Positions 1 through 64,000 of a stretch of 64,000 bases of DNA are shown one piece after another. Source of the stretch: Gelidibacter sp. Lineage in GTDB: Bacteria; Bacteroidota; Bacteroidia; Flavobacteriales; Flavobacteriaceae. Position numbers and translations under genes: made by a program. The stretch lies in NCBI RefSeq assembly GCF_039916245.1, contig NZ_JBDSLS010000108.1, positions 1,230 through 65,229 on the forward strand, in the 5' to 3' direction. The notes under the pieces were generated by a model that saw only the letters and a list, made by a program, of their open reading frames with translations, was not told where the DNA came from and did not search any database. Each line of letters starts with the position of its first letter. Position 1 is the first letter of the stretch.

Positions 1-2
1 AT

Positions 3-743
3 ATCGACAAGCTCAAAGATGTGAGTGAATTGCAGGAAGAGTTTTTGGATACCTTGCTCCGAAAGAAAGAACCCATTAAAAAAAGCAGACTATTTCAAGC
101 GGCTTCCATCGTTTATTATACTTCCGTAGAACAAAAATTTATTTTTAATCGTTTTGTTCAAGGAAAAATCATAAAAGCGCCAGAAGGTTCAGGTGCTGAA
201 TATATGACTAGCTGGAGCTTTTTTGATGTCGGCTGCAACCGACCATTTATCTGCTATATGTACTTCGATTTTGAAGGTTCTAATATTGAAAACAACAAAA
301 CACAAATTTACGAGGTACTAAAAAACTCAGCCGATAGAGACATGACCTTAGAGGTCATGGCGTATGGCATTGATAGAAAATTAGAGGATATCAAACCAAA
401 ACATATCAAAAGGGTTGATTTGGGACCTTTTCATAATGTTTATGCCAAGGACGAAAATCAAATTACCCATGCCATTTTAAAAAGTATTGCCAATAAAGAG
501 GTGCCATTGGAATCGTATGCATTGTCCTTAAGTATTGACGAAGTGACTTCTGGAAGTGAATTTTCTGAAGGCGGCTATTTCTCCAAACAGATCTTACAAA
601 AATGGAACGGACCCATCCAAAAAAGTTATGTCTTGGCGCCACATCGCATTATTCAGTTATTGTACAGTAAAACACCTGAAATCATGAATGGGTTGGCCAA
701 ACCACCGATTCAGATTGCGGATTTGAAGATAAGTAAAGAGTAG
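3..743 (+). CDS. Hypothetical protein, 5'-truncated by the window edge; first visible gene of the AAA operon
   Basis: Frame is open from position 3 (IDKLKDVSELQEE...), so the GTG at 21 is not the real start; stop TAG 741-743; no recognisable catalytic motif. Confidence 0.8.
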   Translation: MDKLKDVSELQEEFLDTLLRKKEPIKKSRLFQAASIVYYTSVEQKFIFNRFVQGKIIKAPEGSGAEYMTSWSFFDVGCNRPFICYMYFDFEGSNIENNKTQIYEVLKNSADRDMTLEVMAYGIDRKLEDIKPKHIKRVDLGPFHNVYAKDENQITHAILKSIANKEVPLESYALSLSIDEVTSGSEFSEGGYFSKQILQKWNGPIQKSYVLAPHRIIQLLYSKTPEIMNGLAKPPIQIADLKISKE

Positions 744-744
744 A

Positions 745-781
745 AGTCGGCAGTCAGCAGTCTTCAGTCTTCAGTCGGCAG
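745..781. repeat. Heptamer tract, left arm of four-helix-bundle element 1
   Basis: AGTCGGC AGTCAGC AGTCTTC AGTCTTC AGTCGGC AG; reverse complement of the tracts at 916-943 and 1343-1405. Confidence 0.9.
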
Positions 782-835
782 ATATTTCGATTTGAAATTG
801 TTTTAGTCATTAATATCAAAACTGAGGGCTGAAAA

Positions 836-915
836 ATGGATTATAAAGATGATAGTGAACTCTTAAGTTATATGGTGAAAAATTTTGGATTAAAATATTA
901 ACGGCAATCTAAAAG
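836..915 (+). pseudogene. Decayed copy of the 3' end and downstream spacer of the adjacent four-helix-bundle gene
   Basis: 860-901 reads LLSYMVKNFGLKY* versus LLNYMINNPDKFGLK* at 1268-1315; both are followed by GGCAAT(CT/TC)AAAAG and a heptamer arm. Confidence 0.65.
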
Positions 916-943
916 TAAGACTGAAGACTGCCAACTGAAGACT
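916..943. repeat. Heptamer tract, right arm R1, ending 6 nt before ATG 950
   Basis: TAAGACT GAAGACT GCCAACT GAAGACT then AAAAAC ATG. Confidence 0.9.
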
Positions 944-949
944 AAAAAC

Positions 950-1315
950 ATGGGTTTCAAAAAATTATTAGCATATCAGAGAGGATTTGATTTAGCCATG
1001 GATATTTTCCACGTGACAAAGGGTTTTCCGAAATCCGAACAATTTGTATTGACGTCTCAAATGGTAAGATCAAGCCGAGCTGTTTGCTCAGCAATTGCAG
1101 AAGCTTATAGAAAACGACAATATGAAAAGCATTTCAAAAGTAAATTATCTGATGCTGATAGTGAAAATTCTGAAACTCAATTGTGGTTAGATTTTGCTTT
1201 GGCTTGAGATTATATAGCTGAACCTAAGAGAATAGAATTACAACTAAAGAGTGAAGAAATTGGAAGACTCTTAAATTATATGATCAACAATCCCGATAAA
1301 TTCGGATTAAAATAA
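950..1315 (+). pseudogene. Four helix bundle protein (23S rRNA IVS-protein family) with an in-frame TGA at codon 86
   Basis: Family motifs LLAYQRGFDLA, FPKSEQFVLTSQMVRSSRAV, IAEAYRKR, SETQLWLDFA. After TGA 1205-1207 the same frame continues DYIAEPKRIELQLKSEEIGRLLNYMINNPDKFGLK to TAA 1313-1315. Confidence 0.85.
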
Positions 1316-1342
1316 TAATGGCAATTCAAAAGATAGAACACT

Positions 1343-1405
1343 ATAGACTACGGACTGCAGACTGCCAGCTGAGGACTGCCCGCTGAGGACTGCCAACTGA
1401 AGACT
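1343..1405. repeat. Heptamer tract, right arm R2 (9 units), ending 8 nt before the AAA ATG
   Basis: ATAGACT ACGGACT GCAGACT GCCAGCT GAGGACT GCCCGCT GAGGACT GCCAACT GAAGACT then TAAAAAAT ATG. Confidence 0.9.
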
Positions 1406-1413
1406 TAAAAAAT

Positions 1414-3372
1414 ATGCAACAAAACTCCACATTCCCCATAAAACAAAACGAACTCGATATGCTTCGTGATGAAGCAGCATCGTATCTCAAAAGCATCCAA
1501 TGGGAGCAAGGGCAACGTGCCAAAAGCAAAGACAAAAATGCTAAGGACGATTCAATTCTGCTTTATCTTTCTAGAGCCAATAACGGCTCAAATAATCCGG
1601 AAACGACTTCGGTATCTAAAACGATTTTGGAGCTTAAAAAACGTCTGTTGCCAGATTCTATTGCCATTCCTGTGTTACTCAATCAAACCTTATATGCCGT
1701 TCAGGAAGGTCTGACTTTGGGGATTTGGATCAAGGACAGTTATTATCATGCCTCAGGATTATCCAGTTTAAATGAGCGTAAAGCTTCTTTGGACAGCTTG
1801 GGCAAAAGAGAATATGAAAGCAAAATGCACACCGCTACAGCGTTCATGTTGTTTGCCGCGGCCTATAATATTTTACATAACCTTAAATCGTATGCGTCGG
1901 ATGATTTGAGCGTCATGAAACAGAAATTTGCTGGAATTCCTGAGGTGTCGTTATTAACGCCATTAAAAGGTGTGGCCTGTACTTTATTTTATTATGATAA
2001 GTATTTGGGACATCCAGATATTATCAAAAGCGATAAGGACGTGGCTGATTTTACAGTGGTGTTTTTTGAAGCGCTGATTGACGAAATCCAAATGCGAAAA
2101 TCTACTTTAGAATATCAAGAAACTATTTTGGATCGCACTTATAAACTGGAGCATTCAGATTTCGCGATTTCTGGATGGAATAACGCTTTCGCCGGTGCTG
2201 CCAAAAGTATAGAGTTCAACAAAATAAAGTTTGAGCAAATTGTCGGTAATAAAGACGCCAAACATTTTGCCCGGCGTTTAACGGAGCGAATGTTGAGTTA
2301 TGATTTTACGGCAAAAAAAAATCCGTTTCAGGAATTGGGCGGATTTATGCCAGTCTTTATGGGCTACGGCATCCCTGGAACAGGAAAAAGTATGCTCATT
2401 GCCGCTATTGCGACGCGATTAAAAGAGTATTGTGACCATTTAGAAATCCCGTTTTTATTTCATCCGATGCCAGATACCTTGATCTCCACTTTTCAAGGTG
2501 GTTCGGCAGAGAAAATGGTGGAGTGGATGAAACCCATGCAAGATCCCACAAAATTGATTTTTGCGCCGATTGATGATGCCGAAAACAATTTACAGGAGCG
2601 AACCGCTCAAGGGGTTTCTGCCGGTGTTAAAGAAGTCATTGGAGTGTTTTTGAGATATACGGAAGGCGCGTACGCAGTAAATTATGGCAACAGCGCCATC
2701 GGACTATTTACCAATTTACCAGAAATGCTGGATAAAGCCGTGATTTCGCGTGTGCAAGGACGATTCAAAATTGATGGTGCGCGAACGGAAAACGACTTTT
2801 TGGATCAGGATCATTTATGGTGGCGCAAGTTACAGGACACCATGCCAGATTTTATAAATATGAAAAATCCTGATCAATATAAATATCTTCAAGATCAAGG
2901 TTTGGCAAAAAGTATGGGAGAAATCTTGAAATCTGTGGATAAGCCTTCAGAAGAACGAGTCCATGCCGTTTATGATCGTGTTGAAAAGCAGTTTCAAACG
3001 AATGAACATCAGTTTTACGCCAATTTATATAAGGAAATCCAACAGGTTTTTCCATTCTTTTCATCGCGTGATGTCAGGAATATCCAATCGGCCATTTCAT
3101 TGCGTTTAACTGATTTTGATTTGGAAACGGCTTGGTTCGATAATCCGGAATTTTATTTTAAACAGACGTATGATACCAAATTCAACATGCTACAGGAATT
3201 GATGCGCGCTAATATGAAAGGTCTTAATTTTTCAGAAATAAGACGTCAGGAAGTGGTGCGTTATCTTGATAATGTGGCCACTATAGCCGACACCGATTTT
3301 AAACGTCAAGTCGATTCAAGAGTCAATCAGCTCAATATAGAATTGGAAGCACGAAAGAAGTTTGAGAAATAG
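1414..3372 (+). CDS. AAA+ ATPase (classic AAA clade-like) with a long uncharacterised N-terminal region
   Basis: Walker A GIPGTGKS (2368-2391), pore-loop-like LISTFQG, Walker B IFAPIDDAE, sensor-1 LFTN, SRH-like LDKAVISRVQGRF. Confidence 0.85.
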   Translation: MQQNSTFPIKQNELDMLRDEAASYLKSIQWEQGQRAKSKDKNAKDDSILLYLSRANNGSNNPETTSVSKTILELKKRLLPDSIAIPVLLNQTLYAVQEGLTLGIWIKDSYYHASGLSSLNERKASLDSLGKREYESKMHTATAFMLFAAAYNILHNLKSYASDDLSVMKQKFAGIPEVSLLTPLKGVACTLFYYDKYLGHPDIIKSDKDVADFTVVFFEALIDEIQMRKSTLEYQETILDRTYKLEHSDFAISGWNNAFAGAAKSIEFNKIKFEQIVGNKDAKHFARRLTERMLSYDFTAKKNPFQELGGFMPVFMGYGIPGTGKSMLIAAIATRLKEYCDHLEIPFLFHPMPDTLISTFQGGSAEKMVEWMKPMQDPTKLIFAPIDDAENNLQERTAQGVSAGVKEVIGVFLRYTEGAYAVNYGNSAIGLFTNLPEMLDKAVISRVQGRFKIDGARTENDFLDQDHLWWRKLQDTMPDFINMKNPDQYKYLQDQGLAKSMGEILKSVDKPSEERVHAVYDRVEKQFQTNEHQFYANLYKEIQQVFPFFSSRDVRNIQSAISLRLTDFDLETAWFDNPEFYFKQTYDTKFNMLQELMRANMKGLNFSEIRRQEVVRYLDNVATIADTDFKRQVDSRVNQLNIELEARKKFEK

Positions 3373-3417
3373 AGAAAAGAGGGAAGAAAATAGAGTATAG
3401 AAAATAGACAATAGAAG
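3369..3417. repeat. Heptamer tract (ATAGAnn family, 7 units) starting at the AAA stop codon
   Basis: ATAGAGA AAAGAGG GAAGAAA ATAGAGT ATAGAAA ATAGACA ATAGAAG. Confidence 0.8.
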
Positions 3418-3461
3418 TTCATCAATAAACATGAGAGACGAACTGAAATAAAGGCTAATAA

Positions 3462-3502
3462 ATCAGTGGAAATCAGCAGAATCAGCATCATCAGTGTTCT
3501 AT
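3462..3502. repeat. ATCAG 9/10-mer repeat element
   Basis: ATCAG at 3462, 3472, 3481, 3490; the end ATCAGCATCATCAGTGTTCTAT resembles 55280-55301 and 55391-55412. Confidence 0.7.
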
Positions 3503-3574
3503 GAAAATTAAACGAATTATTGTCTAATATGAATGAGTTCATTAAACCGATTAACACCACACAAACAACAAAGA

Positions 3575-4168
3575 ATGTCAGAAAACATAAAAAATATCGT
3601 CCATAAAACCCTTTCTAAAGCTTGGGCAACTTTGCTTCAGATTGATTATGATTATAAATTCAAAGACGGTACATGGAAACGCGTTTCAAGAGAAAGTTAT
3701 GATCGCGGAAATGGCACAGGCGTTTTGTTATATAATATTGAAAAGAGGACTGTTATTTTGACGAAACAATTCCGGATGCCCATTTACGAAACTAATCCTG
3801 ATGAAGCCATGTCACTTGAAGTCTGCGCTGGAGCCATTGATAAAAATCAATCCCCAGAATCGACCATCATTCGAGAAGTGGAAGAAGAAGTGGGGTATAA
3901 AATAAAAGAAGTTAAAAAGGTTCTGGAAGCTTATATGTCTCCTGGAGCATTAACAGAAAAAATGTATTTATTTATTGCGCCTTATACAGATGCTATGAAG
4001 ATTAATGAAGGTGGCGGTGTTGCGGGAGAACATGAAGAGATTGAAGTTTTGGAAATGCCGTTTTTAAAAGCTCTCAAAATGATGGAATCAGGAGACATTC
4101 GAGATGCTAAAACAATCATGTTGTTACAGTATGCACAAATGAATGATTTAATAAAGAATAAAGAATAA
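3575..4168 (+). CDS. nudK: Nudix hydrolase, GDP-mannose pyrophosphatase NudK/YffH-like
   Basis: Nudix box GAIDKNQSPESTIIREVEEEVG; RESYDRGNG, YMSPG and DAKTIMLLQY typical of NudK; ATG 3575 is preferred over 3533. Confidence 0.75.
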   Translation: MSENIKNIVHKTLSKAWATLLQIDYDYKFKDGTWKRVSRESYDRGNGTGVLLYNIEKRTVILTKQFRMPIYETNPDEAMSLEVCAGAIDKNQSPESTIIREVEEEVGYKIKEVKKVLEAYMSPGALTEKMYLFIAPYTDAMKINEGGGVAGEHEEIEVLEMPFLKALKMMESGDIRDAKTIMLLQYAQMNDLIKNKE

Positions 4169-4226
4169 AGAATAAAGAATAAAGAATAAAGAATAAAGAA
4201 TAAAGAATAAAGAATAAAGAATAAAG
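4150..4226. repeat. Perfect tandem repeat (AATAAAG)x11
   Basis: 77 bp counted directly; the nudK stop TAA 4166-4168 lies inside it; (TAGAAAC)x2 follows at 4234-4247. Confidence 0.95.
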
Positions 4227-4253
4227 TTTATTTTAGAAACTAGAAACCAGTTA

Positions 4254-5489
4254 ATGGAAAAGCTAAAAGCAGCACATTTATTTAGAGATGAACTCATCCC
4301 AATTAGTGGGAAGCTTGTTGAGCGTTACAATCAGTGCCTGAAAACTTTGGGAATTGCTGAAACAAAACTCTCGGGTTTTTCTATTGACGGAATTGGTTGG
4401 AGTCCTGAAATTGCTGAAGAAAAAAAGGAAATTCATTATCTAAATAATGGAGAGGCCAATCCAAACGGTATCATCATAACGCCATTGCAAAAGGGAAAAC
4501 CTGTGTATGTGCCTTTTCATACTTTTGATAGGGATATGATGCAGCACATCTTTAAAACCTATGAAGAAAAAATCAATGATATTACGAGAGACTGTGCGAT
4601 TTGCATTGATTTTGACCAATATATCGATGCCTTTTATGAGCCTTTAGATATTTTAAAATACAAGGATATTTCCATAAGTTTTAAACTGATCAACAATCTT
4701 GATAAGGAGCAAAAAAAGCAGTTTCAACTGATTGATAGCTTTAAACAGGGCAATAATTTTATTGATGAACACCTGCAGCAACAGTTGTTGGACTCGGCAA
4801 AAACCTATGGCGATTTAAGACACCGAAATTTAGAGCTCAATGAGCTTTATTTCTCAACGGATTCGTTTTACACCAGCGCATTTGGAGGTGTGTATCTATT
4901 ACGAGATTTCATAGCGCCAATTATGGTGTTCGAAGATGAGAAATGGCATAAGGAAGCCATAAAAGATACGTCTCATGAGGTTTTTATTTATCACATTTCG
5001 CAACCAGAATTGCTCGATAAATTACAAGACCATTTAATTATCGAATATGATTTAGAAGAAGTGGTAAAGACACCACGCTATGAACGTATCAAAAAATTCA
5101 TGTTTTCTCAGATTTTAAAGGACACCCAAAACCCAATAAAAGATATTTTGGATGACAAAGTGCTGTTCAAAGGCTATTTGAACAAAATGACGATTGAAGA
5201 CCGTAAGAAAGTCATGAGTGTTGAGCTTTATCTCGAAAAAATGGAAGTCAGCAACCAATATAAATTGGCAGATATTGTAGATGTCAAACTTTTTGAAGCC
5301 TTGCAACAACCGCATTCATCATTGAGTCCGAAGCATCAGGATTTGATTTGGAAATTATTGGTTAATATTTCGCCTTTGGATGTTTTATTCTTGTATTGGT
5401 ATGATAAAGAGCAGTTTTATAAAAATTATAAGGATTGGGATGAATCGTTGAAAGATTGGGTGATTGAAACCATCCGTAACAATATATAG
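4254..5489 (+). CDS. DUF6638-like protein of unknown function
   Basis: 411-aa ORF; LVERYNQCL, FSIDGIGWSPEI, YLNNGEANP and FYTSAFGGVYLLRD match my recollection of DUF6638 (not searched). Confidence 0.6.
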   Translation: MEKLKAAHLFRDELIPISGKLVERYNQCLKTLGIAETKLSGFSIDGIGWSPEIAEEKKEIHYLNNGEANPNGIIITPLQKGKPVYVPFHTFDRDMMQHIFKTYEEKINDITRDCAICIDFDQYIDAFYEPLDILKYKDISISFKLINNLDKEQKKQFQLIDSFKQGNNFIDEHLQQQLLDSAKTYGDLRHRNLELNELYFSTDSFYTSAFGGVYLLRDFIAPIMVFEDEKWHKEAIKDTSHEVFIYHISQPELLDKLQDHLIIEYDLEEVVKTPRYERIKKFMFSQILKDTQNPIKDILDDKVLFKGYLNKMTIEDRKKVMSVELYLEKMEVSNQYKLADIVDVKLFEALQQPHSSLSPKHQDLIWKLLVNISPLDVLFLYWYDKEQFYKNYKDWDESLKDWVIETIRNNI

Positions 5490-5545
5490 CTAAGAGCTAG
5501 AAGCATGAAGAATAGAGTTGGAAGATTGAAGCACGAAGCATGAAG
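5487..5545. repeat. Heptamer tract, left arm of four-helix-bundle element 2
   Basis: TAGCTAA GAGCTAG AAGCATG AAGAATA GAGTTGG AAGATTG AAGCACG AAGCATG AAG; begins with the upstream stop TAG. Confidence 0.85.
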
Positions 5546-5844
5546 TTTTATATCTTTATAATTTAGATATTAGAGAGTTGTAATTTGAAGGTTTGATTCT
5601 TTCGCAAAAACGCGAGGAATATTTTGCAACATAAAACTTTAGCAATAAAATAAGAAATGATGTACGTAATGACTCGGTTGAGTTTTTAATATTTCATCGA
5701 TAAAACGTATAAGAAATGTCATTTTTTGAAGTTTTGGAATATAAACTGAAGTTAAACTAAAGTGTTTTGCTTTCAGTTTCTTGCTTCAAACCTAAATATA
5801 AGTTTATGATTCAAATAGAAATAATTTTATTAAATAGCAATAGT

Positions 5845-5879
5845 CAAGCTTCGTGCTCCACGCTTCCAGCTTCCAACTT
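5845..5879. repeat. Heptamer tract, right arm R1 of element 2, 8 nt before ATG 5888
   Basis: CAAGCTT CGTGCTC CACGCTT CCAGCTT CCAACTT; reverse complement of the 5487-5545 consensus. Confidence 0.85.
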
Positions 5880-5887
5880 TTTTTATC

Positions 5888-6248
5888 ATGAAATTTAAAT
5901 TTGAAAATTTAATAATTTGGCAGAAAGCGATGGACTTGGGAGAGGAGATGAATGCTTTAGCATATAAGTTTCCAAAAGAAGAGCTATATAATCTTTCTTC
6001 CCAAGTTAGAAGAGCGTCAGATTCTATAGCATTGAATATTTCAGAAGGTTCAATTTTGCAATCAGATGCTGAATATAGAAAATTCTTAGGTTATGCAATA
6101 AGATCAACTGCCCGAAGTAGTGACGTGTTTGCATAAAGCGAAAAGAAGAAATTGTTTGAATGAAGACGATTTTCTTAAATTCTATAAAGCATGTTTTGAT
6201 TTAATGAATATGACCATTGCATTTAGGAACAGAATTAAAAAAGCATGA
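5888..6248 (+). pseudogene. Four helix bundle protein (IVS-protein family), frameshifted by one extra C
   Basis: FKFENLIIWQKAMDL, FPKEELYNLSSQVRRASDSIALNISEGS. Removing one C from GCCCGAA (6110-6116) restores EVVTCLHKAKRRNCLNEDDFLKFYKACFDLMNMTIAFRNRIKKA to TGA 6246-6248. Confidence 0.85.
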
Positions 6249-6421
6249 AGCACGAATTTGGATGCGCGAAGTAATACTTTTTTTACCACAATAATTGTTA
6301 AACTTCGCGCTTCATGCTCCCAACTTCAAACATAAATATGATAACTTATGATTGCATTAGAAATAGAATTAATCATCTGCAAGTTCAAAGCTTCGGGCTT
6401 CGAGCTTCAAACTTCCAGCTT
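6241..6421. repeat. Heptamer tracts after element-2 gene: left-type 6241-6271, right-type 6299-6333 and 6380-6421
   Basis: AAGCATG AAGCACG AATTTGG ATGCGCG AAG / TAAACTT CGCGCTT CATGCTC CCAACTT / AAAGCTT CGGGCTT CGAGCTT CAAACTT CCAGCTT then TTACAC ATG (6428). Confidence 0.85.
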
Positions 6422-6427
6422 TTACAC

Positions 6428-6946
6428 ATGACACTAGAAATTATCGTTTTTATCGGCTCAATTTTATTCGGAATTCTTCTGTATTGGAGAGAGTCAAACG
6501 GCAACGGACTGTATCGTTTTTTTAATAAAATGATGTATTCCAAAAAGCTTCAGATGTCGCCTAATGATCCTACAGGTTTTCTATATCAACAAAAATTCTT
6601 GCTGCGGTTGGTATTTGTTGGAATGATATTTCTGGTTGGAATTTTGATTGCGAGATTCCTGATTCCAATTGATGTTGCTACGATTTCAGTATTTGCTTCG
6701 AGTATTGTCGGTACGCTTTTGGGAACTTATATTGGCGGATTTATTTTAAAGTCTGAAAAAATAATTGACGCGCAAAGTGATTCTATAGAGCGAAAATTGG
6801 ATGGTGCCATTGATCAAGGTCGTGATTTTATTAAGGATATTTCAACACGACAACCAAAAGTTGTAGAAGAAGCAGAAAAGGAAGTTCTCAAAGATCCGAA
6901 TCAAAAAAGTGCGCGAGAACGCTTGAAGGATAAAGGATTGATGTGA
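6428..6946 (+). CDS. Hypothetical membrane protein (about 3-4 TM helices, charged C-terminal tail)
   Basis: The ORF-track start 6314 runs through repeat DNA; ATG 6428 starts the hydrophobic segment MTLEIIVFIGSILFGILLYW. Confidence 0.75.
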   Translation: MTLEIIVFIGSILFGILLYWRESNGNGLYRFFNKMMYSKKLQMSPNDPTGFLYQQKFLLRLVFVGMIFLVGILIARFLIPIDVATISVFASSIVGTLLGTYIGGFILKSEKIIDAQSDSIERKLDGAIDQGRDFIKDISTRQPKVVEEAEKEVLKDPNQKSARERLKDKGLM

Positions 6947-6992
6947 TTTTTGAGTAGTGAATAACGATTGAAGATTAACGATTTTTGAATTT
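6944..6992. repeat. Degenerate heptamer tract (nGAnTnn) starting at the stop codon
   Basis: TGATTTT TGAGTAG TGAATAA CGATTGA AGATTAA CGATTTT TGAATTT. Confidence 0.65.
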
Positions 6993-7038
6993 CTGATTAT
7001 ATCAACTTTACGACAAACAACACACAACAGAAAAGGCC

Positions 7039-8736
7039 ATGCTAAAAAAATATTGGAATAGAGGAAGTAGACAAAAAACCATAACCATCATTGGAGTAGT
7101 GGTTTTAATAGCATTATTGTTTTTCCTTCGTGATGATTATCAACCCTTTTTATTATGGATCAGGAAATTCATTTTTGTAATTCTGGTGATAGGTTTGGTA
7201 TTGTTTTTCGGGTTGCGAAGTTTTCGAAACTCGGTCGGCGTTGGACGGCGCATTGGTATTTTGGCACTTTTAGTGTTGTTTTTTGGATCGCTTTACTACA
7301 TTGGTTGGCACTTTAAGATGTATGATTATATGAAAACCTACAATGTTTTCAATCATTTGAATAAAGTTCAAATCAACGAATTGCCGCTTACACAAAACGA
7401 ACGCATCCAACCATTGCGCAATATTTTCTCTATGGCCAACGAATCGGTTGGAGAAACGAAGGACGTGTCGTTGCCGCATTTGGTAAGAGTCGATGGCGAG
7501 AACAGATGGACGATGGCTATCCAGCCGTCTGAAAAATATACCATGCAGCAAATCAGTGAGAATACTGAAGAGATCTTTTCAGTTTCCAGTACCTCGCCAT
7601 TTCCAAGGTTTTCCAGTGAAAATCGCATTCCTGTGACCTTTTCTATTGGCGAATCTTTAAAGTTTAGTAGAAATACTTATCATGCCGTGGTACAACGTTT
7701 CAATATTTTTCAGTTGTTTACCATGGAGCCTGGAGATACGTTTTACATGAAAAACGATTCAGGAAAATGGGTAGAAGTGGTGAGTTTGATCAAATGGAAG
7801 GGCTTCTTTTTTCCATATCCAACTTTTGGAGGTGTGATGGTCATTGATAGTGGGAAACACGACTTCAATGATTATGTGGAACGTATCTTGATCGGGAAAG
7901 GCACATATATCAGTCCAGAGGAAATGAAAAATCATCCGTTTTTGACCAAGCAGAATACGCTCTCAGAAAAAGTGTCACGCTTACAAGCGGAATCTTTAAA
8001 GTTTTTAGGCGGATTTACGGATCCATTGCCATGGAAAATGCAAACGGCCGTAAAAATTCCCGATATGCCAGACGATCAAAATGAACAGCCTTTTGTAACC
8101 GATTTCAATTTTGAGGGCGTCGATGCTAAAGCTTATAATGGTTTGTACCATTGGTTCGGATTGGAGCCCATTGGCGATGAGCGCACAAGTTTGGCCTATA
8201 GCGTATTTGTGCCTGCTGATGGCACCGATAAATTATATTATTATGATCATGCGGCCAGGAAACAAGGTTACGCCGGAGTTTCCGCAATGCCTTTAAAAAT
8301 CATCGAATCCCGTAAGGAGGTGGATTGGTCGGTAAATAAACCTGTTGAATTTAGACCATATATTAAAGATATCGCGGGTAGAAGACGGATGTTTTTCTTA
8401 GGCACCGTTTCAGCAGTAAAAGAATATTCAAAAAAGTTTGATGGATCGGCCACACCAGATTTAGCACTGATTGATAGTGAATATCGTGATGTCATCTGGA
8501 TTGATGTCAAACATCCAAGTCAATGGGATAAAACCGTCTATGATCAATTGAACGAAGCGTGGAGAGCCAGTGAAGGCATTGGTTATTATTATGATGAAGT
8601 CAAAACGCCATCTGACTTGGATATGATGCAAAAAGAAATGGATTCAATTCAGTCCATTCCCAAAGTGAATGCGAATACAGATCAAATAAAAAAATTACAA
8701 CGTCAGATTGATTCTTTAAAATCGGTTGAGAATTGA
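7039..8736 (+). CDS. Hypothetical membrane-anchored protein (3 N-terminal TM helices, large soluble domain)
   Basis: 565-aa ORF; three hydrophobic stretches in the first 90 aa; short helical C-terminus. Confidence 0.8.
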   Translation: MLKKYWNRGSRQKTITIIGVVVLIALLFFLRDDYQPFLLWIRKFIFVILVIGLVLFFGLRSFRNSVGVGRRIGILALLVLFFGSLYYIGWHFKMYDYMKTYNVFNHLNKVQINELPLTQNERIQPLRNIFSMANESVGETKDVSLPHLVRVDGENRWTMAIQPSEKYTMQQISENTEEIFSVSSTSPFPRFSSENRIPVTFSIGESLKFSRNTYHAVVQRFNIFQLFTMEPGDTFYMKNDSGKWVEVVSLIKWKGFFFPYPTFGGVMVIDSGKHDFNDYVERILIGKGTYISPEEMKNHPFLTKQNTLSEKVSRLQAESLKFLGGFTDPLPWKMQTAVKIPDMPDDQNEQPFVTDFNFEGVDAKAYNGLYHWFGLEPIGDERTSLAYSVFVPADGTDKLYYYDHAARKQGYAGVSAMPLKIIESRKEVDWSVNKPVEFRPYIKDIAGRRRMFFLGTVSAVKEYSKKFDGSATPDLALIDSEYRDVIWIDVKHPSQWDKTVYDQLNEAWRASEGIGYYYDEVKTPSDLDMMQKEMDSIQSIPKVNANTDQIKKLQRQIDSLKSVEN

Positions 8737-8766
8737 GATTGATTTATCCTTAAGGCATTCTGTTTT

Positions 8767-8876
8767 CGTCATTCCAACATTCTCGTTTTTGTCATTCCGG
8801 TGTTTTATTTTTGTCATTCCGACGAAGGAGGAATCCCATACTCTTTATGAGATGTCTCCCTGCGTTCGACATGACA
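8767..8876. repeat. REP-like GTCATTCC cluster with a convergent doublet
   Basis: GTCATTCC at 8768, 8791, 8813; full unit TGTCATTCCGACGAAGGAGGAATC 8812-8835; inverted partner GAGATGTCTCCCTGCGTTCGACATGACA 8849-8876. Confidence 0.8.
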
Positions 8877-8890
8877 AAAACATAGTGTTA

Positions 8891-10366
8891 TTATCCAAAT
8901 CGCTTCTGTAAATCCGCAACTACCATCTCAATCTGGTCGTTTTTGTCTTTTCGTTCCAATAGTATTGGTGGCGATTGCCGTACTTGACAATCAGCAATGG
9001 CACATCGTTCGCAGGTTACGCCAACATCCTGGGTTTTTATTTTAGGATCTTTGAGGAAAGAAACTCTACGTTGTAGTTGTTTATTAATCAAGAGTCCGAT
9101 GCTAATGCTTCGGTATTGATTCTCTTTAAATGGATCTTTTGTTGCCGAGGATAAAACCAGGTATTTCATATCGTCATCAGGATAATTCGAAATTTGCAAG
9201 TCAAAAACATGATCTTCTTTGGTCTTACTGATGGTTTTTAAAACTTTTAAAGAAATCCAACGTCGGCAATAATGTTCATTGGTTTCATTACCATGTGGCG
9301 AATGCTGCTGCGATAAGTGTAATTCTTTTTTAAGATGAAAGCGTTCACTTCCTGCACGATGCGTAAACCGTAAGAAAAATAAATCCTGAATATTAAATTC
9401 TTTGGGCAGTACGTTGGTCAGGCGTTGATAAAATGATTCTGGAGAGGCGTTGAAAGCTGCGATGATTTCTAACAACAAATGCTTATCAAAAATCTCTTTT
9501 TCAAATAGCGTGGTTAATTGTTCTGAAATAGTCTTTTTTGGCAAAATGAGTGCACCGGCAAAATACGAGGCGTAAAAATTATTCAAAACCTGATCGAAAT
9601 TTTCAAATTTAATCCATGAAAAGGTATAGAGGCGCTCTTTATATTCTAAATAATTATAAGCAATTTCTTTAGCATAAATAAAAGTACGCTGAGCATCGTC
9701 CATTTGACTGGCTAGTAAAAGGGTCTTCGTTTTTGGTACAAACACGGAACGAAGCATATCCAATGTCTGATGTTTGTCCAATTCAGTCTCATTAAATACA
9801 TAGCCATATTCCTCAATAAGGATTTCCTTCAATTCGTCAGAACTGATCGGTTTTTCCAAATCGATTTGATAGGATTTTGCAAACTTTATCACCGCTTGTT
9901 CAATGTCTTCAAAATAATTATGATTGGCTTCTTGAAAGGATCGTAAGGAGGCCAAATAAAAGCTTTCTCTACTGAAATTATAGTTCTGTGCAATTTCGAT
10001 AATGGTACTTATAAAGGCATTGACCTTTGCCGGCGCATTCGAAACGATATCAATGAGCGTGCTTTCTTGAATCCCGAAAAGTTCCAAAGGAATTTCTTTT
10101 AGAATTTTAGATTTTAAGATATCGCCAATGGGCGAAAGGTTTTTGTCCAATTTCAAAGAGACCATCTGGTCGTAAGGCACTTCCAGTTTTTCAGAAAGAA
10201 TGGCTATTTTATCGGGTTTTGGATATTTTTTTCCCTTTTCAATTTCGTTTAAATACGACTTTGATAATCCTGATAATTTAGATAGACCAAAAAGCGAAAG
10301 ACTTCTCTCTGTCCTGAGCTGCTTTAATTTAAGTCCAAAAATAAGTTTGATATATTCTTCTTCCAT
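8891..10366 (-). CDS. XRE-family HTH regulator with an IrrE/ImmA-like domain (RamB/ScfR-like), probable aceBA regulator
   Basis: N-terminal HTH (LKQLRTERSLSLFGLSKLSGLSKSYLNEIEKG); C-terminal CERC..DC motif; divergent from aceBA. Confidence 0.8.
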   Translation of the reverse strand: MEEEYIKLIFGLKLKQLRTERSLSLFGLSKLSGLSKSYLNEIEKGKKYPKPDKIAILSEKLEVPYDQMVSLKLDKNLSPIGDILKSKILKEIPLELFGIQESTLIDIVSNAPAKVNAFISTIIEIAQNYNFSRESFYLASLRSFQEANHNYFEDIEQAVIKFAKSYQIDLEKPISSDELKEILIEEYGYVFNETELDKHQTLDMLRSVFVPKTKTLLLASQMDDAQRTFIYAKEIAYNYLEYKERLYTFSWIKFENFDQVLNNFYASYFAGALILPKKTISEQLTTLFEKEIFDKHLLLEIIAAFNASPESFYQRLTNVLPKEFNIQDLFFLRFTHRAGSERFHLKKELHLSQQHSPHGNETNEHYCRRWISLKVLKTISKTKEDHVFDLQISNYPDDDMKYLVLSSATKDPFKENQYRSISIGLLINKQLQRRVSFLKDPKIKTQDVGVTCERCAIADCQVRQSPPILLERKDKNDQIEMVVADLQKRFG

Positions 10367-10371
10367 GCTGA

Positions 10372-10436
10372 CAAATATAATTGTTTTTCGCGAATATCAA
10401 TTTTTAGCGAATTGAATTATTTAGCGAACGTTCGCT
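10372..10436. promoter_or_regulatory. Divergent promoter/operator: -7 element for the regulator and three TTnGCGAA boxes
   Basis: TATATTTG on the minus strand 10372-10379; TTCGCGAA 10387, TTAGCGAA 10404, TTAGCGAA 10421; perfect palindrome AGCGAACGTTCGCT 10423-10436. Confidence 0.6.
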
Positions 10437-10487
10437 TGTTTTTTAAAAAAGATTTTTATATCATTGTTGTATCAAAACATCAACATC

Positions 10488-12086
10488 ATGAAAAACAACA
10501 TTTTAAGCGTACCAAAAACTCAATTCTCAGGGGTTGTAGAAAACTACTATCCTGAAATATTAACCGATGAAGCCCTCGAATTTTTATCAGTTTTACACGA
10601 AAAATTTAATCAAGAGCGTCTTGAATTACTAACAGCTAGAGAAAAACAACAAAAGCTATTTGATAAAGGCGCGTTCCCGGAATTCCCTGCTGAAACTAAA
10701 AACATCAGAGAAGGGAATTGGGTGGCTGGCGCAATTCCGAAGGACTTATTAGATAGACGTGTGGAGATTACCGGGCCTGTTGACCGAAAAATGGTCATCA
10801 ATGCCCTGAATTCTGGAGCTAAAACTTTTATGGCCGATTTGGAAGACAGTAATGCACCAACTTGGGCCAATGCGATTGAAGGGCAACAGAATCTTATTGA
10901 TGCCAACAACAAAACCATTTCTCTCTACGATGCTCAAAGGAGGAAATCCTATAAGCTTAATGACGAAACGGCGGTCTTAATGGTGCGTCCAAGAGGTTTA
11001 CATCTCAATGAGCGCCATATGCAGATCAACAAAGAAGAGATGTCTGGTAGTTTAGTGGATTTTGGATTGTATGTTTTTCATAATACCAAAACTTTGTTAG
11101 AAAACCATTCGGCACCGTATTTCTATTTACCAAAATTGGAGCACTATTTGGAAGCACGCTGGTGGAATCAAGTTTTCGATTTCGCAGAAAATTATATGGA
11201 AGTGCCAATCGGGACTTTTAAAGCCACAGTTTTGATAGAAACCATTACGGCAAGTTTTCAGTTGGACGAAATTATCTATGAGCTTAAAGATCATATTGTC
11301 GGACTAAACTGCGGTCGTTGGGATTATATTTTCTCATATATCAAAAAATTCAGAAATCATGACAATTTTGTGGTCCCAAATCGTGATCAAGTAACGATGA
11401 CCACCCCATTTATGGCGGCTTATTCAAAATTGGTCATTCAGCGTTGCCATAAACGAAGGATCCATGCCATTGGTGGGATGGCGGCTCAAATTCCGATCAA
11501 GAACAATCCAGAAGCCAACAATGCGGCCTTGGAAAAGGTCCGCTTAGATAAGGAGCGCGAAGTCAAAAATGGTCACGATGGCACTTGGGTAGCACATCCT
11601 GATTTGGTAGCGGTGGCGATGAGCGAATTTGACAAACGCATGCCAACGGCCAATCAGTTTCACGTGACCAGAGATGATGTCGTGATTACAAAAGAAAATT
11701 TAGTTGAGCTGCCTTTAGGTACAGTAACCGAAGAAGGCGTGCGGAAAAACATCAACGTCGGCATTTTATATACTGAGGCCTGGTTAAGAGGTCACGGTGC
11801 CGTAGCCTTATACAATTTGATGGAAGATGCGGCGACCGCAGAAATTTCAAGAACTCAAGTTTGGCAATGGCTGAAGAATGAAGTCGTTTTGGAAGATGGA
11901 CGAAAATTCACAAGAGCGCTTTACGATACTGTTTTTGATGATGAAGTTGAAAAACTGATCAAGGAATTTGGAAAAGTAGACATGAAAAATACAAAATTCA
12001 AATTAGCGATAGAGTTGTTCAACACTTTGGTAACCAACAAGGAATTCGAAGAGTTTTTGACGTTGCCAGCCTATCAATACCTATAA
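10488..12086 (+). CDS. aceB: Malate synthase A
   Basis: RRVEITGP, FMADLED, VRPRG, LNCGRWDYIFS, GGMAAQIP, DGTWVAHP, MEDAATAEISR; ATG 10488 preferred over TTG 10464. Confidence 0.95.
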   Translation: MKNNILSVPKTQFSGVVENYYPEILTDEALEFLSVLHEKFNQERLELLTAREKQQKLFDKGAFPEFPAETKNIREGNWVAGAIPKDLLDRRVEITGPVDRKMVINALNSGAKTFMADLEDSNAPTWANAIEGQQNLIDANNKTISLYDAQRRKSYKLNDETAVLMVRPRGLHLNERHMQINKEEMSGSLVDFGLYVFHNTKTLLENHSAPYFYLPKLEHYLEARWWNQVFDFAENYMEVPIGTFKATVLIETITASFQLDEIIYELKDHIVGLNCGRWDYIFSYIKKFRNHDNFVVPNRDQVTMTTPFMAAYSKLVIQRCHKRRIHAIGGMAAQIPIKNNPEANNAALEKVRLDKEREVKNGHDGTWVAHPDLVAVAMSEFDKRMPTANQFHVTRDDVVITKENLVELPLGTVTEEGVRKNINVGILYTEAWLRGHGAVALYNLMEDAATAEISRTQVWQWLKNEVVLEDGRKFTRALYDTVFDDEVEKLIKEFGKVDMKNTKFKLAIELFNTLVTNKEFEEFLTLPAYQYL

Positions 12087-12170
12087 AAAAAATGTCTCGC
12101 AACTACGGAAATAGTGTACGAGACGTAATTACCAAAATCTAGAAAAACTTTAATAAACAAACACAAAACT

Positions 12171-13823
12171 ATGAAAAATTTAGCACAAAGTAATTACAGT
12201 TCTGCGGTAGAGACTGTAAGAAACCTTAAAGCAAAGTATGGCAACACTTGGCATGCCATAAACCCTGAAAGCGCAGCGCGGATGGTTACTCAAAACCGTT
12301 TTAAAACAGGATTGGATATCGCTAAATATACAGCAGCCATTATGAGAAAAGATATGGCTGAATATGATGCTGATGCTTCAAGTTACACGCAGTCTTTAGG
12401 GTGCTGGCATGGTTTTGTAGCACAACAAAATATGATTGCAGTTAAAAAGCATCACAAAACAACCAATAAAAAATACTTGTATCTATCAGGATGGATGGTT
12501 GCGGCGTTACGGTCAGAATTTGGACCATTGCCAGATCAATCGATGCATGAGAAAACAGTTGTTCCTGATTTAATAAAAGAAATTTATGATTTTTTACGGC
12601 AAGCCGACGCTATTGAGCTCAATGATTTATTCAGAAGACTTGAAAATGGCGAAGACGTCCAAGATCAAATCGATAATTTTGAAACCCACATCGTTCCAAT
12701 TATTGCAGATATCGACGCAGGTTTTGGGAATGAAGAAGCGACTTATTTATTGACCAAGAAAATGATTGAAGCTGGCGCTTGTGCGATTCAAATTGAAAAT
12801 CAAGTTTCTGATGCGAAACAATGTGGACATCAAGATGGAAAAGTGACGGTGCCGCACGAAGATTTTATCGCCAAACTAAATGCCATCCGATATGCCTTTC
12901 TGGAATTAGGCGTTGACGACGGAATTATTGTAGCCCGCACAGATTCAGAAGGTGCCAGTCTGACTCAAAAGTTGCCAGTGAGCAATGAACCTGGAGATTT
13001 GGCTTCACAATATTTAGCTTTTGTTGAAGCTGAAGAAATTGACATTAAAGATGCCAAAGAAGACGATGTGCTCCTAAAACGAGATGGTAAATTAGTGCGT
13101 CCTGTACGTTTGCCAAATGGTTTGTATCAATTTAAAGAGTGTTCTAATATTGATCGTGTGGTGTTAGACTGTGTGACCAGTCTTCAAAATGGTGCAGATT
13201 TACTATGGATTGAAACGCCAACACCAAATGTGAAGCAAATTGCCCATATGGTTAACAGAATTAAGAAAGCGGTTCCAAATGCAAAATTGGTTTATAACAA
13301 TTCGCCTTCTTTTAACTGGACCTTAAATTTCCGTAATCAAGCTTATGATGAAATGCTTTCGGAAGGTGAAAACATGACCGCTTATGATAGAAATAATTTA
13401 ATGAATGCCGAATATGATGCTTCAGAATTGTGTTATCGTGCCGATCAGAAAATAAAAACCTTCCAAAGAGATAGTGCAAGAGAAGCGGGTATTTTCCATC
13501 ATTTGATTACATTACCAACCTATCATACCACCGCGCTGCATATGAATGATTTAACGGAAGGTTATTTTGGGGAGGAAGGCATGTTGGCTTATGTAAGAGG
13601 TGTTCAGCGCCAAGAAATTCGAAAAGGCGTTGCTTGCGTAAAGCATCAACGAATGGCAGGATCCAACCTTGGCGATGACCATAAAACATTTTTTGCAGGG
13701 GATAATGCCTTAAAAGCAGATGGAAATAAAAACACCTCAAATCAATTTGAAGTGGAAACTGATAGTTCGACTGCGCTCACTAACCAAGTTGAAGTTGAAG
13801 AGAAATTGAGCGTGGTAGCCTAA
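12171..13823 (+). CDS. aceA: Isocitrate lyase (long form)
   Basis: YLSGWMVA, PIIADIDAGFG, IENQVSDAKQCGHQ, ARTD, LLWIET, YNNSPSFNW. Confidence 0.95.
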   Translation: MKNLAQSNYSSAVETVRNLKAKYGNTWHAINPESAARMVTQNRFKTGLDIAKYTAAIMRKDMAEYDADASSYTQSLGCWHGFVAQQNMIAVKKHHKTTNKKYLYLSGWMVAALRSEFGPLPDQSMHEKTVVPDLIKEIYDFLRQADAIELNDLFRRLENGEDVQDQIDNFETHIVPIIADIDAGFGNEEATYLLTKKMIEAGACAIQIENQVSDAKQCGHQDGKVTVPHEDFIAKLNAIRYAFLELGVDDGIIVARTDSEGASLTQKLPVSNEPGDLASQYLAFVEAEEIDIKDAKEDDVLLKRDGKLVRPVRLPNGLYQFKECSNIDRVVLDCVTSLQNGADLLWIETPTPNVKQIAHMVNRIKKAVPNAKLVYNNSPSFNWTLNFRNQAYDEMLSEGENMTAYDRNNLMNAEYDASELCYRADQKIKTFQRDSAREAGIFHHLITLPTYHTTALHMNDLTEGYFGEEGMLAYVRGVQRQEIRKGVACVKHQRMAGSNLGDDHKTFFAGDNALKADGNKNTSNQFEVETDSSTALTNQVEVEEKLSVVA

Positions 13824-13853
13824 ATGTTTAAACAAAGATGTATTCTATAAATT

Positions 13854-13884
13854 AAAAACTCCAGTTTAGCGACTGGAGTTTTTT
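13854..13884. terminator. Intrinsic terminator after aceA
   Basis: AAAAACTCCAGT-ttagcg-ACTGGAGTTTTTT. Confidence 0.85.
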
Positions 13885-13945
13885 GTTAGTATCAAATTAA
13901 GCTAAAATCGCGCCTGAACTTAGGAGGGCTTTTATATGCTTTGGT

Positions 13946-14275
13946 ACATCTCGTTTTAGCATCTAAAAATTTTGACACGAATTTCACGAATTTTCACGAA
14001 CTTACTCGTAAACTAAGAATCCTAACAGAACGTTTTTGCCATAAATTTCACGAACGGAACAGAATTTCAGTCTGTTTTAAAAACTTCCCACAATAATGTA
14101 TGTCGGGCACATGCAGTTTAGTAAATCTCGTCTTTAGTATCTAAAAATTTTGACACGAATTTCACGAATTTCACGAATTTTCACGAATTTACTTGTACAC
14201 TTAGAAGCCTAACTGAAATTTATTTTGCCATAAATATCACGAATGCAATAGCCTTTCAGTCTGTTTTAAAAACTT
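13946..14275. repeat. Two tandem copies (about 13946-14085 and 14124-14275) of a ~140-bp dispersed element with internal CACGAATTT repeats
   Basis: Both copies run TCTAAAAATTTTGACACGAATTTCACGAAT...GCCATAAAT.TCACGAA...TTTCAGTCTGTTTTAAAAACTT. Confidence 0.85.
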
Positions 14276-14327
14276 ATGACACCTTATTCAATTGTTGTTT
14301 AATTGATCCTAGTTAGATTATTCTTAA

Positions 14328-14795
14328 TCAGCTTTCGAATTCAAGAACCATCTTAATATCACTCCGTTTGTAGGGTGAGTTTTCCTCCATGGGAATTTCA
14401 ACAAAGCCATATTTTCTATAAATATAGATGGCATTTTCCAATTTTGTATTCGAGTAGAGGAGAAGGGACTTATAATGATTCGATTTCGCAAAATCAATGC
14501 AATACTGGATCAGTTGCTGTCCTATTTTAAATCCTCTATGTTTTGGGGAAACAGCCATTTTGGAAAGTTCGTAAACATTAGAATCTGTAGTGGGCATTAA
14601 GGCTACTGTTCCAACAATTTCGCCATCGAGTTTGGCATAAAAAATATGACCGCCCTTATCAATGATATAATGTTCGGGTTTGTTCAATACTTCTTCGTCA
14701 AAAGGTTCGACATAAAAGAAAGTCTTTAACCATTCGACATTGAGTGTGTAAAAATCATTGGCGTACTTTTTCTCAAAAGGAATAATTTCAATCAT
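14328..14795 (-). CDS. GNAT family N-acetyltransferase
   Basis: YELSKMAVSPKHRGFKIGQQL (motif A); AIYIYRKYGF. Confidence 0.85.
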   Translation of the reverse strand: MIEIIPFEKKYANDFYTLNVEWLKTFFYVEPFDEEVLNKPEHYIIDKGGHIFYAKLDGEIVGTVALMPTTDSNVYELSKMAVSPKHRGFKIGQQLIQYCIDFAKSNHYKSLLLYSNTKLENAIYIYRKYGFVEIPMEENSPYKRSDIKMVLEFES

Positions 14796-15091
14796 TAAAC
14801 TAAGGTTGTATAGCCAATTAAAACGGCTGTTAATAATCCGAAAAGCAAGCTTAAGATGGCTAAGCTTCTACTTTCTGTTTTTTTTGAAATAAATCTAAAA
14901 ATGACCATCAAGGGAATAACAGCGCCCATGATAAAAATAGGAATTGTGATCCACTCCATAAGTGCTCTAAAGGAATCATTGCTCCAGTTTTTTACAAACA
15001 TGAGATTCATTATTAAAACATAAAGCAACACAGTGATGCTTCCTATAAATAACCATAAATCGATTTTGTATTGTCTATTTTCCATTATCAT
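14795..15091 (-). CDS. Small hypothetical membrane protein (3 TM)
   Basis: 98-aa hydrophobic ORF overlapping both neighbours in a hutG-X-GNAT run. Confidence 0.65.
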   Translation of the reverse strand: MIMENRQYKIDLWLFIGSITVLLYVLIMNLMFVKNWSNDSFRALMEWITIPIFIMGAVIPLMVIFRFISKKTESRSLAILSLLFGLLTAVLIGYTTLV

Positions 15092-16109
15092 TTGATTGAT
15101 TAGCTCTCATAAAATCGGTAATCAAATAGGTAATCAGTTTTCCTACAATAGTCTCAGTTTCTGGAGTTGGAGCTGCTTCACAAATATGCAGATAGACCGC
15201 ATTGCTCTGTTTTCCAAAATAACTTACAAAAGATCTGGCCTTTTTAACGCTAAAACCGCTGGGGGTCATAGCGCTGCTTGGAATTAACGTAATGGCATCA
15301 CAATCTACCTCAATACCAAAAGGCTTATCTGCCACATGTTTGGCAGCGCGTTCTAATTCTGCTTTGAATTTTTTATCCTTTCTGATGATTAAGGATTCAA
15401 AAGTATTGTATTGAAGTGCTTTAAATCTGTCCAAGGTTTTAAAAATATGGTCAGACGTATAATTTTCATGCAGTCCAAAAATAAAATACTTCCTTAAAAA
15501 ACCTTCAGAGTAAGCATAGCTAAAGCCATTGCCACTATGGCGACCTTCTTCACGTCTAAAATCAGAATGCGCGTCAAAATTGACCGCATTCATCGGTTTT
15601 TTAAAAGCCAAGGAAGCTCCTTTTAAATTGCCATAAGCATTGTTGTGACCGCCACCCACAACAATTGGTTTTTTCCCTGAACGAACAATTTGATAGATCA
15701 AATCCGTGACGTGCTTATCAATTTTTTCGGTCAATTTTCGAGCCTTTTCAATGTGCCTTTTGTCGGAGGCGTCATAGCCGTCAATCTTTTCCATCTCTTT
15801 GGAAAAATCAAGATGTCCTAATATGAGTACTTTGCTCGGATTTGTAAACGTATTACTTTGGATGTTTAATAACACCTTTAAAGTAGCTTTCCAAGCTCTG
15901 GCTGTTCCTCGGTTTCCATAGTTTGCAAACACACCAACATCTTCTGGAATCCCAATAATTACATAGTCAACGTCTAAATTAACAAGAGATTCGTATATAT
16001 TGGTAGACTTAGAAAGTAATTGAATATGTTCTCCAAACTTGGATTCATTGGCTCTTTTTTTTAATAACGTATCTAAATCGTGTGTTTTAAATAGAACAAG
16101 TTTGTCCAT
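15075..16109 (-). CDS. hutG: Formimidoylglutamase (arginase/ureohydrolase family)
   Basis: VGGGHNNAYG, NFDAHSD, HSGNGF, EVDCD, SAMTPSG; hutI nearby. Confidence 0.8.
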   Translation of the reverse strand: MDKLVLFKTHDLDTLLKKRANESKFGEHIQLLSKSTNIYESLVNLDVDYVIIGIPEDVGVFANYGNRGTARAWKATLKVLLNIQSNTFTNPSKVLILGHLDFSKEMEKIDGYDASDKRHIEKARKLTEKIDKHVTDLIYQIVRSGKKPIVVGGGHNNAYGNLKGASLAFKKPMNAVNFDAHSDFRREEGRHSGNGFSYAYSEGFLRKYFIFGLHENYTSDHIFKTLDRFKALQYNTFESLIIRKDKKFKAELERAAKHVADKPFGIEVDCDAITLIPSSAMTPSGFSVKKARSFVSYFGKQSNAVYLHICEAAPTPETETIVGKLITYLITDFMRANQSNDNGK

Positions 16110-16225
16110 TATGGGAATTTAATTTTACATTTGAAGAATTAAAAGTACATCATTATTTATTTCCTAACAATTAAATAATTTTAAACCAGCCTTAATTTAA
16201 GTATCAACAACTAAAAACAAAACTT

Positions 16226-17110
16226 ATGGAGAGTACAAAAAGTAACAAAAATACCGGATTAAAGATTGCCTTGGGGATATTATTAGCCCTGTTCGTTGGA
16301 ACGGGTTTTTACACCTCAAAATTATATAATGAGAAAAAGGCCAATGAAGCTACTTTAACCAAGGAGAAGCAGTTGGTAATGACTGATTTAAATAATATGG
16401 CAAAACAATATGATATTGCCATTGGAGAAAATAAAGTCGCAAATCAAGATTTGGTAGAGGCTAGAGGTAGAATTCAAGGTTTGATGGATTCATTGAAAAT
16501 ATCTCAAAACAGCATCAACAGCTTAATGAGCTACAGAAAGAAATATTTGTCTCTTCAAGAAGAAATGAAAGCACTTTTAACTGAAAATGACAAGTTGAAA
16601 ATCCAAAATGCATTATTATCAACGTCATTGGACAGCACTAATGTAAGATTGGCAGAACGTACCATGTTTACCGATTCGTTGTTGGTTCAAAATACTGAAT
16701 TGGCAAACGTAGTTGAAAATGCAGCAGTATTACAAGCTGTAGGATTAAAAGCATTTGGAGTTATTGAAAGAAGTTCAGGGAAATTAATTCCGACAGAACG
16801 CGCACGTCGTAGTGATAAAATCAGAATTTGCTATACCGTTGCAAAAAACACTTTAGTAGGTGCTGGGGATAAAGAATTGTATGTGCAGGTGTTAGATCCT
16901 AAGGATAATGTTTTAGGGGCTAATGAGCAGATTCAATTTGGCCAAACTGTCTTGAACTATAGCATCGTAAGTAAATTTAACTACGAAAACAGAAACCTTA
17001 ATATTTGTGAATTTGTTTCTCCAAAAGGACAGTTTGACAAAGGCCGTTATGTTGTGAATATTTTCAACAAGAAGGAATTGGTTTCAACTACTGAATTCAC
17101 TTTGGAATAA
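16226..17110 (+). CDS. Conserved hypothetical protein: N-terminal TM anchor, long coiled coil, C-terminal beta-rich domain
   Basis: LKIALGILLALFVGTGFYT anchor; heptad-rich middle region; no Walker A; -7 element TACATTTG at 16126-16133. Confidence 0.75.
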   Translation: MESTKSNKNTGLKIALGILLALFVGTGFYTSKLYNEKKANEATLTKEKQLVMTDLNNMAKQYDIAIGENKVANQDLVEARGRIQGLMDSLKISQNSINSLMSYRKKYLSLQEEMKALLTENDKLKIQNALLSTSLDSTNVRLAERTMFTDSLLVQNTELANVVENAAVLQAVGLKAFGVIERSSGKLIPTERARRSDKIRICYTVAKNTLVGAGDKELYVQVLDPKDNVLGANEQIQFGQTVLNYSIVSKFNYENRNLNICEFVSPKGQFDKGRYVVNIFNKKELVSTTEFTLE

Positions 17111-17129
17111 TCAAAATAAATTAAAATTT

Positions 17130-17164
17130 AAAACCCGAAAGTCAGATGATTTTCGGGTTTTTTT
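17130..17164. terminator. Intrinsic terminator
   Basis: AAAACCCGAAA...TTTCGGGTTTTTTT. Confidence 0.8.
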
Positions 17165-17211
17165 ATGCTTTATATTTAATGAAATTCCGTCTTTACAGCG
17201 TCTTATTGGTC

Positions 17212-17369
17212 TCAAATTAAGCTAAAACTAAGTGCTTTATTGCATTTCGCTTTAACTTCTAAAAATTTTGACACGAATTTTCACGGACATACTCGTTCTC
17301 TGTGAAAGCCGGCTCAAATTTTTCACCATAAATATCACCAATGCAACAGACATTTAGTCTGTTTTAAAA
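17212..17369. repeat. Third copy of the CACGAATTT dispersed element
   Basis: TCAAATTAAGCTAAAA (also at 13892), then TCTAAAAATTTTGACACGAATTTTCACGG...CCATAAATATCAC...AGTCTGTTTTAAAA. Confidence 0.8.
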
Positions 17370-17429
17370 CGGCCAAATTGGATGGAGGGCTGGTAAGGCT
17401 CTTTATTCCATAGATTTAGTTAACACCGA

Positions 17430-18668
17430 TTAATCTAATATTTTTCCACTTAGGATTACGGTATCAATCAAATTATCGCCAAAGGCATAAGGCAAATTGT
17501 TATAACTTTCTATTTCTTTGGTAATGATGAGGTTCGCTTTTTTTCCTCTACAAATGCTTCCGTATTGATTGGAAATACCCATGGCATAAGCGCCATTTAT
17601 GGTGGCAGCGTTGATGGCTTCTTCGGGTGTCATTCGTAATTTGATGCACGCCGTACTGACTACAAAGTTCATATTACCACTTGGTGTCGTTCCTGGATTA
17701 TAATCGGAGGCGATGGCCAAAGGCAACCCCGCATCAATGATTTGACGTGCTGGTGTGTACGGAATACTTATAAAATAAGAACAGGAGGGAAGCGCTACAG
17801 GCATGGTGTTACTGTCTTTTAAGGCGTCGATGTCCTCTGGTCTCATTTCTTCAAGATGATCTACAGAAAGCGCCTTATATTTTACGGCAAGGGCTACGCC
17901 TCCAAAAGCATTAAACTGATTGACGTGAATTTTGGGGATGAGTCCATAAGCTGCACCTGCCTGTAGAATACGTTCGGTATCTTCTAAATCGAAATAACCT
18001 TTCTCACAAAACACATCAATATAATCGGCGAGTTTGGCTTGACCAACTTGCGGAATCATTTCAGAAATGACGCGGTCCACAAACTTTTCCTTATGGTCTT
18101 TAAATTCTTTCGGAACGGCATGAGCAGCCAGTAAAGTTGTTTTTATAAGTGCCAAGGACTCTTTTTTTAAGCGTTTGATGACGCGGAGCATTTTTAATTC
18201 GGCGTCAACCGTTAAACCATATCCGGATTTTATCTCAATGGCGCCAGTGCCCAGTTTCATGACGCGATTTAATCGTTTTAAGGATTGTTGATACAGGTCC
18301 TCTTCAGATGTATTTTGTAGTACTTCAGCGGAGTTTAATATACCGCCGCCGCGTTGTGCAATTTCTTCATAAGATAGTCCATTGATACGATCCACAAATT
18401 CTTGCGATCGATCTCCGGCATACACAATATGAGTGTGGGAATCACACCAGGCAGGAAGCACCATTTTTCCTTTGGCATCAATCACTTCGTCGACTTCATA
18501 ATCAATATAATCTGACATAGATCCATATTCAACAATAGTGTCATGCTCGATAATGAGATAGGCATTTTTTATAGTGGGAAGAATTTTCATGTCTTCGCCC
18601 TTAACTATAGTAACGTTGTGATCTCTAACTTGAATGAGCTCTTTAATATTGATAATAAGTATGGACAT
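17430..18668 (-). CDS. hutI: Imidazolonepropionase
   Basis: PAWCDSHTHIVYAG, GGGILNS, EIKSGYGL, DVFCEKG, SVDHLE, ASDYNPG. Confidence 0.95.
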   Translation of the reverse strand: MSILIINIKELIQVRDHNVTIVKGEDMKILPTIKNAYLIIEHDTIVEYGSMSDYIDYEVDEVIDAKGKMVLPAWCDSHTHIVYAGDRSQEFVDRINGLSYEEIAQRGGGILNSAEVLQNTSEEDLYQQSLKRLNRVMKLGTGAIEIKSGYGLTVDAELKMLRVIKRLKKESLALIKTTLLAAHAVPKEFKDHKEKFVDRVISEMIPQVGQAKLADYIDVFCEKGYFDLEDTERILQAGAAYGLIPKIHVNQFNAFGGVALAVKYKALSVDHLEEMRPEDIDALKDSNTMPVALPSCSYFISIPYTPARQIIDAGLPLAIASDYNPGTTPSGNMNFVVSTACIKLRMTPEEAINAATINGAYAMGISNQYGSICRGKKANLIITKEIESYNNLPYAFGDNLIDTVILSGKILD

Positions 18669-18708
18669 CTGTGAAATTTAAGTGTTAACTAAGTTGCGAA
18701 ATACGCAT

Positions 18709-18744
18709 AAAAAAAGCAAGTTATTAAAATAAACTTGCTTTTTT
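18709..18744. terminator. Intrinsic terminator after fumC (minus strand)
   Basis: AAAAAAAGCAAGTT...AACTTGCTTTTTT. Confidence 0.75.
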
Positions 18745-18789
18745 ATAAATTCCCGAAGGCTTTATGTTTTTTTAATCTAAGAGGATAGA

Positions 18790-20187
18790 TTATTTAAGTT
18801 CGCCCACCATGTTTTCAGGTTTAACCCATTCATCATAATCTTCAGCGGTTACGTAGCCCAAGTTAACAGCTTCTTCTTTTAAGGTCGTTCCGTTTTTATG
18901 TGCGGTATTGGCAATTTCTGCCGCTTTATAATAGCCGATTTTTGTGTTTAGAGCAGTTACCAACATCAACGAGTTATTCAACAAATGCTTGATCACATCA
19001 TGGTTAGGCTCAATGCCTTGTGCGCAATGTTCGTCAAAACTTCTACAAGCATCTCCTAATAATTGAGCAGATTGCAATAGGTTGGCCGCCATCATAGGTT
19101 TGAACACGTTCAACTCATAATGTCCTTGAGTACCGCCAACACTTACAGCCACATCATTACCCATTACTTGGGCACAAACCATGGTCAAGGCTTCACATTG
19201 TGTCGGATTCACTTTTCCTGGCATAATCGAGCTTCCTGGCTCATTTGCCGGAATGATGATTTCTCCAATACCGCTTCTTGGACCGGATGCCATCATACGG
19301 ATATCATTGGCGATTTTGTTTAAGCTTACTGCCAATTGTTTTAAAGCACCGTGCGTTCCGACTAAAGCATCGTGTGCGGCGAGTGCTTCAAACTTGTTGG
19401 GGGCTGTAATAAAAGGTAAACCTGTAAATTTTGCGATATACTCTGCAACAAGTTCACTATACCCTTTAGGTGTGTTTAAACCAGTACCTACGGCAGTTCC
19501 TCCAAGTGCCAATTCGCTTAAATGTGGCAAGGTATTTTGCAATGCTTTTAGACCATGATCCAATTGTGCTACATAACCTGAAATTTCTTGACCAAGCGTA
19601 ATAGGTGTCGCGTCCATTAAATGGGTACGTCCAATTTTTACGACATTTTTAAATTCCGTAGCTTTTTGATGAAGTGTATTTCGTAACTGAATGACGCCAT
19701 GAATGGTGTTTTCAGCTATTTTTTTATAAATCGCAATATGCATTCCTGTTGGAAAGGTATCGTTTGAAGACTGAGATTTGTTGACATCATCATTGGCTCC
19801 AATAACAGGATCGCCTTGGCCAATCGTTTTGCCAGCCAATTGTTGTGCTCTGTTGGCAATGACTTCATTGACGTTCATATTACTTTGCGTACCAGAACCA
19901 GTTTGCCAAATTACCAATGGAAATTGGTCATCATGCTTTCCTTCCAATATCTCATCGCAAACTTGGGCAATCAAATCGCGTTTTTCAATAGGTAAAACGC
20001 CTAATTCACAATTTGTAAATGCTGCTGCTTTTTTAAGATAAGCAAAACCATAAATAATTTCTAAAGGCATTGATGCAGGTGCACCAATTTTAAAGTTATT
20101 GCGGGAACGTTCAGTTTGTGCGCCCCAAAGTTTATCGGCAGGTACTTTAACCTCGCCCATTGTGTCTTTTTCAATTCTGTATTCCAT
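18790..20187 (-). CDS. fumC: Class II fumarate hydratase
   Basis: [15 protein letters not shown] signature; [12 protein letters not shown]; [10 protein letters not shown]; GRTHLMDA. Confidence 0.97.
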
Positions 20188-20302
20188 GATTTTCGATGAT
20201 TAATTTACTTACAAAGTTAGGCCTTTGCACTGAATTTGTGGGTATTTTCGATATTAATTCCCAAAGGAAAACTCAATTCCATCCCAACCAGATCAGTTCA
20301 TC

Positions 20303-20334
20303 AAAAAAGCACAACCTTATCAGATTGTGCTTTT
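20303..20334. terminator. Intrinsic terminator after the TonB-dependent receptor (minus strand)
   Basis: AAAAAAGCACAA...TTGTGCTTTT. Confidence 0.7.
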
Positions 20335-20353
20335 AAATTATATAAACTTTAGT

Positions 20354-22735
20354 TTAGAAGTTATAAGTCAATACACCCGCAAAATTGCGCGGATCGGTCT
20401 GATTGATATAACTGGTGCGATAAGCATTATAACCAATTTCATTGAAAACGTTATTCAGTAAAAATCTGAAATTCCAATGGTTGTTAAATTTGTAAGCTAC
20501 CTGAGCATTGGTTTGTGTATAAGCATCTACGTAAAATGGTTTTTGGTTTGGCACGATTCCTTCGTGGGTTACCGCTCCTGAACTCCAATCATTAATTGGC
20601 CGTTCGCCAGTATAATAAATTCCTGCGCCAACCGATAAACCTTCTAATTGCTCTTTAAAGCTATAATTTACATAAGCGTTAAAAGTGTGCTTAGGTGTAT
20701 TTAAGGGCGCTGATCCATAAACATAGGACGTATGTTTTTTGTATTGTGCATCAATATAGGAATAGCCAGTAATGACTTCAAGATTATCAAGAATTCGACC
20801 ACTCAATTCAACTTCAATCCCTTTCCGTTCATCATTTCCACCTTTTTGGAAATAGCCTGTAGCTACCCAATTTTCGTCATAAACAGGAAGATTGATGCCT
20901 TTATTATTGATTTTGAAGAAGGTCAAATTAAATCGTAAACGGCTGTCCAACCAATTGGTTTTAATTCCAGTTTCTAATTGATCAAAACGTTCATTACCCA
21001 GAGCATTGCCATTAACATCTAATCTGGAGGCTGTTCTTGGGTACGAACTGTTGGTATAGGAAGCAAACACATTAATGTTTTTGAAAGGAGTAAGTATGAC
21101 GCCTGCCAATGGATTGAAAGCATCACTCCGCGTGGTTTCTGTTTCTGCCTCTGTTTGCGTGCTGCTATAACGAATGCCTAAAAATGTTTTTAACCAAGGG
21201 TTGAAAGTGATCACGTCTTGTGCTACAAAACCAAGCGCTCTCGATTTTGCTCCGGCCAATTTTGCGGCAGTTAATTTCAAGTTATTAGGTAATTCGTTGT
21301 TGTTTTCTGCAAACACATCAATGGTATCGACGTTTGATGCGGTTTGGGTTGACGTACTGAAATTTGAAGTTCTGTAATCGAATCCTACTTGAAAAGTATG
21401 GGAAATGCTGCCAGTTTTAATGTCATCTCCAATAAGATCAAATTGAAGCACACTGTTGGAATCTTTTCGGTCAGAAATAGAATAACCGCGGTTTCTTTGA
21501 TTGTAGATGGGGTCTCCAGCAGGGTTTTTAAGGACAGTTCCAAGACTTGCACCTTTGTCATTCAAATCTAAATCTGATTTAAAAAATGCCGCTTTTAAAC
21601 TTAATTTATCATTAAGCTCACGATTAAAACGCGCTGAATAGGTGGCGTTTTTGGTTAAGGATCGATCATTGGCATATCCTAAAAAGCGATTGTGAGGTAA
21701 GTCATATATGGCATTCACATCATTTTCAGCAAGATTAACCGTACCCAAATCTGGCGTTCGGCTGTCGTCAAAATAATCCATTTCTAAAGTCAGTGTTGAT
21801 TTGTCATCCACTTTCCATTCAAAAGAAGGATTGAAGTAGAATCGGTCAGAGGACACGCCATCGCGGAAACTGTCAGCACGTTCCAAAGCACCATTGATTC
21901 TAAAAGCAACATTTTCAGTAGCAGTAAGCGGTCCAAAAACATCAAATGTGGTACGCGCTTGGCCATAACTTCCAGCTCTTACAGACGCATTGCCACCATA
22001 GTAATATTTAGGAGTTTTAGTCACAATATTGATCACACCACCTGGGCTTCCTAAATCGGTGGCGACACCTTGTGTAATTGCCGCAGCGCCTTTTAGAACC
22101 TGAATATTATCAACACCTTGCATATCGGTCAAAATCCCAGTGCCTCTAAAATCGGAGTGTACACGAACCCCGTTTTTTAAGATTGGAATTCCTCTAAAAC
22201 CACGGGACGACATACTTTCACGCTTATTACCATAGGTAGCAAAAGCGTAAACTCCTGGAACGTTTTTAGTGGCGTCAGCTATCGTTAAATTGCCTTGTTG
22301 AGCGATTAGCTTTTCAGAAATAATGGAGATACTTTGTATTTGCTCATAAGGCGCCAAAGGTAATCTGGTAAGTGCTTCAATTTTGTCAGGATGTTTGTAT
22401 CTGCTTCCAAATACCTCTACTTGATCTAATTCTGAATCACTGCTAAGATGAAATTTGAGGCTTAAAGTTTCATTAGTTCTTAATTGAACCGTTTGAAATG
22501 ATGGTTTAAAACCAACATAAGAAACTTTAATAGTGTAATCTCCAGAGGCAAGATTTGTGAGTTTGAAGTAACCGTTGGCATCGGCAGAGGTTCCGAAGGT
22601 TGTACCTTCAATTAAAACATTAGCGAAAGGGATGATCTTCTTGTCTTCATCCGTGATTGTGCCTTCTATTTTTGATTGTGAATAACTTAATTGTCCTATT
22701 AAAACAAGGAACAAGAATATCTTTTTAATTGCCAT
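20354..22735 (-). CDS. TonB-dependent receptor, siderophore/iron type, with an N-terminal carboxypeptidase-like domain
   Basis: Signal peptide; IPFANVLIEGT; plug RGF...LKNG; PRNFAGVLTYNF C-terminus. Confidence 0.9.
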   Translation of the reverse strand: MAIKKIFLFLVLIGQLSYSQSKIEGTITDEDKKIIPFANVLIEGTTFGTSADANGYFKLTNLASGDYTIKVSYVGFKPSFQTVQLRTNETLSLKFHLSSDSELDQVEVFGSRYKHPDKIEALTRLPLAPYEQIQSISIISEKLIAQQGNLTIADATKNVPGVYAFATYGNKRESMSSRGFRGIPILKNGVRVHSDFRGTGILTDMQGVDNIQVLKGAAAITQGVATDLGSPGGVINIVTKTPKYYYGGNASVRAGSYGQARTTFDVFGPLTATENVAFRINGALERADSFRDGVSSDRFYFNPSFEWKVDDKSTLTLEMDYFDDSRTPDLGTVNLAENDVNAIYDLPHNRFLGYANDRSLTKNATYSARFNRELNDKLSLKAAFFKSDLDLNDKGASLGTVLKNPAGDPIYNQRNRGYSISDRKDSNSVLQFDLIGDDIKTGSISHTFQVGFDYRTSNFSTSTQTASNVDTIDVFAENNNELPNNLKLTAAKLAGAKSRALGFVAQDVITFNPWLKTFLGIRYSSTQTEAETETTRSDAFNPLAGVILTPFKNINVFASYTNSSYPRTASRLDVNGNALGNERFDQLETGIKTNWLDSRLRFNLTFFKINNKGINLPVYDENWVATGYFQKGGNDERKGIEVELSGRILDNLEVITGYSYIDAQYKKHTSYVYGSAPLNTPKHTFNAYVNYSFKEQLEGLSVGAGIYYTGERPINDWSSGAVTHEGIVPNQKPFYVDAYTQTNAQVAYKFNNHWNFRFLLNNVFNEIGYNAYRTSYINQTDPRNFAGVLTYNF

Positions 22736-22736
22736 T

Positions 22737-22820
22737 TTATTTGGATTGATTATAAATAAGGACGCAAAGATATTATGCAGATTTAATTTATCAAAGTTTA
22801 TTTAGACTAATTACAAATAA
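22737..22820 (-). promoter_or_regulatory. Bacteroidota sigma70 promoter flanked by two TTATTT-N11-AAATAA boxes
   Basis: -7 TATCTTTG (22765-22772) and -33 TTTG (22792-22795), 19 nt apart; boxes at 22737-22759 and 22798-22820. Confidence 0.65.
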
Positions 22821-23240
22821 TAAAATCTATTGTGCTGAATTTTAGAAAGATAGTTGTCAAATTATTTTAGCTATAAATTCAGGCGCTATTAATGCGGGCA
22901 GATGAGGTTCGACGGCTTATCTGGCAATCAAAATTCAGATATTATTTGTAAAATACAACATCATTTATTGACTGTGCAATACATTGAGATTTATGTTGAA
23001 TAATCGTTATCATTTTAATAAAATTTAAATCGGTAATAAAACCGGCCTAAATATTAAAAAGGACAATTCTTTCTAAAAAAAGGTGAAATGTCCAATGCGT
23101 GCGTCATTTTTTGGAGTTACTGATACATCTTTATGACGTAGTCGAAAAGAAATTCTTCAAAATTAAATTTCTTGCCCTATGACAAGTGTGGTTTAGTGAA
23201 TTTGTTTTAATTTTAATAACAACTTAAAATTGAAGTTATT

Positions 23241-23624
23241 ATGAATGTAAACACACCTATCGTTTGGTTCGAAATTTATGTAGATGACATGAATAGAGCC
23301 TCAAAATTTTATGAAACTGTATTGGGGACAAAATTAGAAAGATTGATGAGTCCTACCAGCGATGAAATCGAAATGAAAAGTTTTTCAGGTGACATGAATA
23401 CTTATGGTGCTAGCGGTGCTTTGGTTAAAATGGAAGGTATGAAGGCGGGAGGGAATTCTACCGTTGTTTATTTTGGAAGCAAGGACTGCAACATTGAAGA
23501 ACAGCGCATCGAGAAAGCAGGTGGCAAAATATTGAATCCTAAAATGTCTATAGGCAAACATGGGTTTATTACAATGTTTATGGATACCGAAGGAAATATG
23601 ATCGGTTTACACTCGATGGAATAG
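23241..23624 (+). CDS. VOC/glyoxalase family protein
   Basis: IVWFEIYVDDMNRASKFY; IEKAGGKIL; FMDTEGNMIGLHS. Confidence 0.9.
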   Translation: MNVNTPIVWFEIYVDDMNRASKFYETVLGTKLERLMSPTSDEIEMKSFSGDMNTYGASGALVKMEGMKAGGNSTVVYFGSKDCNIEEQRIEKAGGKILNPKMSIGKHGFITMFMDTEGNMIGLHSME

Positions 23625-23734
23625 CAATTTATATAAAACGTGGGTCTGTTTTTCTGAAAGGCATAAAACGCAAAAGACTATGTTTTATTCAGATGACGTT
23701 TAAAGCGAAAACTGATCATGTTTTATCATAAATC

Positions 23735-23778
23735 ATCCGTGTTACCCGCTTGAACGGACGGGCAGGTCTGCGTTCTAT
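23735..23778. repeat. ATCAG/ATCCG-type repeat interrupted by a 22-nt GC-rich insert
   Basis: ATCCGTGTTA[CCCGCTTGAACGGACGGGCAGG]TCTGCGTTCTAT. Confidence 0.6.
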
Positions 23779-23996
23779 TATAAAAATCGAGTTTAAAAAA
23801 GGAATAAAAAATCTTATCAAAATCCAGACGATTATATTTCAGGATTTTCTGCTGAGATGACTTAAATATTCAACATTCCAAAGTCCTATTACTATTTTTA
23901 GTTTAAAATTATTGAGAAATCGCCGTGGCACTATTGAACTATATACAAGCACAAATCACCACGTTTATGCTATAAAAAAATTAAATCGTAAAGGTC

Positions 23997-24413
23997 ATGA
24001 ACGCAGAAAAGATCACAGTAGAAGCAACCATCAAGGGAGATTTGCAAAAGATTTGGCGTTATTGGACACAACCCAATCATATTACAAAATGGAATTTTGC
24101 AAGCGATGAATGGTGCTGTCCAAAGGCGGAAAATGATTTAAGAGTAGGTGGGAAGTTGTCAAGCCGGATGGAAGCCAAGGATGGAAGTTTTGGATTTGAT
24201 TTTGAAGGTGTTTATGACGAGGTTTTTGACCATGAAAAAATTACCTATACAATGCCAGATGGACGCGTTTCAACAACAAGGTTTAAAAGTCTAGGAGAAC
24301 ATGTAGAAGTGACCACCATATTTGACGCCGAAGCACAAAATTCAATAGCGATGCAAAGGGAAGGTTGGCAAGCCATTCTTAATAATTTTAAAATTTATGT
24401 GGAAGCACATTGA
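23997..24413 (+). CDS. SRPBCC/AHSA1 family protein
   Basis: IWRYWTQPNHITKWNFAS; NDLRVGG; MEAKDGSFGFDF; QREGWQAILNNF. Confidence 0.9.
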   Translation: MNAEKITVEATIKGDLQKIWRYWTQPNHITKWNFASDEWCCPKAENDLRVGGKLSSRMEAKDGSFGFDFEGVYDEVFDHEKITYTMPDGRVSTTRFKSLGEHVEVTTIFDAEAQNSIAMQREGWQAILNNFKIYVEAH

Positions 24414-24605
24414 TTGAAGTGTTCAACTATCTGAAGAAAAGAAATTTCAATGCTTGTTAGATGAAAATGCAGATTGATTTAAAAGAGATGATGGCACATA
24501 TTTGATGTGATCCTTGAAAACCTTGTTAATAAATCTTAAAATTGGTATTGTATAAACAAAAGGTTTCTCCTATATTTGCTTTAATTATTATAAAGAACTT
24601 GCAAC

Positions 24606-24788
24606 ATGTTTACATTTGAACAATATTTAGGATTTATAGCCTTTTTAACCATTTTGACCATGGGTTTTTGGTTAATGATATTTTTAATGACTTTCGTTAT
24701 TCCTTACTGGGTCATTGGATCATCAATAGAACGATTTAAAGAAATTAAAGCAGAACGCAAAGCGAAAAGAGAAGCGGCTACCCTATAG
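24606..24788 (+). CDS. Small membrane protein (60 aa)
   Basis: Own -7 element TATATTTG 24571-24578, long hydrophobic N-terminus, basic tail, terminator 24811-24848. Confidence 0.7.
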   Translation: MFTFEQYLGFIAFLTILTMGFWLMIFLMTFVIPYWVIGSSIERFKEIKAERKAKREAATL

Positions 24789-24810
24789 AAGTGACTTCCA
24801 ATTATATATT

Positions 24811-24848
24811 AAAAAAGCGGTTTCAAATTATGAAACCGCTTTTTTTTT
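24811..24848. terminator. Bidirectional intrinsic terminator
   Basis: AAAAAAGCGGTTTCA-aatta-TGAAACCGCTTTTTTTT. Confidence 0.85.
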
Positions 24849-24916
24849 GTTCTTATATTTTTTGGTTTTTACCTTATGCTTGAAACTTAAAGCCTCAAGC
24901 ATAAGGTAAGAACGGT

Positions 24917-27430
24917 CTATCCTTCAAAATCAAAATCTTCGCCACCATTTCCGCGATCCATAGAGCGCTGTTGTTTCTTTTGTTGGTTGAAACGGTAGGT
25001 AAATGAGAGATTGAAACTTCTTTGTCTCCACTGAAATTCAGAAGAACTGGTATATGCAGAAGTAAATGAATCCATCGATCTTTTTCTGGTATTGAACACA
25101 TCACTTACGTTAAACGCAATTGAGCCCTGGTCTTTAAAAACATCTTTGCTAAAGGCCAAATCAGTAGAGAACATTCCTTTTGTTTTATTTTGGGCATCTT
25201 CACTTGGTCCCATATAGAAAATACGTGTTTGCCAGTCAATTTTACCAGGTAAGGTATATTTGTTATTGAAACGTACAAACCAGCTTAAGTTTTCTGCGCC
25301 ATAATCTACTTTGTTATATACTCCTGCAGTTTTTGATTGAAACAAGTTAAAGTTACCATTCATGTTCCAATCTCTTGATGGGCGGTAAGTTAAGGTAAAC
25401 TCAAAACCAAATCTGTCATTAGTTGCCAAGTTGATAGGTGTTCTTCTGATTACAGGATTCACACTTTCATATTGAGACGTAAGATTTTCAAAGTTTGGAT
25501 CATTTTCATTAATGGTGAAGTTGATGTCTCTAATGTAATAATCGCCTGTAGTTTCACTAATAAAACTGAACACGTCCGTTGCTCTTTCATAATAGATGGA
25601 AGAGTTCAAGGTAAACTTATTGATTTTAGTCAAATAACCTAAATCAACTTTGTTGGAGTAGCTTGGATCGATATCAGGATTTCCTACAAATAAACTTGTT
25701 GGGCTAGTTCTTGAAGGAAATGGATTGATGAAACGGGAATAGGGTCTTCTGATGCGTCGGTTGTATCCTAATTGAAAACTCTGGTTCTCATTTAATTCAT
25801 AGCCTAGATTCACTGTTGGGAACAAACCAGCATAATCCTTTTTTTGTACATCATTAGTGGTTTTTTGATCAATGGTAATACGCGCAGATTCCATACGCAA
25901 GCCCATTAAATAAGAAAATTTCTTATTGATCTTACTTCCAAATTGCGTGTAAACAGCATTCACATAATCTTTGTAGAGTAAATTATTGCTGACATTTGGA
26001 TCTACTTCAAAGTTGCCATTTTCAAAAAACAACAAGCTATAATCGGTATCCAATTGATTAAAATTACCACGGTATCCAAATTCAAACTGGCTATTGTCGC
26101 CAATAGGACGTACGTAATCAGATTGTAATAAGATTTTATCCTGATTTTGAAGTGTGAAAACACGCTCTACTTCAGTACCATCTTGGGTAATGAATGAGCG
26201 ATTGTCTTCGTCACTGGTTTCGTATTGAAAATCGAAAGTTAATTTATGCTGACTGTTGTTATCAAATTGCTTGTTAAGGTTAACAGCATATTGGATCGTT
26301 TTAGAATTTTGATCTTCTGGATCGAAACGTGAAGAAAGTGATGTCAAATTATTGTTGATATCGTATTCTCTACTGATGTTTGTAGAATTATTATCTCGGT
26401 CGCTGTTTCTGTACACCAATGAGGTGGTCAAAGACGTCGAATTATTGATATACCACTCCACGCCAAGGTTGGTCGTAAAGTTGTTGCTTACTCTGTTGGA
26501 ATTACGTTTTTCAAATAAGAATGTATCAGGTTTATCTTCGATGATATTTCCATTCTCATCACGTCTAATGTTGAAATAATGGGTATCTGTAGAAGATTTT
26601 CCTGGCGAATCGCTATAAGAATAACTTGTGGTATTGAAAAAATTGAAATCGCCAGTTCTGTAGTTAATATTCCCAGAAAGACCTGCAGATGTTGGATGTC
26701 CAGCATTTGCCGTAATAGCGCCATTTAAACCTTGAAGTTTACTTCTCTTTAAGATGATATTTAGAATTCCACCTGTACCTTGAGCATCATAACGCGCCGA
26801 TGGCGATGTGATGACTTCAACGCGCTCAATTGATTCAGCTGGTAGTTGACGCAAGGCATCTGTTGAGTTAAGACCAACTAATCCAGAAGGTTTCCCATTG
26901 ATTAAAATGGTCACGTTATCGTTACCTCTTAAGGACACATTCCCTTCAACATCGACTGAAACAGAAGGTATATTATCTAGTACGTCACTTACAGTTCCAC
27001 CTCTAACGGTCAAATCAGAACCAACGTTATATATTTTTTTGTCCAACTTAATTTCCACCGTTGTGCGTTCGGCAATAATTGAAACTTCGCCTAAAGCTTG
27101 AGCGTCAATCGCAATGGTCAAGACACCTAAATCAGTGTTTTTAAGTAAAGTTTTATTAGGAATTTTTATAGTGCCATATGAGATGTATTCTACAGAAATA
27201 TCATAGGTACCTCTTGGGACTTTTATATCAAATTTACCTTGTGTATCAGTGATGCCACCTGTGACAATCCTGTTTTCTTTTTTACTGAAAAAAGCGATGG
27301 TTGCATATTCAAGAGGCTGATTGACATCTTTGTCCATCACTGTACCTGTAATGCTGACCTCCTCTTGAGCGGAGAGAATGTTTGAAGTAAATAGAAAAAG
27401 TAAGGTAAATAAGTAGGGAATTAGTTTCAT
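24917..27430 (-). CDS. TonB-dependent receptor / outer-membrane beta-barrel family protein
   Basis: Signal peptide, carboxypeptidase-like domain, plug (VLDNIPSVSVD, IERVEVITSPSARYDAQG), FNLSFTYRF near the C-terminus. Confidence 0.9.
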   Translation of the reverse strand: MKLIPYLFTLLFLFTSNILSAQEEVSITGTVMDKDVNQPLEYATIAFFSKKENRIVTGGITDTQGKFDIKVPRGTYDISVEYISYGTIKIPNKTLLKNTDLGVLTIAIDAQALGEVSIIAERTTVEIKLDKKIYNVGSDLTVRGGTVSDVLDNIPSVSVDVEGNVSLRGNDNVTILINGKPSGLVGLNSTDALRQLPAESIERVEVITSPSARYDAQGTGGILNIILKRSKLQGLNGAITANAGHPTSAGLSGNINYRTGDFNFFNTTSYSYSDSPGKSSTDTHYFNIRRDENGNIIEDKPDTFLFEKRNSNRVSNNFTTNLGVEWYINNSTSLTTSLVYRNSDRDNNSTNISREYDINNNLTSLSSRFDPEDQNSKTIQYAVNLNKQFDNNSQHKLTFDFQYETSDEDNRSFITQDGTEVERVFTLQNQDKILLQSDYVRPIGDNSQFEFGYRGNFNQLDTDYSLLFFENGNFEVDPNVSNNLLYKDYVNAVYTQFGSKINKKFSYLMGLRMESARITIDQKTTNDVQKKDYAGLFPTVNLGYELNENQSFQLGYNRRIRRPYSRFINPFPSRTSPTSLFVGNPDIDPSYSNKVDLGYLTKINKFTLNSSIYYERATDVFSFISETTGDYYIRDINFTINENDPNFENLTSQYESVNPVIRRTPINLATNDRFGFEFTLTYRPSRDWNMNGNFNLFQSKTAGVYNKVDYGAENLSWFVRFNNKYTLPGKIDWQTRIFYMGPSEDAQNKTKGMFSTDLAFSKDVFKDQGSIAFNVSDVFNTRKRSMDSFTSAYTSSSEFQWRQRSFNLSFTYRFNQQKKQQRSMDRGNGGEDFDFEG

Positions 27431-27434
27431 TAGT

Positions 27435-27845
27435 TTAGTTGTTTTTCTTTGTTTTTTGTAATTTTTTAATTTCAGCTTTATTGTCGGTTAAATATCTTTG
27501 GATGGAATTGATGGTTTCTTCAGTGTAAAGTTCTTCAACATCCGAAAAATGAGTGGCTTTTAATTGTTCCACTAGTGGCTGTTTTTCATATTCTGAAACT
27601 TCAGTCATCATGATTTGATTTCGTTTTTTATAGAACTCATCAATTTTCTGTTTGATGATGGCTCCTTTAAAATCATCGACCTTTAATAAATTGATGTAGG
27701 TATCCATGCGATCGTAATATTCCTGATATTGTTTTTGGATGTATTTTTCACGTTCTTTTTCCCTAGCCGCATCCGTTTGGGCATATGAAGTACTAACGCT
27801 AAAAAAAAGCATCAAAAGAGACATCCTGACTAATTTTGTGACCAT
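27435..27845 (-). CDS. Secreted helical hypothetical protein
   Basis: Signal peptide ending SYA-Q; co-oriented, ends 4 nt before the receptor start. Confidence 0.7.
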   Translation of the reverse strand: MVTKLVRMSLLMLFFSVSTSYAQTDAAREKEREKYIQKQYQEYYDRMDTYINLLKVDDFKGAIIKQKIDEFYKKRNQIMMTEVSEYEKQPLVEQLKATHFSDVEELYTEETINSIQRYLTDNKAEIKKLQKTKKNN

Positions 27846-27926
27846 AACATGCTGGTTTAGTTAATAAGAATGCGAAAATAGAATTTGGTTTAATGATGTT
27901 TGGTTAAAGTTGTGTTAAAGAATCCG

Positions 27927-28268
27927 CTATAAAACCTCGACGATTTTCTGCGGAGGGCGGCCTATAACGGCTTTGTTACCGTTTATGACGATTGGCCGTT
28001 CGATAAGTTGTGGGTGCTTTGCCATGGCGGAAATGATATCATCATCAGAGAGTTCTAAATTCTTGAAATTCTCTTTCCAAATAGACTCATGGGTTCTTAC
28101 CAATTCAATAGGTTTGATTTTTAAAAGACCAATGATTTCTTTAAGTTCTGCAACACTTAATAATTGGTCCATGTACTTAATGACTTGGAAGTTTGCTTTT
28201 TCATTTTCTAAAATTGCTAGTCCCTCTCTAGATTTGCTGCATCTGGGATTATGGTAGATCGATATCAT
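27927..28268 (-). CDS. arsC: ArsC-family arsenate reductase (glutaredoxin type)
   Basis: IYHNPRCSKSR; LIERPIV; IGRPP. Confidence 0.85.
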   Translation of the reverse strand: MISIYHNPRCSKSREGLAILENEKANFQVIKYMDQLLSVAELKEIIGLLKIKPIELVRTHESIWKENFKNLELSDDDIISAMAKHPQLIERPIVINGNKAVIGRPPQKIVEVL

Positions 28269-28347
28269 TTTGGGTTTATTTTATAGGAATATCCAAAGTT
28301 ACACCAATTGAATGCAGTTCACAATTATTTCCATTTAATGCGTAATT

Positions 28348-28965
28348 TCAGATTGCAATGTCGAAAGATTTTAATTCTGCTTTCAACTGGTCAGGGTTTT
28401 GAAAATGTATGGTATTGATGCCTAGTTCTTTGGCCGCGTTGATATTTCGAAGATTATCATCTATAAAAACGGAGTTTTCTGCCTCTATATTAAAGCGATT
28501 TAAAGTCAATTCATAAATATCCTTAAATGGTTTACGAGTTTTTTCTTCGCCCGAAACTAATATACCTTCAAACCAATGTAAAAAATCAAAAGTTTCCAAA
28601 GCAACAGGAAAGGTTTCATGGCTCCAGTTTGTGAGTGCAACCACTTTAAATTGCTTACTATCGATTAATTTTTTTAGAATGTCAACAGTGCCTTCAATAG
28701 CTTCTCCCAGCATTTCTTCCCAGCGTCCATAAAACATTTTAATAAGTTCTTCATGCTCAGGGAAAAGTGCAATACGCTCCTCAGTTGCTTTTGCTAACGG
28801 GTAGCCTGCATCTTGGTTTTCATTCCAGTCATGGGTACAAATAGTATCGAAAAACCATTGCATTTTTTCTCTATCGCCTTCAAAAACGTCCAGGTATACA
28901 TATTCTGGGTTCCAATCGATAAGAACGCCTCCGAGGTCGAAAATTATGGTGTCTATTTTTTTCAT
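28348..28965 (-). CDS. HAD family phosphatase
   Basis: IIFDLGGVLIDW, LTNW, KP, FIDD; ATG 28965 preferred over 29049. Confidence 0.85.
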   Translation of the reverse strand: MKKIDTIIFDLGGVLIDWNPEYVYLDVFEGDREKMQWFFDTICTHDWNENQDAGYPLAKATEERIALFPEHEELIKMFYGRWEEMLGEAIEGTVDILKKLIDSKQFKVVALTNWSHETFPVALETFDFLHWFEGILVSGEEKTRKPFKDIYELTLNRFNIEAENSVFIDDNLRNINAAKELGINTIHFQNPDQLKAELKSFDIAI

Positions 28966-29272
28966 TTTTAAATTTATTATTGATCCAGAAGTTTTTGATT
29001 CTATTAATTCAATTTGGCCAAAATTCCATTCTTTTTCTGGATTAGCCAAAATTCTTATTTGTTAATTGTAATTGAATGATCAGCCAAATCATAGTAAGTC
29101 TGTTAAAAACATAAAGTGTATTTCTCCACGTCAATCAAATGTTCTTCATTTATTACAGAAATGTCTAACTTTCTTATATTTACCCAATGTAGAAGCATGA
29201 GCATAGGCGCTAAAACTAATTATCTGAAAAACAGGTCAATCTTTTCAATGGGATTAGAATAAAATAAGAATA

Positions 29273-30247
29273 ATGCTTGAAATATTTGAAAGTAAAATGA
29301 ATGAAGTGAACTCGGACAAAATTAATATGTTTTGGCATAAAGTTCCTTTTGGGAAAAAAAACTTCGGAGATGTTTTAGGACCTTATATCGTAGAGAATCT
29401 TTCGGGTAAAAAACCCATGTACACGCCACTACTGCATACAGGCTTCAATAAACTATTCGTTTTAACCTATCTCAGGGCGATTTATAACAGAAAATTATCT
29501 GTTAAGGAAATGTATTATAATATCCAATTTCTATTAGGTAAGAAACAGAACCTTCTTATAACTATCGGTAGTGTAATTGATTGGTATACCAATCCTAATT
29601 GTGATATATGGGGTTCAGGTATTATAAAACAAAATTGCCAAATAACCAATGCTAATTTCTACGCAGTTCGCGGAAAACACACTCAACTTCGTCTTAAACA
29701 GCTAGGTTATCAAGCTCCAGAAGCCATCGGAGATCCAGCATTATTAATGCCGCTGATATTCACACCTAAGGTAAATAAAAAATACAAATTAGGAATTATT
29801 CCACATTTTTTACACTATGAGGAAATCATTGAAAAATTAAATAGCGATGACGTTTTAATTATCAATCTTTTTGATGCTATAGAAAAGGTCATTGAAGATG
29901 TATGTTCTTGTGAAAAAATAATTTCAAGTTCCCTTCATGGTATCATCATAGGTCACGCTTACGATGTTCCTTCATTATGGTTTGGGCTTGCTAGTGGTAA
30001 TATTGGCGGAGATGATATTAAGTTTGCAGATTATTTTTCCAGTGTGGAAATAAGGGAATATGAAAGGTTTAAAATAGATCATAACCGTTATGATGAAAAC
30101 TATCTTACTATTATAGAATCACTATTCGATGAACATAAAGAACTCACTTTAGTTACTTCTGAAATATTAAAAAAGATACAAGGGGATTTAATTAAATCGG
30201 CTCCCTTTACCATAAGGCCTCAGTTTAGAGAAAATGGAGGGGAATAG
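29273..30247 (+). CDS. Polysaccharide pyruvyl transferase family protein (ExoV-like)
   Basis: NFGDVLG, IGSVI, WGSG, AVRGKHT, GDPALL, GIIPH, ISSSLHG. Confidence 0.8.
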   Translation: MLEIFESKMNEVNSDKINMFWHKVPFGKKNFGDVLGPYIVENLSGKKPMYTPLLHTGFNKLFVLTYLRAIYNRKLSVKEMYYNIQFLLGKKQNLLITIGSVIDWYTNPNCDIWGSGIIKQNCQITNANFYAVRGKHTQLRLKQLGYQAPEAIGDPALLMPLIFTPKVNKKYKLGIIPHFLHYEEIIEKLNSDDVLIINLFDAIEKVIEDVCSCEKIISSSLHGIIIGHAYDVPSLWFGLASGNIGGDDIKFADYFSSVEIREYERFKIDHNRYDENYLTIIESLFDEHKELTLVTSEILKKIQGDLIKSAPFTIRPQFRENGGE

Positions 30248-30260
30248 TTTTAAAAACATG

Positions 30261-30309
30261 AATGTCGGATAAATCAAATGGATTGATTTATCCGACATTT
30301 TATTTTTAG
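30261..30309. terminator. 17-bp perfect hairpin between convergent genes, probable terminator
   Basis: AATGTCGGATAAATCAA-atgga-TTGATTTATCCGACATT then T-rich. Confidence 0.7.
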
Positions 30310-30390
30310 TGATTTTTTAAAGACAGGCAATTTACTGATCGCTTTTCTTAGATTAATAATTTGATCGCTGTTAAATGAACAGGAACTTAA

Positions 30391-31501
30391 TTAAAGTTCA
30401 TTCGGATTGTCATCCTTTTGTCCCATCATCATGAGGTATGCTTTTAAAAACTCGTCAATATGACCGTTCATCACATCGTCAACATTTCCTGTTTCATATC
30501 CGGTCCTGACGTCCTTCACTAATTTATAAGGATGCATCACGTAATTACGGATTTGGCTTCCCCATTCAATTTTCATTTTCCCTGATTCGATATCTTCCCG
30601 CTGTGCCAATTGTTTTTGCAGTTCTATTTCATACAATTGAGATCTTAACATTTGCATGGCTCTCGATCTATTATCGTGTTGTGAACGGGTTTCTGAACAT
30701 GAAATTTGAATGCCAGTAGGTTTATGGACCAATTGCACTTTAGTTTCAACTTTATTGACATTCTGCCCACCTGCGCCACCAGAACGTGACGTGGTAATTT
30801 CAATGTCGGCAGGATTGATATCAATTTCGATGGTTTCATCTACAAGTGGATATACATAAACAGAGGCAAAACTTGTATGGCGTTTGGCATTACTGTCAAA
30901 AGGGGAGATGCGGACGAGTCTATGCACGCCGTTTTCACCTTTTAACCAACCAAATGCAAATGCGCCTTCAATTTCTAAAGTCACCGTTTTTATACCTGCA
31001 ACATCACCTTCCTGAAAGTTGAGTTCTTTTACTTTAAATCCACTGTGTTCAGCATACATGAGGTACATGCGCATGAGCATACTCGCCCAATCGCAGGATT
31101 CGGTACCACCAGCGCCTGAAGTAATTTGAAGTACGGCACTTAAGTTATCGCCTTCTTCTGAAAGCATGTTCTTAAACTCTAGTTTTTCAATATGCGCGAC
31201 CGTTTTTTCTAAATGTTCCTCTAATTCTTGGGCAGATATTTCATCCGCTTTATAGAATTCATAGAACACCTTAAGATCTTCAATTAAAGATTTAGCGGTT
31301 TCGTAATCGGCAACCCAGTGTTTTTTTTCGCGTAATGATTGCATTACAAGCTCGGCGGCTTTGCTATCATTCCAGAAATTTGGATCGAAGGTTTTTTCCT
31401 CTTCGTTACTTATCTCAATAGTTTTGGCATCTATGTCAAAGATACCTCCTCAACGCACCAAGGCGTTCTACAAGGCCTTTAACTTGATCGGATGGAGTCA
31501 T
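30391..31501 (-). CDS. prfB: Peptide chain release factor 2 with programmed +1 frameshift
   Basis: ATG 31501; 21 codons ending AGG AGG TAT CTT TGA C (CTT 31441-31439); the +1 frame continues DIDAKTIE... into the 30391-31344 ORF with SPF and GGQ motifs; -7 TACATTTG 31521-31528. Confidence 0.95.
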
Positions 31502-31612
31502 TTTTAGTTGTTATTTTTGACAAATGTATCACTAAATGGAGGTAGTTTTAAAAAAATATGAGAATAATTTTTTCAAATTTATTTATGTAGATTTATGATC
31601 TAATCCTTCATT

Positions 31613-31772
31613 ATGAAAAAACAGTTACTTTATGTTATTTTATTTCTGGATACAAGTCCTTCATTTTCACAAGTATTGAAGGATAAAAAAATAGATACTT
31701 ACAACGGCTTTTTTAATTTTTATTATGAATAAAAACAGGATAACATCTATGGAAGTCGATAAAATTGATCAA
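31613..31772 (+). pseudogene. Relic 5' end of a secreted protein, possibly a DUF5118/DUF5117 zinc metalloprotease
   Basis: MKKQLLYVILFLDTSPSFSQVLKDKKIDTYNGFFNFYYE* KQDNIY, then a shifted frame EVDKIDQ; family identity from memory only. Confidence 0.45.
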
Positions 31773-31993
31773 GTCGTAAATTGCGCAACCTAATGTACGA
31801 ATGATGTGATGAAATGCATAAAAGCTATTTGCAATGTTTAAAATATATGATTTTCCTAATCATTCACGCAGATAATCGAGTTTTGTGAAAAATAGTGAGT
31901 TTTAAGGCGTCTTTTAGTTATATTCGACATTTAAAAAGCACTTTAAATCAGAGAATTACTCTAACCACATAAAAGTAAGTATCTAAATAATCG

Positions 31994-33037
31994 ATGAGAT
32001 TAAGTATTATTATTCCAGTTTATAATGTCGAAAAATACGTTTCTCAATGTCTAGATAGCGTACTTGATCAGGATATTGACGCTAAAGATTACGAGATTAT
32101 TATAGTTAATGATGGATCAACTGATGGAAGTTTGAGAATCATTCAGAATTATGCCAAAATACATGATCGTATTAAAGTCATCGATAAAAAAAATGGCGGC
32201 GTTGGTAGTGCCAGGAATTGTGGTATGGATGTCGCTCAAGGGAAGTATATTTATTTCCTAGATCCTGACGATTATCTCATATCAAATTCATTAAAAGCAT
32301 TAGTGGATACTAGTGAACGTCATCATTTAGATATTTTAACTTTCCTGTCTGGTTTTTTTTCTAAATCATCTCCAAAAAATCAAACTATAGCTAATAACCT
32401 GCCTCTTGATATTTCGGTAGAGCACCCAATTAGCCCTATAACAACTGGGGAAGATTATTTAGAGAACGAATACTATAGAGTAGAAGTGTGGTATTTCTTT
32501 ATAAATCGAGAATTTTTGAAAAATTCAGAAATAAGATTTATCGAAGGGCGGTGGATGGAAGATGCTATTTTTTCGTTGGAGTTATTTTTAAAGGCAAAAA
32601 GGATGACCCATTTAAAATTCGATGCGCACCGACACAGAAAAACCTCAGGTACGGCGATGACCAAGAGGGAACCGACACATTATCTTAACGTTATCAGAGA
32701 CATTCAAAATGTGGCCATAATTTATGATTCCAAGATAAAAATGTTGGAAAATAAAAATATTAACCCTGGATCCTTAGCGCGAATTAAGGCTAAGCAGGAA
32801 TCATTCGTGTTTTTTTCCATGATACGCATACTGCAATCAACGATGAGCTTTGAAGAAGTAAAACGACGAATGAGTGACATGAGCTTGATAAATGCTTATC
32901 CCATAAATTCATTTTTAGGGAAAGACTATAATAGAATTGATTATAAAATTCTGGTTCCGCTTTTTAATAAAAAATGGCGATTTTATTTTTTCTTCCGACT
33001 TGTTAATCCTGTGCTTAAACTCAAATATAAGTTTTAA
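31994..33037 (+). CDS. Glycosyltransferase family 2
   Basis: LSIIIPVYNVEKY, VNDGSTD, NGGVGSARN, YFLDPDD, MED. Confidence 0.9.
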   Translation: MRLSIIIPVYNVEKYVSQCLDSVLDQDIDAKDYEIIIVNDGSTDGSLRIIQNYAKIHDRIKVIDKKNGGVGSARNCGMDVAQGKYIYFLDPDDYLISNSLKALVDTSERHHLDILTFLSGFFSKSSPKNQTIANNLPLDISVEHPISPITTGEDYLENEYYRVEVWYFFINREFLKNSEIRFIEGRWMEDAIFSLELFLKAKRMTHLKFDAHRHRKTSGTAMTKREPTHYLNVIRDIQNVAIIYDSKIKMLENKNINPGSLARIKAKQESFVFFSMIRILQSTMSFEEVKRRMSDMSLINAYPINSFLGKDYNRIDYKILVPLFNKKWRFYFFFRLVNPVLKLKYKF

Positions 33038-33120
33038 GAAATTTCACTTCAAATTTTCGAGGAAAGTCTTTTGATAAATTATCATAACGCGTTTGTGCGT
33101 TTTAAATATCATAATAACCT

Positions 33121-33822
33121 CTACAAATTAAACTTAGCACTCCAATAAACGCAAGTCTGTACGGTTCCATCTTCGAGCATGAATTCATAAGAAGTCTCAT
33201 AAACCTTTGAGATCGAAAAATCGATAGGATGTTTAAATAAAGGACCTTCATAGGCTAAGGTGTGGTATTCGCCCTGTTCCCCACAAACATCAATATCCTT
33301 TGGAAATGTGCTTATTAGATTATCGTCTAAGGTTTTACCAATATAGCTTTTATCTAATTTGCCTTCCTGAGTGACAATGATTTTGGTTTTAATGCCAGAC
33401 TCTAAAAACTCTTTCATGATGTCGTCAGAGGATTTATCCCAAAGGGGCTCGATGACCTCAATCCCCAACGGATTCAATTTGGATTCTCTGTAGGTTTTGA
33501 GTCCAGAAGCTGTGAGGTCGCCAAAGATGAAATTGGTCACGTCCAAGGTTTTAAAATGCGTTACAGCTTCAAGCATCTTTTCGTCATAATTTTTTAAATC
33601 TTTAGAAAAGTACATGGTATAGAGTGGAATTCCGATGCTCTTAGCTTGTTTGGATAATATTTCTAAAGGAAGGGAATGCATGGAAGATTTGCGAGTTTCT
33701 TCATTAAAAGTTGTAAAAAGAGCAACAACTTCAAGGTCTTTATTTTTTAAGGTTTTGTGGAGTGCTAAGGCAGAATCTTTACCGCCACTCCAATTAAAGA
33801 CTGCTTTTTTTATCTTATTCAT
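33121..33822 (-). CDS. Diphthine--ammonia ligase family / PP-loop ATP-binding protein
   Basis: WSGGKDS; FGDL; PLW; DVCGEQGEYHT. Confidence 0.85.
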   Translation of the reverse strand: MNKIKKAVFNWSGGKDSALALHKTLKNKDLEVVALFTTFNEETRKSSMHSLPLEILSKQAKSIGIPLYTMYFSKDLKNYDEKMLEAVTHFKTLDVTNFIFGDLTASGLKTYRESKLNPLGIEVIEPLWDKSSDDIMKEFLESGIKTKIIVTQEGKLDKSYIGKTLDDNLISTFPKDIDVCGEQGEYHTLAYEGPLFKHPIDFSISKVYETSYEFMLEDGTVQTCVYWSAKFNL

Positions 33823-33942
33823 AAGTTGATTTTAAGAACTTAATAGAGTGTTTAATAGTTGATTCTAAAAAAATGAACTGCTTTTAGAGCAGTTCAAGTC
33901 CTATCGATATAACATGATTATCTGATAATGCAGTTTATTGGA

Positions 33943-34266
33943 TTATTTAAACATGTCCAAGCCAGGAATATTAGGCATGCCATCTTTAGCCACAGCAGCC
34001 AATTCAGTTTCGTTTACACCGGTCGCTTTCTCAATAGCCTTATTCAAGGTCGTGATTAAATAATCTTCAAGCATTTCTTTGTCCTGTAGTAATTCGTCAT
34101 CAATAGCAATTGATTTTATCGTTCTGTTAGCGGTTAATGTGACCTTTAATTTGCCATCACTACTTTGTTCATCAACCAAAACATGGTTCAACCGTTCTTT
34201 GGTTTCTTCAACTTTTTTTTGGGTCTCTTTGAGTTTATTCATCATGCCCATCATATCTCCAAACAT
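33943..34266 (-). CDS. YbaB/EbfC nucleoid-associated protein
   Basis: [16 protein letters not shown]; VTLTANR; [13 protein letters not shown]; -7 TAATTTTG 34291-34298. Confidence 0.85.
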
Positions 34267-34305
34267 ATTTTCAGTTTTTATATTAGGTAACAAAATTAAG
34301 GTTTA

Positions 34306-34325
34306 GACACGAGTTTCACTAATTT
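34306..34325. repeat. Short copy of the CACGAATTT element core
   Basis: GACACGAGTTTCACTAATTT, 18/20 identical to GACACGAATTTCACGAATTT. Confidence 0.55.
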
Positions 34326-34450
34326 TTGGAAATGGCTATGGGAATAATTTTCAAAGAATAGTGCTCACTTCATTTCTTTTTATTCTATTTTCTCTTCGTT
34401 CTCTGTTCTTTTAAAATAGTACTTTTGCAGTCCTTATTAAAAATATTAAA

Positions 34451-36511
34451 ATGACACAAAATATTCAGCCGCCAAAAGTAAAAAAAGTACTTAAAACGTT
34501 AAGTGTACATGATGATGAACGTCGCGATGATTATTTTTGGTTAAATGACCGAGAAAATCAGGATGTTATTGATTACCTCAATGCTGAAAACGATTACTTT
34601 GACGCCGTCACTTCAAAATATAGAGACTTTGAAAATTCACTTTTTGAGGAAATGAAAGCTCGAATTAAGGAAGATGATGAATCAGTTCCTTATAAATATA
34701 ATGGCTATTGGTACATTGTTAAATATGAAGTTGGGAAGGATTACCCGATATATTTAAGAAAGAAAGATACCTTGGATAATCCAGATGAGTTGTTGTTTGA
34801 CTGTAATGTGATGGCTGAAGGGCATGACTATTTTAAATTGGTTGGCTTGAGTGTGAGTCCAGATAATACCATGATTGCATTTGGTCTGGACACTGTTGGA
34901 CGACGGAATTACACCTTGCAAATAAAGAGTTTAATTACCGATGAGATTTTCTTAGATGCCATTGAAAACACGACAGGTTCCGCAACTTGGGCCAATGACA
35001 ACAAAACATTATTCTATACCGTAAAGGACGAAAAAACACTGCGGTCTGACAAAGTTTTTAAACACAAATTAGGAAGTTCTTCAAGCAAGGATACATTAGT
35101 TTTTCATGAAGAAGACGATACGTTTGGTGTGGCTGTTTACAAATCGAAATCAAAAAAATATTTGATTATTGCCTGTTATAGCACATTGACCAACGAATAT
35201 TTTACCTTAAATGCCGATACACCTGATGGAGATTTCTCAGTGTTTCAAGAACGTGTTAGAGGATTGGAATATAGTATTTCACATTATGGTGATCAATTTT
35301 ATATTGTTACCAATGCCGATGGTGCTGTCAACTTTAAGTTAATGAAAACCCCTGAGAATGACACCAAATTTAATCATTGGACAGAGGTCATTCCGCATAG
35401 AGATTTGGTTTTATTGGAAGATATTGACATTTTTAAGGACTTTTTGGTGATCAGTGAGCGCACCAATGGTCTGAACCAAATTCGGATCAAACGATGGGAT
35501 AATACAGAAGATTATTATTTGCCATTTGATAACGAAACCTATACCGCTTACACTTCAACCAATGTCGATTTTGATACGGTAATCCTTCGTTATGGTTACA
35601 ACTCAATGACAACACCATCTTCCAGTATCGATTTTAATATGGTCACAAAGGAGAAAACCATTCTGAAAGAGCAGGAGGTTTTAGATCCTACCTTTGATAA
35701 GGATAATTATACTTCAGAACGAGTTTGGGCCACCGCAGATGACGGGACTAAAGTGCCAATTTCAATGGTGTATAAAAAAGGGATCAAAAAAGATGGTACA
35801 AATCCCGTATTGCTTTACGCCTATGGATCTTACGGACATACGATTGATCCTTATTTTTCCAGTCTTCGTTTAAGTTTAATGAATAGAGGTTTTATTTATG
35901 CCATTGCCCATGTCAGAGGCGGTGAGTATTTAGGCCGTATGTGGTACGAAGGCGGGAAATTGCTTCAAAAGAAAAACACCTTTACAGATTTTATCGCCTG
36001 TTCCAAGTTTCTAATCGCCCAAAACTACACCTCCTCACACCATTTGTATGCTTTAGGTGGAAGTGCCGGCGGCTTATTGATTGGCGCTGTCATTAATGAA
36101 GCACCAGAACTTTATAATGGCGTAATTGCGGCAGTTTCTTTTGTAGATGTATTGACTACCATGTTGGATGATTCGATACCATTGACCACAGGAGAATATG
36201 ACGAATGGGGAAATCCAAACGATAAAACCTATTATGAATACATGAAATCCTATTCACCTTATGATAATGTGAAAAAGCAGGATTACCCACATATCTTAAT
36301 TACGACAGGCCTGCATGATTCTCAAGTACAGTATTGGGAACCTGCAAAATGGGTGGCTAAGTTACGAGATTATAAAACCGATAACAATAAATTGTTGATG
36401 AAAACGAACATGAAAGCCGGCCATGGCGGGGCTTCAGGGCGTTTTGAATCCTTAAAAGAAGATGCGGAAGAATACGCTTTTTTGTTAGACTTAGAGAATA
36501 TTAATGTCTAA
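34451..36511 (+). CDS. ptrB: Oligopeptidase B (S9A)
   Basis: DDYFWL, YGSYG, HVRGG, GGSAGG nucleophile, GLHDSQV, AGHGG; -7 TACTTTTG 34420-34427. Confidence 0.9.
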   Translation: MTQNIQPPKVKKVLKTLSVHDDERRDDYFWLNDRENQDVIDYLNAENDYFDAVTSKYRDFENSLFEEMKARIKEDDESVPYKYNGYWYIVKYEVGKDYPIYLRKKDTLDNPDELLFDCNVMAEGHDYFKLVGLSVSPDNTMIAFGLDTVGRRNYTLQIKSLITDEIFLDAIENTTGSATWANDNKTLFYTVKDEKTLRSDKVFKHKLGSSSSKDTLVFHEEDDTFGVAVYKSKSKKYLIIACYSTLTNEYFTLNADTPDGDFSVFQERVRGLEYSISHYGDQFYIVTNADGAVNFKLMKTPENDTKFNHWTEVIPHRDLVLLEDIDIFKDFLVISERTNGLNQIRIKRWDNTEDYYLPFDNETYTAYTSTNVDFDTVILRYGYNSMTTPSSSIDFNMVTKEKTILKEQEVLDPTFDKDNYTSERVWATADDGTKVPISMVYKKGIKKDGTNPVLLYAYGSYGHTIDPYFSSLRLSLMNRGFIYAIAHVRGGEYLGRMWYEGGKLLQKKNTFTDFIACSKFLIAQNYTSSHHLYALGGSAGGLLIGAVINEAPELYNGVIAAVSFVDVLTTMLDDSIPLTTGEYDEWGNPNDKTYYEYMKSYSPYDNVKKQDYPHILITTGLHDSQVQYWEPAKWVAKLRDYKTDNNKLLMKTNMKAGHGGASGRFESLKEDAEEYAFLLDLENINV

Positions 36512-36670
36512 TTTAAAAAAATCCCGTACTTTTGCGGGGTTTGAGATTACATTTTCATAAATTGTAATCGTAAATAGGATTTATGAAATCGCGGTGTTCA
36601 TGGTTTATAATAAGAATTATACTTGATTTTCGCTATCCATAGGTCCTATTGAAAAGAATAAGAAACACGT

Positions 36671-37711
36671 ATGAAAAAAAATATTCAAGTATTTGATAAT
36701 GTATTGCAACTCATAGGTAATACCCCTCTTATCAAATTGAACAAGATGACAGCTGACTATAATGGTGAGTTTTATGCCAAAGTAGAAGCTTTTAATCCAG
36801 GTCACTCCTCTAAAGACCGAATTGCACTGCACATTATTGAAGAAGCCGAAAGACAAGGCATATTGTCACCAGGAGATACGATTATAGAAACAACGTCTGG
36901 CAATACAGGCTTTAGCATAGCCATGGTGAGTATCATTAAAGGCTACAAATGTATTCTTGCGGTAAGTTCAAAATCATCGGGAGATAAAATAGACATGCTA
37001 AAAGCAATGGGTGCACAGGTTTATGTGTGTCCTGCTCATGTGAGTGCCGATGATCCGAGATCTTATTATGAAGTTGCAAAACGCTTGCATGAAGAAACCA
37101 AAGGATCTATCTATATTAATCAATATTTTAATCAGTTAAATATTGATGCACATTATAACAGTACAGGTCCTGAGATTTGGACACAAACTGAAGGTGTAAT
37201 AACACATTTAGTAGCCTGTAGTGGTACAGGAGGAACAATTTCTGGGACTGCTAAATACTTGAAAGAACAAAATCCAAACATAAAAGTCATAGGTGTTGAT
37301 GCTTATGGTTCTGTCTTGAAAAAATACCACGAAACCCGTGAGTTTGATAAAGATGAAATATATCCGTATCGCATTGAAGGTTTAGGAAAAAATTTGATTC
37401 CTACAGCTACAGATTTTGATTTGATTGATGAGTTCATTAAGGTTACTGACGAAGAAAGCGCCCATACCGCTCGTGAGATATCACGTGAAGAAGGTTTGTT
37501 TGTTGGTTATACAAGTGGTGCAGCAATGCAAGCTATAAAACAATTGAATGAAGCCGGAGAATTTAAACCAGGTGATAAGGTGGTAGTCATCTTTCCTGAC
37601 CATGGATCGCGATACATGAGCAAGGTTTATAGCGACAAATGGATGGAAGAGCAAGGCTTTTTTGACAGTAAAAAGGTCTCTACTTTGGAGACTATCCAAT
37701 ATATTAAATAG
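36671..37711 (+). CDS. PLP-dependent cysteine synthase/CBS family enzyme; probable cysteate synthase (CapA-like)
   Basis: [41 protein letters not shown]; adjacent to the CapB-like gene. Confidence 0.75.
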
Positions 37712-37936
37712 TTGAACTACAGCTAGATAATCCTATTGCGTAATTCGGTGTTGTGGGATTTTTTGTGGATGAAAATCTTATAAACAGCGGTTTATAACTA
37801 AATTATGCAATGAGTAGATATTTAGTTAATTTTGCACAAATTAATAAAGCTAACTAAAGATGATAGCGCATGGCTCTCAAACTTACATAAAGGTTGATTG
37901 AAATGGCGGCGTATGTCCGAAAAACATTAAGATTAC

Positions 37937-39196
37937 ATGAAAGACTTATTTGATAGAATTTACAGAGACAAAGGTCCTCTTGGTAAATGGGCTTCACAAG
38001 CTGAAGGCTATTTTGTATTTCCTAAATTGGAAGGTCAAATCTCTAACCGCATGAAATTTCGCGGGCAAGATGTTATTACTTGGAGTATCAATGACTATTT
38101 AGGATTGGCAAATCATCCTGAAGTCAGAAAAACGGACGCTCAAGCTGCCGCTGATTATGGCTCGGCGTACCCAATGGGCGCGCGAATGATGTCTGGTCAT
38201 ACTGATCTTCACGAAGTCTTACAAAATGAGTTGGCTGAATTCGTAAACAAAGAAGCTGCTTATCTTTTGAATTTTGGTTATCAAGGTATGGTTTCGACCA
38301 TTGATGCTTTGGTAGGCAAGGACGATATTATCGTTTATGATGTGGATGCGCACGCCTGTATTATTGATGGTGTACGTTTGCATATGGGTAAACGTTTTAC
38401 CTATAAGCACAATGATGTTGAAAGCTTAGAGAAGAATTTGGAACGTGCTACAAAAATGGCAGAACAGACAGGCGGAGGAATTTTAGTGATTTCTGAAGGT
38501 GTGTTTGGAATGCGTGGTGAACAAGGTCGTTTAAAAGAAATCGTTGAACTTAAGAAAAAGTTTAATTTCCGATTTTTAGTAGATGATGCTCACGGTTTTG
38601 GAACGCTTGGTAAAACAGGTGCTGGAGCAGGTGAGGAGCAAGGCGTTCAAGACGGTATTGATGTGTACTTCGCAACGTTTGCAAAATCTTTAGCAAGTAC
38701 AGGAGCATTTATTGCCGCAGATCAAGAAATTATTGATTACCTAAAATATAATTTGCGTTCACAAATGTTTGCGAAGTCGCTACAAATGCAATTAGTAGTT
38801 GGCGCTCGTAAACGTTTAGAAATGTTGAAAACGATGCCAGAATTGAAAGCAAAGCTATGGGAAAACACCAATGCTTTACAGTCTGGACTTAAAGAACGCG
38901 GTTTCGACATTGGTACCACGCAAAGTTGTGTCACTCCGGTATATTTAAAAGGAAGCATTCCTGAAGCCATGGCTTTAGTAAAGGATTTACGTGAAAACCA
39001 CGGCATTTTCTGTTCTATTGTAGTCTATCCTGTGATTCCGAAAGGATTAATCTTGTTGAGAATGATTCCAACAGCAACACATGATATCACCGACATCAAT
39101 GAAACTTTAGAAGCTTTTGAAGTTATCAGAACCCGTTTGGAAAATGGTACTTATAAAAGACTGTCAGCATCAGTTGCTGCGGCTATGGGAGAATAA
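37937..39196 (+). CDS. Alpha-oxoamine synthase family PLP enzyme; probable cysteate C-acyltransferase (CapB/SulA-like)
   Basis: NDYLGLA, GYQ, HND, EGVFGM, DDAHG, TFAKS; N-terminal GYFVFPKLEG and MGARMMSG resemble sulfonolipid SulA/CapB as I recall them. Confidence 0.75.
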   Translation: MKDLFDRIYRDKGPLGKWASQAEGYFVFPKLEGQISNRMKFRGQDVITWSINDYLGLANHPEVRKTDAQAAADYGSAYPMGARMMSGHTDLHEVLQNELAEFVNKEAAYLLNFGYQGMVSTIDALVGKDDIIVYDVDAHACIIDGVRLHMGKRFTYKHNDVESLEKNLERATKMAEQTGGGILVISEGVFGMRGEQGRLKEIVELKKKFNFRFLVDDAHGFGTLGKTGAGAGEEQGVQDGIDVYFATFAKSLASTGAFIAADQEIIDYLKYNLRSQMFAKSLQMQLVVGARKRLEMLKTMPELKAKLWENTNALQSGLKERGFDIGTTQSCVTPVYLKGSIPEAMALVKDLRENHGIFCSIVVYPVIPKGLILLRMIPTATHDITDINETLEAFEVIRTRLENGTYKRLSASVAAAMGE

Positions 39197-39231
39197 TATC
39201 CTCTAAATCCCCGAAAGGGATTTTGAAACAT

Positions 39232-39266
39232 AAAAATCCAGTTCTTATTGAGAACTGGATTTTTTT
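39232..39266. terminator. Bidirectional intrinsic terminator
   Basis: AAAAATCCAGTTCT-tattg-AGAACTGGATTTTTTT. Confidence 0.85.
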
Positions 39267-39267
39267 A

Positions 39268-39756
39268 TTATTTGGCACTAGGAATAAACTCCAGGGCTAC
39301 CCCATTGATGCAATGACGTTTTCCTGTGGTTGCTTTTGGGCCGTCATTAAAAACGTGACCTAAGTGGCCGCCACATGTTGCACAATGTTCTTCGATGCCC
39401 ATATAGGCATTGCCACCTTTTTCAAATGCGACATTGCCTTCAATAACACGGTCAAAACTTGGCCAACCGGTTCCGGAATCAAACTTGTTTTCGCTTTTAT
39501 AGAGTGGCGTTTTACAGGCTGCGCAGACATAAACTCCCGGTTGGAAATTTTTATCTAACGGACTTGAGAATGCGGGTTCAGTTCCTCCTTGTCTTAGTAC
39601 ACGGAATTGCTCGGCGCTTAATTCAGCCTTCCATTCGGCGTCTGATTTTGTGACTTTATATTCTTTATTTTGAGCTGTTTTGCTATCTTTTTTTTGGGCT
39701 GAACTATTGCAGCTAAAAATAAGACTGAATAAAACTATAAATGGCAGTGTTTTCAT
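39268..39756 (-). CDS. msrB: Peptide-methionine (R)-S-oxide reductase, lipoprotein
   Basis: Lipobox IFSC; GTE, CAAC, KFDSGTGWPSF, CATC, HLGHVF, RHCIN. Confidence 0.92.
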   Translation of the reverse strand: MKTLPFIVLFSLIFSCNSSAQKKDSKTAQNKEYKVTKSDAEWKAELSAEQFRVLRQGGTEPAFSSPLDKNFQPGVYVCAACKTPLYKSENKFDSGTGWPSFDRVIEGNVAFEKGGNAYMGIEEHCATCGGHLGHVFNDGPKATTGKRHCINGVALEFIPSAK

Positions 39757-39939
39757 AATGATGGATTTGTGATTTTAATATTAAGTCGAATGGTATTATG
39801 TTTCCTTTCTCAATAAAGTGTTAAGATAATCACTAGGATTTTAAATCGCTATTTCTTGTGACTTCGTTTACCTAATTTTAGTACTTTAGGTTTTTATTTA
39901 TCATCTATTAACATAATTTAACCCTCTTAAGCCTTAAAT

Positions 39940-42066
39940 ATGCCGAAAGTAATGCCTTGTAGTCGTTTTACCGATTTTGATATCAATCTGTTTTTGGCTG
40001 GAAAGCATTTCAGGCTTTATGAAAAATTTGGATCTCATATTATGGAGCATGAGGGGGTCAGAGGCACCTATTTTGCCGTTTGGGCTCCCAGTGCCAAAAA
40101 AGTTTCTGTGGTTGGTGATTTTAATGATTGGAAGGAAAATGTACACGAACTGAATGTTAGATGGGATAAAAGCGGTGTTTGGGAAGGTTTTATTCCGAAT
40201 GTTGGAAAAGGGAATATCTACAAATACAAAATCACAAGCCATCATAACAATATAAAAACAGAAAAGGCCGATCCGTATGCACGTCGTTCGGAACATCCAC
40301 CTCACACCGCATCTATTGTTTGGGAAGATCACTATCAATGGAAGGATGAGAATTGGATGTCCAAACGTAAAAAAAATAATGCATTGGACGCACCACACTC
40401 TGTTTATGAAGTGCATTTAGGGTCTTGGAAACGTCATGAAACCGAAGACAGATTTATGTCTTATGTCGAGTTAGCCGATGATCTTGTGACGTATGTAAAA
40501 AAAATGAAATTTACCCATGTAGAGCTGATGCCTATTATGGAATTTCCATACGATCCCAGTTGGGGCTATCAAATTACGGGATATTTTGCGCCGACCTCAC
40601 GTTTTGGTTATCCGGAGGAATTCAAGTTTTTAGTGGACACACTTCATAAAAACGACATTGGCGTCCTTTTGGATTGGGTGCCTTCTCATTTTCCGGAAGA
40701 TGCCCATGGATTAGGCTATTTTGACGGCTCTTGTTTGTATGAACATCCTGATAGACGTAAAGGCTATCATCACGACTGGAAAAGCTTGATCTTTAATTAC
40801 GGTCGTAATGAAGTGAAATCTTTTTTGATCAGTAATGCACTTTTTTGGTTCGATCAATACCATGCGGACGGGTTGCGAGTAGATGCCGTGGCTTCCATGT
40901 TGTTTTTGGATTATTCCAGAAAGGACGGGGAGTGGGAGCCAAACATACATGGGGGAAGAGAGAATTTGGATGCTGTTGCTTTTATTAAGGAGATGAATGA
41001 AGCGGTGTATTCCAATTATCCAGATGTCCAGAATATCGCTGAAGAATCCACCGCATTTCCGATGGTTTCGCGGCCGACATTTTCTGGCGGACTCGGTTTT
41101 GGGATGAAATGGATGATGGGGTGGATGCACGATACACTTGAATATTTCAGTAAACCACCAATTTACAGACAATACCATCAAAATGACCTGACATTTTCAA
41201 TGACCTATGCGTTTTCTGAAAACTTTATGCTGCCCTTAAGCCATGACGAAGTGGTTTATGGCAAGCGTTCCATTTTAGGACGAATGCCCGGTGATGAATG
41301 GCAACGGTTTGCTAATTTAAGATTGTTGTACAGTTATATGTTTACGCATCCTGGAGGTAAGTTGCTTTTTATGGGCTGTGAATTTGGACAGAGCAATGAA
41401 TGGAATTTCAGACAAAGTTTGGATTGGCATTTGTTGGATTCCCAATACCATCAAGGCATTCAGAATCTGATCATAGATTTGAATAATTTGTATCGAACGG
41501 AGCCCGCCATGTATGAGCAACAATTTTCTGGCGAAGGTTTTGAATGGATTGCCTATGATGATCATAAAAACTCAGTTTTGGTTTACATGAGAAAAGGGAA
41601 GGATCCTAAGGATGTCGTCATTGTGGCCTGTAATATGACACCTATACCAATGATAACCTATGGCATTGGTGTTCCTCACAAAGGTAAACTTGAAGAGATT
41701 TTCAACAGTGATGCCATGGCTTACAATGGAACGGGCGATTTTAAGAACAAAGTGTTTACGGCTAAAAAAGCAGTATTGCATAATCGGGGTTATTCCGCAG
41801 AAATTACTATTCCGCCATTGGGAATGGTCGCTTTTAAATATGTTGAAATGATTCAATCCTCCAAAAAACATTTAAATAAATCAGTAGAAAAAAAGGATGT
41901 GAAAGTTATTAAAAGTTCGAACAAGAAAGTCGGCAAACTTATATCCGAACCGAATAGTTCATCTAAGGAAAAGGATAAGAAAAATACTGATGAAACCAAA
42001 AATAAAATTCAAGTGGCAGATAAGTCTCCCAAAGTTATATCTTCCGAAAAACGAATAAAAAAGTGA
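39940..42066 (+). CDS. glgB: 1,4-alpha-glucan branching enzyme with a Lys-rich C-terminal extension
   Basis: FAVWAP, KADPYA, YEVHLGSW, LDWVPSHF, GLRVDAVASM, AEEST, LSHDEVV. Confidence 0.95.
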   Translation: MPKVMPCSRFTDFDINLFLAGKHFRLYEKFGSHIMEHEGVRGTYFAVWAPSAKKVSVVGDFNDWKENVHELNVRWDKSGVWEGFIPNVGKGNIYKYKITSHHNNIKTEKADPYARRSEHPPHTASIVWEDHYQWKDENWMSKRKKNNALDAPHSVYEVHLGSWKRHETEDRFMSYVELADDLVTYVKKMKFTHVELMPIMEFPYDPSWGYQITGYFAPTSRFGYPEEFKFLVDTLHKNDIGVLLDWVPSHFPEDAHGLGYFDGSCLYEHPDRRKGYHHDWKSLIFNYGRNEVKSFLISNALFWFDQYHADGLRVDAVASMLFLDYSRKDGEWEPNIHGGRENLDAVAFIKEMNEAVYSNYPDVQNIAEESTAFPMVSRPTFSGGLGFGMKWMMGWMHDTLEYFSKPPIYRQYHQNDLTFSMTYAFSENFMLPLSHDEVVYGKRSILGRMPGDEWQRFANLRLLYSYMFTHPGGKLLFMGCEFGQSNEWNFRQSLDWHLLDSQYHQGIQNLIIDLNNLYRTEPAMYEQQFSGEGFEWIAYDDHKNSVLVYMRKGKDPKDVVIVACNMTPIPMITYGIGVPHKGKLEEIFNSDAMAYNGTGDFKNKVFTAKKAVLHNRGYSAEITIPPLGMVAFKYVEMIQSSKKHLNKSVEKKDVKVIKSSNKKVGKLISEPNSSSKEKDKKNTDETKNKIQVADKSPKVISSEKRIKK

Positions 42067-42265
42067 CTAATTAAAAACCAACAAAAAACGACTACAAAAT
42101 CGAGTGCAACCAAGGTAATCACTAAGAAAATTGGCAAAAAACAATAACTGTCAATCCTATTTCATCAATTACACAAAACTCAAACGTTATAGTTGATAAG
42201 TACTATTAACTTAAGTTTTATATGTATAATCTTATGCGTTTTTTTGTGAGATTTAATAGCAAATT

Positions 42266-44671
42266 ATGATTGTAAATACTGAATTAGAAAATAAAGGGAA
42301 TTTATTCCCATCGAAAATAATAGCTTATAAAAAAGATGTAGACACACTTTATTTTTCAACAGATAATGATGTGGTTCTTGAAATGACCATTTTAAGGGAT
42401 AGTGTGATCCGTTTCAGATATACGACTACGGGCACCTTTGAAAAGGATTTCTCTTATGCCATTACAAAATATGCCAGTAAAGGTTTTAACCATCTTGAAA
42501 TTGAAGATGAGGCCGAATCCTATAAGGTTACGACATCAAAACTCATCTGCCATATTAGAAAAGACGATTTAAAAGTTCACATTTTTGATGCCAAAGACCA
42601 TAAACTCATCAATGAAGACGAATTGGGATTTCATTGGGAAGAAAGCTATGAATATGGTGGGAACATCGTGAAAATGAGCAAAATCTCTCATGATGGCGAA
42701 AGTTATTATGGGCTTGGTGATAAACCTGAGGAGCTCAATTTAAAAGGCAAACGTTTTGAAAACTGGGTTTCGGATAGTTACGCCTTCGGAAAAGGGACGG
42801 ATCCTATCTATAAGGCCATTCCGTTTTACACGGGCTTGCATAATAAAAAAGCGTACGGAATTTTCTTTGACAACAGCTTCAGATCTTATTTTGATTTTTC
42901 TCAAGAAAGACGGAATGTTACCAGTTTCTGGGCGCAAGGTGGTGAAATGAATTATTATTTCATCTACGGTCCTCAAATGGAAGATGTCGTTGCCAATTAT
43001 ACGGATTTGACAGGGAAACCACACCAATTGCCGCCATTATGGGCTTTAGGTTTCCATCAATGTAAGTGGAGTTATTATCCGGAATCTACTGTAAAAGAAA
43101 TCACCCAAAAGTTTAGAGATTTAAAGATTCCTTGTGATGCCATCTATTTGGACATTGACTATATGGATGGCTTTAGATGTTTTACTTGGGATAAAAATAA
43201 ATTTCCTGATCCGAAACGCATGGTTAAGGAATTATTGGATGATGGTTTTAAAACCGTCGTCATTATTGATCCAGGAATTAAAATCGATAAAGATTATTCT
43301 GTTTTTACCGAGGCTGTTGAAAATGATTATTTCTGTAAACGCGCCGATGGCCCTTTTATGAAAGGTAAAGTGTGGCCTGGAGAATGTTATTTTCCAGATT
43401 TTACAAATAAAAAAGTACGTGATTGGTGGTCGGATTTATTCAGGGAATTGGTTGAGGATGTCGGCGTTAGAGGGGTTTGGAATGATATGAACGAGCCTGC
43501 CGTTATGGAAGTGCCTAACAAGACATTTCCCGATGATGTACGTCATGACTATGATGGGAATCACTGCAGTCATAGGAAAGCGCATAATATCTATGGAATG
43601 CAAATGGCAAGAGCTACTTACCAAGGCGTGAAGAAATTTGTGTATCCAAAACGTCCATTTGTCATCACACGTGCAGCCTATTCAGGGACGCAACGCTATT
43701 GCTCGACATGGACAGGAGATAACATTGCTTCTTGGGAGCATTTATGGATTGCCAATGTTCAGGCACAGCGTATGGCGATGTCAGGATTTTCATTTGCTGG
43801 CAGCGATATTGGAGGATTCGCCGAGCAGCCTAGTGGTGAACTATTTACACGTTGGATCCAATTAGGTGTTTTCCATCCATTTTGTAGAGTGCATTCTTCA
43901 GGAGATCATGGCAATCAGGAGCCATGGACTTTTGATGAGGACGTGACCAATATTGTTCGTAAATTCATTGAATTACGCATGCAGTTATTACCTTATTTAT
44001 ATACTTCCTTTTGGAAATATGTGGAAGAAGGTACGCCAATGCTAAAATCGTTAGTGTTATTTGATCAGGACGACGTGCATACACATTACAGATCTGATGA
44101 ATTTATTTATGGTGAACACTTGTTGGTTTGCCCAATTTTAGAGGCAAATGCTCGCGGCAGACGTATGTTTGTGCCACGTGGCGAATGGTTTAACTATTGG
44201 ACGGATCAATTGGTATCTGGTGGAAAGGAAATGTGGGTGGATGCGGATATTGAAACCATTCCAATTTTTGTAAAAGCAGGAGCGATTATTCCAAAATATC
44301 CGATCCAACAATATGTTGGCGAAATTGATATTGAGGAAGTGACCTTGGACGTTTATTTTAAAAACGGAAAGGAAGCTTCTTCCTTATATGATGATGCGCA
44401 CGATGGTTATGATTATACCAAAGGTCGTTTTAGTTTACGTACGTTTAAATTGACTGGAAAATCAGACGAACTTATTATCCAACAGCATAAGGAAGGAAAA
44501 TACGATGCCGGTTACCAAAAATTTAAAATTAAGTTTCACGGACTTCCGTTTACCGTGAGCAAGCTTCAGGTTGACAACGAAGAAATTCCTTTAAGTGACG
44601 TCAAAATGAATGGTGACAATACGATGATCGTCGAAAAAGGGTTTTCGGAATTGCATATTTTTGGAAAATAG
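42266..44671 (+). CDS. Glycoside hydrolase family 31 (alpha-glucosidase)
   Basis: LDIDYMD, WNDMNEP nucleophile, WTGDN, GSDIGGF, ELFTRW. Confidence 0.92.
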   Translation: MIVNTELENKGNLFPSKIIAYKKDVDTLYFSTDNDVVLEMTILRDSVIRFRYTTTGTFEKDFSYAITKYASKGFNHLEIEDEAESYKVTTSKLICHIRKDDLKVHIFDAKDHKLINEDELGFHWEESYEYGGNIVKMSKISHDGESYYGLGDKPEELNLKGKRFENWVSDSYAFGKGTDPIYKAIPFYTGLHNKKAYGIFFDNSFRSYFDFSQERRNVTSFWAQGGEMNYYFIYGPQMEDVVANYTDLTGKPHQLPPLWALGFHQCKWSYYPESTVKEITQKFRDLKIPCDAIYLDIDYMDGFRCFTWDKNKFPDPKRMVKELLDDGFKTVVIIDPGIKIDKDYSVFTEAVENDYFCKRADGPFMKGKVWPGECYFPDFTNKKVRDWWSDLFRELVEDVGVRGVWNDMNEPAVMEVPNKTFPDDVRHDYDGNHCSHRKAHNIYGMQMARATYQGVKKFVYPKRPFVITRAAYSGTQRYCSTWTGDNIASWEHLWIANVQAQRMAMSGFSFAGSDIGGFAEQPSGELFTRWIQLGVFHPFCRVHSSGDHGNQEPWTFDEDVTNIVRKFIELRMQLLPYLYTSFWKYVEEGTPMLKSLVLFDQDDVHTHYRSDEFIYGEHLLVCPILEANARGRRMFVPRGEWFNYWTDQLVSGGKEMWVDADIETIPIFVKAGAIIPKYPIQQYVGEIDIEEVTLDVYFKNGKEASSLYDDAHDGYDYTKGRFSLRTFKLTGKSDELIIQQHKEGKYDAGYQKFKIKFHGLPFTVSKLQVDNEEIPLSDVKMNGDNTMIVEKGFSELHIFGK

Positions 44672-44776
44672 GAGGTTACAATAAATTTATAAAGCTAAAA
44701 CAATTTCGATTTGAATTAACTCATTAGTTATTTTTCGTGTAATTTTATCCCATAAAATATTTTAAAGAATTATAAA

Positions 44777-45595
44777 ATGAAATATAAAAATTCAATAGTA
44801 GCGATGGGTGGTTTGGCACTTTTTTTATCTTGTGCTACAAATCCATTTACAGGAAGTAAGACGTTAGCGCTTGTGCCTAACTCTCAGCTTTTCCCAACCG
44901 CTTTTGCGCAATATGATCAATTTTTAACTGAACACAAGATCATAAAAGGCACAAAAGATGCAGAAATGGTTAAACGTGTCGGTCAGAAAATAGCCGTCGC
45001 CGCTGAGCGCTGGTTAGATGCTAACGGCTATCAAGGGTATTTAAAAGATTACAAATGGGAATACAATCTGGTAGAAGATAAAACCGTAAACGCTTGGTGT
45101 ATGCCAGGTGGTAAAATTGTCGTATATACAGGTATTTTACCAATAGCAAAAGATGAAGCAGGATTAGCTGCCATTATGGGTCATGAAGTGTCACACGCCC
45201 TTGCTAACCATGGACAGCAACGTATGAGTGCGGGAATGGTTCAGCAATTAGGATCTGTTGCTGGGAATGTTGTGATTAAAGATCAAGAAACTTTAAATCT
45301 GTTTAACCAAGCTTATGGTATTGGATCTGAAGTAGGATTAATGTTGCCATTTAGTCGAAGCCATGAAACAGAAGCCGATGAAATCGGTCTATATTTAATG
45401 GCCATTGCAGGCTATGAGCCGATGGAAGCGGCGAACTTATGGAGACGTATGAGCGCACAAAGTGGAGGACAAGCACCACCTGAATTTTTGAGCACGCACC
45501 CTGCCAATGAAACACGTATCAGAAACATTGAAGCACACGCTGCTAAAGCAAAAGAAGAAGCCAGAAAATTTGGAGTGACTACTTTTAAAAGTTAA
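44777..45595 (+). CDS. M48 family metallopeptidase, lipoprotein
   Basis: Lipobox FLSC; VNAWCMPGG; HEVSH; FSRSHETEAD; LSTHP. Confidence 0.9.
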   Translation: MKYKNSIVAMGGLALFLSCATNPFTGSKTLALVPNSQLFPTAFAQYDQFLTEHKIIKGTKDAEMVKRVGQKIAVAAERWLDANGYQGYLKDYKWEYNLVEDKTVNAWCMPGGKIVVYTGILPIAKDEAGLAAIMGHEVSHALANHGQQRMSAGMVQQLGSVAGNVVIKDQETLNLFNQAYGIGSEVGLMLPFSRSHETEADEIGLYLMAIAGYEPMEAANLWRRMSAQSGGQAPPEFLSTHPANETRIRNIEAHAAKAKEEARKFGVTTFKS

Positions 45596-45628
45596 TCCAT
45601 CTCTGTTTTAAAATAAATATCTATTTTT

Positions 45629-45670
45629 AAAAGCTGTTCTATTCCAAAATTGGAGCGAACAGCTTTTTTT
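45629..45670. terminator. Intrinsic terminator
   Basis: AAAAGCTGTTC...GAACAGCTTTTTTT. Confidence 0.7.
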
Positions 45671-45815
45671 ATGTGAAATATTAAAAACAGAATTAAGACC
45701 GCTTCGCTTTCAGAATATTGAATCAAGACAGGATCCGATAAATGTTATAGGTTTTAGCTTTTATGGCGACTATTGGAATTTGAGTATAAAAAATAAAAAT
45801 AAATAATAATTCATA

Positions 45816-47192
45816 ATGGAACCACTTCAAAAAGGAAGCAAAAAATTACTGAATGCCTGGGCGTTTTATGATTGGGCAAATTCAGTATATACGCTGACCA
45901 TTGCGTCTTCAATTTTTCCGATTTTTTATTCGTCGTTGTTCATTGCTGAAATTAAAAAAGTGGATGCTTTCGGTTTTGAATTTAAAAGCACGGCCCTTAT
46001 TACCTTTGTGACTGCTTTCACATTTTTGATCGTCGCAATTTCATCGCCTATTTTGTCAGGTATTGCCGATTATGTTGGCAATAAGAAAAGTTTTATGAAG
46101 TTTTTCTGCTATTTAGGCGGACTTGGTTGCATTGGATTATTTTGGTTTAGCCTCGAGAACATCCATCTTAGCTTGCTGTTTTACTTTATGGGCTTGCTGG
46201 GTTATTGGGGTAGTTTGGTTTTTTACAATTCTTATCTTCCGGATATTGCCTTTCCTGAACAACAAGACCGAATTAGCGCCAAAGGCTTTTCAATGGGATA
46301 TTTTGGAAGCGTGCTTTTATTGATCTTTAATTTGACAATGGTCATGATGCCTGAGTTTTTTGGCTTTGATGTTTCTGTAGCTCCAGATATTTTAGCAACG
46401 GGATCAGCAGCCGAAATTGAATTGGCAACAGAAGCAGCTAAAAATGCGGCATCTGTTGAAGCTATGAAAGTGTCCTTTATAACGGTAGGTGTGTGGTGGA
46501 TTTTATTTAGTCAGTACACTTTTTATATTTTGCCTAAAGGCGTTTCTAATGGGCATAAGGTTACTAAATCCATTGTATTCAACGGCCTAAAAGAGTTGCG
46601 AAACGTTTGGTTAGGCTTGACTTCTAATTTAAGGTTGAAACGTTATCTCGCTGCCTTTTTCGTTTTTAGTATGGCGGTGCAAACCATTATGTTGGTGGCC
46701 GTTTATTTTGGAGAAGAAGAAATTGCTTGGGTTGATAGTGGTCAAAAAACCATAGGTTTAATTATTAGTATTTTGATCATTCAATTAGTAGCTATTATTG
46801 GTGCGGTTTTAACTTCAAAAGCATCGGCTAAGTTTGGAAACATCAATACCTTGATCGCCATCAATATGATCTGGATGGGCTTATGTTTTTATGCCTATTT
46901 TATGATTACGCCCATGGACTTTTATATTGCAGCCATTTTCGTTGGTTTTGTGATGGGAGGCGTCCAATCGTTGGCGCGTTCCACCTATTCCAAGTTTTTA
47001 CCAGAAACAAAGGATACGACTTCCTATTTTAGTTTTTATGATGTCGCCGAAAAAATAGGAATCGTTATTGGCATGGTCATTTTTGCGACTATAGATCAAA
47101 TTTCGGGTAGTATGCGCAATGCGATTTTATTCTTGTTTGTGTTCTTTTTAGCGGGTATTATATTACTGTTTAGAGTGCCCAAATCAGAGTAA
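45816..47192 (+). CDS. MFS transporter (UMF1/Atg22-like)
   Basis: AWAFYDWANS, LSGIAD, FYNSYLP, GGVQSLARS; many TM helices. Confidence 0.88.
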   Translation: MEPLQKGSKKLLNAWAFYDWANSVYTLTIASSIFPIFYSSLFIAEIKKVDAFGFEFKSTALITFVTAFTFLIVAISSPILSGIADYVGNKKSFMKFFCYLGGLGCIGLFWFSLENIHLSLLFYFMGLLGYWGSLVFYNSYLPDIAFPEQQDRISAKGFSMGYFGSVLLLIFNLTMVMMPEFFGFDVSVAPDILATGSAAEIELATEAAKNAASVEAMKVSFITVGVWWILFSQYTFYILPKGVSNGHKVTKSIVFNGLKELRNVWLGLTSNLRLKRYLAAFFVFSMAVQTIMLVAVYFGEEEIAWVDSGQKTIGLIISILIIQLVAIIGAVLTSKASAKFGNINTLIAINMIWMGLCFYAYFMITPMDFYIAAIFVGFVMGGVQSLARSTYSKFLPETKDTTSYFSFYDVAEKIGIVIGMVIFATIDQISGSMRNAILFLFVFFLAGIILLFRVPKSE

Positions 47193-47273
47193 CCATTAAT
47201 AGTCAACTCTGTTTGTGGAATTCTTTTAATCACTAAGCTATGATTTGAAATCTATGATTTAGACTACTTACAA

Positions 47274-47987
47274 TTAGTTGCTTATACTTCCTGAACCCGC
47301 CACTTTGGAGTCTTCAGTTTTTGGGTTGCCTCTGTATTTAATATCGCCCGAACCTGTCACACGTGCTTTTAGGTGACCATTGCAAACCACTTTTGCATCT
47401 CCTGAACCTGTCACAGAAACATCGACATCAGTAGCATCCAAGTTAAAGCCTTTGTATTCTCCAGAACCAGAAACGCTTACGTTTAACGTGTTAGTCTTTC
47501 CTTTTAAATCCAATTCGCCAGAACCATTAACACCAGCTTCTATTGAAGTGACATCTAGGTTTAATTTTACATCGCCAGATCCTGTTACTGAAACTTTGAA
47601 ACGCGTGGTCGAAATAATGCCTTCATTCCAAACATCTCCTGAACCAGCAAGTGATACAGCACTGATGTCTTCAAAAGGAACCGTAATTTTAATGGTTTTG
47701 TTTCTGGAAGTTTGCAAACTGATATTATTTTCTGTTTTAATAGTCAAATTACCATTTTTGACTTCGGTAATAATATAGGGTAATAGATTTTCTTCACCTT
47801 CAATTTTAATCTGACCTTCTTTTCCAGAAACTAAAACATAGTCGAAAGATCCTGCAAAATTCACGGTATTATAATCGGAAGTGGTTCTGGTTACGGAAGT
47901 GATATTACCATTTCCTTTAATTCTCTTTTGTGCTTGAATAGTGCTTGCAACCAATAATGCTGCAATTAAAACGATTGATTTTTTCAT
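47274..47987 (-). CDS. DUF2807 / head GIN domain secreted protein
   Basis: Signal peptide; repeated GSG turns; IEGEENLL; ATG 47987 preferred because the 48005 ATG comes from a REP-like repeat. Confidence 0.85.
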   Translation of the reverse strand: MKKSIVLIAALLVASTIQAQKRIKGNGNITSVTRTTSDYNTVNFAGSFDYVLVSGKEGQIKIEGEENLLPYIITEVKNGNLTIKTENNISLQTSRNKTIKITVPFEDISAVSLAGSGDVWNEGIISTTRFKVSVTGSGDVKLNLDVTSIEAGVNGSGELDLKGKTNTLNVSVSGSGEYKGFNLDATDVDVSVTGSGDAKVVCNGHLKARVTGSGDIKYRGNPKTEDSKVAGSGSISN

Positions 47988-48000
47988 AATAGAGTTTTTT

Positions 48001-48061
48001 GTCATTTCCGCGAAGGCGGAAATCTTATTTAATTTTAGTCATTTCCGCGTAGACGGAAATC
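48001..48061. repeat. Two direct copies of a REP-like hairpin
   Basis: GTCATTTCCGCGAAGGCGGAAATC 48001-48024; GTCATTTCCGCGTAGACGGAAATC 48038-48061. Confidence 0.85.
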
Positions 48062-48066
48062 TGTTA

Positions 48067-49149
48067 TTAATTTCTTTTGAAGGTTACACTGCCGTAATCA
48101 GAAGTAATTTTAATGAGGTTGTTAGTGTTGGAGTTTCCATAATATCCTTGATAATACTTGTCAGAGGATTGTGTTTTTTGCTTGGTGAATTGAAAGTCTT
48201 CAGCACCTCTAAGCGAAGCGTATTCCAATGTGATGTCAAACCTAAATTGGTATCCAGAATCGTAACCGATAGTTACACCAGTATAATCGGAGTCAATAGA
48301 GACATTACCAGCATTGGCAGTCATTCGATCAATTTTTATGGAACCATAATCGGCGTTGACTTGGATATTCTTGTAAACCTCTCCGAAACGTGCCGTAAGA
48401 TAATCGCCTTTACCTTTTACATTATTTGCTTTGTCAATAGTTATGGAGCCATAATCACAGGTATAGCTGACTTCTTCAGCAATTTCTACGACTGACCTTG
48501 TGTAATCGGCATTGATTTCCAGGTTTTTTGTTTTTGCAACGGTAAATCCGCTATAATCGGCATTGATTTTTCCACTTTTAATGAATTCAAAATAGCTGTT
48601 GTTGGTATAATCAAATGAAATGTAATTATTGTCTGCCAACAATTCTTTGGTCGTAATCTTGCCATAATCACAGCTTATTTTTGCTTGGCCTTCCAATCGA
48701 TCCAAATTAATGCTTCCGTAATCATTGTTCAAATCGACACTATTGGTTATGGGCAACTTTATTAGGTAATTGATTTCCATATTGACATTGCTGTTTTTAC
48801 CCCAATTCCACCAAGTGTTGGAATTCTTTTTATTGAATACCGTTTTTGCAGAAACCAGGCTGGATGACGCTTGAAAATCGACCGTGATATCATTCAGTTT
48901 TTCTTCTACTTTTTCTAAACTATTACCGTTGGTTTTGATTTTCACTTCAATACTAATCGTGTTTCCCGAATAGGTAATAATATTAATGTTGCCATAACTG
49001 TTGTTGATTTTTAATAACGCCTCACGGTTTACGGAGAATTCTTTTTTAATGGTTTTTTCTTTCGTGTGTTTGCCCTGCCATCCAGATTCTGCAAAAGTTA
49101 AATGGGAGAGAAGAAGGAATATAACGAGAAAATTGAATTTGATTTTCAT
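48067..49149 (-). CDS. Secreted beta-repeat protein (DUF4097/adhesin-like)
   Basis: Signal peptide; recurring (N/D)YG(S/K)I motifs; in the ECF cluster. Confidence 0.7.
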   Translation of the reverse strand: MKIKFNFLVIFLLLSHLTFAESGWQGKHTKEKTIKKEFSVNREALLKINNSYGNINIITYSGNTISIEVKIKTNGNSLEKVEEKLNDITVDFQASSSLVSAKTVFNKKNSNTWWNWGKNSNVNMEINYLIKLPITNSVDLNNDYGSINLDRLEGQAKISCDYGKITTKELLADNNYISFDYTNNSYFEFIKSGKINADYSGFTVAKTKNLEINADYTRSVVEIAEEVSYTCDYGSITIDKANNVKGKGDYLTARFGEVYKNIQVNADYGSIKIDRMTANAGNVSIDSDYTGVTIGYDSGYQFRFDITLEYASLRGAEDFQFTKQKTQSSDKYYQGYYGNSNTNNLIKITSDYGSVTFKRN

Positions 49150-49159
49150 GGGTTTTAAT

Positions 49160-49714
49160 TTAAAGGGTCATTTGATTTTGTTTTACTTCTTTGAGTTGCT
49201 TTATGTCCTCAATTGTTTTTAAGACGTTTTCCAACAGCTCGATGCGGCTTTGGAAATTACTGATCATGGCATAAATGACGCGTTTGTCATTACCGCTATC
49301 TTTTAGGTCAATTTTAAGTCGTTCATAATTTTTTTCTAAGAGTTCCATTTGCTTCAAAGCATCTGAAACCATCATTTCATTCTCTGGACTGCGCTGATCT
49401 CTTATTTTGTTCAATTCAGAGGTAATCGCCGCAGTAAAAAAGTCTTTGGTTTGTGATAATTCTGGAGACACACTTGCCAAGCCGTTCTCTTGAGGTTTGT
49501 TATGTATGAAAAAGAACAAACCAAAGCATAAAACGATGGATGCTGCAATGGCCAAGAATGGCTTGTAAAAGGTGCGCTTTGGCTTTTTATCACTCACATT
49601 GCTGTTAGACTTTAGCCTGCCTAAAAACCGTTGCTCATGTCCATCTTCTGGCATTTCGTTGTCAAATTCATTTTCTAAATTCTTGAAAAGTCTATCTAAG
49701 TTGTCTTCTTTCAT
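49160..49714 (-). CDS. Probable anti-sigma factor (single TM)
   Basis: GHEQRF, TM LAIAASIVLCFGLFFF, helical C-terminus; directly after the ECF sigma gene. Confidence 0.65.
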   Translation of the reverse strand: MKEDNLDRLFKNLENEFDNEMPEDGHEQRFLGRLKSNSNVSDKKPKRTFYKPFLAIAASIVLCFGLFFFIHNKPQENGLASVSPELSQTKDFFTAAITSELNKIRDQRSPENEMMVSDALKQMELLEKNYERLKIDLKDSGNDKRVIYAMISNFQSRIELLENVLKTIEDIKQLKEVKQNQMTL

Positions 49715-49727
49715 TTTTTTTCGATTT

Positions 49728-50288
49728 TTAAAATCCGTCGACAAGCGTTAATTTTTGTCTCAAACTGTCTTTGGCTCTGGAGATCATGGTTCGGCAATTG
49801 GCATAACTAATATTCATAATGTCTCCAATTTCTTCATAATCATAGCCTTCAATTAAAAACAGAGTCAAGCCGATCCGGTAATTATCTTTTAAACTTTTCA
49901 TGCACTGCATGATTTGGGCGGCTCTGAGATTGTTCCATTCATAATCTTCTTCAACACCTTGTTCGTCTTCCACTCTATAAACGACATCATCTAAAGGCAC
50001 ATCTTTGTTTTTTTCATTTTTATGATAATCGTAAATACTATGATTGACGACAATCCGCTTTAACCATGGCCCAAACATCGCCATGTCTTTCAATGTGTCC
50101 AGCTTCGTAAAAGCCTTCAAAAATGATTCTTGCATGACGTCTTCGGCCTTAAAACTGTCTTTGACAATTCTAAAACTCGTGTTGTACATGGCTTTGTAAT
50201 ACCTGTTATAAACCTCCATTTGTGCACGTTGGTTACCAGATTTACATTGCTCAAGCAAGACTTCAATATGATGGTGGGTTAGTGACAA
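49728..50288 (-). CDS. ECF RNA polymerase sigma-70 factor
   Basis: AEDVMQESFLKAF, WLKRIVVN (region 2), EGYDYEEI, SRAK (region 4); TTG start. Confidence 0.92.
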   Translation of the reverse strand: MSLTHHHIEVLLEQCKSGNQRAQMEVYNRYYKAMYNTSFRIVKDSFKAEDVMQESFLKAFTKLDTLKDMAMFGPWLKRIVVNHSIYDYHKNEKNKDVPLDDVVYRVEDEQGVEEDYEWNNLRAAQIMQCMKSLKDNYRIGLTLFLIEGYDYEEIGDIMNISYANCRTMISRAKDSLRQKLTLVDGF

Positions 50289-50309
50289 AAAACAATTACT
50301 TTGATATAA

Positions 50310-50336
50310 AGATGAAGTTATTTAAACTTTGTTACA
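50310..50336 (-). promoter_or_regulatory. Candidate ECF-type (autoregulatory) promoter
   Basis: TGTAAC-N16-CATCT on the minus strand, about 20 nt upstream of the sigma start. Confidence 0.45.
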
Positions 50337-50350
50337 GTTTGTAAAAAAAT

Positions 50351-50479
50351 AAAGACAAAAGATACAAGAATATAGAGAAAAGAGTGATGTCAGCAGATAA
50401 TCGAAGACAGATGACGGAAGACAGATGACCGAAGACAGATGACCGAAGACAGAGGACCGAAGACAGAGGACTGCTGACT
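50351..50479. repeat. Solo heptamer tract (7 + 11 units)
   Basis: AAAGACA AAAGATA CAAGAAT ATAGAGA AAAGAGT GATGTCA GCAGATA, a 3-nt offset, then (GAAGACA GAkGACn)x5 GCTGACT. Confidence 0.9.
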
Positions 50480-50661
50480 GAGACCTGCCGATTGAATACT
50501 AAGTCCCACAAACCAATTATGGCATAACTATTGAAAACATAGGATAGGAACCTTGATGATTTGTGAGTTAACCTTCTGGTTGTCAATGTTTGTTTTGATT
50601 TTATAGTAACGTTAAAAATAACATTGTGTTAATTTGATGACATAATGACCTTAAATATAAT

Positions 50662-53112
50662 ATGAAAGAATCTAATTTTTTAAGTCTTGACAGTTTGTCA
50701 TTTCAAGAGTTTGATGAAAACTCGGAGTTAATTCCATTGATGACACCCGAAGATGAAGAGCAAATAAATAACGAAGAATTACCAGCAACCTTACCTATTT
50801 TACCATTGCGAAATACGGTATTATTTCCAGGGGTTGTCATTCCAATCACTGCCGGAAGAGATAAATCCATTAAGTTGATTAATGAAGCCAATAAGGGCAG
50901 CAAAGTCATTGGCGTTGTTTCTCAAAAAGATGGCAGTATCGAAGATCCTGAAGGTAAAGATATTTACACAACGGGTACAGTGGCCAGAATACTTCGTGTC
51001 CTTAAAATGCCTGATGGCAATACGACCATTATCATTCAAGGGAAAAAACGATTTGAAATTGATCAGGTCATCACAGAGGAACCTTATATTACAGCAACCG
51101 TTAAAGATGTTGAAGAGGCGAAACCTGCTGAAGACAATGAAGAGTTTTCAGCGATTATTGAATCTATAAAAGATTTGGCGCTACAAATTATCAAGGAAAG
51201 TCCAAACATTCCATCAGAGGCGAGTTTTGCAATCAAAAATATTGAGAGCAATTCCTTTTTAGTGAACTTTGTATCGTCAAACATGAACCTTTCTGTTGAT
51301 GAAAAGCAAAAGTTATTAGAAATCAGCAACTTGAAGGAGCGCGCATTGGCGACCTTAAAGTTTATGAACGTCGAATTCCAAAAATTAGCTCTTAAAAACG
51401 ATATCCAGTCTAAGGTTCAGAGTGATATGAACCAGCAGCAGCGCGAATATTTCTTGCATCAACAAATGAAAACCATTCAAGAAGAATTGGGTGGCGTATC
51501 TTACGATGAAGAGATTGATGAAATGAAAGCGCTTTCAAAAACCAAGAAATGGGATGACAAAGTTGATTCACATTTTCAAAAGGAATTGATGAAATTGCAA
51601 CGGATGAATCCGCAAGTTGCCGAATATTCTATTCAAAGGAATTATCTTGATTTGTTTTTGGAATTGCCATGGAATAAATTCAGCAAGGATAAATTCGATT
51701 TAAAAAGAGCACAACGCATCTTAGATCGTGACCATTATGGGTTGGATGATGTAAAGAAAAGAATCATCGAATATCTTGCCGTATTGAAATTGCGCAACGA
51801 TATGAAATCGCCGATCCTTTGTTTATACGGACCTCCGGGAGTAGGGAAGACGTCTTTAGGAAAATCGATCGCAGAGGCTTTAGGTCGAGAATACATAAGA
51901 ATGTCCTTAGGTGGTTTGCGTGACGAAGCAGAAATCCGCGGACACAGAAAAACTTATATTGGAGCCATGCCAGGACGTATCCTGCAAAGTTTGAAAAAAG
52001 CTGGCACTTCGAATCCTGTGTTTGTATTGGATGAGATTGATAAATTATCCAACAGTAATCAAGGTGATCCATCTTCTGCGATGTTGGAAGTATTGGATCC
52101 TGAGCAAAATTCAGATTTTCACGATAACTTTTTGGAGATGGGCTATGACCTTTCCAAAGTCATGTTTATTGCAACGGCAAATAGTTTGAGCAACATTCAG
52201 CCAGCTTTATTGGATCGTATGGAAATCATTGATGTGACAGGGTATACCATTGAAGAAAAGGTAGAAATTGCCAAACGTCATTTATTGCCAAAACAATTGA
52301 AGGAGCATGGTTTAACCGAAGGGGACTTGAAAATAGCCAAACCACAATTGGAGAAAATTGTGGAAGGGTATACCAGAGAATCTGGCGTGAGAGGACTTGA
52401 AAAGCAATTGGCTAAAATGGTGCGCTATGCGGCCAAAAACATTGCCATGGATGAAGTCTACGATAAAAAGGTATCTAATGAAGTTATTATTGAAGTATTG
52501 GGTTCTCCACGAATGGAGCGCGACAAATACGAAAATAACAATGTGGCGGGTGTAGTGACAGGGTTGGCCTGGACACGAGTAGGCGGCGATATTCTATTTA
52601 TTGAATCCATTCTGTCCAAAGGAAAAGGAACCTTGACCATAACAGGCAATTTAGGAACGGTTATGAAAGAATCGGCCACCATTGCCATGGAATTCATCAA
52701 ATCCAATGCTGCCGAATATGGGATCGACCCCGAAGTTTTCGAGAAATACAATGTACACATTCACGTGCCAGAAGGTGCAACTCCAAAAGATGGGCCAAGC
52801 GCTGGTGTCACGATGTTGACCTCATTGGTATCCTTGTTTACACAACGTAAAGTGAAAAATAGTTTAGCCATGACAGGCGAAATTACGTTACGTGGTAAAG
52901 TATTGCCAGTTGGTGGTATTAAGGAGAAAATATTGGCAGCCAAACGTGCCCGCATCACAGAAATCTTACTTTCTGAAGATAATAGACGTGACATTGAGGA
53001 AATCAAACCTGAGTATTTGAAAGGGTTAAAATTCCATTATGTAACAGATATGAGTGATGTTATTAAAGAAGCACTTTTGGACGAAAAAGTCAAGAACGCT
53101 AAAACCTTATAA
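50662..53112 (+). CDS. lon: Lon protease (endopeptidase La)
   Basis: [39 protein letters not shown]. Confidence 0.97.
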
Positions 53113-53116
53113 ACGC

Positions 53117-53142
53117 AACGGCAACAATTTGTTGCCGTTTTT
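53117..53142. terminator. Intrinsic terminator after lon
   Basis: AACGGCAACA-att-TGTTGCCGTTTTT. Confidence 0.75.
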
Positions 53143-53207
53143 GTTTGATTTAAAAATAAAGCAAACATATCAGCGTTTCAAGTAAGAAATATTACTTTTG
53201 TCATTCT

Positions 53208-54227
53208 ATGGCCAAGAGGATTACTGTTTTATTCTTTGTTTTTTCGAACATCTCAGTTTTCGCGCAACTTGGTGGCGAATCCACGTACCAGTTTTTAAAC
53301 TTGGTATCTTCGCCACGTCAGGCTGCATTAGGAGGAAAAGTCATTACTAATCTCGATTATGATGTGACCAGTGGCCTTTACAATCCAGCAACCATAAATC
53401 CTGAAATGGATAATCAATTGGCTTTAAACTACGCTAGTTATTTAGGCGGCATCTCTTATGGTACGGGCGCTTACGCCTATACTTGGGATCGGCACGTGCA
53501 AACATTTCATATTGGTATGACCTATATTAATTACGGTAAATTTGATGGATATGATCAAAACGGTGTTTCCACCGGAACATTTACAGGTAATGAAGCGGCG
53601 TTGTCATTTGGATATGCATTGCGTATTCCGTATTCTGATTTTTATGTTGGTGTCAGCGGAAAATTGATAACCTCAAAATTGGAGCAATACAATTCCATTG
53701 GCGGTGCGATTGATGCTGGAGTCATGTATATTAATGAAGATCTCGATTTTCATGCGGCCATATCTGTTAGGAATTTTGGAACGCAGTTTACGACTTATGC
53801 GGATCTGCATGAGAAATTACCACTTGAAGTCAATTTAGGACTTTCTCAAACCTTGCAACATGTGCCATTAAGATGGCATCTTACGTTTGATAATTTACAA
53901 CAATGGCCCATAGGCTTTTCTAATCCAGCCAGAGCAACCACAGATTTAGATGGTATCCAGACCCAAGAAAAAGTGGGGTTTTTAAATGAAGTCATGCGTC
54001 ATACGATTATTGGTGCAGAACTTTTTCCTGACCGAGGATTTAATCTGCGGTTGGGATATAATTTTAGACGTTCAGAAGAGCTTCGCATTGTGGATCAACG
54101 CAACTTTTCAGGACTTTCCTTTGGAATTGGCATCAAACTCAATACAATGCGTTTCAGTTATACACATGCGCGCTATACGAGTGCATCAAATACTAGTTTT
54201 TTTGGACTACAAATAGATTTACGATAA
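53208..54227 (+). CDS. porQ: Type IX secretion system protein PorQ
   Basis: QLGGESTYQFLNL, SPRQAALGG, YNPA, GFNLRLGYNFRR; next to cmk; -7 TACTTTTG 53193-53200. Confidence 0.8.
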   Translation: MAKRITVLFFVFSNISVFAQLGGESTYQFLNLVSSPRQAALGGKVITNLDYDVTSGLYNPATINPEMDNQLALNYASYLGGISYGTGAYAYTWDRHVQTFHIGMTYINYGKFDGYDQNGVSTGTFTGNEAALSFGYALRIPYSDFYVGVSGKLITSKLEQYNSIGGAIDAGVMYINEDLDFHAAISVRNFGTQFTTYADLHEKLPLEVNLGLSQTLQHVPLRWHLTFDNLQQWPIGFSNPARATTDLDGIQTQEKVGFLNEVMRHTIIGAELFPDRGFNLRLGYNFRRSEELRIVDQRNFSGLSFGIGIKLNTMRFSYTHARYTSASNTSFFGLQIDLR

Positions 54228-54255
54228 TTTAAATAGATTTCCGTTTCCACGGACA

Positions 54256-54951
54256 ATGAATATGAAAAAGATTACGATTGCCATTGATGGCTTTTCATCC
54301 ACAGGAAAAAGTACGGTCGCCAAACAATTGGCCAAAGCTTTAGGATATGTTTATGTGGATACTGGTGCCATGTATAGGGCGGTGGCCTTGTATGCGATGC
54401 AAAACCAACTTATATCAAATGATCATTTTGATGTTGAAAAGTTAGTTTCAGTATTAAATAAGATAAAAATCAGCTTCAAATATAATGACATCTTAGGTTT
54501 TGCAGAAGTATATCTGAATGGAAAAAACGTTGAAAAAGAGGTGCGAACTTTGGAAGTATCACAAAGAGTCAGTCAGGTGGCTGAAATTTCTGCAGTACGA
54601 AAAATGTTAGTCCAGCAACAAAAGCAAATGGGGCAGGAGAAAGGTGTGGTTATGGATGGTCGTGATATCGGCACTGTAGTTTTTCCTGATGCAGAATTAA
54701 AGTTGTTTATGACCGCTTCCACAGAAACAAGAGCCGAAAGACGCTATAAAGAGCTGATTGAAAAAAATGAAAATGTGAGTTATGAAGATGTTTTGCATAA
54801 TGTCGAATCCCGGGATTTGATTGACTCTACAAGAGAAGATTCTCCATTGGTGAAAGCTGACGATGCTATTGAAATTGATAATTCTAACTTGTCTTTGGAT
54901 GCGCAGTTTGAGAAACTATTGGTTTTGGCACAAAATAAGATAAGTGAATAA
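54256..54951 (+). CDS. cmk: Cytidylate kinase
   Basis: IAIDGFSSTGKST, DTGAMYRA, MDGRDIGTVVFP. Confidence 0.95.
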   Translation: MNMKKITIAIDGFSSTGKSTVAKQLAKALGYVYVDTGAMYRAVALYAMQNQLISNDHFDVEKLVSVLNKIKISFKYNDILGFAEVYLNGKNVEKEVRTLEVSQRVSQVAEISAVRKMLVQQQKQMGQEKGVVMDGRDIGTVVFPDAELKLFMTASTETRAERRYKELIEKNENVSYEDVLHNVESRDLIDSTREDSPLVKADDAIEIDNSNLSLDAQFEKLLVLAQNKISE

Positions 54952-54972
54952 TAAGTTGGATTGGATTTCTCT

Positions 54973-55412
54973 CGCAGAGGCGCTAAGACGCAAGAGTGTT
55001 TGTCGTGAAAAGGTTTTTTTGGGTAGTTGTGATGCGTTAATTTGAAGCTTAGTCAGTTTTTTTTCTCTCTGAATCTCTGTGGTATCTTCACGTATCTCTG
55101 TGTAACATCACATAGTAATTCGTGTAAATCCGTGAAATCTGTGTCAAAAAACTTGTATTATCAATGTTCCATAGTGTTTTTGTAATTTCATCTATTGAAA
55201 AGCTATAACTCAAAGTTCCACAATGAAGTCACAAAGGTTCACAATGGAATTTTTAGAGAATCAGTGAATTTCACCCAAAATCAGTGTCATCAGCGTTCTA
55301 TCTAAAAATATCAAATAATCAAAATCCAAATTCCAATAGGATTGTTCGAATTAATTCATGCAATAATGAGATCAGTGAATTTCACCCAAAATCAGCGTCA
55401 TCAGCGTTCCAT
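54973..55412. repeat. Mosaic of at least five short-period repeat families between convergent cmk and LysM genes
   Basis: CGCAGAGGCGCTAAGACGCAAG; CTCTGTG units; TTCGTGTAAATCCGTGAAATCTGTGTCAAAAA (reverse of the CACGAATTT element); CACAA units; AATAATC AAAATCC AAATTCC; a 39-bp direct repeat at 55260-55298 and 55371-55409 (1 mismatch). Confidence 0.75.
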
Positions 55413-55452
55413 TCATTATGATTAGGTGTGCAAACCAAACCATTACATATAG

Positions 55453-55478
55453 AAAAACGACCCAGAAGGTCGTTTTTT
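55453..55478. terminator. Intrinsic terminator after the LysM gene
   Basis: AAAAACGACC-caga-AGGTCGTTTTTT. Confidence 0.7.
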
Positions 55479-55501
55479 CAATTAATAAATATACTGTGAT
55501 T

Positions 55502-55879
55502 CTATAAATTCGGAATAATAAGTTCTTGATCAGGATGAATTAAATCCGGATTTTTCAAAATATCTGAATTCGCAGCAAAAATCTTTTGATATTTAGTAGG
55601 ATCGCCATAATATTGTTTGGCTATTTTACTAAGAGTTTCACCTGATTTTACGGTATGTCTCGCAAAAACGGAAGTGTCTGCCACTTTTATATCTGCTTGA
55701 ATGTCCGATGGATTCTCACCGCCAACAGCTTTGATTTTATCCCACAAAAGATTCTTTTCATATTGATTCTTTGCAGTTCCCTTTATTTTTAAGACTCCAT
55801 TCTCTTCTGAGACATCCCCATTTTCAATGTTTAGTTGTTGTCCTAGGTCTAAAACACTTTGATACTTAGATTTTACCAT
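55502..55879 (-). CDS. BON-like + LysM protein (YgaU/Kbp-like)
   Basis: HTVKSGETLSKIAKQYYGDPTKYQKIFAAN; NPDLIHPDQELIIP. Confidence 0.88.
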   Translation of the reverse strand: MVKSKYQSVLDLGQQLNIENGDVSEENGVLKIKGTAKNQYEKNLLWDKIKAVGGENPSDIQADIKVADTSVFARHTVKSGETLSKIAKQYYGDPTKYQKIFAANSDILKNPDLIHPDQELIIPNL

Positions 55880-56167
55880 GATATTGAGTTTTTAAGATTA
55901 ATTATGTGTCTTGTAAATATAATATATTCGCAATCAAAACGATAACACTATCAATTCAAATTTTAACCAATATAAAAAAAACCTAATCCTCATGAATTTA
56001 GAGGTTTATATTTTTTGTAAATAAGAAAATTATATTGTATTTTTGCACTCCTTTTAGCGATACCTGTGGAAGATAAAAGGAATGAAACATAAAATTATAT
56101 AACACTTCTGTGTGTTAGTCGCATAAAACTTCCTAAAACACCCAGAATACAAATTAGTATTCAGCAA

Positions 56168-58018
56168 ATGTCTGAAAAAGAAACAAACCCAGAAGTAGTA
56201 TCTACAGAAAACACAGTAGAAACTCAAACTACTGAAAAAGCAGCTCCTAAAGTATCAGAAGCGCAAGCAAACCCTGAAAAATTCCTAGCAGAATTCAACT
56301 GGCACAATTACGAAGAAGGAATTGAGCAAGTAGATGACAAAAAACTACAGGAATTTGAAAAGTTAGTATCAGAAAATTTCGTGGATACCCTTGATGATGA
56401 AGTTGTTGAAGGTGTAGTGATCCATATTACTGATCGTGATGCTATTATTGACATCAACGCAAAATCGGAAGGTGTAATTTCTCTTAACGAGTTCCGTTAC
56501 AACCCGAATTTAAAAGTTGGCGACAAAGTAGAAGTATTAATTGATGTACGTGAAGATGCTAACGGACAGTTGGTGTTATCTCATCGTAAAGCTAGAGTAA
56601 TCAAAGCTTGGGATCGTGTAAACAATGCGCATGACACTGGCGAAATCGTAAACGGTTTTGTTAAATGTCGTACAAAAGGTGGTATGATCGTTGACGTTTT
56701 TGGTATCGAAGCGTTCTTACCAGGATCACAAATTGATGTGAAACCTATTAGAGATTACGATCAGTACGTTAATAAAACAATGGAATTTAAAGTTGTGAAA
56801 ATCAACCACGAATTCAAAAACATTGTGGTTTCTCATAAAGCGCTTATTGAAGCGGATATTGAAGAGCAGAAAAAAGAAATCATCAGCCAGTTAGAAAAAG
56901 GACAAGTATTAGAAGGTGTTGTTAAAAACATTACTTCTTACGGTGTCTTTATCGATCTTGGTGGTGTAGATGGATTGGTTCACATTACTGACCTTTCTTG
57001 GTCACGTATCAACCATCCAAACGAAATTGTTGAATTGGATCAAAAACTTAACGTTGTTATCCTTGATTTTGATGAAGATAAATCAAGAATCCAATTAGGT
57101 TTAAAACAATTGAGCAAACATCCTTGGGAAGCTTTAGGCGAAAACGTAAAAGTTGGAGACAAAGTAAAAGGAAAAGTTGTTGTTATTGCTGATTACGGTG
57201 CATTTATTGAAGTAGAAGAAGGTGTCGAAGGCTTAGTTCACGTAAGTGAAATGTCTTGGTCAACCCATTTACGTTCTGCTCAAGATTTCGTAAAAGTAGG
57301 TGATGAAATTGAAGCGGTTATTTTAACTCTTGATAGAGAAGACCGTAAAATGTCATTAGGTATCAAACAATTGACGCCAGATCCATGGACTGATATTACC
57401 AACAAATACCCAGTAGGTTCACGCCATACAGGTATTGTACGTAACTTCACTAACTTTGGTGTGTTTGTAGAATTGGAGGAAGGTATTGACGGATTGATTT
57501 ATATCTCTGATCTATCTTGGACTAAGAAAATCAAGCATCCAAGTGAGTTCTGTAATGTAGGTGATACATTAGATGTTGTGGTATTGGAATTAGATGTTGA
57601 CGGACGTAAATTAAGTTTAGGTCATAAACAAACTACTGACAATCCTTGGGACAAATACGAAACTGAATTTGCTCTAGGTACTACGCATACAGCAGAAATT
57701 TCTGAAATGGTAGATAAAGGTGCAACTGTTGAGTTTAACGAGGATATCGTTGCTTTCGTACCGGCACGTCATTTAGAAATGGAAGATGGTAAAAAATTGA
57801 AAAAAGGTGACACTGCTGAATTCAAAATTATTGAGTTCAATAAAGAATTCAAACGTGTTGTTGCTTCTCATACTGCTATCTTTAAAGAAGAAGAGATTGC
57901 TAACGTAAAAGCTGCTGTTGCAAAACAAGAAGCTACTCAAGCAGAAGCAAAACCAACACTTGGTGATGCTAATGATACTTTACAAGCTCTTAAAGACAGA
58001 ATGGAAGGGAAAATATAA
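56168..58018 (+). CDS. rpsA: 30S ribosomal protein S1
   Basis: Six S1 repeats (AFLPGSQID, FIDLGGVDGLVHITDLSW, EGLVHVSEMSW); -7 TATTTTTG 56038-56045. Confidence 0.97.
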   Translation: MSEKETNPEVVSTENTVETQTTEKAAPKVSEAQANPEKFLAEFNWHNYEEGIEQVDDKKLQEFEKLVSENFVDTLDDEVVEGVVIHITDRDAIIDINAKSEGVISLNEFRYNPNLKVGDKVEVLIDVREDANGQLVLSHRKARVIKAWDRVNNAHDTGEIVNGFVKCRTKGGMIVDVFGIEAFLPGSQIDVKPIRDYDQYVNKTMEFKVVKINHEFKNIVVSHKALIEADIEEQKKEIISQLEKGQVLEGVVKNITSYGVFIDLGGVDGLVHITDLSWSRINHPNEIVELDQKLNVVILDFDEDKSRIQLGLKQLSKHPWEALGENVKVGDKVKGKVVVIADYGAFIEVEEGVEGLVHVSEMSWSTHLRSAQDFVKVGDEIEAVILTLDREDRKMSLGIKQLTPDPWTDITNKYPVGSRHTGIVRNFTNFGVFVELEEGIDGLIYISDLSWTKKIKHPSEFCNVGDTLDVVVLELDVDGRKLSLGHKQTTDNPWDKYETEFALGTTHTAEISEMVDKGATVEFNEDIVAFVPARHLEMEDGKKLKKGDTAEFKIIEFNKEFKRVVASHTAIFKEEEIANVKAAVAKQEATQAEAKPTLGDANDTLQALKDRMEGKI

Positions 58019-58020
58019 TT

Positions 58021-58044
58021 GAATTCCTGCGCAGGCAGGAATCT
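58021..58044. repeat. REP-like hairpin after rpsA
   Basis: ATTCCTGC-gcag-GCAGGAATC. Confidence 0.7.
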
Positions 58045-58070
58045 ATTATAATTCTCAACATAATAAAAGG

Positions 58071-58103
58071 AAAGCCTTCAACATCACGTTGAGGGCTTTT
58101 TTT
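58071..58103. terminator. Intrinsic terminator after rpsA
   Basis: AAAGCCTTCAAC-atcac-GTTGAGGGCTTTTTTT. Confidence 0.85.
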
Positions 58104-58276
58104 ATTTTAAAAGTCGGCATATCAATAATTTGGCTCAGTTCTGCCAATTCTGATAGAAGAACAATGCAATTAAACTTCAATTTCACAACAAACATCTCCA
58201 CAACTAAACAAGTGAAAAACCATTGCACACTTGAATTTTTATCCTAAATTTGTAAACCAAATCCGTTTGGAAAACT

Positions 58277-58816
58277 ATGAGCCAAAAAGTTCTACTTAAC
58301 GCAAAAGAGGTAAACATCATTCTTCATCGATTGGCTTGTCAACTGATTGAAAAACACAACGACTTTTCTAATACCGTTCTTATTGGGATTCAGCCCCGTG
58401 GCAAATATTTGGCCAACAGGTTAACCCAAATTTTAAAGGACGACTATAGCATTAAAAACATTCAATTAGGACTCTTGGACATCACTTTTTTTAGGGATGA
58501 TTTCCGTCGTGGAGAAAAACCTTTGGAAGCCAATACCACTGAAATTAATTTTATTGTCGAGGATAAAAACATTGTCTTTATTGATGATGTGCTTTATACA
58601 GGACGAAGTATTCGTGCGGCTTTAACAGCCATTCAATCTTTTGGAAGACCTAATGAAATTGAATTATTGACCTTAATCGACCGACGATTTAGCCGACATT
58701 TACCAATTCAGCCCAATTACCGAGGACGCCAGGTAGATGCCATCAATGAAGAAAAAGTGAAAGTGAACTGGGTTGAAAATGGAGGAGAAGATGCTGTTTA
58801 TTTAGTTAACAATTGA
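58277..58816 (+). CDS. pyrR: PyrR (pyr regulator / UPRTase fold)
   Basis: LDITFFRDD, IVFIDDVLYTGRSIRAAL, DRRFSRHLPIQP; upstream of pyrB; -7 TAAATTTG 58245-58252. Confidence 0.9.
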   Translation: MSQKVLLNAKEVNIILHRLACQLIEKHNDFSNTVLIGIQPRGKYLANRLTQILKDDYSIKNIQLGLLDITFFRDDFRRGEKPLEANTTEINFIVEDKNIVFIDDVLYTGRSIRAALTAIQSFGRPNEIELLTLIDRRFSRHLPIQPNYRGRQVDAINEEKVKVNWVENGGEDAVYLVNN

Positions 58817-58818
58817 CC

Positions 58819-59169
58819 ATGACGAGTGAAGAATTATTTCAAATAGATAAGAAAATCTCCGAAAATGGCGATGAAGTGATCGTGTCTTTTGGAGCTTTTG
58901 ATGGTTTGGATGAAATTCATCGCGTAGATGCCATGATGTTTGATAATATTTCTGAAGACGTTGGCCGATATGATGGCCATGAAGTAAATATGGAGGATAC
59001 GGATGGACGTCTTTTTGCCTATGGCAGAAATGCCGAAGAACTATTTAAGTTGATGCAACCAATTTTACTGCAATTTGACTTTTTACAAAAAGCGATGGTG
59101 TATTTGCGTTTCAATAATGAAGACGGTTCGCATAGTGAACTTGAGTTTAGATTAGAGGAAGTTGCGTAG
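58819..59169 (+). CDS. Acidic hypothetical protein between pyrR and pyrB
   Basis: 116 aa from ATG 58819, 2 nt after the pyrR stop; GRYDGHE and GRLFAYG motifs; D/E-rich. Confidence 0.7.
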   Translation: MTSEELFQIDKKISENGDEVIVSFGAFDGLDEIHRVDAMMFDNISEDVGRYDGHEVNMEDTDGRLFAYGRNAEELFKLMQPILLQFDFLQKAMVYLRFNNEDGSHSELEFRLEEVA

Positions 59170-59325
59170 GAAGTGGGCAGAGGAAAGAATATAGAAGATA
59201 GAAGATAGAATATAGAGGGTAGAATGTAGAGTAAACGAAATAGAAATTGCCTGCCCGTCCGTAGCTTTAGCGAAGGCTGGAAGTCGAAAATGAACTTGAA
59301 ACCTTGAATTCTGAACCTTGAACTT
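59170..59325. repeat. Composite tract: 11 ATAGAnn heptamers, GC-rich insert, TGAAC heptamers
   Basis: 59170-59246 ...ATAGAAG ATAGAAG ATAGAAT ATAGAGG GTAGAAT GTAGAGT...; CCTGCCCGTCCGTAGCTTTAGCGAAGGCTGG 59250-59280; TGAA at 59291, 59297, 59305, 59312, 59319. Confidence 0.8.
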
Positions 59326-59379
59326 TAATCGCGTTGAGTAAGAATAAAAAATAGAAATAATCAATAAATAACACCTACA

Positions 59380-60309
59380 ATGAGCGAATTAAGTGTCAAT
59401 CACTTATTGGGAATAAAATATCTGAATTCACAAGATATTCAACTGATTTTTGAAACTGCTGATCATTTTAAGGAAGTCATTAATAGGCCGATCAAAAAAG
59501 TACCTTCGCTTAGAGACATAACCATTGCCAACTTATTTTTTGAGAATTCCACACGTACAAAGTTGTCTTTCGAATTGGCTGAAAAACGACTTTCTGCAGA
59601 TGTCATTAACTTTTCGGCATCACAGTCGTCCGTAACCAAAGGAGAAACCTTAATTGATACCGTAAACAATATCCTTTCCATGAAAGTAGATATGGTGGTC
59701 ATGCGACATCCAAATCCTGGCGCTAGTGTGTTTCTGTCACAACACGTTAAGGCTAGTATTATCAATGCTGGAGATGGTGCCCATGAACACCCAACTCAGG
59801 CGCTTTTGGATAGTTATTCCATTAGAGAGCGTTTAGGGGAAGTACGTGGAAAAAAAGTAGTCATCGTTGGCGATATTTTGCATAGTCGCGTCGCGCTTTC
59901 CAATATATTCGCACTTCAGTTACAGGGCGCTCAAGTCATGGTTTGCGGACCAAAAACGCTATTGCCAAAATACATTGACAAACTCGGTGTGAAAGTAGAA
60001 ACTGATCTAAAGAAAGCGTTACAATGGTGCGATGTGGCCAATATGCTTCGGGTGCAGAACGAACGTATGGACATGACCTATTTTCCATCTACAAGAGAAT
60101 ATACGCAGCAATATGGTGTGAATAAGGCCTTGCTTAATCAATTGGATAAAGAAATCATCATCATGCATCCAGGACCTATTAATCGTGGTGTGGAAATTAC
60201 CAGTGATGTGGCAGATTCCAAACAAGCCATAATTTTGGACCAGGTTCAAAATGGCGTAGCGATTAGGATGGCGGTTATTTATTTATTAGCTTCCAAAATC
60301 AAACATTAA
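59380..60309 (+). CDS. pyrB: Aspartate carbamoyltransferase catalytic subunit
   Basis: FFENSTRT, KGETL, NAGDGAHEHPTQ, VGDILHSRVA, HPGP. Confidence 0.97.
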   Translation: MSELSVNHLLGIKYLNSQDIQLIFETADHFKEVINRPIKKVPSLRDITIANLFFENSTRTKLSFELAEKRLSADVINFSASQSSVTKGETLIDTVNNILSMKVDMVVMRHPNPGASVFLSQHVKASIINAGDGAHEHPTQALLDSYSIRERLGEVRGKKVVIVGDILHSRVALSNIFALQLQGAQVMVCGPKTLLPKYIDKLGVKVETDLKKALQWCDVANMLRVQNERMDMTYFPSTREYTQQYGVNKALLNQLDKEIIIMHPGPINRGVEITSDVADSKQAIILDQVQNGVAIRMAVIYLLASKIKH

Positions 60310-60320
60310 AACCAAGACTT

Positions 60321-60653
60321 ATGATTTTTGATAAAGACAACAATACAACCCTTATCACACAAGAAAAAAGTACCATTATCGAATTGGTAAAGAAGCTTGA
60401 GGCAACTTATCCGAAATTTAAAAATGATAATGTCATCATTAATCTGTCGGTTTTAAATAAAGTGAACTTAGCTGACATCGTTGAATTTCTTGAAATTTCC
60501 AACAGACATCGTCATGCCAAACATTCTTTTGTAATTGTGACTGATCAAATCGATTTAGATGAAATGCCAGATGAAATTGCCGTGGTTCCAACGCTTAAGG
60601 AAGCTTACGACGTCATTGAAATGGAGGAGATGGAGCGCGATCTTGGTTTTTAA
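60321..60653 (+). CDS. Conserved hypothetical protein upstream of rnz
   Basis: 110-aa ORF in the operon; VVPTLKEAYDVIEMEEMERDLGF C-terminus; no HxHxDH motif. Confidence 0.8.
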   Translation: MIFDKDNNTTLITQEKSTIIELVKKLEATYPKFKNDNVIINLSVLNKVNLADIVEFLEISNRHRHAKHSFVIVTDQIDLDEMPDEIAVVPTLKEAYDVIEMEEMERDLGF

Positions 60654-60765
60654 AATAAATTTATGAGTTGAGGAGTTTAGGGTTTAGATGTTTACGAATA
60701 AAATACAATTTATTCTCATCTATTTTTGTTCTAAACTTATAACGTCAAACTTCTAAACTTAAAAA

Positions 60766-61674
60766 ATGAAACTTACAATTCTTGGTTGCTTCAGTGCAAC
60801 ACCTCGTAAAGAAGCCAATCCCACAGCTCAGGTTTTGGAAATAAACAACCATCTTTTTTTGATTGATTGTGGTGAAAATACGCAGGTAGAATTGCGCCGG
60901 AATCAGATCAAGTTCTCCCGCATTAAGCATATTTTTATTTCCCATTTACACGGCGATCATTATTTTGGGTTGGTCGGATTGATTTCAACCTTTGGATTGT
61001 TGACGCGAGAAACTGAATTGCATATCCACTGTCCGAAAGGTCTAAAGGAAGTCATAACCCTTCAAATGAAATTGGCCGATTCCTGGACCAATTACCCGCT
61101 TTATTTCCATGAATTAACAAGCAATAATTCCGAACTTATTTTTGAAGATGATAGAGTAGAAGTGTGGACCATTCCGCTAGATCATCGTATCTATACCAAC
61201 GGATTTCTGTTTAAGGAAAAGGAAGGCGAACGTCATTTGCACATGCCGTCAGTCATCGAAGCCAATATAGATATGGCCTATTATAACAAATTAAAACAAG
61301 GCTATGATGTGCTTAATAATGAAGGCGTTCTTATCGATCATAAAAAAGTAACCTTACCGCCTCATCCGCCAAAAAGTTATGCGTTTTGCAGTGACACCGC
61401 TTATAAAGAGGATATTGTGCCGCTTATAAAAGACGTGGATGTCTTATATCATGAATCGACTTTCTTAGAAAAACATGTTAATTTGGCACTAAAAACAAAA
61501 CATTCTACAGCGAAAGAAGCAGCGCTGATTGCCAAAAAAGCCAATGTAAAGACGCTTATTTTAGGTCATTTTTCAACACGTTATGATAATTTGAATGAAT
61601 TCAAAATAGAAGCGGAAACGATTTTTAAACCCGTTAAATTAGCGAATGATGGCAAGCGTTTTAATTTTGACTAA
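60766..61674 (+). CDS. rnz: Ribonuclease Z
   Basis: LIDCGENTQ, ISHLHGDH, CSDT, LYHESTF, HST, LGHFSTRY. Confidence 0.95.
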   Translation: MKLTILGCFSATPRKEANPTAQVLEINNHLFLIDCGENTQVELRRNQIKFSRIKHIFISHLHGDHYFGLVGLISTFGLLTRETELHIHCPKGLKEVITLQMKLADSWTNYPLYFHELTSNNSELIFEDDRVEVWTIPLDHRIYTNGFLFKEKEGERHLHMPSVIEANIDMAYYNKLKQGYDVLNNEGVLIDHKKVTLPPHPPKSYAFCSDTAYKEDIVPLIKDVDVLYHESTFLEKHVNLALKTKHSTAKEAALIAKKANVKTLILGHFSTRYDNLNEFKIEAETIFKPVKLANDGKRFNFD

Positions 61675-62080
61675 ACTCTTTAAGGTGTTTCACCCAACTA
61701 ATTGCCTCGTCTAAATCATCACAACGCTTTAAACTGTTTTTTGTAAACTGCTTTTCAATAGAGGCATTGATATAACTAAAATCATTGTAAGCTACTGTGG
61801 CCGTGGCAATGATAAAGTCAAATTCTTTATGAAATTTGTGCCATAATTGCGGTTCAATCGAGTAAGATTGTACTCTATTGGAAATGTAGGCGATCTTTAA
61901 ATTTTCGCCATAATAGTCAAAGGCTGCACCAATAACCTCTAAAATTTTATCCCAATCAAAATGAATACCTTCATCGAGTTCGGAGATTATAAAATTGTTA
62001 CAGAGATAAAAATTTCCAAACGAAAATTCTATTTTTGAATGTCGTATGAGCTTAAAATATTTACTTTCTTCAAATCGCAT
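61661..62080 (-). CDS. Hypothetical protein, STAS/SEC14-like (SpoIIAA-like)
   Basis: AYISNRVQSYSIEP and DDLDEAISWV patterns; overlaps the rnz 3' end by 14 nt. Confidence 0.6.
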   Translation of the reverse strand: MRFEESKYFKLIRHSKIEFSFGNFYLCNNFIISELDEGIHFDWDKILEVIGAAFDYYGENLKIAYISNRVQSYSIEPQLWHKFHKEFDFIIATATVAYNDFSYINASIEKQFTKNSLKRCDDLDEAISWVKHLKEFSQN

Positions 62081-62161
62081 TTTAGGGAAATAATGGTTAA
62101 ATTTATAAGAATTTGACGACCAAAAAAATAAATATCGCCATTAAACATAAAATTATTTGTA

Positions 62162-62809
62162 ATGAATACAGACTTAGGGAATTATAGAAAATCCTATGAA
62201 AAACAAGAATTACTGGAAGGGAATATCAGTGATAATCCTATGGAAGTTTTTCAAAAATGGTTTTATGAAGTTGATTCTAATTTTAATGAAGGTGAGACAA
62301 ATGCCATGACTATTTCTACCGTTGGATTGGATGGTTTTCCTAAAAGTAGGGTAGTGCTCCTTAAGAAATATACCCACGAAGGTTTTATCTTTTACACAAA
62401 TTACGATAGTGAAAAAGGAAAGGCTATTATCGCCAATCCTAAAGTATGTCTTTCTTTTTTTTGGCCTAAAGCCGAACGTCAAGTGATTATTAAAGGCACG
62501 GCAGAAAAAGTGTCGCCAAACATGAGTGATGGGTATTTTGAATCCCGACCTCGAGGAAGTCAATTAGGTGCCATAGTATCCCATCAAAGTGAAGTTGTTA
62601 AGAACAGAGAAGTTCTTGAAGACGAACTACATCAGTTGGAAACAGCCTATGAAGGCAAAGAAATTCCGCGACCTGAATATTGGGGAGGTTTTATTGTGAA
62701 ACCTATTTCCATTGAGTTCTGGCAAGGACGTCCCAATAGATTGCATGACCGAATTAGATTTACTTTGAGCGAAGATTTTGATTGGGTTATGGAACGACTT
62801 TCACCGTAA
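62162..62809 (+). CDS. pdxH: Pyridoxine/pyridoxamine 5'-phosphate oxidase
   Basis: SRVVLLK, FYTNYDSEKG, YFESRPRGSQ, EFWQGRPNRLHDR. Confidence 0.97.
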   Translation: MNTDLGNYRKSYEKQELLEGNISDNPMEVFQKWFYEVDSNFNEGETNAMTISTVGLDGFPKSRVVLLKKYTHEGFIFYTNYDSEKGKAIIANPKVCLSFFWPKAERQVIIKGTAEKVSPNMSDGYFESRPRGSQLGAIVSHQSEVVKNREVLEDELHQLETAYEGKEIPRPEYWGGFIVKPISIEFWQGRPNRLHDRIRFTLSEDFDWVMERLSP

Positions 62810-63039
62810 TGTTAATTGTAATTCGACGATGAACAACATTTGTTGCTTCTTATGATTTTCTGAATTTTTAAAATTCAAGCTAGGTTCTAAGGTGATGTAT
62901 TGAATATTATCAAGCTTTGTTCATGCCGCTTATCTGACTGTTTTTTTTAAACAGTTAGATAATTCTCTCAGATTTTACTCCATTGACAACATTATTTCCA
63001 TTTAGAAATACCCCATAGTTCATTTTTCCAAACTCTTGT

Positions 63040-63154
63040 TTGTCGATGAATCGTATTCATTTAACGACGTAGGACATGGTTTTAGGTTTCTAAAGTGCAT
63101 TTCATCGATGATTTACATATTAAACCGATAAAAAGCACGCGCTTTATCGATTTT
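63040..63154 (+). promoter_or_regulatory. Candidate ~21-bp-periodic operator array upstream of the CAP gene
   Basis: CGA cores at 63044, 63065, 63106, 63126, 63148 in a TTATCGATGA-like context. Confidence 0.4.
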
Positions 63155-63222
63155 AACATTTATTTAACACTTTTTTGAGGTTAGTCTTTTACTTTAGCTG
63201 TACCAAATCGAATAACCTACTT

Positions 63223-63717
63223 ATGAAATCAAGAATCTACCTACCAATGTTGGCCTTAATGGTAATGTTAATGTTTTCCTGTTCATCGGATGAGTTTCAA
63301 GAAAACCAAATAGATCAAACTGCATTAGAAAAAGCTCCACCAGCTAAATTGATTGAGATAGAGATTTTGGAGTTAATAAATAATTATAGAATTGGAATGG
63401 ATTTAGCACCCTTGAATAACTTAAGCATTATTAAATCTGTAGCCTTTACGCATACCGATTATATGGTTTCTCTCGATCAGGTTAACCATGATAATTTTTA
63501 CCAACGTAAAACAAGTTTGGTACAAAATGCTGCAGCAACTAAGGTATCAGAAAATGTGGCCTATGCCTACAGTTCGGCTCAATCAGTGGTTAAAGCATGG
63601 TTAAATAGTCCAAGTCATAAGGCAACAATAGAAGGGGATTTCACTGATTTTGATATCTCTGCTGAAATGAATTCACAAGGAAAATGGTATTTCACAAATA
63701 TATTTATAAAGCGTTAG
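63223..63717 (+). CDS. CAP (SCP-like) domain lipoprotein
   Basis: Lipobox MFSC; INNYR, HTDYM, NHDNF, SENVAY, AWLNSPSH; ATG 63223 preferred over TTG 63175. Confidence 0.88.
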   Translation: MKSRIYLPMLALMVMLMFSCSSDEFQENQIDQTALEKAPPAKLIEIEILELINNYRIGMDLAPLNNLSIIKSVAFTHTDYMVSLDQVNHDNFYQRKTSLVQNAAATKVSENVAYAYSSAQSVVKAWLNSPSHKATIEGDFTDFDISAEMNSQGKWYFTNIFIKR

Positions 63718-63756
63718 CCTGAATTTGAGTTTAAATAAAGTGTTAGTTATTTTGAA

Positions 63757-63787
63757 AGAAGCCACTCGATTACGAGTGGTTTTTTTT
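63757..63787. terminator. Intrinsic terminator
   Basis: GCCACTCG-atta-CGAGTGGTTTTTTTT. Confidence 0.8.
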
Positions 63788-64000
63788 ATTCAAAAGGGTG
63801 TTGTCCTTGATCATGTTAATGAAGCGTCTACTTAGATCAAGAACAAATTGGTTCTTTATTCCAACGATATTTTCTAGTTTAGATTTCTAGGTCTTTTAAG
63901 AGCGTAAGGTGCATTTTTCTAAGTCAAATTCGGGACTTTTTGAAGTACAAAATTCCTAAAAAATGGAAGTTAGAAACCTAACTTTTGATTAAATTGACAA

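Follow-up and report, generated by a model that had tools for sequence, protein, structure and literature searches.

The window analysed here, a stretch of 64,000 nt, comes from Gelidibacter sp. (GCF_039916245.1, contig NZ_JBDSLS010000108.1, positions 1,230-65,229 of the forward strand). Near its beginning lies an operon whose genes and repeats, all on the forward strand, are described below with their positions in the window. Repeat tracts were detected by direct reading of the sequence and with Tandem Repeats Finder (TRF), in the window and genome-wide. TRF tract boundaries carry an uncertainty of a few bases, and gene calls are crude, being the longest ORFs obtained without a trained gene model. 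As noticed in the first-pass annotation, the operon junctions are occupied by 7-periodic repeats: all five have a tract that begins at the stop codon or a few bases from it.

The first junction follows an upstream gene whose TAG stop was read at 741-743. A 5' arm made of AGTCnnC heptamers with a CAGT core (745-781; direct reading and TRF) is the inverted complement of two downstream segments, 917-943 (85%) and 1362-1398 (73%). The former is an ACTG-core array placed after the 3'-end remnant of an older PF05635 gene (839-900), whose direct repeats D2-D5 match 1208-1337, that is, the 3' end of the PF05635 copy located at 950-1318. This copy encodes a four-helix-bundle protein (23S_rRNA_IVP, E 1.3e-22) and is broken by one in-frame TGA (1205-1207) inside the match. 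The 3' arm, an ACTG-core array (GACTGCC AGCTGAG)n at 1340-1405, ends 8 nt short of the start of an AAA-family ATPase gene (1414-3372; PF00004, E 1.1e-8). The TAG stop of the latter (3370-3372) falls within a solo ATAGAnn x7 array, read at 3369-3417 (TRF span 3385-3416), which is unstructured as RNA (z -0.36), missing from the nearest relative and found in three congeners. A dispersed repeat, AATCAGCnnCATCAGCGTTC (3444-3522), is not a heptamer array; it has matches on C159 and C160 and also flanks PF13366 genes. The NUDIX hydrolase gene (3566-4168) probably starts at ATG 3566; the longest ORF begins at 3533, and relatives align only from residue 5-15 of it. An AATAAAG x11 array (4150-4226; TRF, 100% matches) codes for the last NUDIX residues and provides the TAA stop (4166-4168), with 2 units in the nearest relative vs. 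11 here. Finally, TAGAAAC x2 (4234-4247) stands upstream of the DUF6638 start. Short tracts upstream of starts, which had also been reported, thus do exist, and their congener versions are longer (AAGAAAC x2-8 at this last site; GACAACA up to x7).

The DUF6638 gene (4254-5489; PF20343, E 2.9e-34) ends with a TAG (5487-5489) that forms the first bases of an AAGCAnG-type (nAGnnnn/AAGCATG) array read from 5487 to about 5545-5548. This second 5' arm is linked by the inverted pairs I1-I4 to 5844-5890, 6300-6331 and 6387-6420. A complementary CTTCnnG-type array (5844-5881) ends 7 nt before the start of a second PF05635 gene (5888-6247, E 6e-21), which is frameshifted or stopped, with one TGA and one TAA inside the match. 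The end of this gene is overlapped by an AAGCATG-type array (6241-6272), to which two CTTCG-type arrays (6300-6331 and 6385-6421) are complementary. The last of these ends 7 nt upstream of ATG 6428, the likely start of a membrane-protein gene (6428-6946; longest ORF from 6314). The TGA stop of that gene (6944-6946) makes up the first bases of an nGATTnn array (direct reading and TRF), of which the nearest relative has 3 units fewer. It is followed by CGACAAA CAACACA CAACAGA, which reaches 7031, 8 nt before the next ATG. These two tracts show no complementarity to each other, and no RNA structure was found in the region 6944-7031 (z +1.31). Far downstream, a TAG stop (59167-59169) precedes an ATAGAAG-type array (59179-59231), whose onset lies about 10 nt past the stop.

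The excess of 7-nt periodicity extends to the whole genome. TRF returned 474 rows of period 7, vs. 151 and 159 for periods 6 and 8; 147 rows of period 14, vs. 61 and 68 for its neighbours; and 67 rows of period 21, vs. 14 and 8. Repeats of period 7, 14 or 21 outnumber those of neighbouring periods 3 to 8 times. After merging, 384 of 538 tracts (71%) are intergenic, in 16% of the genome. Their placement relative to gene boundaries is non-random, as had been anticipated. Indeed, 43 tracts are found no more than 3 nt from a stop and 64 no more than 6 nt, vs. 15.0 +/- 3.4 and 21 expected when each tract takes a random position inside the spacer that holds it, so that stop-adjoining tracts are about three times as frequent as under random placement. 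Five tract-bearing junctions in a row are found at a single place in the genome, vs. 0.01 such runs expected. Tract density is lowest in divergent, promoter-bearing spacers, at 0.28 per kb vs. 0.94 per kb in co-directional ones. The view that each junction has its own heptamer is correct inside the operon but does not extend to the genome, where units recur as families: 417 tracts fall into 156 unit classes, the largest being AAGACTG (27) and AAATTCC (16), and 84 classes are found once. It had also been remarked that a 7-nt unit cycles through the three frames; no role was detected for this, nor support for stops in three frames, a sense stop occurring in 50% of the units, exactly as expected at random.

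The arrays are oriented with respect to the transcript. After stops, there are 36 CAGT-core arrays and no ACTG-core array; before starts, a single CAGT-core array was counted vs. 9 with an ACTG core, which lie 5-15 nt from the start. The A+C content of tracts is 0.44 beside stops and 0.66 beside starts (p 1e-11). The choice of stop codon is biased as well: TAG ends 48% of the tract-adjacent genes vs. 19.8% of genes genome-wide (p 2e-9), and this share reaches 76% next to CAGT-family tracts. In 18 of 27 cases, the TAG is in phase with the array. The stop-flush position, the fixed orientation and the in-phase TAG together show that the arrays are installed or kept relative to the transcript and not at random.

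The arrays also turn over rapidly. At orthologous junctions in 13 congeners, period and position are kept, as proposed from the single sequence, while the unit varies, and copy number differs at every junction compared. At one junction, a CAGT array with a TAG stop here is replaced by an AAATTCC hairpin with a TAA stop in relatives that are about 90% identical. Several congeners have spacers of 8-36 nt and no array at the same junctions. The ATAGAnn unit itself resembles the local stop context.

A subset of the arrays is associated with PF05635 genes, in line with the suspected involvement of the four-helix protein. In this genome, 13 of 18 PF05635 genes have a period-7 tract within 400 nt vs. 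19% of all genes. Two of the operon junctions, 741-1413 and 5487-6427, are decaying PF05635 cassettes with inverted heptamer arms, in the order [stop] - 5' arm - PF05635 pseudogene - 3' arm - [start]; the inverted arms in the window are 73-85% complementary. One such site carries a gene-less CAGT/ACTG hairpin instead in the nearest relative, and merely a PF05635 3' remnant with the 3' arm in another congener. In 20 other genera, nearly all sampled PF05635 genes are flanked by inverted short-period arrays, the CAGT arm reaching 270 nt in the cassette of one genus. Arms from these genera pair better with their own partner than across pairs (-29.8 vs. -20.0 kcal/mol). Complete gene-less stop-to-start hairpins fold strongly (z -6.4 and -7.0); solo arrays show no structure (z -1.1 to +1.3). 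The CAGT core recurs at about 78 loci; 8 CAGT-to-ACTG pairs forming hairpins were counted among 78 strict CAGT arrays, so most arrays are solo, and of the 174 spacers that bear a tract, only 12 pair end to end. The antisense RNA forms the more stable arm duplexes (-43.6 vs. -37.5 kcal/mol for the sense RNA, p 3e-4). A G.U signature that would point to selection on the sense transcript is thus absent, and the data do not support selection for sense-strand pairing. In paired arms, covariation of the variable positions does not go beyond the family repertoire (0.62 vs. 0.60, n=8). Rfam reveals no rRNA within the window, where the elements sit between protein-coding genes. As for signs of a mobile element, be it a transposon, a MITE or REP-like, neither an enzyme, nor a target-site duplication, nor movement was seen, and the arms differ between copies.

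The association with PF05635 is found across genera. Over 151 genera, higher PF05635 counts go with more CAGT-core arrays (Spearman 0.61), in a statistic that ignores kinship and with match counts inflated by a few very long arrays. The presence of CAGT arrays and that of PF05635 are linked with an odds ratio of 16, also ignoring kinship: CAGT arrays occur in 60 of 109 genomes with PF05635 vs. 3 of 42 without. The predicted correlation between tract number and PF05635 count thus holds for CAGT-core arrays but is weak for generic period-7 counts (rho 0.40, p 0.10, in 100-kb samples of 18 genera). In such samples, the genomes richest in PF05635 (17, 12, and 11 copies) have no generic period-7 excess.

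The reading that we place first, and to which we give an even chance, is that the tracts are genome-wide oriented intergenic heptamer arrays of the same class as the arms of PF05635 cassettes, the solo ones arising by decay or slippage. The single process initially imagined for all tracts is too simple: cassette and hairpin tracts are a minority, and some tracts result from in-place slippage starting from the stop-codon context. The cassettes resemble the intervening sequences (IVS) of 23S rRNA, and pairing of their arms could loop the insert out of a polycistronic RNA; by analogy with these rRNA elements, RNase III might cut the arm stem. Solo arrays may have two sources. Some would be single arms left at the stop or start once a cassette or gene-less hairpin has decayed or been replaced; others would come from in-place expansion of a heptamer seed containing the stop codon. 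Both change fast by replication slippage. The G/T-rich CAGT reading after stops and the A/C-rich ACTG reading before starts reflect orientation relative to the transcript. The period-7 excess, the placement and orientation of the arrays, the bias in stop codons, the turnover and the link to PF05635 are observed; we infer the mechanism, including a hairpin role in RNA, a cassette origin of solo arrays as a rule and any function.

It is less probable, yet worth serious consideration, that the tracts are ordinary slippage microsatellites. The replication machinery of these genomes would favour 7-nt units, and arrays would form from local seeds at any place but survive only where they do no harm, directly behind stops and in spacers, with cassettes merely sharing the permissive spacers. 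Among the long simple repeats of many prokaryotes, those with a 7-nt unit are the most common (Mrazek 2007, cited in PMC4679880). The in-place growth of AATAAAG from 2 to 11 units, the likeness of ATAGAnn to the local stop context, the variable copy number at each orthologous junction, the low density in promoter-bearing spacers and the weak correlation of generic period-7 counts with PF05635 all fit such an origin. Slippage alone accounts poorly for a CAGT core that some 78 loci share and that is oriented 36:0 after stops, for TAG in array phase, for family-for-family replacement at one junction between close relatives, and for CAGT arrays nearly confined to PF05635 genomes. That the whole pattern is due to chance, or to ORF calling and TRF thresholds, is hardly credible: gene calls are crude and tract ends imprecise by a few bases, but the periods, the placement against its null, the orientation counts and the use of stop codons all deviate from expectation by many standard deviations, and a stop stays where it is whichever start is chosen.

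We regard as unlikely a role of the arrays as cis-elements under selection in the transcript, acting independently of pairing as unstructured periodic spacers or platforms for single-strand-binding proteins. A/C-rich arrays before starts would then aid Shine-Dalgarno-free initiation, and G/T-rich ones after stops would act in termination or mRNA stability. The unstructured solo arrays, the transcript-bound composition and orientation, and the arrays that congeners retain at corresponding junctions while the units change are consistent with this idea, and binding of S1, Csp or CsrA was proposed for TAACTGA arrays upstream of starts (MacGregor 2015, PMC4679880). However, several congeners do with array-free spacers at these junctions, and 156 unit classes are too many for one specific binder. 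Somewhat more doubtful still is a direct action of PF05635 proteins: periodic heptamer arrays, in RNA or DNA that is single-stranded, would be recognised or acted upon by them, and the oriented arrays at gene boundaries would thereby be created, spread or maintained. PF05635 proteins are ring-shaped pentamers of four-helix bundles, and on heptamers they could be likened to TRAP and HutP, which read evenly spaced triplets. If so, the heptamer excess of Bacteroidota, and perhaps the cyanobacterial STRRs too, would be the footprint of the PF05635 family.

These observations bear on the dominance of heptamers among the long simple repeats of many bacteria and on the role of rRNA-IVS proteins. The genome offers a tractable case, with arrays that are abundant, transcript-oriented, often stop-supplying, turning over between close relatives and statistically tracking the number of PF05635 genes across the family. 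They also matter for annotation: slippage moves the gene ends and starts beside arrays, and an operon can be split by a cassette with no obvious polar effect.

The pattern noticed in the first reading is real, and new in part only. Its closest published kinds are heptanucleotide simple repeats, TAACTGA arrays and ORF-bearing rRNA intervening sequences. With heptanucleotide simple repeats the arrays share tandem 7-nt units, a period-7 excess and slippage changes of copy number between close relatives. STRR heptamers reportedly include the units CCCCAGT and CAACAGT, with a common CAGT core. LSSRs (Mrazek et al. 2007) and cyanobacterial STRRs (Mazel et al. 1990) are likewise over-represented relative to other periods, mostly intergenic and variable in copy number. 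Unlike them, the arrays described here directly abut stop or start codons with a set orientation, often have the stop codon as their first unit and in part serve as the inverted arms that flank PF05635 genes; in the literature searched on LSSRs and STRRs, we found none of these three features described.

TAACTGA direct repeats are known from Beggiatoaceae, Cyanobacteria and some Bacteroidetes, and other heptamer repeats from spacers of Gramella and Aequorivita (MacGregor 2015, PMC4679880). They too are intergenic heptamers with an ACTG core, forward-oriented and placed shortly before start codons, and some sets overlap the upstream stop, as here. However, that system has one dominant heptamer, related ones being rarely repeated, vs. 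156 classes here, 84 of them single; stops carry the main signal here, read as the complementary CAGT; and the TAACTGA paper (PMC4679880) makes no link to PF05635 cassettes or hairpins.

Finally, the 23S rRNA IVS of Leptospira and the S23p IVS of Coxiella burnetii (PMC4990558) likewise hold a decaying PF05635 four-helix-bundle ORF in the loop of a long stem with complementary ends and variable-number tandem heptamers. In Coxiella, the stem contains heptamer repeats, the first of which is where RNase III cleaves (PMC4990558). The PF05635 gene and the complementary termini are thus common to both, whereas the element described here is inserted between protein-coding cistrons instead of a 23S rRNA helix, in a genome where arrays far outnumber PF05635 genes.

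Bases 1-8736 of the window hold a row of co-directional genes, in a draft genome of 3.48 Mb (37% G+C, 310 contigs) of which the window covers contig C108, 1230-65229. An unnamed gene ending at 743 is followed by a TGA-broken gene of the PF05635 family (23S_rRNA_IVP, four-helix-bundle; 950-1318), an AAA ATPase gene (1414-3372), a NUDIX hydrolase gene (end at 4168), a DUF6638 gene (4254-5489), a second, frameshifted PF05635 gene (5888-6247), a membrane protein gene (end at 6946) and a 565-aa gene (start at 7039). The first-pass annotation held that almost every junction of this row starts a seven-nucleotide-periodic tract at the stop codon, and all the tracts that it listed were recovered in place, both by reading the sequence and with Tandem Repeats Finder. 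ATAGAnn x7 overlaps the TAG at 3370-3372, the NUDIX stop lies inside a perfect AATAAAG x11 array (4150-4226), the DUF6638 TAG at 5487 opens an AAGCATG-type tract, the TGA at 6944 opens an nGATTnn tract, and an AGTCnnC tract begins 1 nt past the TAG at 743. For 59170 the first-pass annotation reported the same arrangement; a tract is present there but begins about 10 nt beyond its stop. Short tracts ahead of start codons are also present but weak in this genome, and longer at the same sites in congeners (AAGAAAC x2-8, GACAACA up to x7). An Rfam search of the window gave no match.

Over the whole genome, Tandem Repeats Finder returned 474 rows of period 7, vs. 151 of period 6 and 159 of period 8. 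Period 14 gave 147 rows (61 and 68 for the neighbouring periods) and period 21 gave 67 (14 and 8). After merging, 384 of 538 tracts are intergenic, for an intergenic share of the genome of 15.6% by crude ORF calls. Tract density per kb is 0.94 in co-directional spacers, 0.71 in convergent ones and 0.28 in divergent ones. The distance to stop codons is indeed non-random: 43 tracts begin within 3 nt of a stop, vs. 15.0 +/- 3.4 expected when every tract is re-placed randomly within its own spacer, and 64 begin within 6 nt (21 expected). By the same null, the excess at starts is smaller, with 44 tracts within 10 nt and 29 expected. Tract-bearing junctions are mildly clustered, and the genome has no longer run than the five consecutive ones of this operon (0.01 expected). 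Arrays do not appear to cause contig breaks, since 7 tracts touch contig ends vs. 5.8 expected. A preferred length of five units, as a pentamer footprint, is unsupported, the mode being 4 units with a smooth tail. The idea that heptamers serve to provide stops in all three frames also fails: a sense stop occurs in 50% of stop-adjacent units and in 50.5% of random heptamers of like composition.

The tracts differ in composition at the two ends of spacers. With 12 nt as the distance limit and the sequence read in gene sense, A+C is 0.44 for stop-proximal and 0.66 for start-proximal tracts (Mann-Whitney p 1e-11); tract-free spacers display no comparable contrast. The largest family has two complementary readings, a G/T-rich one with a CAGT core and an A/C-rich one with an ACTG core. 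Among its strict arrays, which have at least three cores, 36 CAGT and 0 ACTG arrays follow stops, whereas 9 ACTG arrays and 1 CAGT array precede starts, at a gap of 5-15 nt. The rule also holds for four arrays examined in two further genera. TAG is used at 48% of tract-abutting stops vs. 19.8% genome-wide (p 2e-9), and at 76% in the CAGT family. In 18 of 27 cases it stands where the first repeat unit would have CAG, so that the array often opens with the stop codon as its first unit.

Around the two PF05635 genes, at 741-1413 and 5487-6427, the tracts form inverted arms. The G/T-rich arm begins at the upstream stop, and complementary A/C-rich arrays stand upstream of the PF05635 start and of the start of the next gene. 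We call this layout a cassette. A link between tracts and the four-helix gene, as had been proposed, is supported genome-wide: a period-7 tract lies within 400 nt of 13 of the 18 PF05635 matches vs. 19% of all genes. Several of these matches are bracketed by clean inverted arrays, five of the 18, including both window copies, carry internal stops, and two further ones are truncated by contig ends. An example of an intact copy is that on contig C24 (3592-3903). At 20 PF05635 loci from 20 other genera of the family, the cassette layout is nearly always found, with a period of 7 as a rule and of 8 at two loci; arms of the same locus pair at -29.8 kcal/mol vs. -20.0 for cross-pairing. Period-8 inverted arrays flank PF05635 at L141 and L145, loci of two other genera (GGTTACAA / ATAACCAT; CATAACAG).

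Both arms also occur without the gene. Complete gene-less CAGT/ACTG hairpins, filling a spacer from stop to start, have fold z-scores of -6.4 and -7.0. The tracts at 3369, 4150 and 6944-7031 are solo arrays, devoid of an inverted partner and unstructured as RNA (z -0.5 to +1.3). That each tract is an arm of a stop-to-start hairpin was rejected, end-to-end pairing being found in only 12 of 174 tract-bearing spacers; such pairing is nonetheless enriched (3.5% vs. 1.0% at -20 kcal/mol or below). A G.U signature, as expected if the sense RNA were under selection, was looked for and the opposite found, the antisense arm duplex being more stable than the sense one. Arm-to-arm covariation at variable positions did not differ from the null (n=8). 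Both results count against a role as a sense-RNA stem.

Across genera, the proposed correlation of tract number with four-helix gene count holds for CAGT arrays but is weak for generic period-7 counts (rho 0.40, p 0.10; 100-kb samples, 18 genera), the most PF05635-rich genomes of that sample having no generic excess. A sharper comparison set this genome beside a single representative of each of 150 other genera in the family, and counted four CAGT cores at 7-nt spacing, the sole core tested, as an array match. Array and PF05635 matches correlate over these 151 genomes (Spearman 0.61, p 5e-17, kinship ignored), and a handful of very long arrays inflate the counts. Arrays are present in 3 of 42 PF05635-free genomes vs. 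10 of 11 with at least 10 copies, and the odds ratio for presence is 16 (p 3e-8, kinship ignored). Arrays are found in 3 of the 21 PF05635-free genomes that reach 2.9 Mb or more, at only 1-2 matches each; genome size alone is therefore insufficient to explain the pattern.

Thirteen congeners keep the operon, with nucleotide identities of 76-92%, and all 13 examined keep the order of its AAA ATPase-NUDIX-DUF6638 trio (1414-5489). At the same junctions, congener arrays differ in unit and copy number, and some congeners have array-free spacers of 8-36 nt. The nearest relative, about 90% identical, has two AATAAAG-like units, not 11 as here, an nGATTnn array shorter by three units, and no ATAGAnn array. 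AATAAAG x11 is a recent in-place expansion, through which the NUDIX stop came to lie within the array. The first junction holds a PF05635 pseudogene in this genome, a hairpin without the gene in the nearest relative (in order, TAA, CAGT arm, 11-nt loop, ACTG arm, ATG), and just the 3' remnant of the gene and the 3' arm in another congener. Cassettes therefore decay to hairpins and solo arms, at least in these instances. Three further CAGT junctions were compared. Two arrays are present in 5 of 5 congeners examined, with units turned over. At the third, this genome has a CAGT array with TAG, whereas two relatives have TAA and an AAATTCC-type hairpin, a replacement that in-place slippage cannot explain. 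At the NUDIX-DUF6638 junction of the congener loci L018 (4069-4835), L020, L024 and L025, an extra gene for a membrane protein of about 200 aa, seemingly degraded in L025, is followed by AAGAAAC x6-8.

Other repeats share these spacers. In congeners without a PF05635 cassette, the two junctions that hold cassettes in this genome are occupied by a repeat about 150 nt long and structured in appearance (ttccttccc...aagggaaggtggatt...gacggaaggg, plus ...ccacctcgtcttca...ccactcctcc...ggaggag), at L015:5441-5727, L018:835-1375 and other congener loci; it also occurs in this genome on contig C218 (4274-4495). An Rfam search of the congener occupant gave no match. A small GC-rich palindrome, TTCCCGCCnnCGCnAAAGCnnCGGACGGGCA, with 8 strict matches, is nested within heptamer arrays of several families, the array resuming on both sides (window 59241-59272; contigs C49:6470, C148:5726, C181:14639 and others). 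It is reminiscent of the mini-elements that lie nested within cyanobacterial heptamer repeats. A different dispersed repeat, AATCAGCnnCATCAGCGTTC..., has a copy at window bases 3444-3522 and further ones on contigs C159 and C160. The two PF13366 (GxxExxY/PDDEXK_3) genes of the genome (C272, C222) have this repeat on their flanks, not heptamer arms. Finally, a 14-nt-period array, (GACAGAT GACCGAA) x5.6, lies at 50394-50471, and the gene at 50662 follows about 190 nt downstream; the GACAGAT of this array is the heptamer of the Coxiella intervening sequence (IVS) stem (PMC4990558), which may be a coincidence.

The best-supported reading is that heptamer arrays are a slippage-prone sequence class, installed and kept at gene boundaries in a transcript-oriented manner. 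PF05635 cassettes and their gene-less hairpins would be both source and carrier, and local stop-codon seeds another source. A serious rival is pure slippage combined with purifying selection. It leaves unexplained why arrays at stops are oriented 36:0, why TAG is in phase with the array, why one core recurs at about 78 loci, why CAGT and AAATTCC types replace one another at one junction, and why arrays are associated with PF05635. The hairpin form plausibly lets an insert sit between cistrons, much as an intervening sequence sits in rRNA, and RNase III may cleave the hairpin.

The CAGT core is common to these arrays and to two cyanobacterial STRR units. Heptamer over-representation is already in print, as are ACTG-core arrays upstream of starts (PMC4679880). 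In the literature searched, we found no description of the strict orientation at stops, of the stop codon as first unit, of the stages by which a cassette decays into a hairpin and then a solo arm, or of the family-wide association of arrays with PF05635. In print, the cassette comes closest to those 23S rRNA intervening sequences that bear an ORF. Heptamers are likewise documented in the IVS stem of Coxiella, which carries GACAGAT repeats of variable copy number and is cut by RNase III at the first repeat (PMC4990558).

Follow-up and report, generated by a model that had tools for sequence, protein, structure and literature searches.

This locus raises the question of why a small gene, lodged in the spacer between two operon genes, one encoding a DUF6638 protein and the other a membrane protein, should be bracketed by inverted arrays of 7-nt words. 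The gene belongs to the PF05635/TIGR02436 family and, together with its arrays, makes up element 2 of the window (the whole 64,000-nt stretch of Gelidibacter sp. DNA that was analyzed); element 1 serves as a comparison cassette (Table 1). To our knowledge, the large PF05635 family has no assigned function, and the heptanucleotide repeats of intergenic regions, which as far as we know have gone unexplained since the 1990s, have been described apart from it. The answer that we favor, with belief and doubt about evenly balanced, is that element 2 is a decaying IVS-like passenger cassette whose arrays probably serve as the sites that its own Avd-like protein recognizes.

The arms, stop codon, and start codons of element 2 lie where a preliminary description of this DNA had placed them, and all arms are 7-periodic (pooled identity of 0.59 at lag 7 and 0.56 at lag 14, vs 0.13–0.27 at other lags). 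Its view of elements 1 and 2 as separate cassettes of the same layout also holds, the two carrying genes from diverged PF05635 clades (A in element 1 and B in element 2). In element 2 the core GRWG is found upstream on the sense strand and its complement downstream; the L1 units (5500–5549) are GAAGCAT, GAAGAAT, AGAGTTG, GAAGATT, GAAGCAC, GAAGCAT, and GAAGTTT. Element 1 has a CAGT-NNN left arm and two ACTG right arms. Pairing of L1 with R1 spans 45 nt (76% complementary) and with R3 34 nt (82% complementary), and the ORF lies, as in an IVS, between complementary flanks that could pair into a long stem. Within the short hairpin, which is present in the minimum-free-energy fold, GCGCGAAG pairs with CTTCGCGC (89% complementary over 18 nt), and L2 overlaps the last codons and stop of the four-helix gene.

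Table 1. Features of element 2, its host genes, and the comparison cassette (positions within the window).
Feature	Position	Strand	Details
Element 1	745..1413	+	Clade-A four-helix gene 950-1315
Upstream host gene, DUF6638 (PF20343)	4254..5489	+	TAG stop 5487-5489 adjoins left arm
Left arm L1	5497..5549	+	Seven 7-nt units, core GRWG
Box TTTTATATCTTTAT	5546..5559	+	Conserved; directly 3' of L1
Filler between L1 and duplicated module	5560..5783	+	No ORF; weak arm R0 at 5769-5791
Module copy 1: arm tail, four-helix gene 3' end remnant, R1	5784..5881	+	R1 at 5846-5880; 8 nt, then ATG 5888
Four-helix-bundle gene (PF05635/TIGR02436)	5888..6248	+	Frameshifted
Short hairpin L2/R2	6241..6333	+	L2 6241-6271, R2 6299-6333; 27-nt loop
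Module copy 2: arm tail, gene 3' end remnant, R3	6324..6423	+	Remnant ~6340-6386; R3 at 6387-6421; 6 nt, then ATG 6428
Downstream host gene, membrane protein	6428..6946	+	Family match sought, none found

The extra arms of element 2 are accounted for by a repeated unit consisting of a remnant of the gene's 3' end plus an R arm. Positions 5784–5881 and 6324–6423 form a direct repeat (71% identity over 100 nt, E = 1.7e-13), and the additional arms derive from this partial tandem duplication rather than from a second insertion. One relative carries a fresh tandem duplicate of the whole cassette, and element 1 has a 3' ghost at 859–943. A ghost gene between L1 and R1 of element 2 is not claimed, the similarity of 5582–5610 to the gene's 5' end at 5898–5926 being marginal (76%, E = 0.004); an HMM search of the six-frame translation of the L1–R1 filler returned nothing significant. 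Neither an Rfam search of 5300–6600 nor PADLOC gave a match.

The ORF at 5888–6136 matches PF05635 positions 1–69 of 106 (75.1 bits, cut-off 33.8), and frame +1 continues from it to a TGA at 6246–6248. Judged against orthologs, the frameshift is caused by one extra C in the run at 6111–6113; it had been overlooked in the preliminary description. The copy is accordingly not an intact ORF of about 115–125 aa spanning the whole profile and, unless the frameshift is an assembly error, cannot itself be acting. Intact orthologs are found in relatives L003, L005, L011, and L012, the first of these scoring 94.6 bits against TIGR02436 (cut-off 24). In element 1, an in-frame TGA (1205–1207) stands where orthologs have a Cys codon, and about 18% of the four-helix copies in the genus carry stops. 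A clade-B paralog matches PDB 2GSC (E = 1e-15), an entry with five chains, as has 2RLD, and from this match a four-helix-bundle fold and an oligomeric barrel are predicted for the element 2 protein. Clade-B proteins have a pI of 9.2–9.6, and the clade-A protein is not basic (pI 6.6).

The preliminary description had proposed that each gene subfamily may be tied to its own heptamer. This proved right for a 4-nt core (CAGT or GRWG) and wrong for the whole heptamer, whose three variable bases are locus-specific. Periodic GRWG occurs in 18 of 21 clade-B cassettes, which occupy about 10 junctions, vs 2 of 30 clade-A cassettes and 0 of 79 others, and periodic CAGT in 22 of 30 clade-A cassettes vs 0 of 100 elsewhere; orthologs are not independent, and these counts overstate n, the independent units being about 10–12 junction types per clade. 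In a set of 20 clade-A cassettes from 18 genera and at least 6 junctions, all 20 have CAGT upstream and ACTG downstream, with 3–13 upstream copies of CAGT in 19 of them and one in L120. Expected polarity is seen in at least one arm at 70 of 80 further clade-A loci (at least 12 contexts, other Bacteroidota orders included), and opposite polarity at 4 loci per arm. Cassettes whose proteins are 60% identical, from different orders and at different junctions, retain core and polarity as the variable bases turn over. By these sequence comparisons, the 4-nt core tracks the protein clade, GRWG for that of element 2 and CAGT/ACTG for that of element 1. The 6-mers common to the arms of within-genome paralogs did not correlate with protein identity (rho 0.04), a test that asked too much of arms in which no more than the 4-nt core is conserved; the periodic-core counts replaced it. 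A 5-unit array, sized to a pentamer, is not supported, arm lengths running from 2 to more than 13 units.

Since several cores occur per genome, each with one clade, and the protein is the sole clade-specific component that could read them, the arrays are most likely its sites. The cassette's own oligomeric protein would read the tandem sites at one core per 7 nt. TRAP and HutP are ring-shaped RNA-binding attenuation proteins, of which HutP reads UAG triplets separated by 4-nt spacers, that is, with a 7-nt period. The four-helix proteins are unrelated to them in sequence and fold, and the likeness is confined to the mode proposed by analogy, in which an oligomer would read short conserved cores between non-conserved spacers. 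Because the two arrays are inverted, pairing is possible in the operon transcript too; the cassette would then form a loop, with the upstream stop and the downstream start side by side, in the manner of an ORF-bearing rRNA IVS, and by the same analogy the cassette transcript may undergo RNase III-type processing. Over long time scales, cassettes would move as units of gene plus arms.

Pairing of the arms could also be the whole of their function. The region 5487–6430, singled out for folding in the preliminary description, folds at -230.8 kcal/mol, far better than shuffles (z = -5.0), and the fold contains L1–R1, L2–R2, and an outer helix in which the region of the stop pairs with that of the start. 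As a pure IVS-like RNA element, the arms would serve only as a long stem in the operon transcript, at which RNase III would cut, setting the four-helix mRNA free and splitting the host cistrons apart; the protein would not read them, and the core would be kept by inheritance and self-complementarity. The Coxiella 23S IVS, of the same family and the same ORF-in-stem design (PMC4990558), fits this explanation, as does the sharing of variable triplets between the L and R arms of one cassette (0.37 vs 0.16 for shuffled partners, with 1 of 1,000 shuffles as high); in 12 of 18 cassettes, L and R do not have the same dominant unit. When unit order is permuted, the arms become less complementary at half of the loci (median z 2.2), which lends weak support, the test being biased upward in that arms were trimmed on the real alignment. 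However, the arm mismatches (68 G·U, 78 A·C, and 176 transversions) show no excess of wobble pairs, a result that speaks against an RNA stem being strongly selected. A stem could be built from any sequence, whereas here the 4-nt core and its polarity persist; and with more than one core present in a single genome, the clade specificity cannot be put down to a host nuclease common to all cassettes. We consider an element acting through RNA pairing alone unlikely, while giving it real weight.

Variation between filled and empty states, anticipated in the preliminary description for the DUF6638–membrane-protein junction, is present: among 16 relatives, whose DUF6638 orthologs are 72%–92% identical, the gene is present in 6 and absent from 10. 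The independent insertions that the same description had inferred for elements 1 and 2 are not supported at these two junctions, given ortholog dS values of about 0.4 to >2 and a four-helix gene tree roughly congruent with that of the flanking gene. The orthologous four-helix protein has a dN/dS of 0.02–0.13 where dS is about 1 or higher, by which measure it is under strong purifying selection. The arms are likewise conserved in part. The proximal part of L1, GAAGCACGAAGCATGAAG, is identical in relatives with saturated synonymous sites, and about 33 nt of L-arm segment plus box are identical in L001, L005, and L006, among which the loop spacers cannot be aligned. The box TTTTATATCTTTAT is identical in L001, L003, L005, and L006; in relatives of simple layout it lies ~10–15 nt before the four-helix ATG and is possibly a promoter -7-like element. 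At the other end, the R3 segment GCTTCAAACTT is conserved in 4 of the 5 other filled relatives, and L001 itself has it; L012 reads GTTTCAAACTT at this position, and L002 keeps a solo R arm only (GCTTCCAACTTCCAACTT), related to R3 and not identical to it. As far as these alignments go, both cassettes are old operon residents in the genus, element 2 being vertically inherited, and repeated loss or replacement, rather than recent insertion, best accounts for the filled/empty variation. This corrects the picture of element 2, which is not a fresh insertion: it has long resided at this junction, is decaying, and carries arm modules that have been duplicated.

Movement of whole cassettes, gene and arms together, is implied only on the scale of family or phylum, by the occurrence of the same clade and core at 10–12 or more different junctions. 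Such recurrence, together with the match of clade and core, is also what would be expected if the arrays were ends resembling terminal inverted repeats, to which the four-helix protein or a host factor would bind in DNA form, mobilizing or duplicating the cassette. In RAYT loci (REPtrons), one gene lies between inverted copies of REP, a short repeat that is also dispersed intergenically, and gene clade is matched to repeat type. The present cassettes are like them, in working only, in that inverted arrays with a clade-specific core flank the gene and tracts of similar words are dispersed in the genome, although co-occurrence of clade and array by genome is not specific; in contrast, the four-helix protein is not an HUH/Y1 transposase, and the arrays are tandem 7-nt words rather than the ~35-nt palindromes of REP. 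The absent RNA wobble signature and the tandem duplications, both of the cassette and of the 3' end with its R arm, also speak for action on DNA. Against it, the four-helix bundle is the only Pfam or NCBIfam domain found in this protein of ~120 aa, which lacks domains of the nuclease, recombinase, or transposase kind. No target-site duplication was seen at the cassette, near-identical dispersed copies are absent from every genome of the genus except for one tandem pair and one duplicated contig, and only losses were seen at the DUF6638–membrane-protein junction. A DNA-level element appears improbable to us.

Arms of this kind are intergenic tandem 7-nt repeats (LSSR, STRR, or TAACTGA type) far above chance. 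Period-7 tandem arrays number 140 genome-wide vs 0 in a Markov shuffle (TRF score at least 40), and 248 of 311 heptamer tracts are intergenic. Replication slippage in AT-rich spacers might generate the arrays, with the gene merely tolerating such spacers and the arms being functionless. Slippage has been proposed as the origin of heptanucleotide repeats, the most frequent class of long simple repeat in many prokaryotes (Mrazek 2007, cited in PMC4679880). Of 255 intergenic tracts, just 13 have a four-helix gene within 700 nt, 95% not adjoining one. In the neighboring NUDIX–DUF6638 spacer, the tract word changes from species to species and looks as if seeded locally at the stop codon, so slippage alone makes many arrays. 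Nonetheless, the inverted-arm score (upstream flank locally aligned with the reverse-complemented downstream flank, control ORFs being scored in the same way; RNAduplex on 250-nt flanks was dropped because its interactions sprawled) has a median of 32 across four-helix genes vs 21 in control ORFs, and element 2, at 45, is above the control 99th percentile of 30. The by-product explanation also has to contend with arm segments conserved despite saturated synonymous sites and with a clade-specific core of fixed polarity. We already disfavor it and rate it as very improbable.

Equating all tracts with cassette arms was likewise rejected, most having no inverted partner within 1.5 kb (16 of 256 do at a score of at least 32, vs 3 controls). 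In tracts far from four-helix genes, 55% of words are within one mismatch of cassette-arm words, vs 36 ± 5.5% when shuffled. Across 100 genera, clades and their cognate arrays co-occur by genome (OR 9.2, p = 5e-6), an association that is not specific, cross-pairs giving an OR of 3–7. Gene-less hairpins carrying the same word were found at neighboring junctions of one operon (C97).

The favored reading, a passenger cassette with arrays read by its own protein, has its closest precedent in the S23p IVS of Coxiella burnetii, for which excision by RNase III was shown experimentally and whose ORF is reported to be degenerating and not expressed (PMC4990558). Element 2 resembles 23S IVSs in that its complementary flanks can form a long stem and a PF05635 ORF occupies the loop; such IVSs are described as selfish passengers with an ORF prone to decay, here by frameshift. 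An ORF-bearing 23S rRNA IVS is found in Leptospira too. Unlike these, element 2 lies between protein-coding operon genes instead of in a 23S rRNA helix, its arms are arrays of 7-nt words with a clade-specific core, and, unlike the Coxiella ORF, its protein is strongly constrained in relatives.

For the protein, the relevant homolog in fold and family is Avd, a DGR accessory protein that forms a pentameric, basic four-helix-bundle barrel (PMC6182149, PMC10053308) and is part of a complex handling RNA (PMC6182149). The clade-A protein matches the Avd equivalog NF033474 below its cut-off of 80 (30.8 bits, E = 2.8e-7), the clade-B protein does not match it, and the element 1 ORF matches PF22296 (E = 2.7e-7). 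In contrast to Avd, the element 2 gene stands alone with heptamer arms and has no template or variable repeat nearby; no RT domain was found among the scanned ORFs of window positions 1–8736, where the neighbors encode an AAA ATPase, a NUDIX protein, DUF6638, and membrane proteins.

A wider proposal, which we put forward tentatively and hold to be somewhat doubtful, is that stand-alone Avd-like proteins are clade-specific readers, each clade of its own 4-nt core (CAGT, GRWG, and others), and that their sites are the hundreds of heptamer tracts adjoining stop and start codons in Bacteroidota together with the heptanucleotide repeats of cyanobacteria and Beggiatoaceae. If true, the tracts could constitute a post-transcriptional regulon or a repeat family seeded or spread by the protein, as RAYTs do for REPs. 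The match of clade and core across orders and junctions would join the puzzles of the protein family and of the repeats into one testable hypothesis, namely binding of the protein to (CAGUNNN)n or (GRWGNNN)n, and would extend the ORF-in-a-stem design of rRNA IVSs to ordinary operons. In our literature search, no paper was found that ties PF05635 to heptamer repeats, and, as far as we know, the papers on TAACTGA, on the repeats of Mrazek 2007, and on STRR name no partner gene. For the TAACTGA repeats of Beggiatoaceae, cyanobacteria, and Bacteroidetes, S1, Csp, or Csr proteins have been proposed (PMC4679880), and the four-helix family occurs nowhere in that paper. The TAACTGA, Mrazek 2007, and cyanobacterial STRR repeats resemble the arms of element 2 as tandem 7-nt intergenic arrays near start or stop codons, and TAACTGA contains the ACTG core in the orientation that it has before start codons here.

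The result of greatest interest, and the one most open to testing, is that the core of the flanking heptamers, the four fixed nucleotides of the 7-nt word, follows the clade of the four-helix protein (PF05635/TIGR02436, the '23S rRNA intervening-sequence protein' family related to Avd). The window's own genome, a 3.48-Mb Flavobacteriaceae draft (37% GC) in which Gelidibacter algens is the best outside match (91%) for one four-helix protein, a single gene that makes Gelidibacter the probable genus, holds 18 family matches, nearly all intergenic and with locus-specific inverted 7-periodic arms, and the median arm score was 32 vs 21 for controls (69 full-length genes, 13 genomes of the genus). 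The preliminary description had supposed that each gene subfamily might be tied to its own heptamer. This did not hold for 6-mers in a first test, where those common to the arms of within-genome paralogs failed to match the protein, because the variable bases are locus-specific; clustering recovered it for the 4-nt core, which is common within a protein clade while three variable bases differ by locus. In a family-wide sample of one genome per genus, all 20 cassettes (gene plus arms) of clade A, to which element 1 belongs, carried CAGT upstream and ACTG downstream (60-81% identity, 18 genera), with 3-13 upstream CAGT copies in 19 and a single copy in L120, at six or more junctions (ffh-folD, HADH-DUF1015, x-hemN, nqr, one other and the window). 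Clade B, that of element 2 (62-69% identity), was found at about 10 junctions with words GAAGNNN, GATGNNN or GGTGNNN. Four or more periodic copies of CAGT occurred in 22/30 clade-A, 0/21 clade-B and 0/79 other cassettes, and of GRWG in 2/30, 18/21 and 0/79, respectively. A public genome collection supplied 80 more clade-A loci, spread over at least 12 contexts including Marinilabiliales; 70 of them had one arm or both in the expected polarity, and four loci for each arm had the opposite. Orthologous copies of a junction do not count as independent, so the effective sample size is the number of distinct junction types. Clade-A arrays often alternate CAGTTTT and CAGTCKC (L174, L176, L198 and others), a 14-nt higher-order period that agrees with the genome-wide excess of period-14 arrays.

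A rival reading takes the arms as a stem in the transcript and no more. Variable triplets were common to both arms of one cassette at 0.37 vs 0.16 for shuffled partners (1/1000 shuffles as high), and permuting unit order reduced arm complementarity in half of the loci, in a test that is biased upward; together these are evidence that the arms exceed two unrelated arrays of one word. Mismatches between arms (68 G·U, 78 A·C and 176 transversions) showed no wobble excess, and the dominant unit was unlike between the two arms in 12/18 cassettes, which, from sequence comparison, is evidence against strong selection for transcript pairing. A stem also requires no particular sequence, and core and polarity are nonetheless kept as the rest turns over; a single genome contains several cores, each of them paired with a clade of protein of its own. 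This retention and clade matching make the clade's own four-helix protein the simplest candidate reader of its core. Relatives of the protein crystallise with five chains, and the homologous Avd forms a pentameric basic barrel within an RNA-handling complex (PMC6182149).

Element 2 lies in the 938 nt separating the DUF6638 gene from a membrane-protein gene on contig C108, and every arm named in the preliminary description was found there, its interpretation being supported only in part. The pooled arms are 7-periodic (lag-7 identity of 0.59 vs 0.13-0.27 at other lags), and the upstream flank aligns locally to the reverse complement of the downstream flank with a best score of 45, against a median of 21 and a 99th percentile of 30 among 215 control ORFs of similar size. 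Folded as RNA, as that description had proposed, positions 5487-6430 gave -230.8 kcal/mol (z = -5.0), with L1-R1 and L2-R2 predicted to pair and the post-stop region and R3 end forming the outermost helix. In relatives with a simple layout, TTTTATATCTTTAT lies about 10-15 nt 5' of the four-helix ATG, and its likeness to the Bacteroidota -7 promoter element (TAnnTTTG) suggests that the cassette may be transcribed from a promoter of its own.

Features of elements 1 and 2 and their surroundings (window positions)
Feature	Position	Remark
Element 1	745-1413	comparison cassette
Element 1 in-frame TGA	1205-1207	Cys codon in orthologs (ALACDYI)
AATAAAG x10	4160-4236	overlaps NUDIX stop codon
DUF6638 gene	4254-5489	
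L1 left arm	5500-5549	begins 10 nt past DUF6638 stop codon
TTTTATATCTTTAT box	5546-5559	after left arm; kept across species
Direct repeats	5784-5881 / 6324-6423	71% over 100 nt, E = 1.7e-13
R1 right arm	5846-5880	ends 8 nt short of ATG 5888
Four-helix ORF	5888-6136	matches PF05635 up to profile position 69 only
CCC run	6111-6113	one base in excess relative to five orthologs
L2/R2	6241-6271 / 6299-6333	short hairpin
TGA	6246-6248	within L2; end of four-helix frame resumed in +1
R3 right arm	6387-6421	ends 6 nt short of ATG 6428
Membrane-protein gene	6428-6946	

By comparison with orthologs, the four-helix gene of element 2 appears frameshifted, which the preliminary description had missed, and that of element 1 is broken as well. 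Stops occur in about 18% of 121 family matches in the genus, and a single TGA is also present in several other copies of the same genome. Each direct-repeat copy of element 2 is built from the tail of an arm, what is left of the last ~45 nt of the gene and a right arm, and element 1 has the same duplicated makeup. A relative (L050, G008:C350:15331-18171) carries a fresh tandem duplicate of the whole cassette, with proteins 98% identical, a stop in one of the two copies and AGAGAAG / CTCTTCT arrays in between. The shared layout of stop, left arm, right arm, ATG, gene, right arm and ATG had been read as the product of independent insertions; the direct repeats and this duplicate make it instead a product of partial tandem duplication. 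Elsewhere in the genome (G000:C232:5280-5877), long inverted TAGTGGG/TAGAGGG arrays surround about 450 nt without an ORF, possibly what remains after complete decay of a cassette from the clade bearing that word in relatives.

Among 16 relatives with a DUF6638 gene, six had an ortholog of the four-helix gene at the junction, flanked by the same words in its arms, eight had an unrelated ~200-nt hairpin element in place of the cassette, and two genomes of other genera had different spacers, one a mere 83 nt; the filled/empty variation anticipated earlier is thus seen. The closest relative (L002), one of the eight with the hairpin, still has a solo right arm before the ATG. The hairpin element (L002, L004, L007-L010, L013, L014) is long and imperfect, with TTCCTTCCC...GGGAAGG and GGAGGAG sub-hairpins; it is preceded by a conserved TTTTTTAGACTAATTTTA, and an Rfam search returned only sub-threshold matches to long-hairpin families. 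The filled state is scattered on the DUF6638 tree (six changes, at least four forced by well-supported branches), dS between orthologs at the junction ranges from 0.4 to >2, and their distances roughly parallel those of the flanking gene, which argues that the cassette is an old resident, repeatedly lost or replaced. A dN/dS of 0.02-0.13 points to strong purifying selection on the protein; the window frameshift and a TGA in L006 can then only be recent events. The arm segment GAAGCACGAAGCATGAAG and the TTTTATATCTTTAT box are identical among genomes with saturated synonymous sites, and the spacer from gene to right arm is unalignable even between close relatives, so the arms are constrained. 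Ahead of the downstream ATG, GCTTCAAACTT is present in most filled relatives, with GTTTCAAACTT in L012.

Among described systems, the ORF-bearing IVS of 23S rRNA comes closest: it shares the protein family and the placement of an ORF within a stem. Its RNase III excision has been shown, and it is considered a selfish element whose ORF is decaying (PMC4990558). Element 2, an IVS-like passenger cassette, differs in lying outside the location that defines the IVS and in adding heptamer arrays with a clade-specific core. REP/RAYT is similar in logic only. A DGR identity was rejected, with an Avd model score below cut-off and no reverse transcriptase nearby (ORFs of window 1-8736). Intergenic heptamers are known and unexplained (PMC4679880, where Mrazek 2007 is cited on them), and our literature search found no paper tying them to PF05635.

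Arrays of period 7, 14 and 21 are hugely over-represented in the own genome, with 311 heptamer tracts, 248 of them intergenic. Of 255 intergenic tracts, only 13 have a four-helix gene within 700 nt, yet this is about 7-fold above chance; few tracts have an inverted partner. Tract words fell within one mismatch of cassette-arm words in 55% of cases vs 36% for shuffled words, and CAGT-oriented tracts adjoin stop codons while ACTG-oriented ones lie closer to the next start. Across 100 genera, clade A presence was associated with CAGT arrays (OR 9.2, p = 5e-6), with cross-associations nearly as strong. Within a paa-type operon (G000:C97:735-2665), a GATTGTT/AATCAAC hairpin recurs at three consecutive junctions; at two of them the loop is empty and 13-17 nt long, and at the third it contains a four-helix gene. 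Many contigs start or end in heptamer arrays (C1, C110, C125, C147, C148, C149, C151), and one four-helix gene is split across C10 and C149; because the arrays break assembly, the numbers of tracts and cassettes given here are minima.

In the neighbouring NUDIX-DUF6638 spacer of L002-L014, the word differs by species (AATTAAG x6 + GAAACAA x5, GAAACAA x7 and TAGAGAA types) and was apparently amplified from local stop-codon sequence; such species-specific, locally derived words indicate that slippage makes many arrays without any cassette. This spacer is about 10 nt in another genus. Upstream spacers of L004, L005, L006 and L009 carry a palindromic insert rich in GC, of the CCTGCCCGTCCGC...GCGGGAAAC type, in or beside heptamer tracts, and L003, L007, L008 and L012 have an extra ~200-aa gene, apparently for a membrane protein and missing in the window, between NUDIX and DUF6638.
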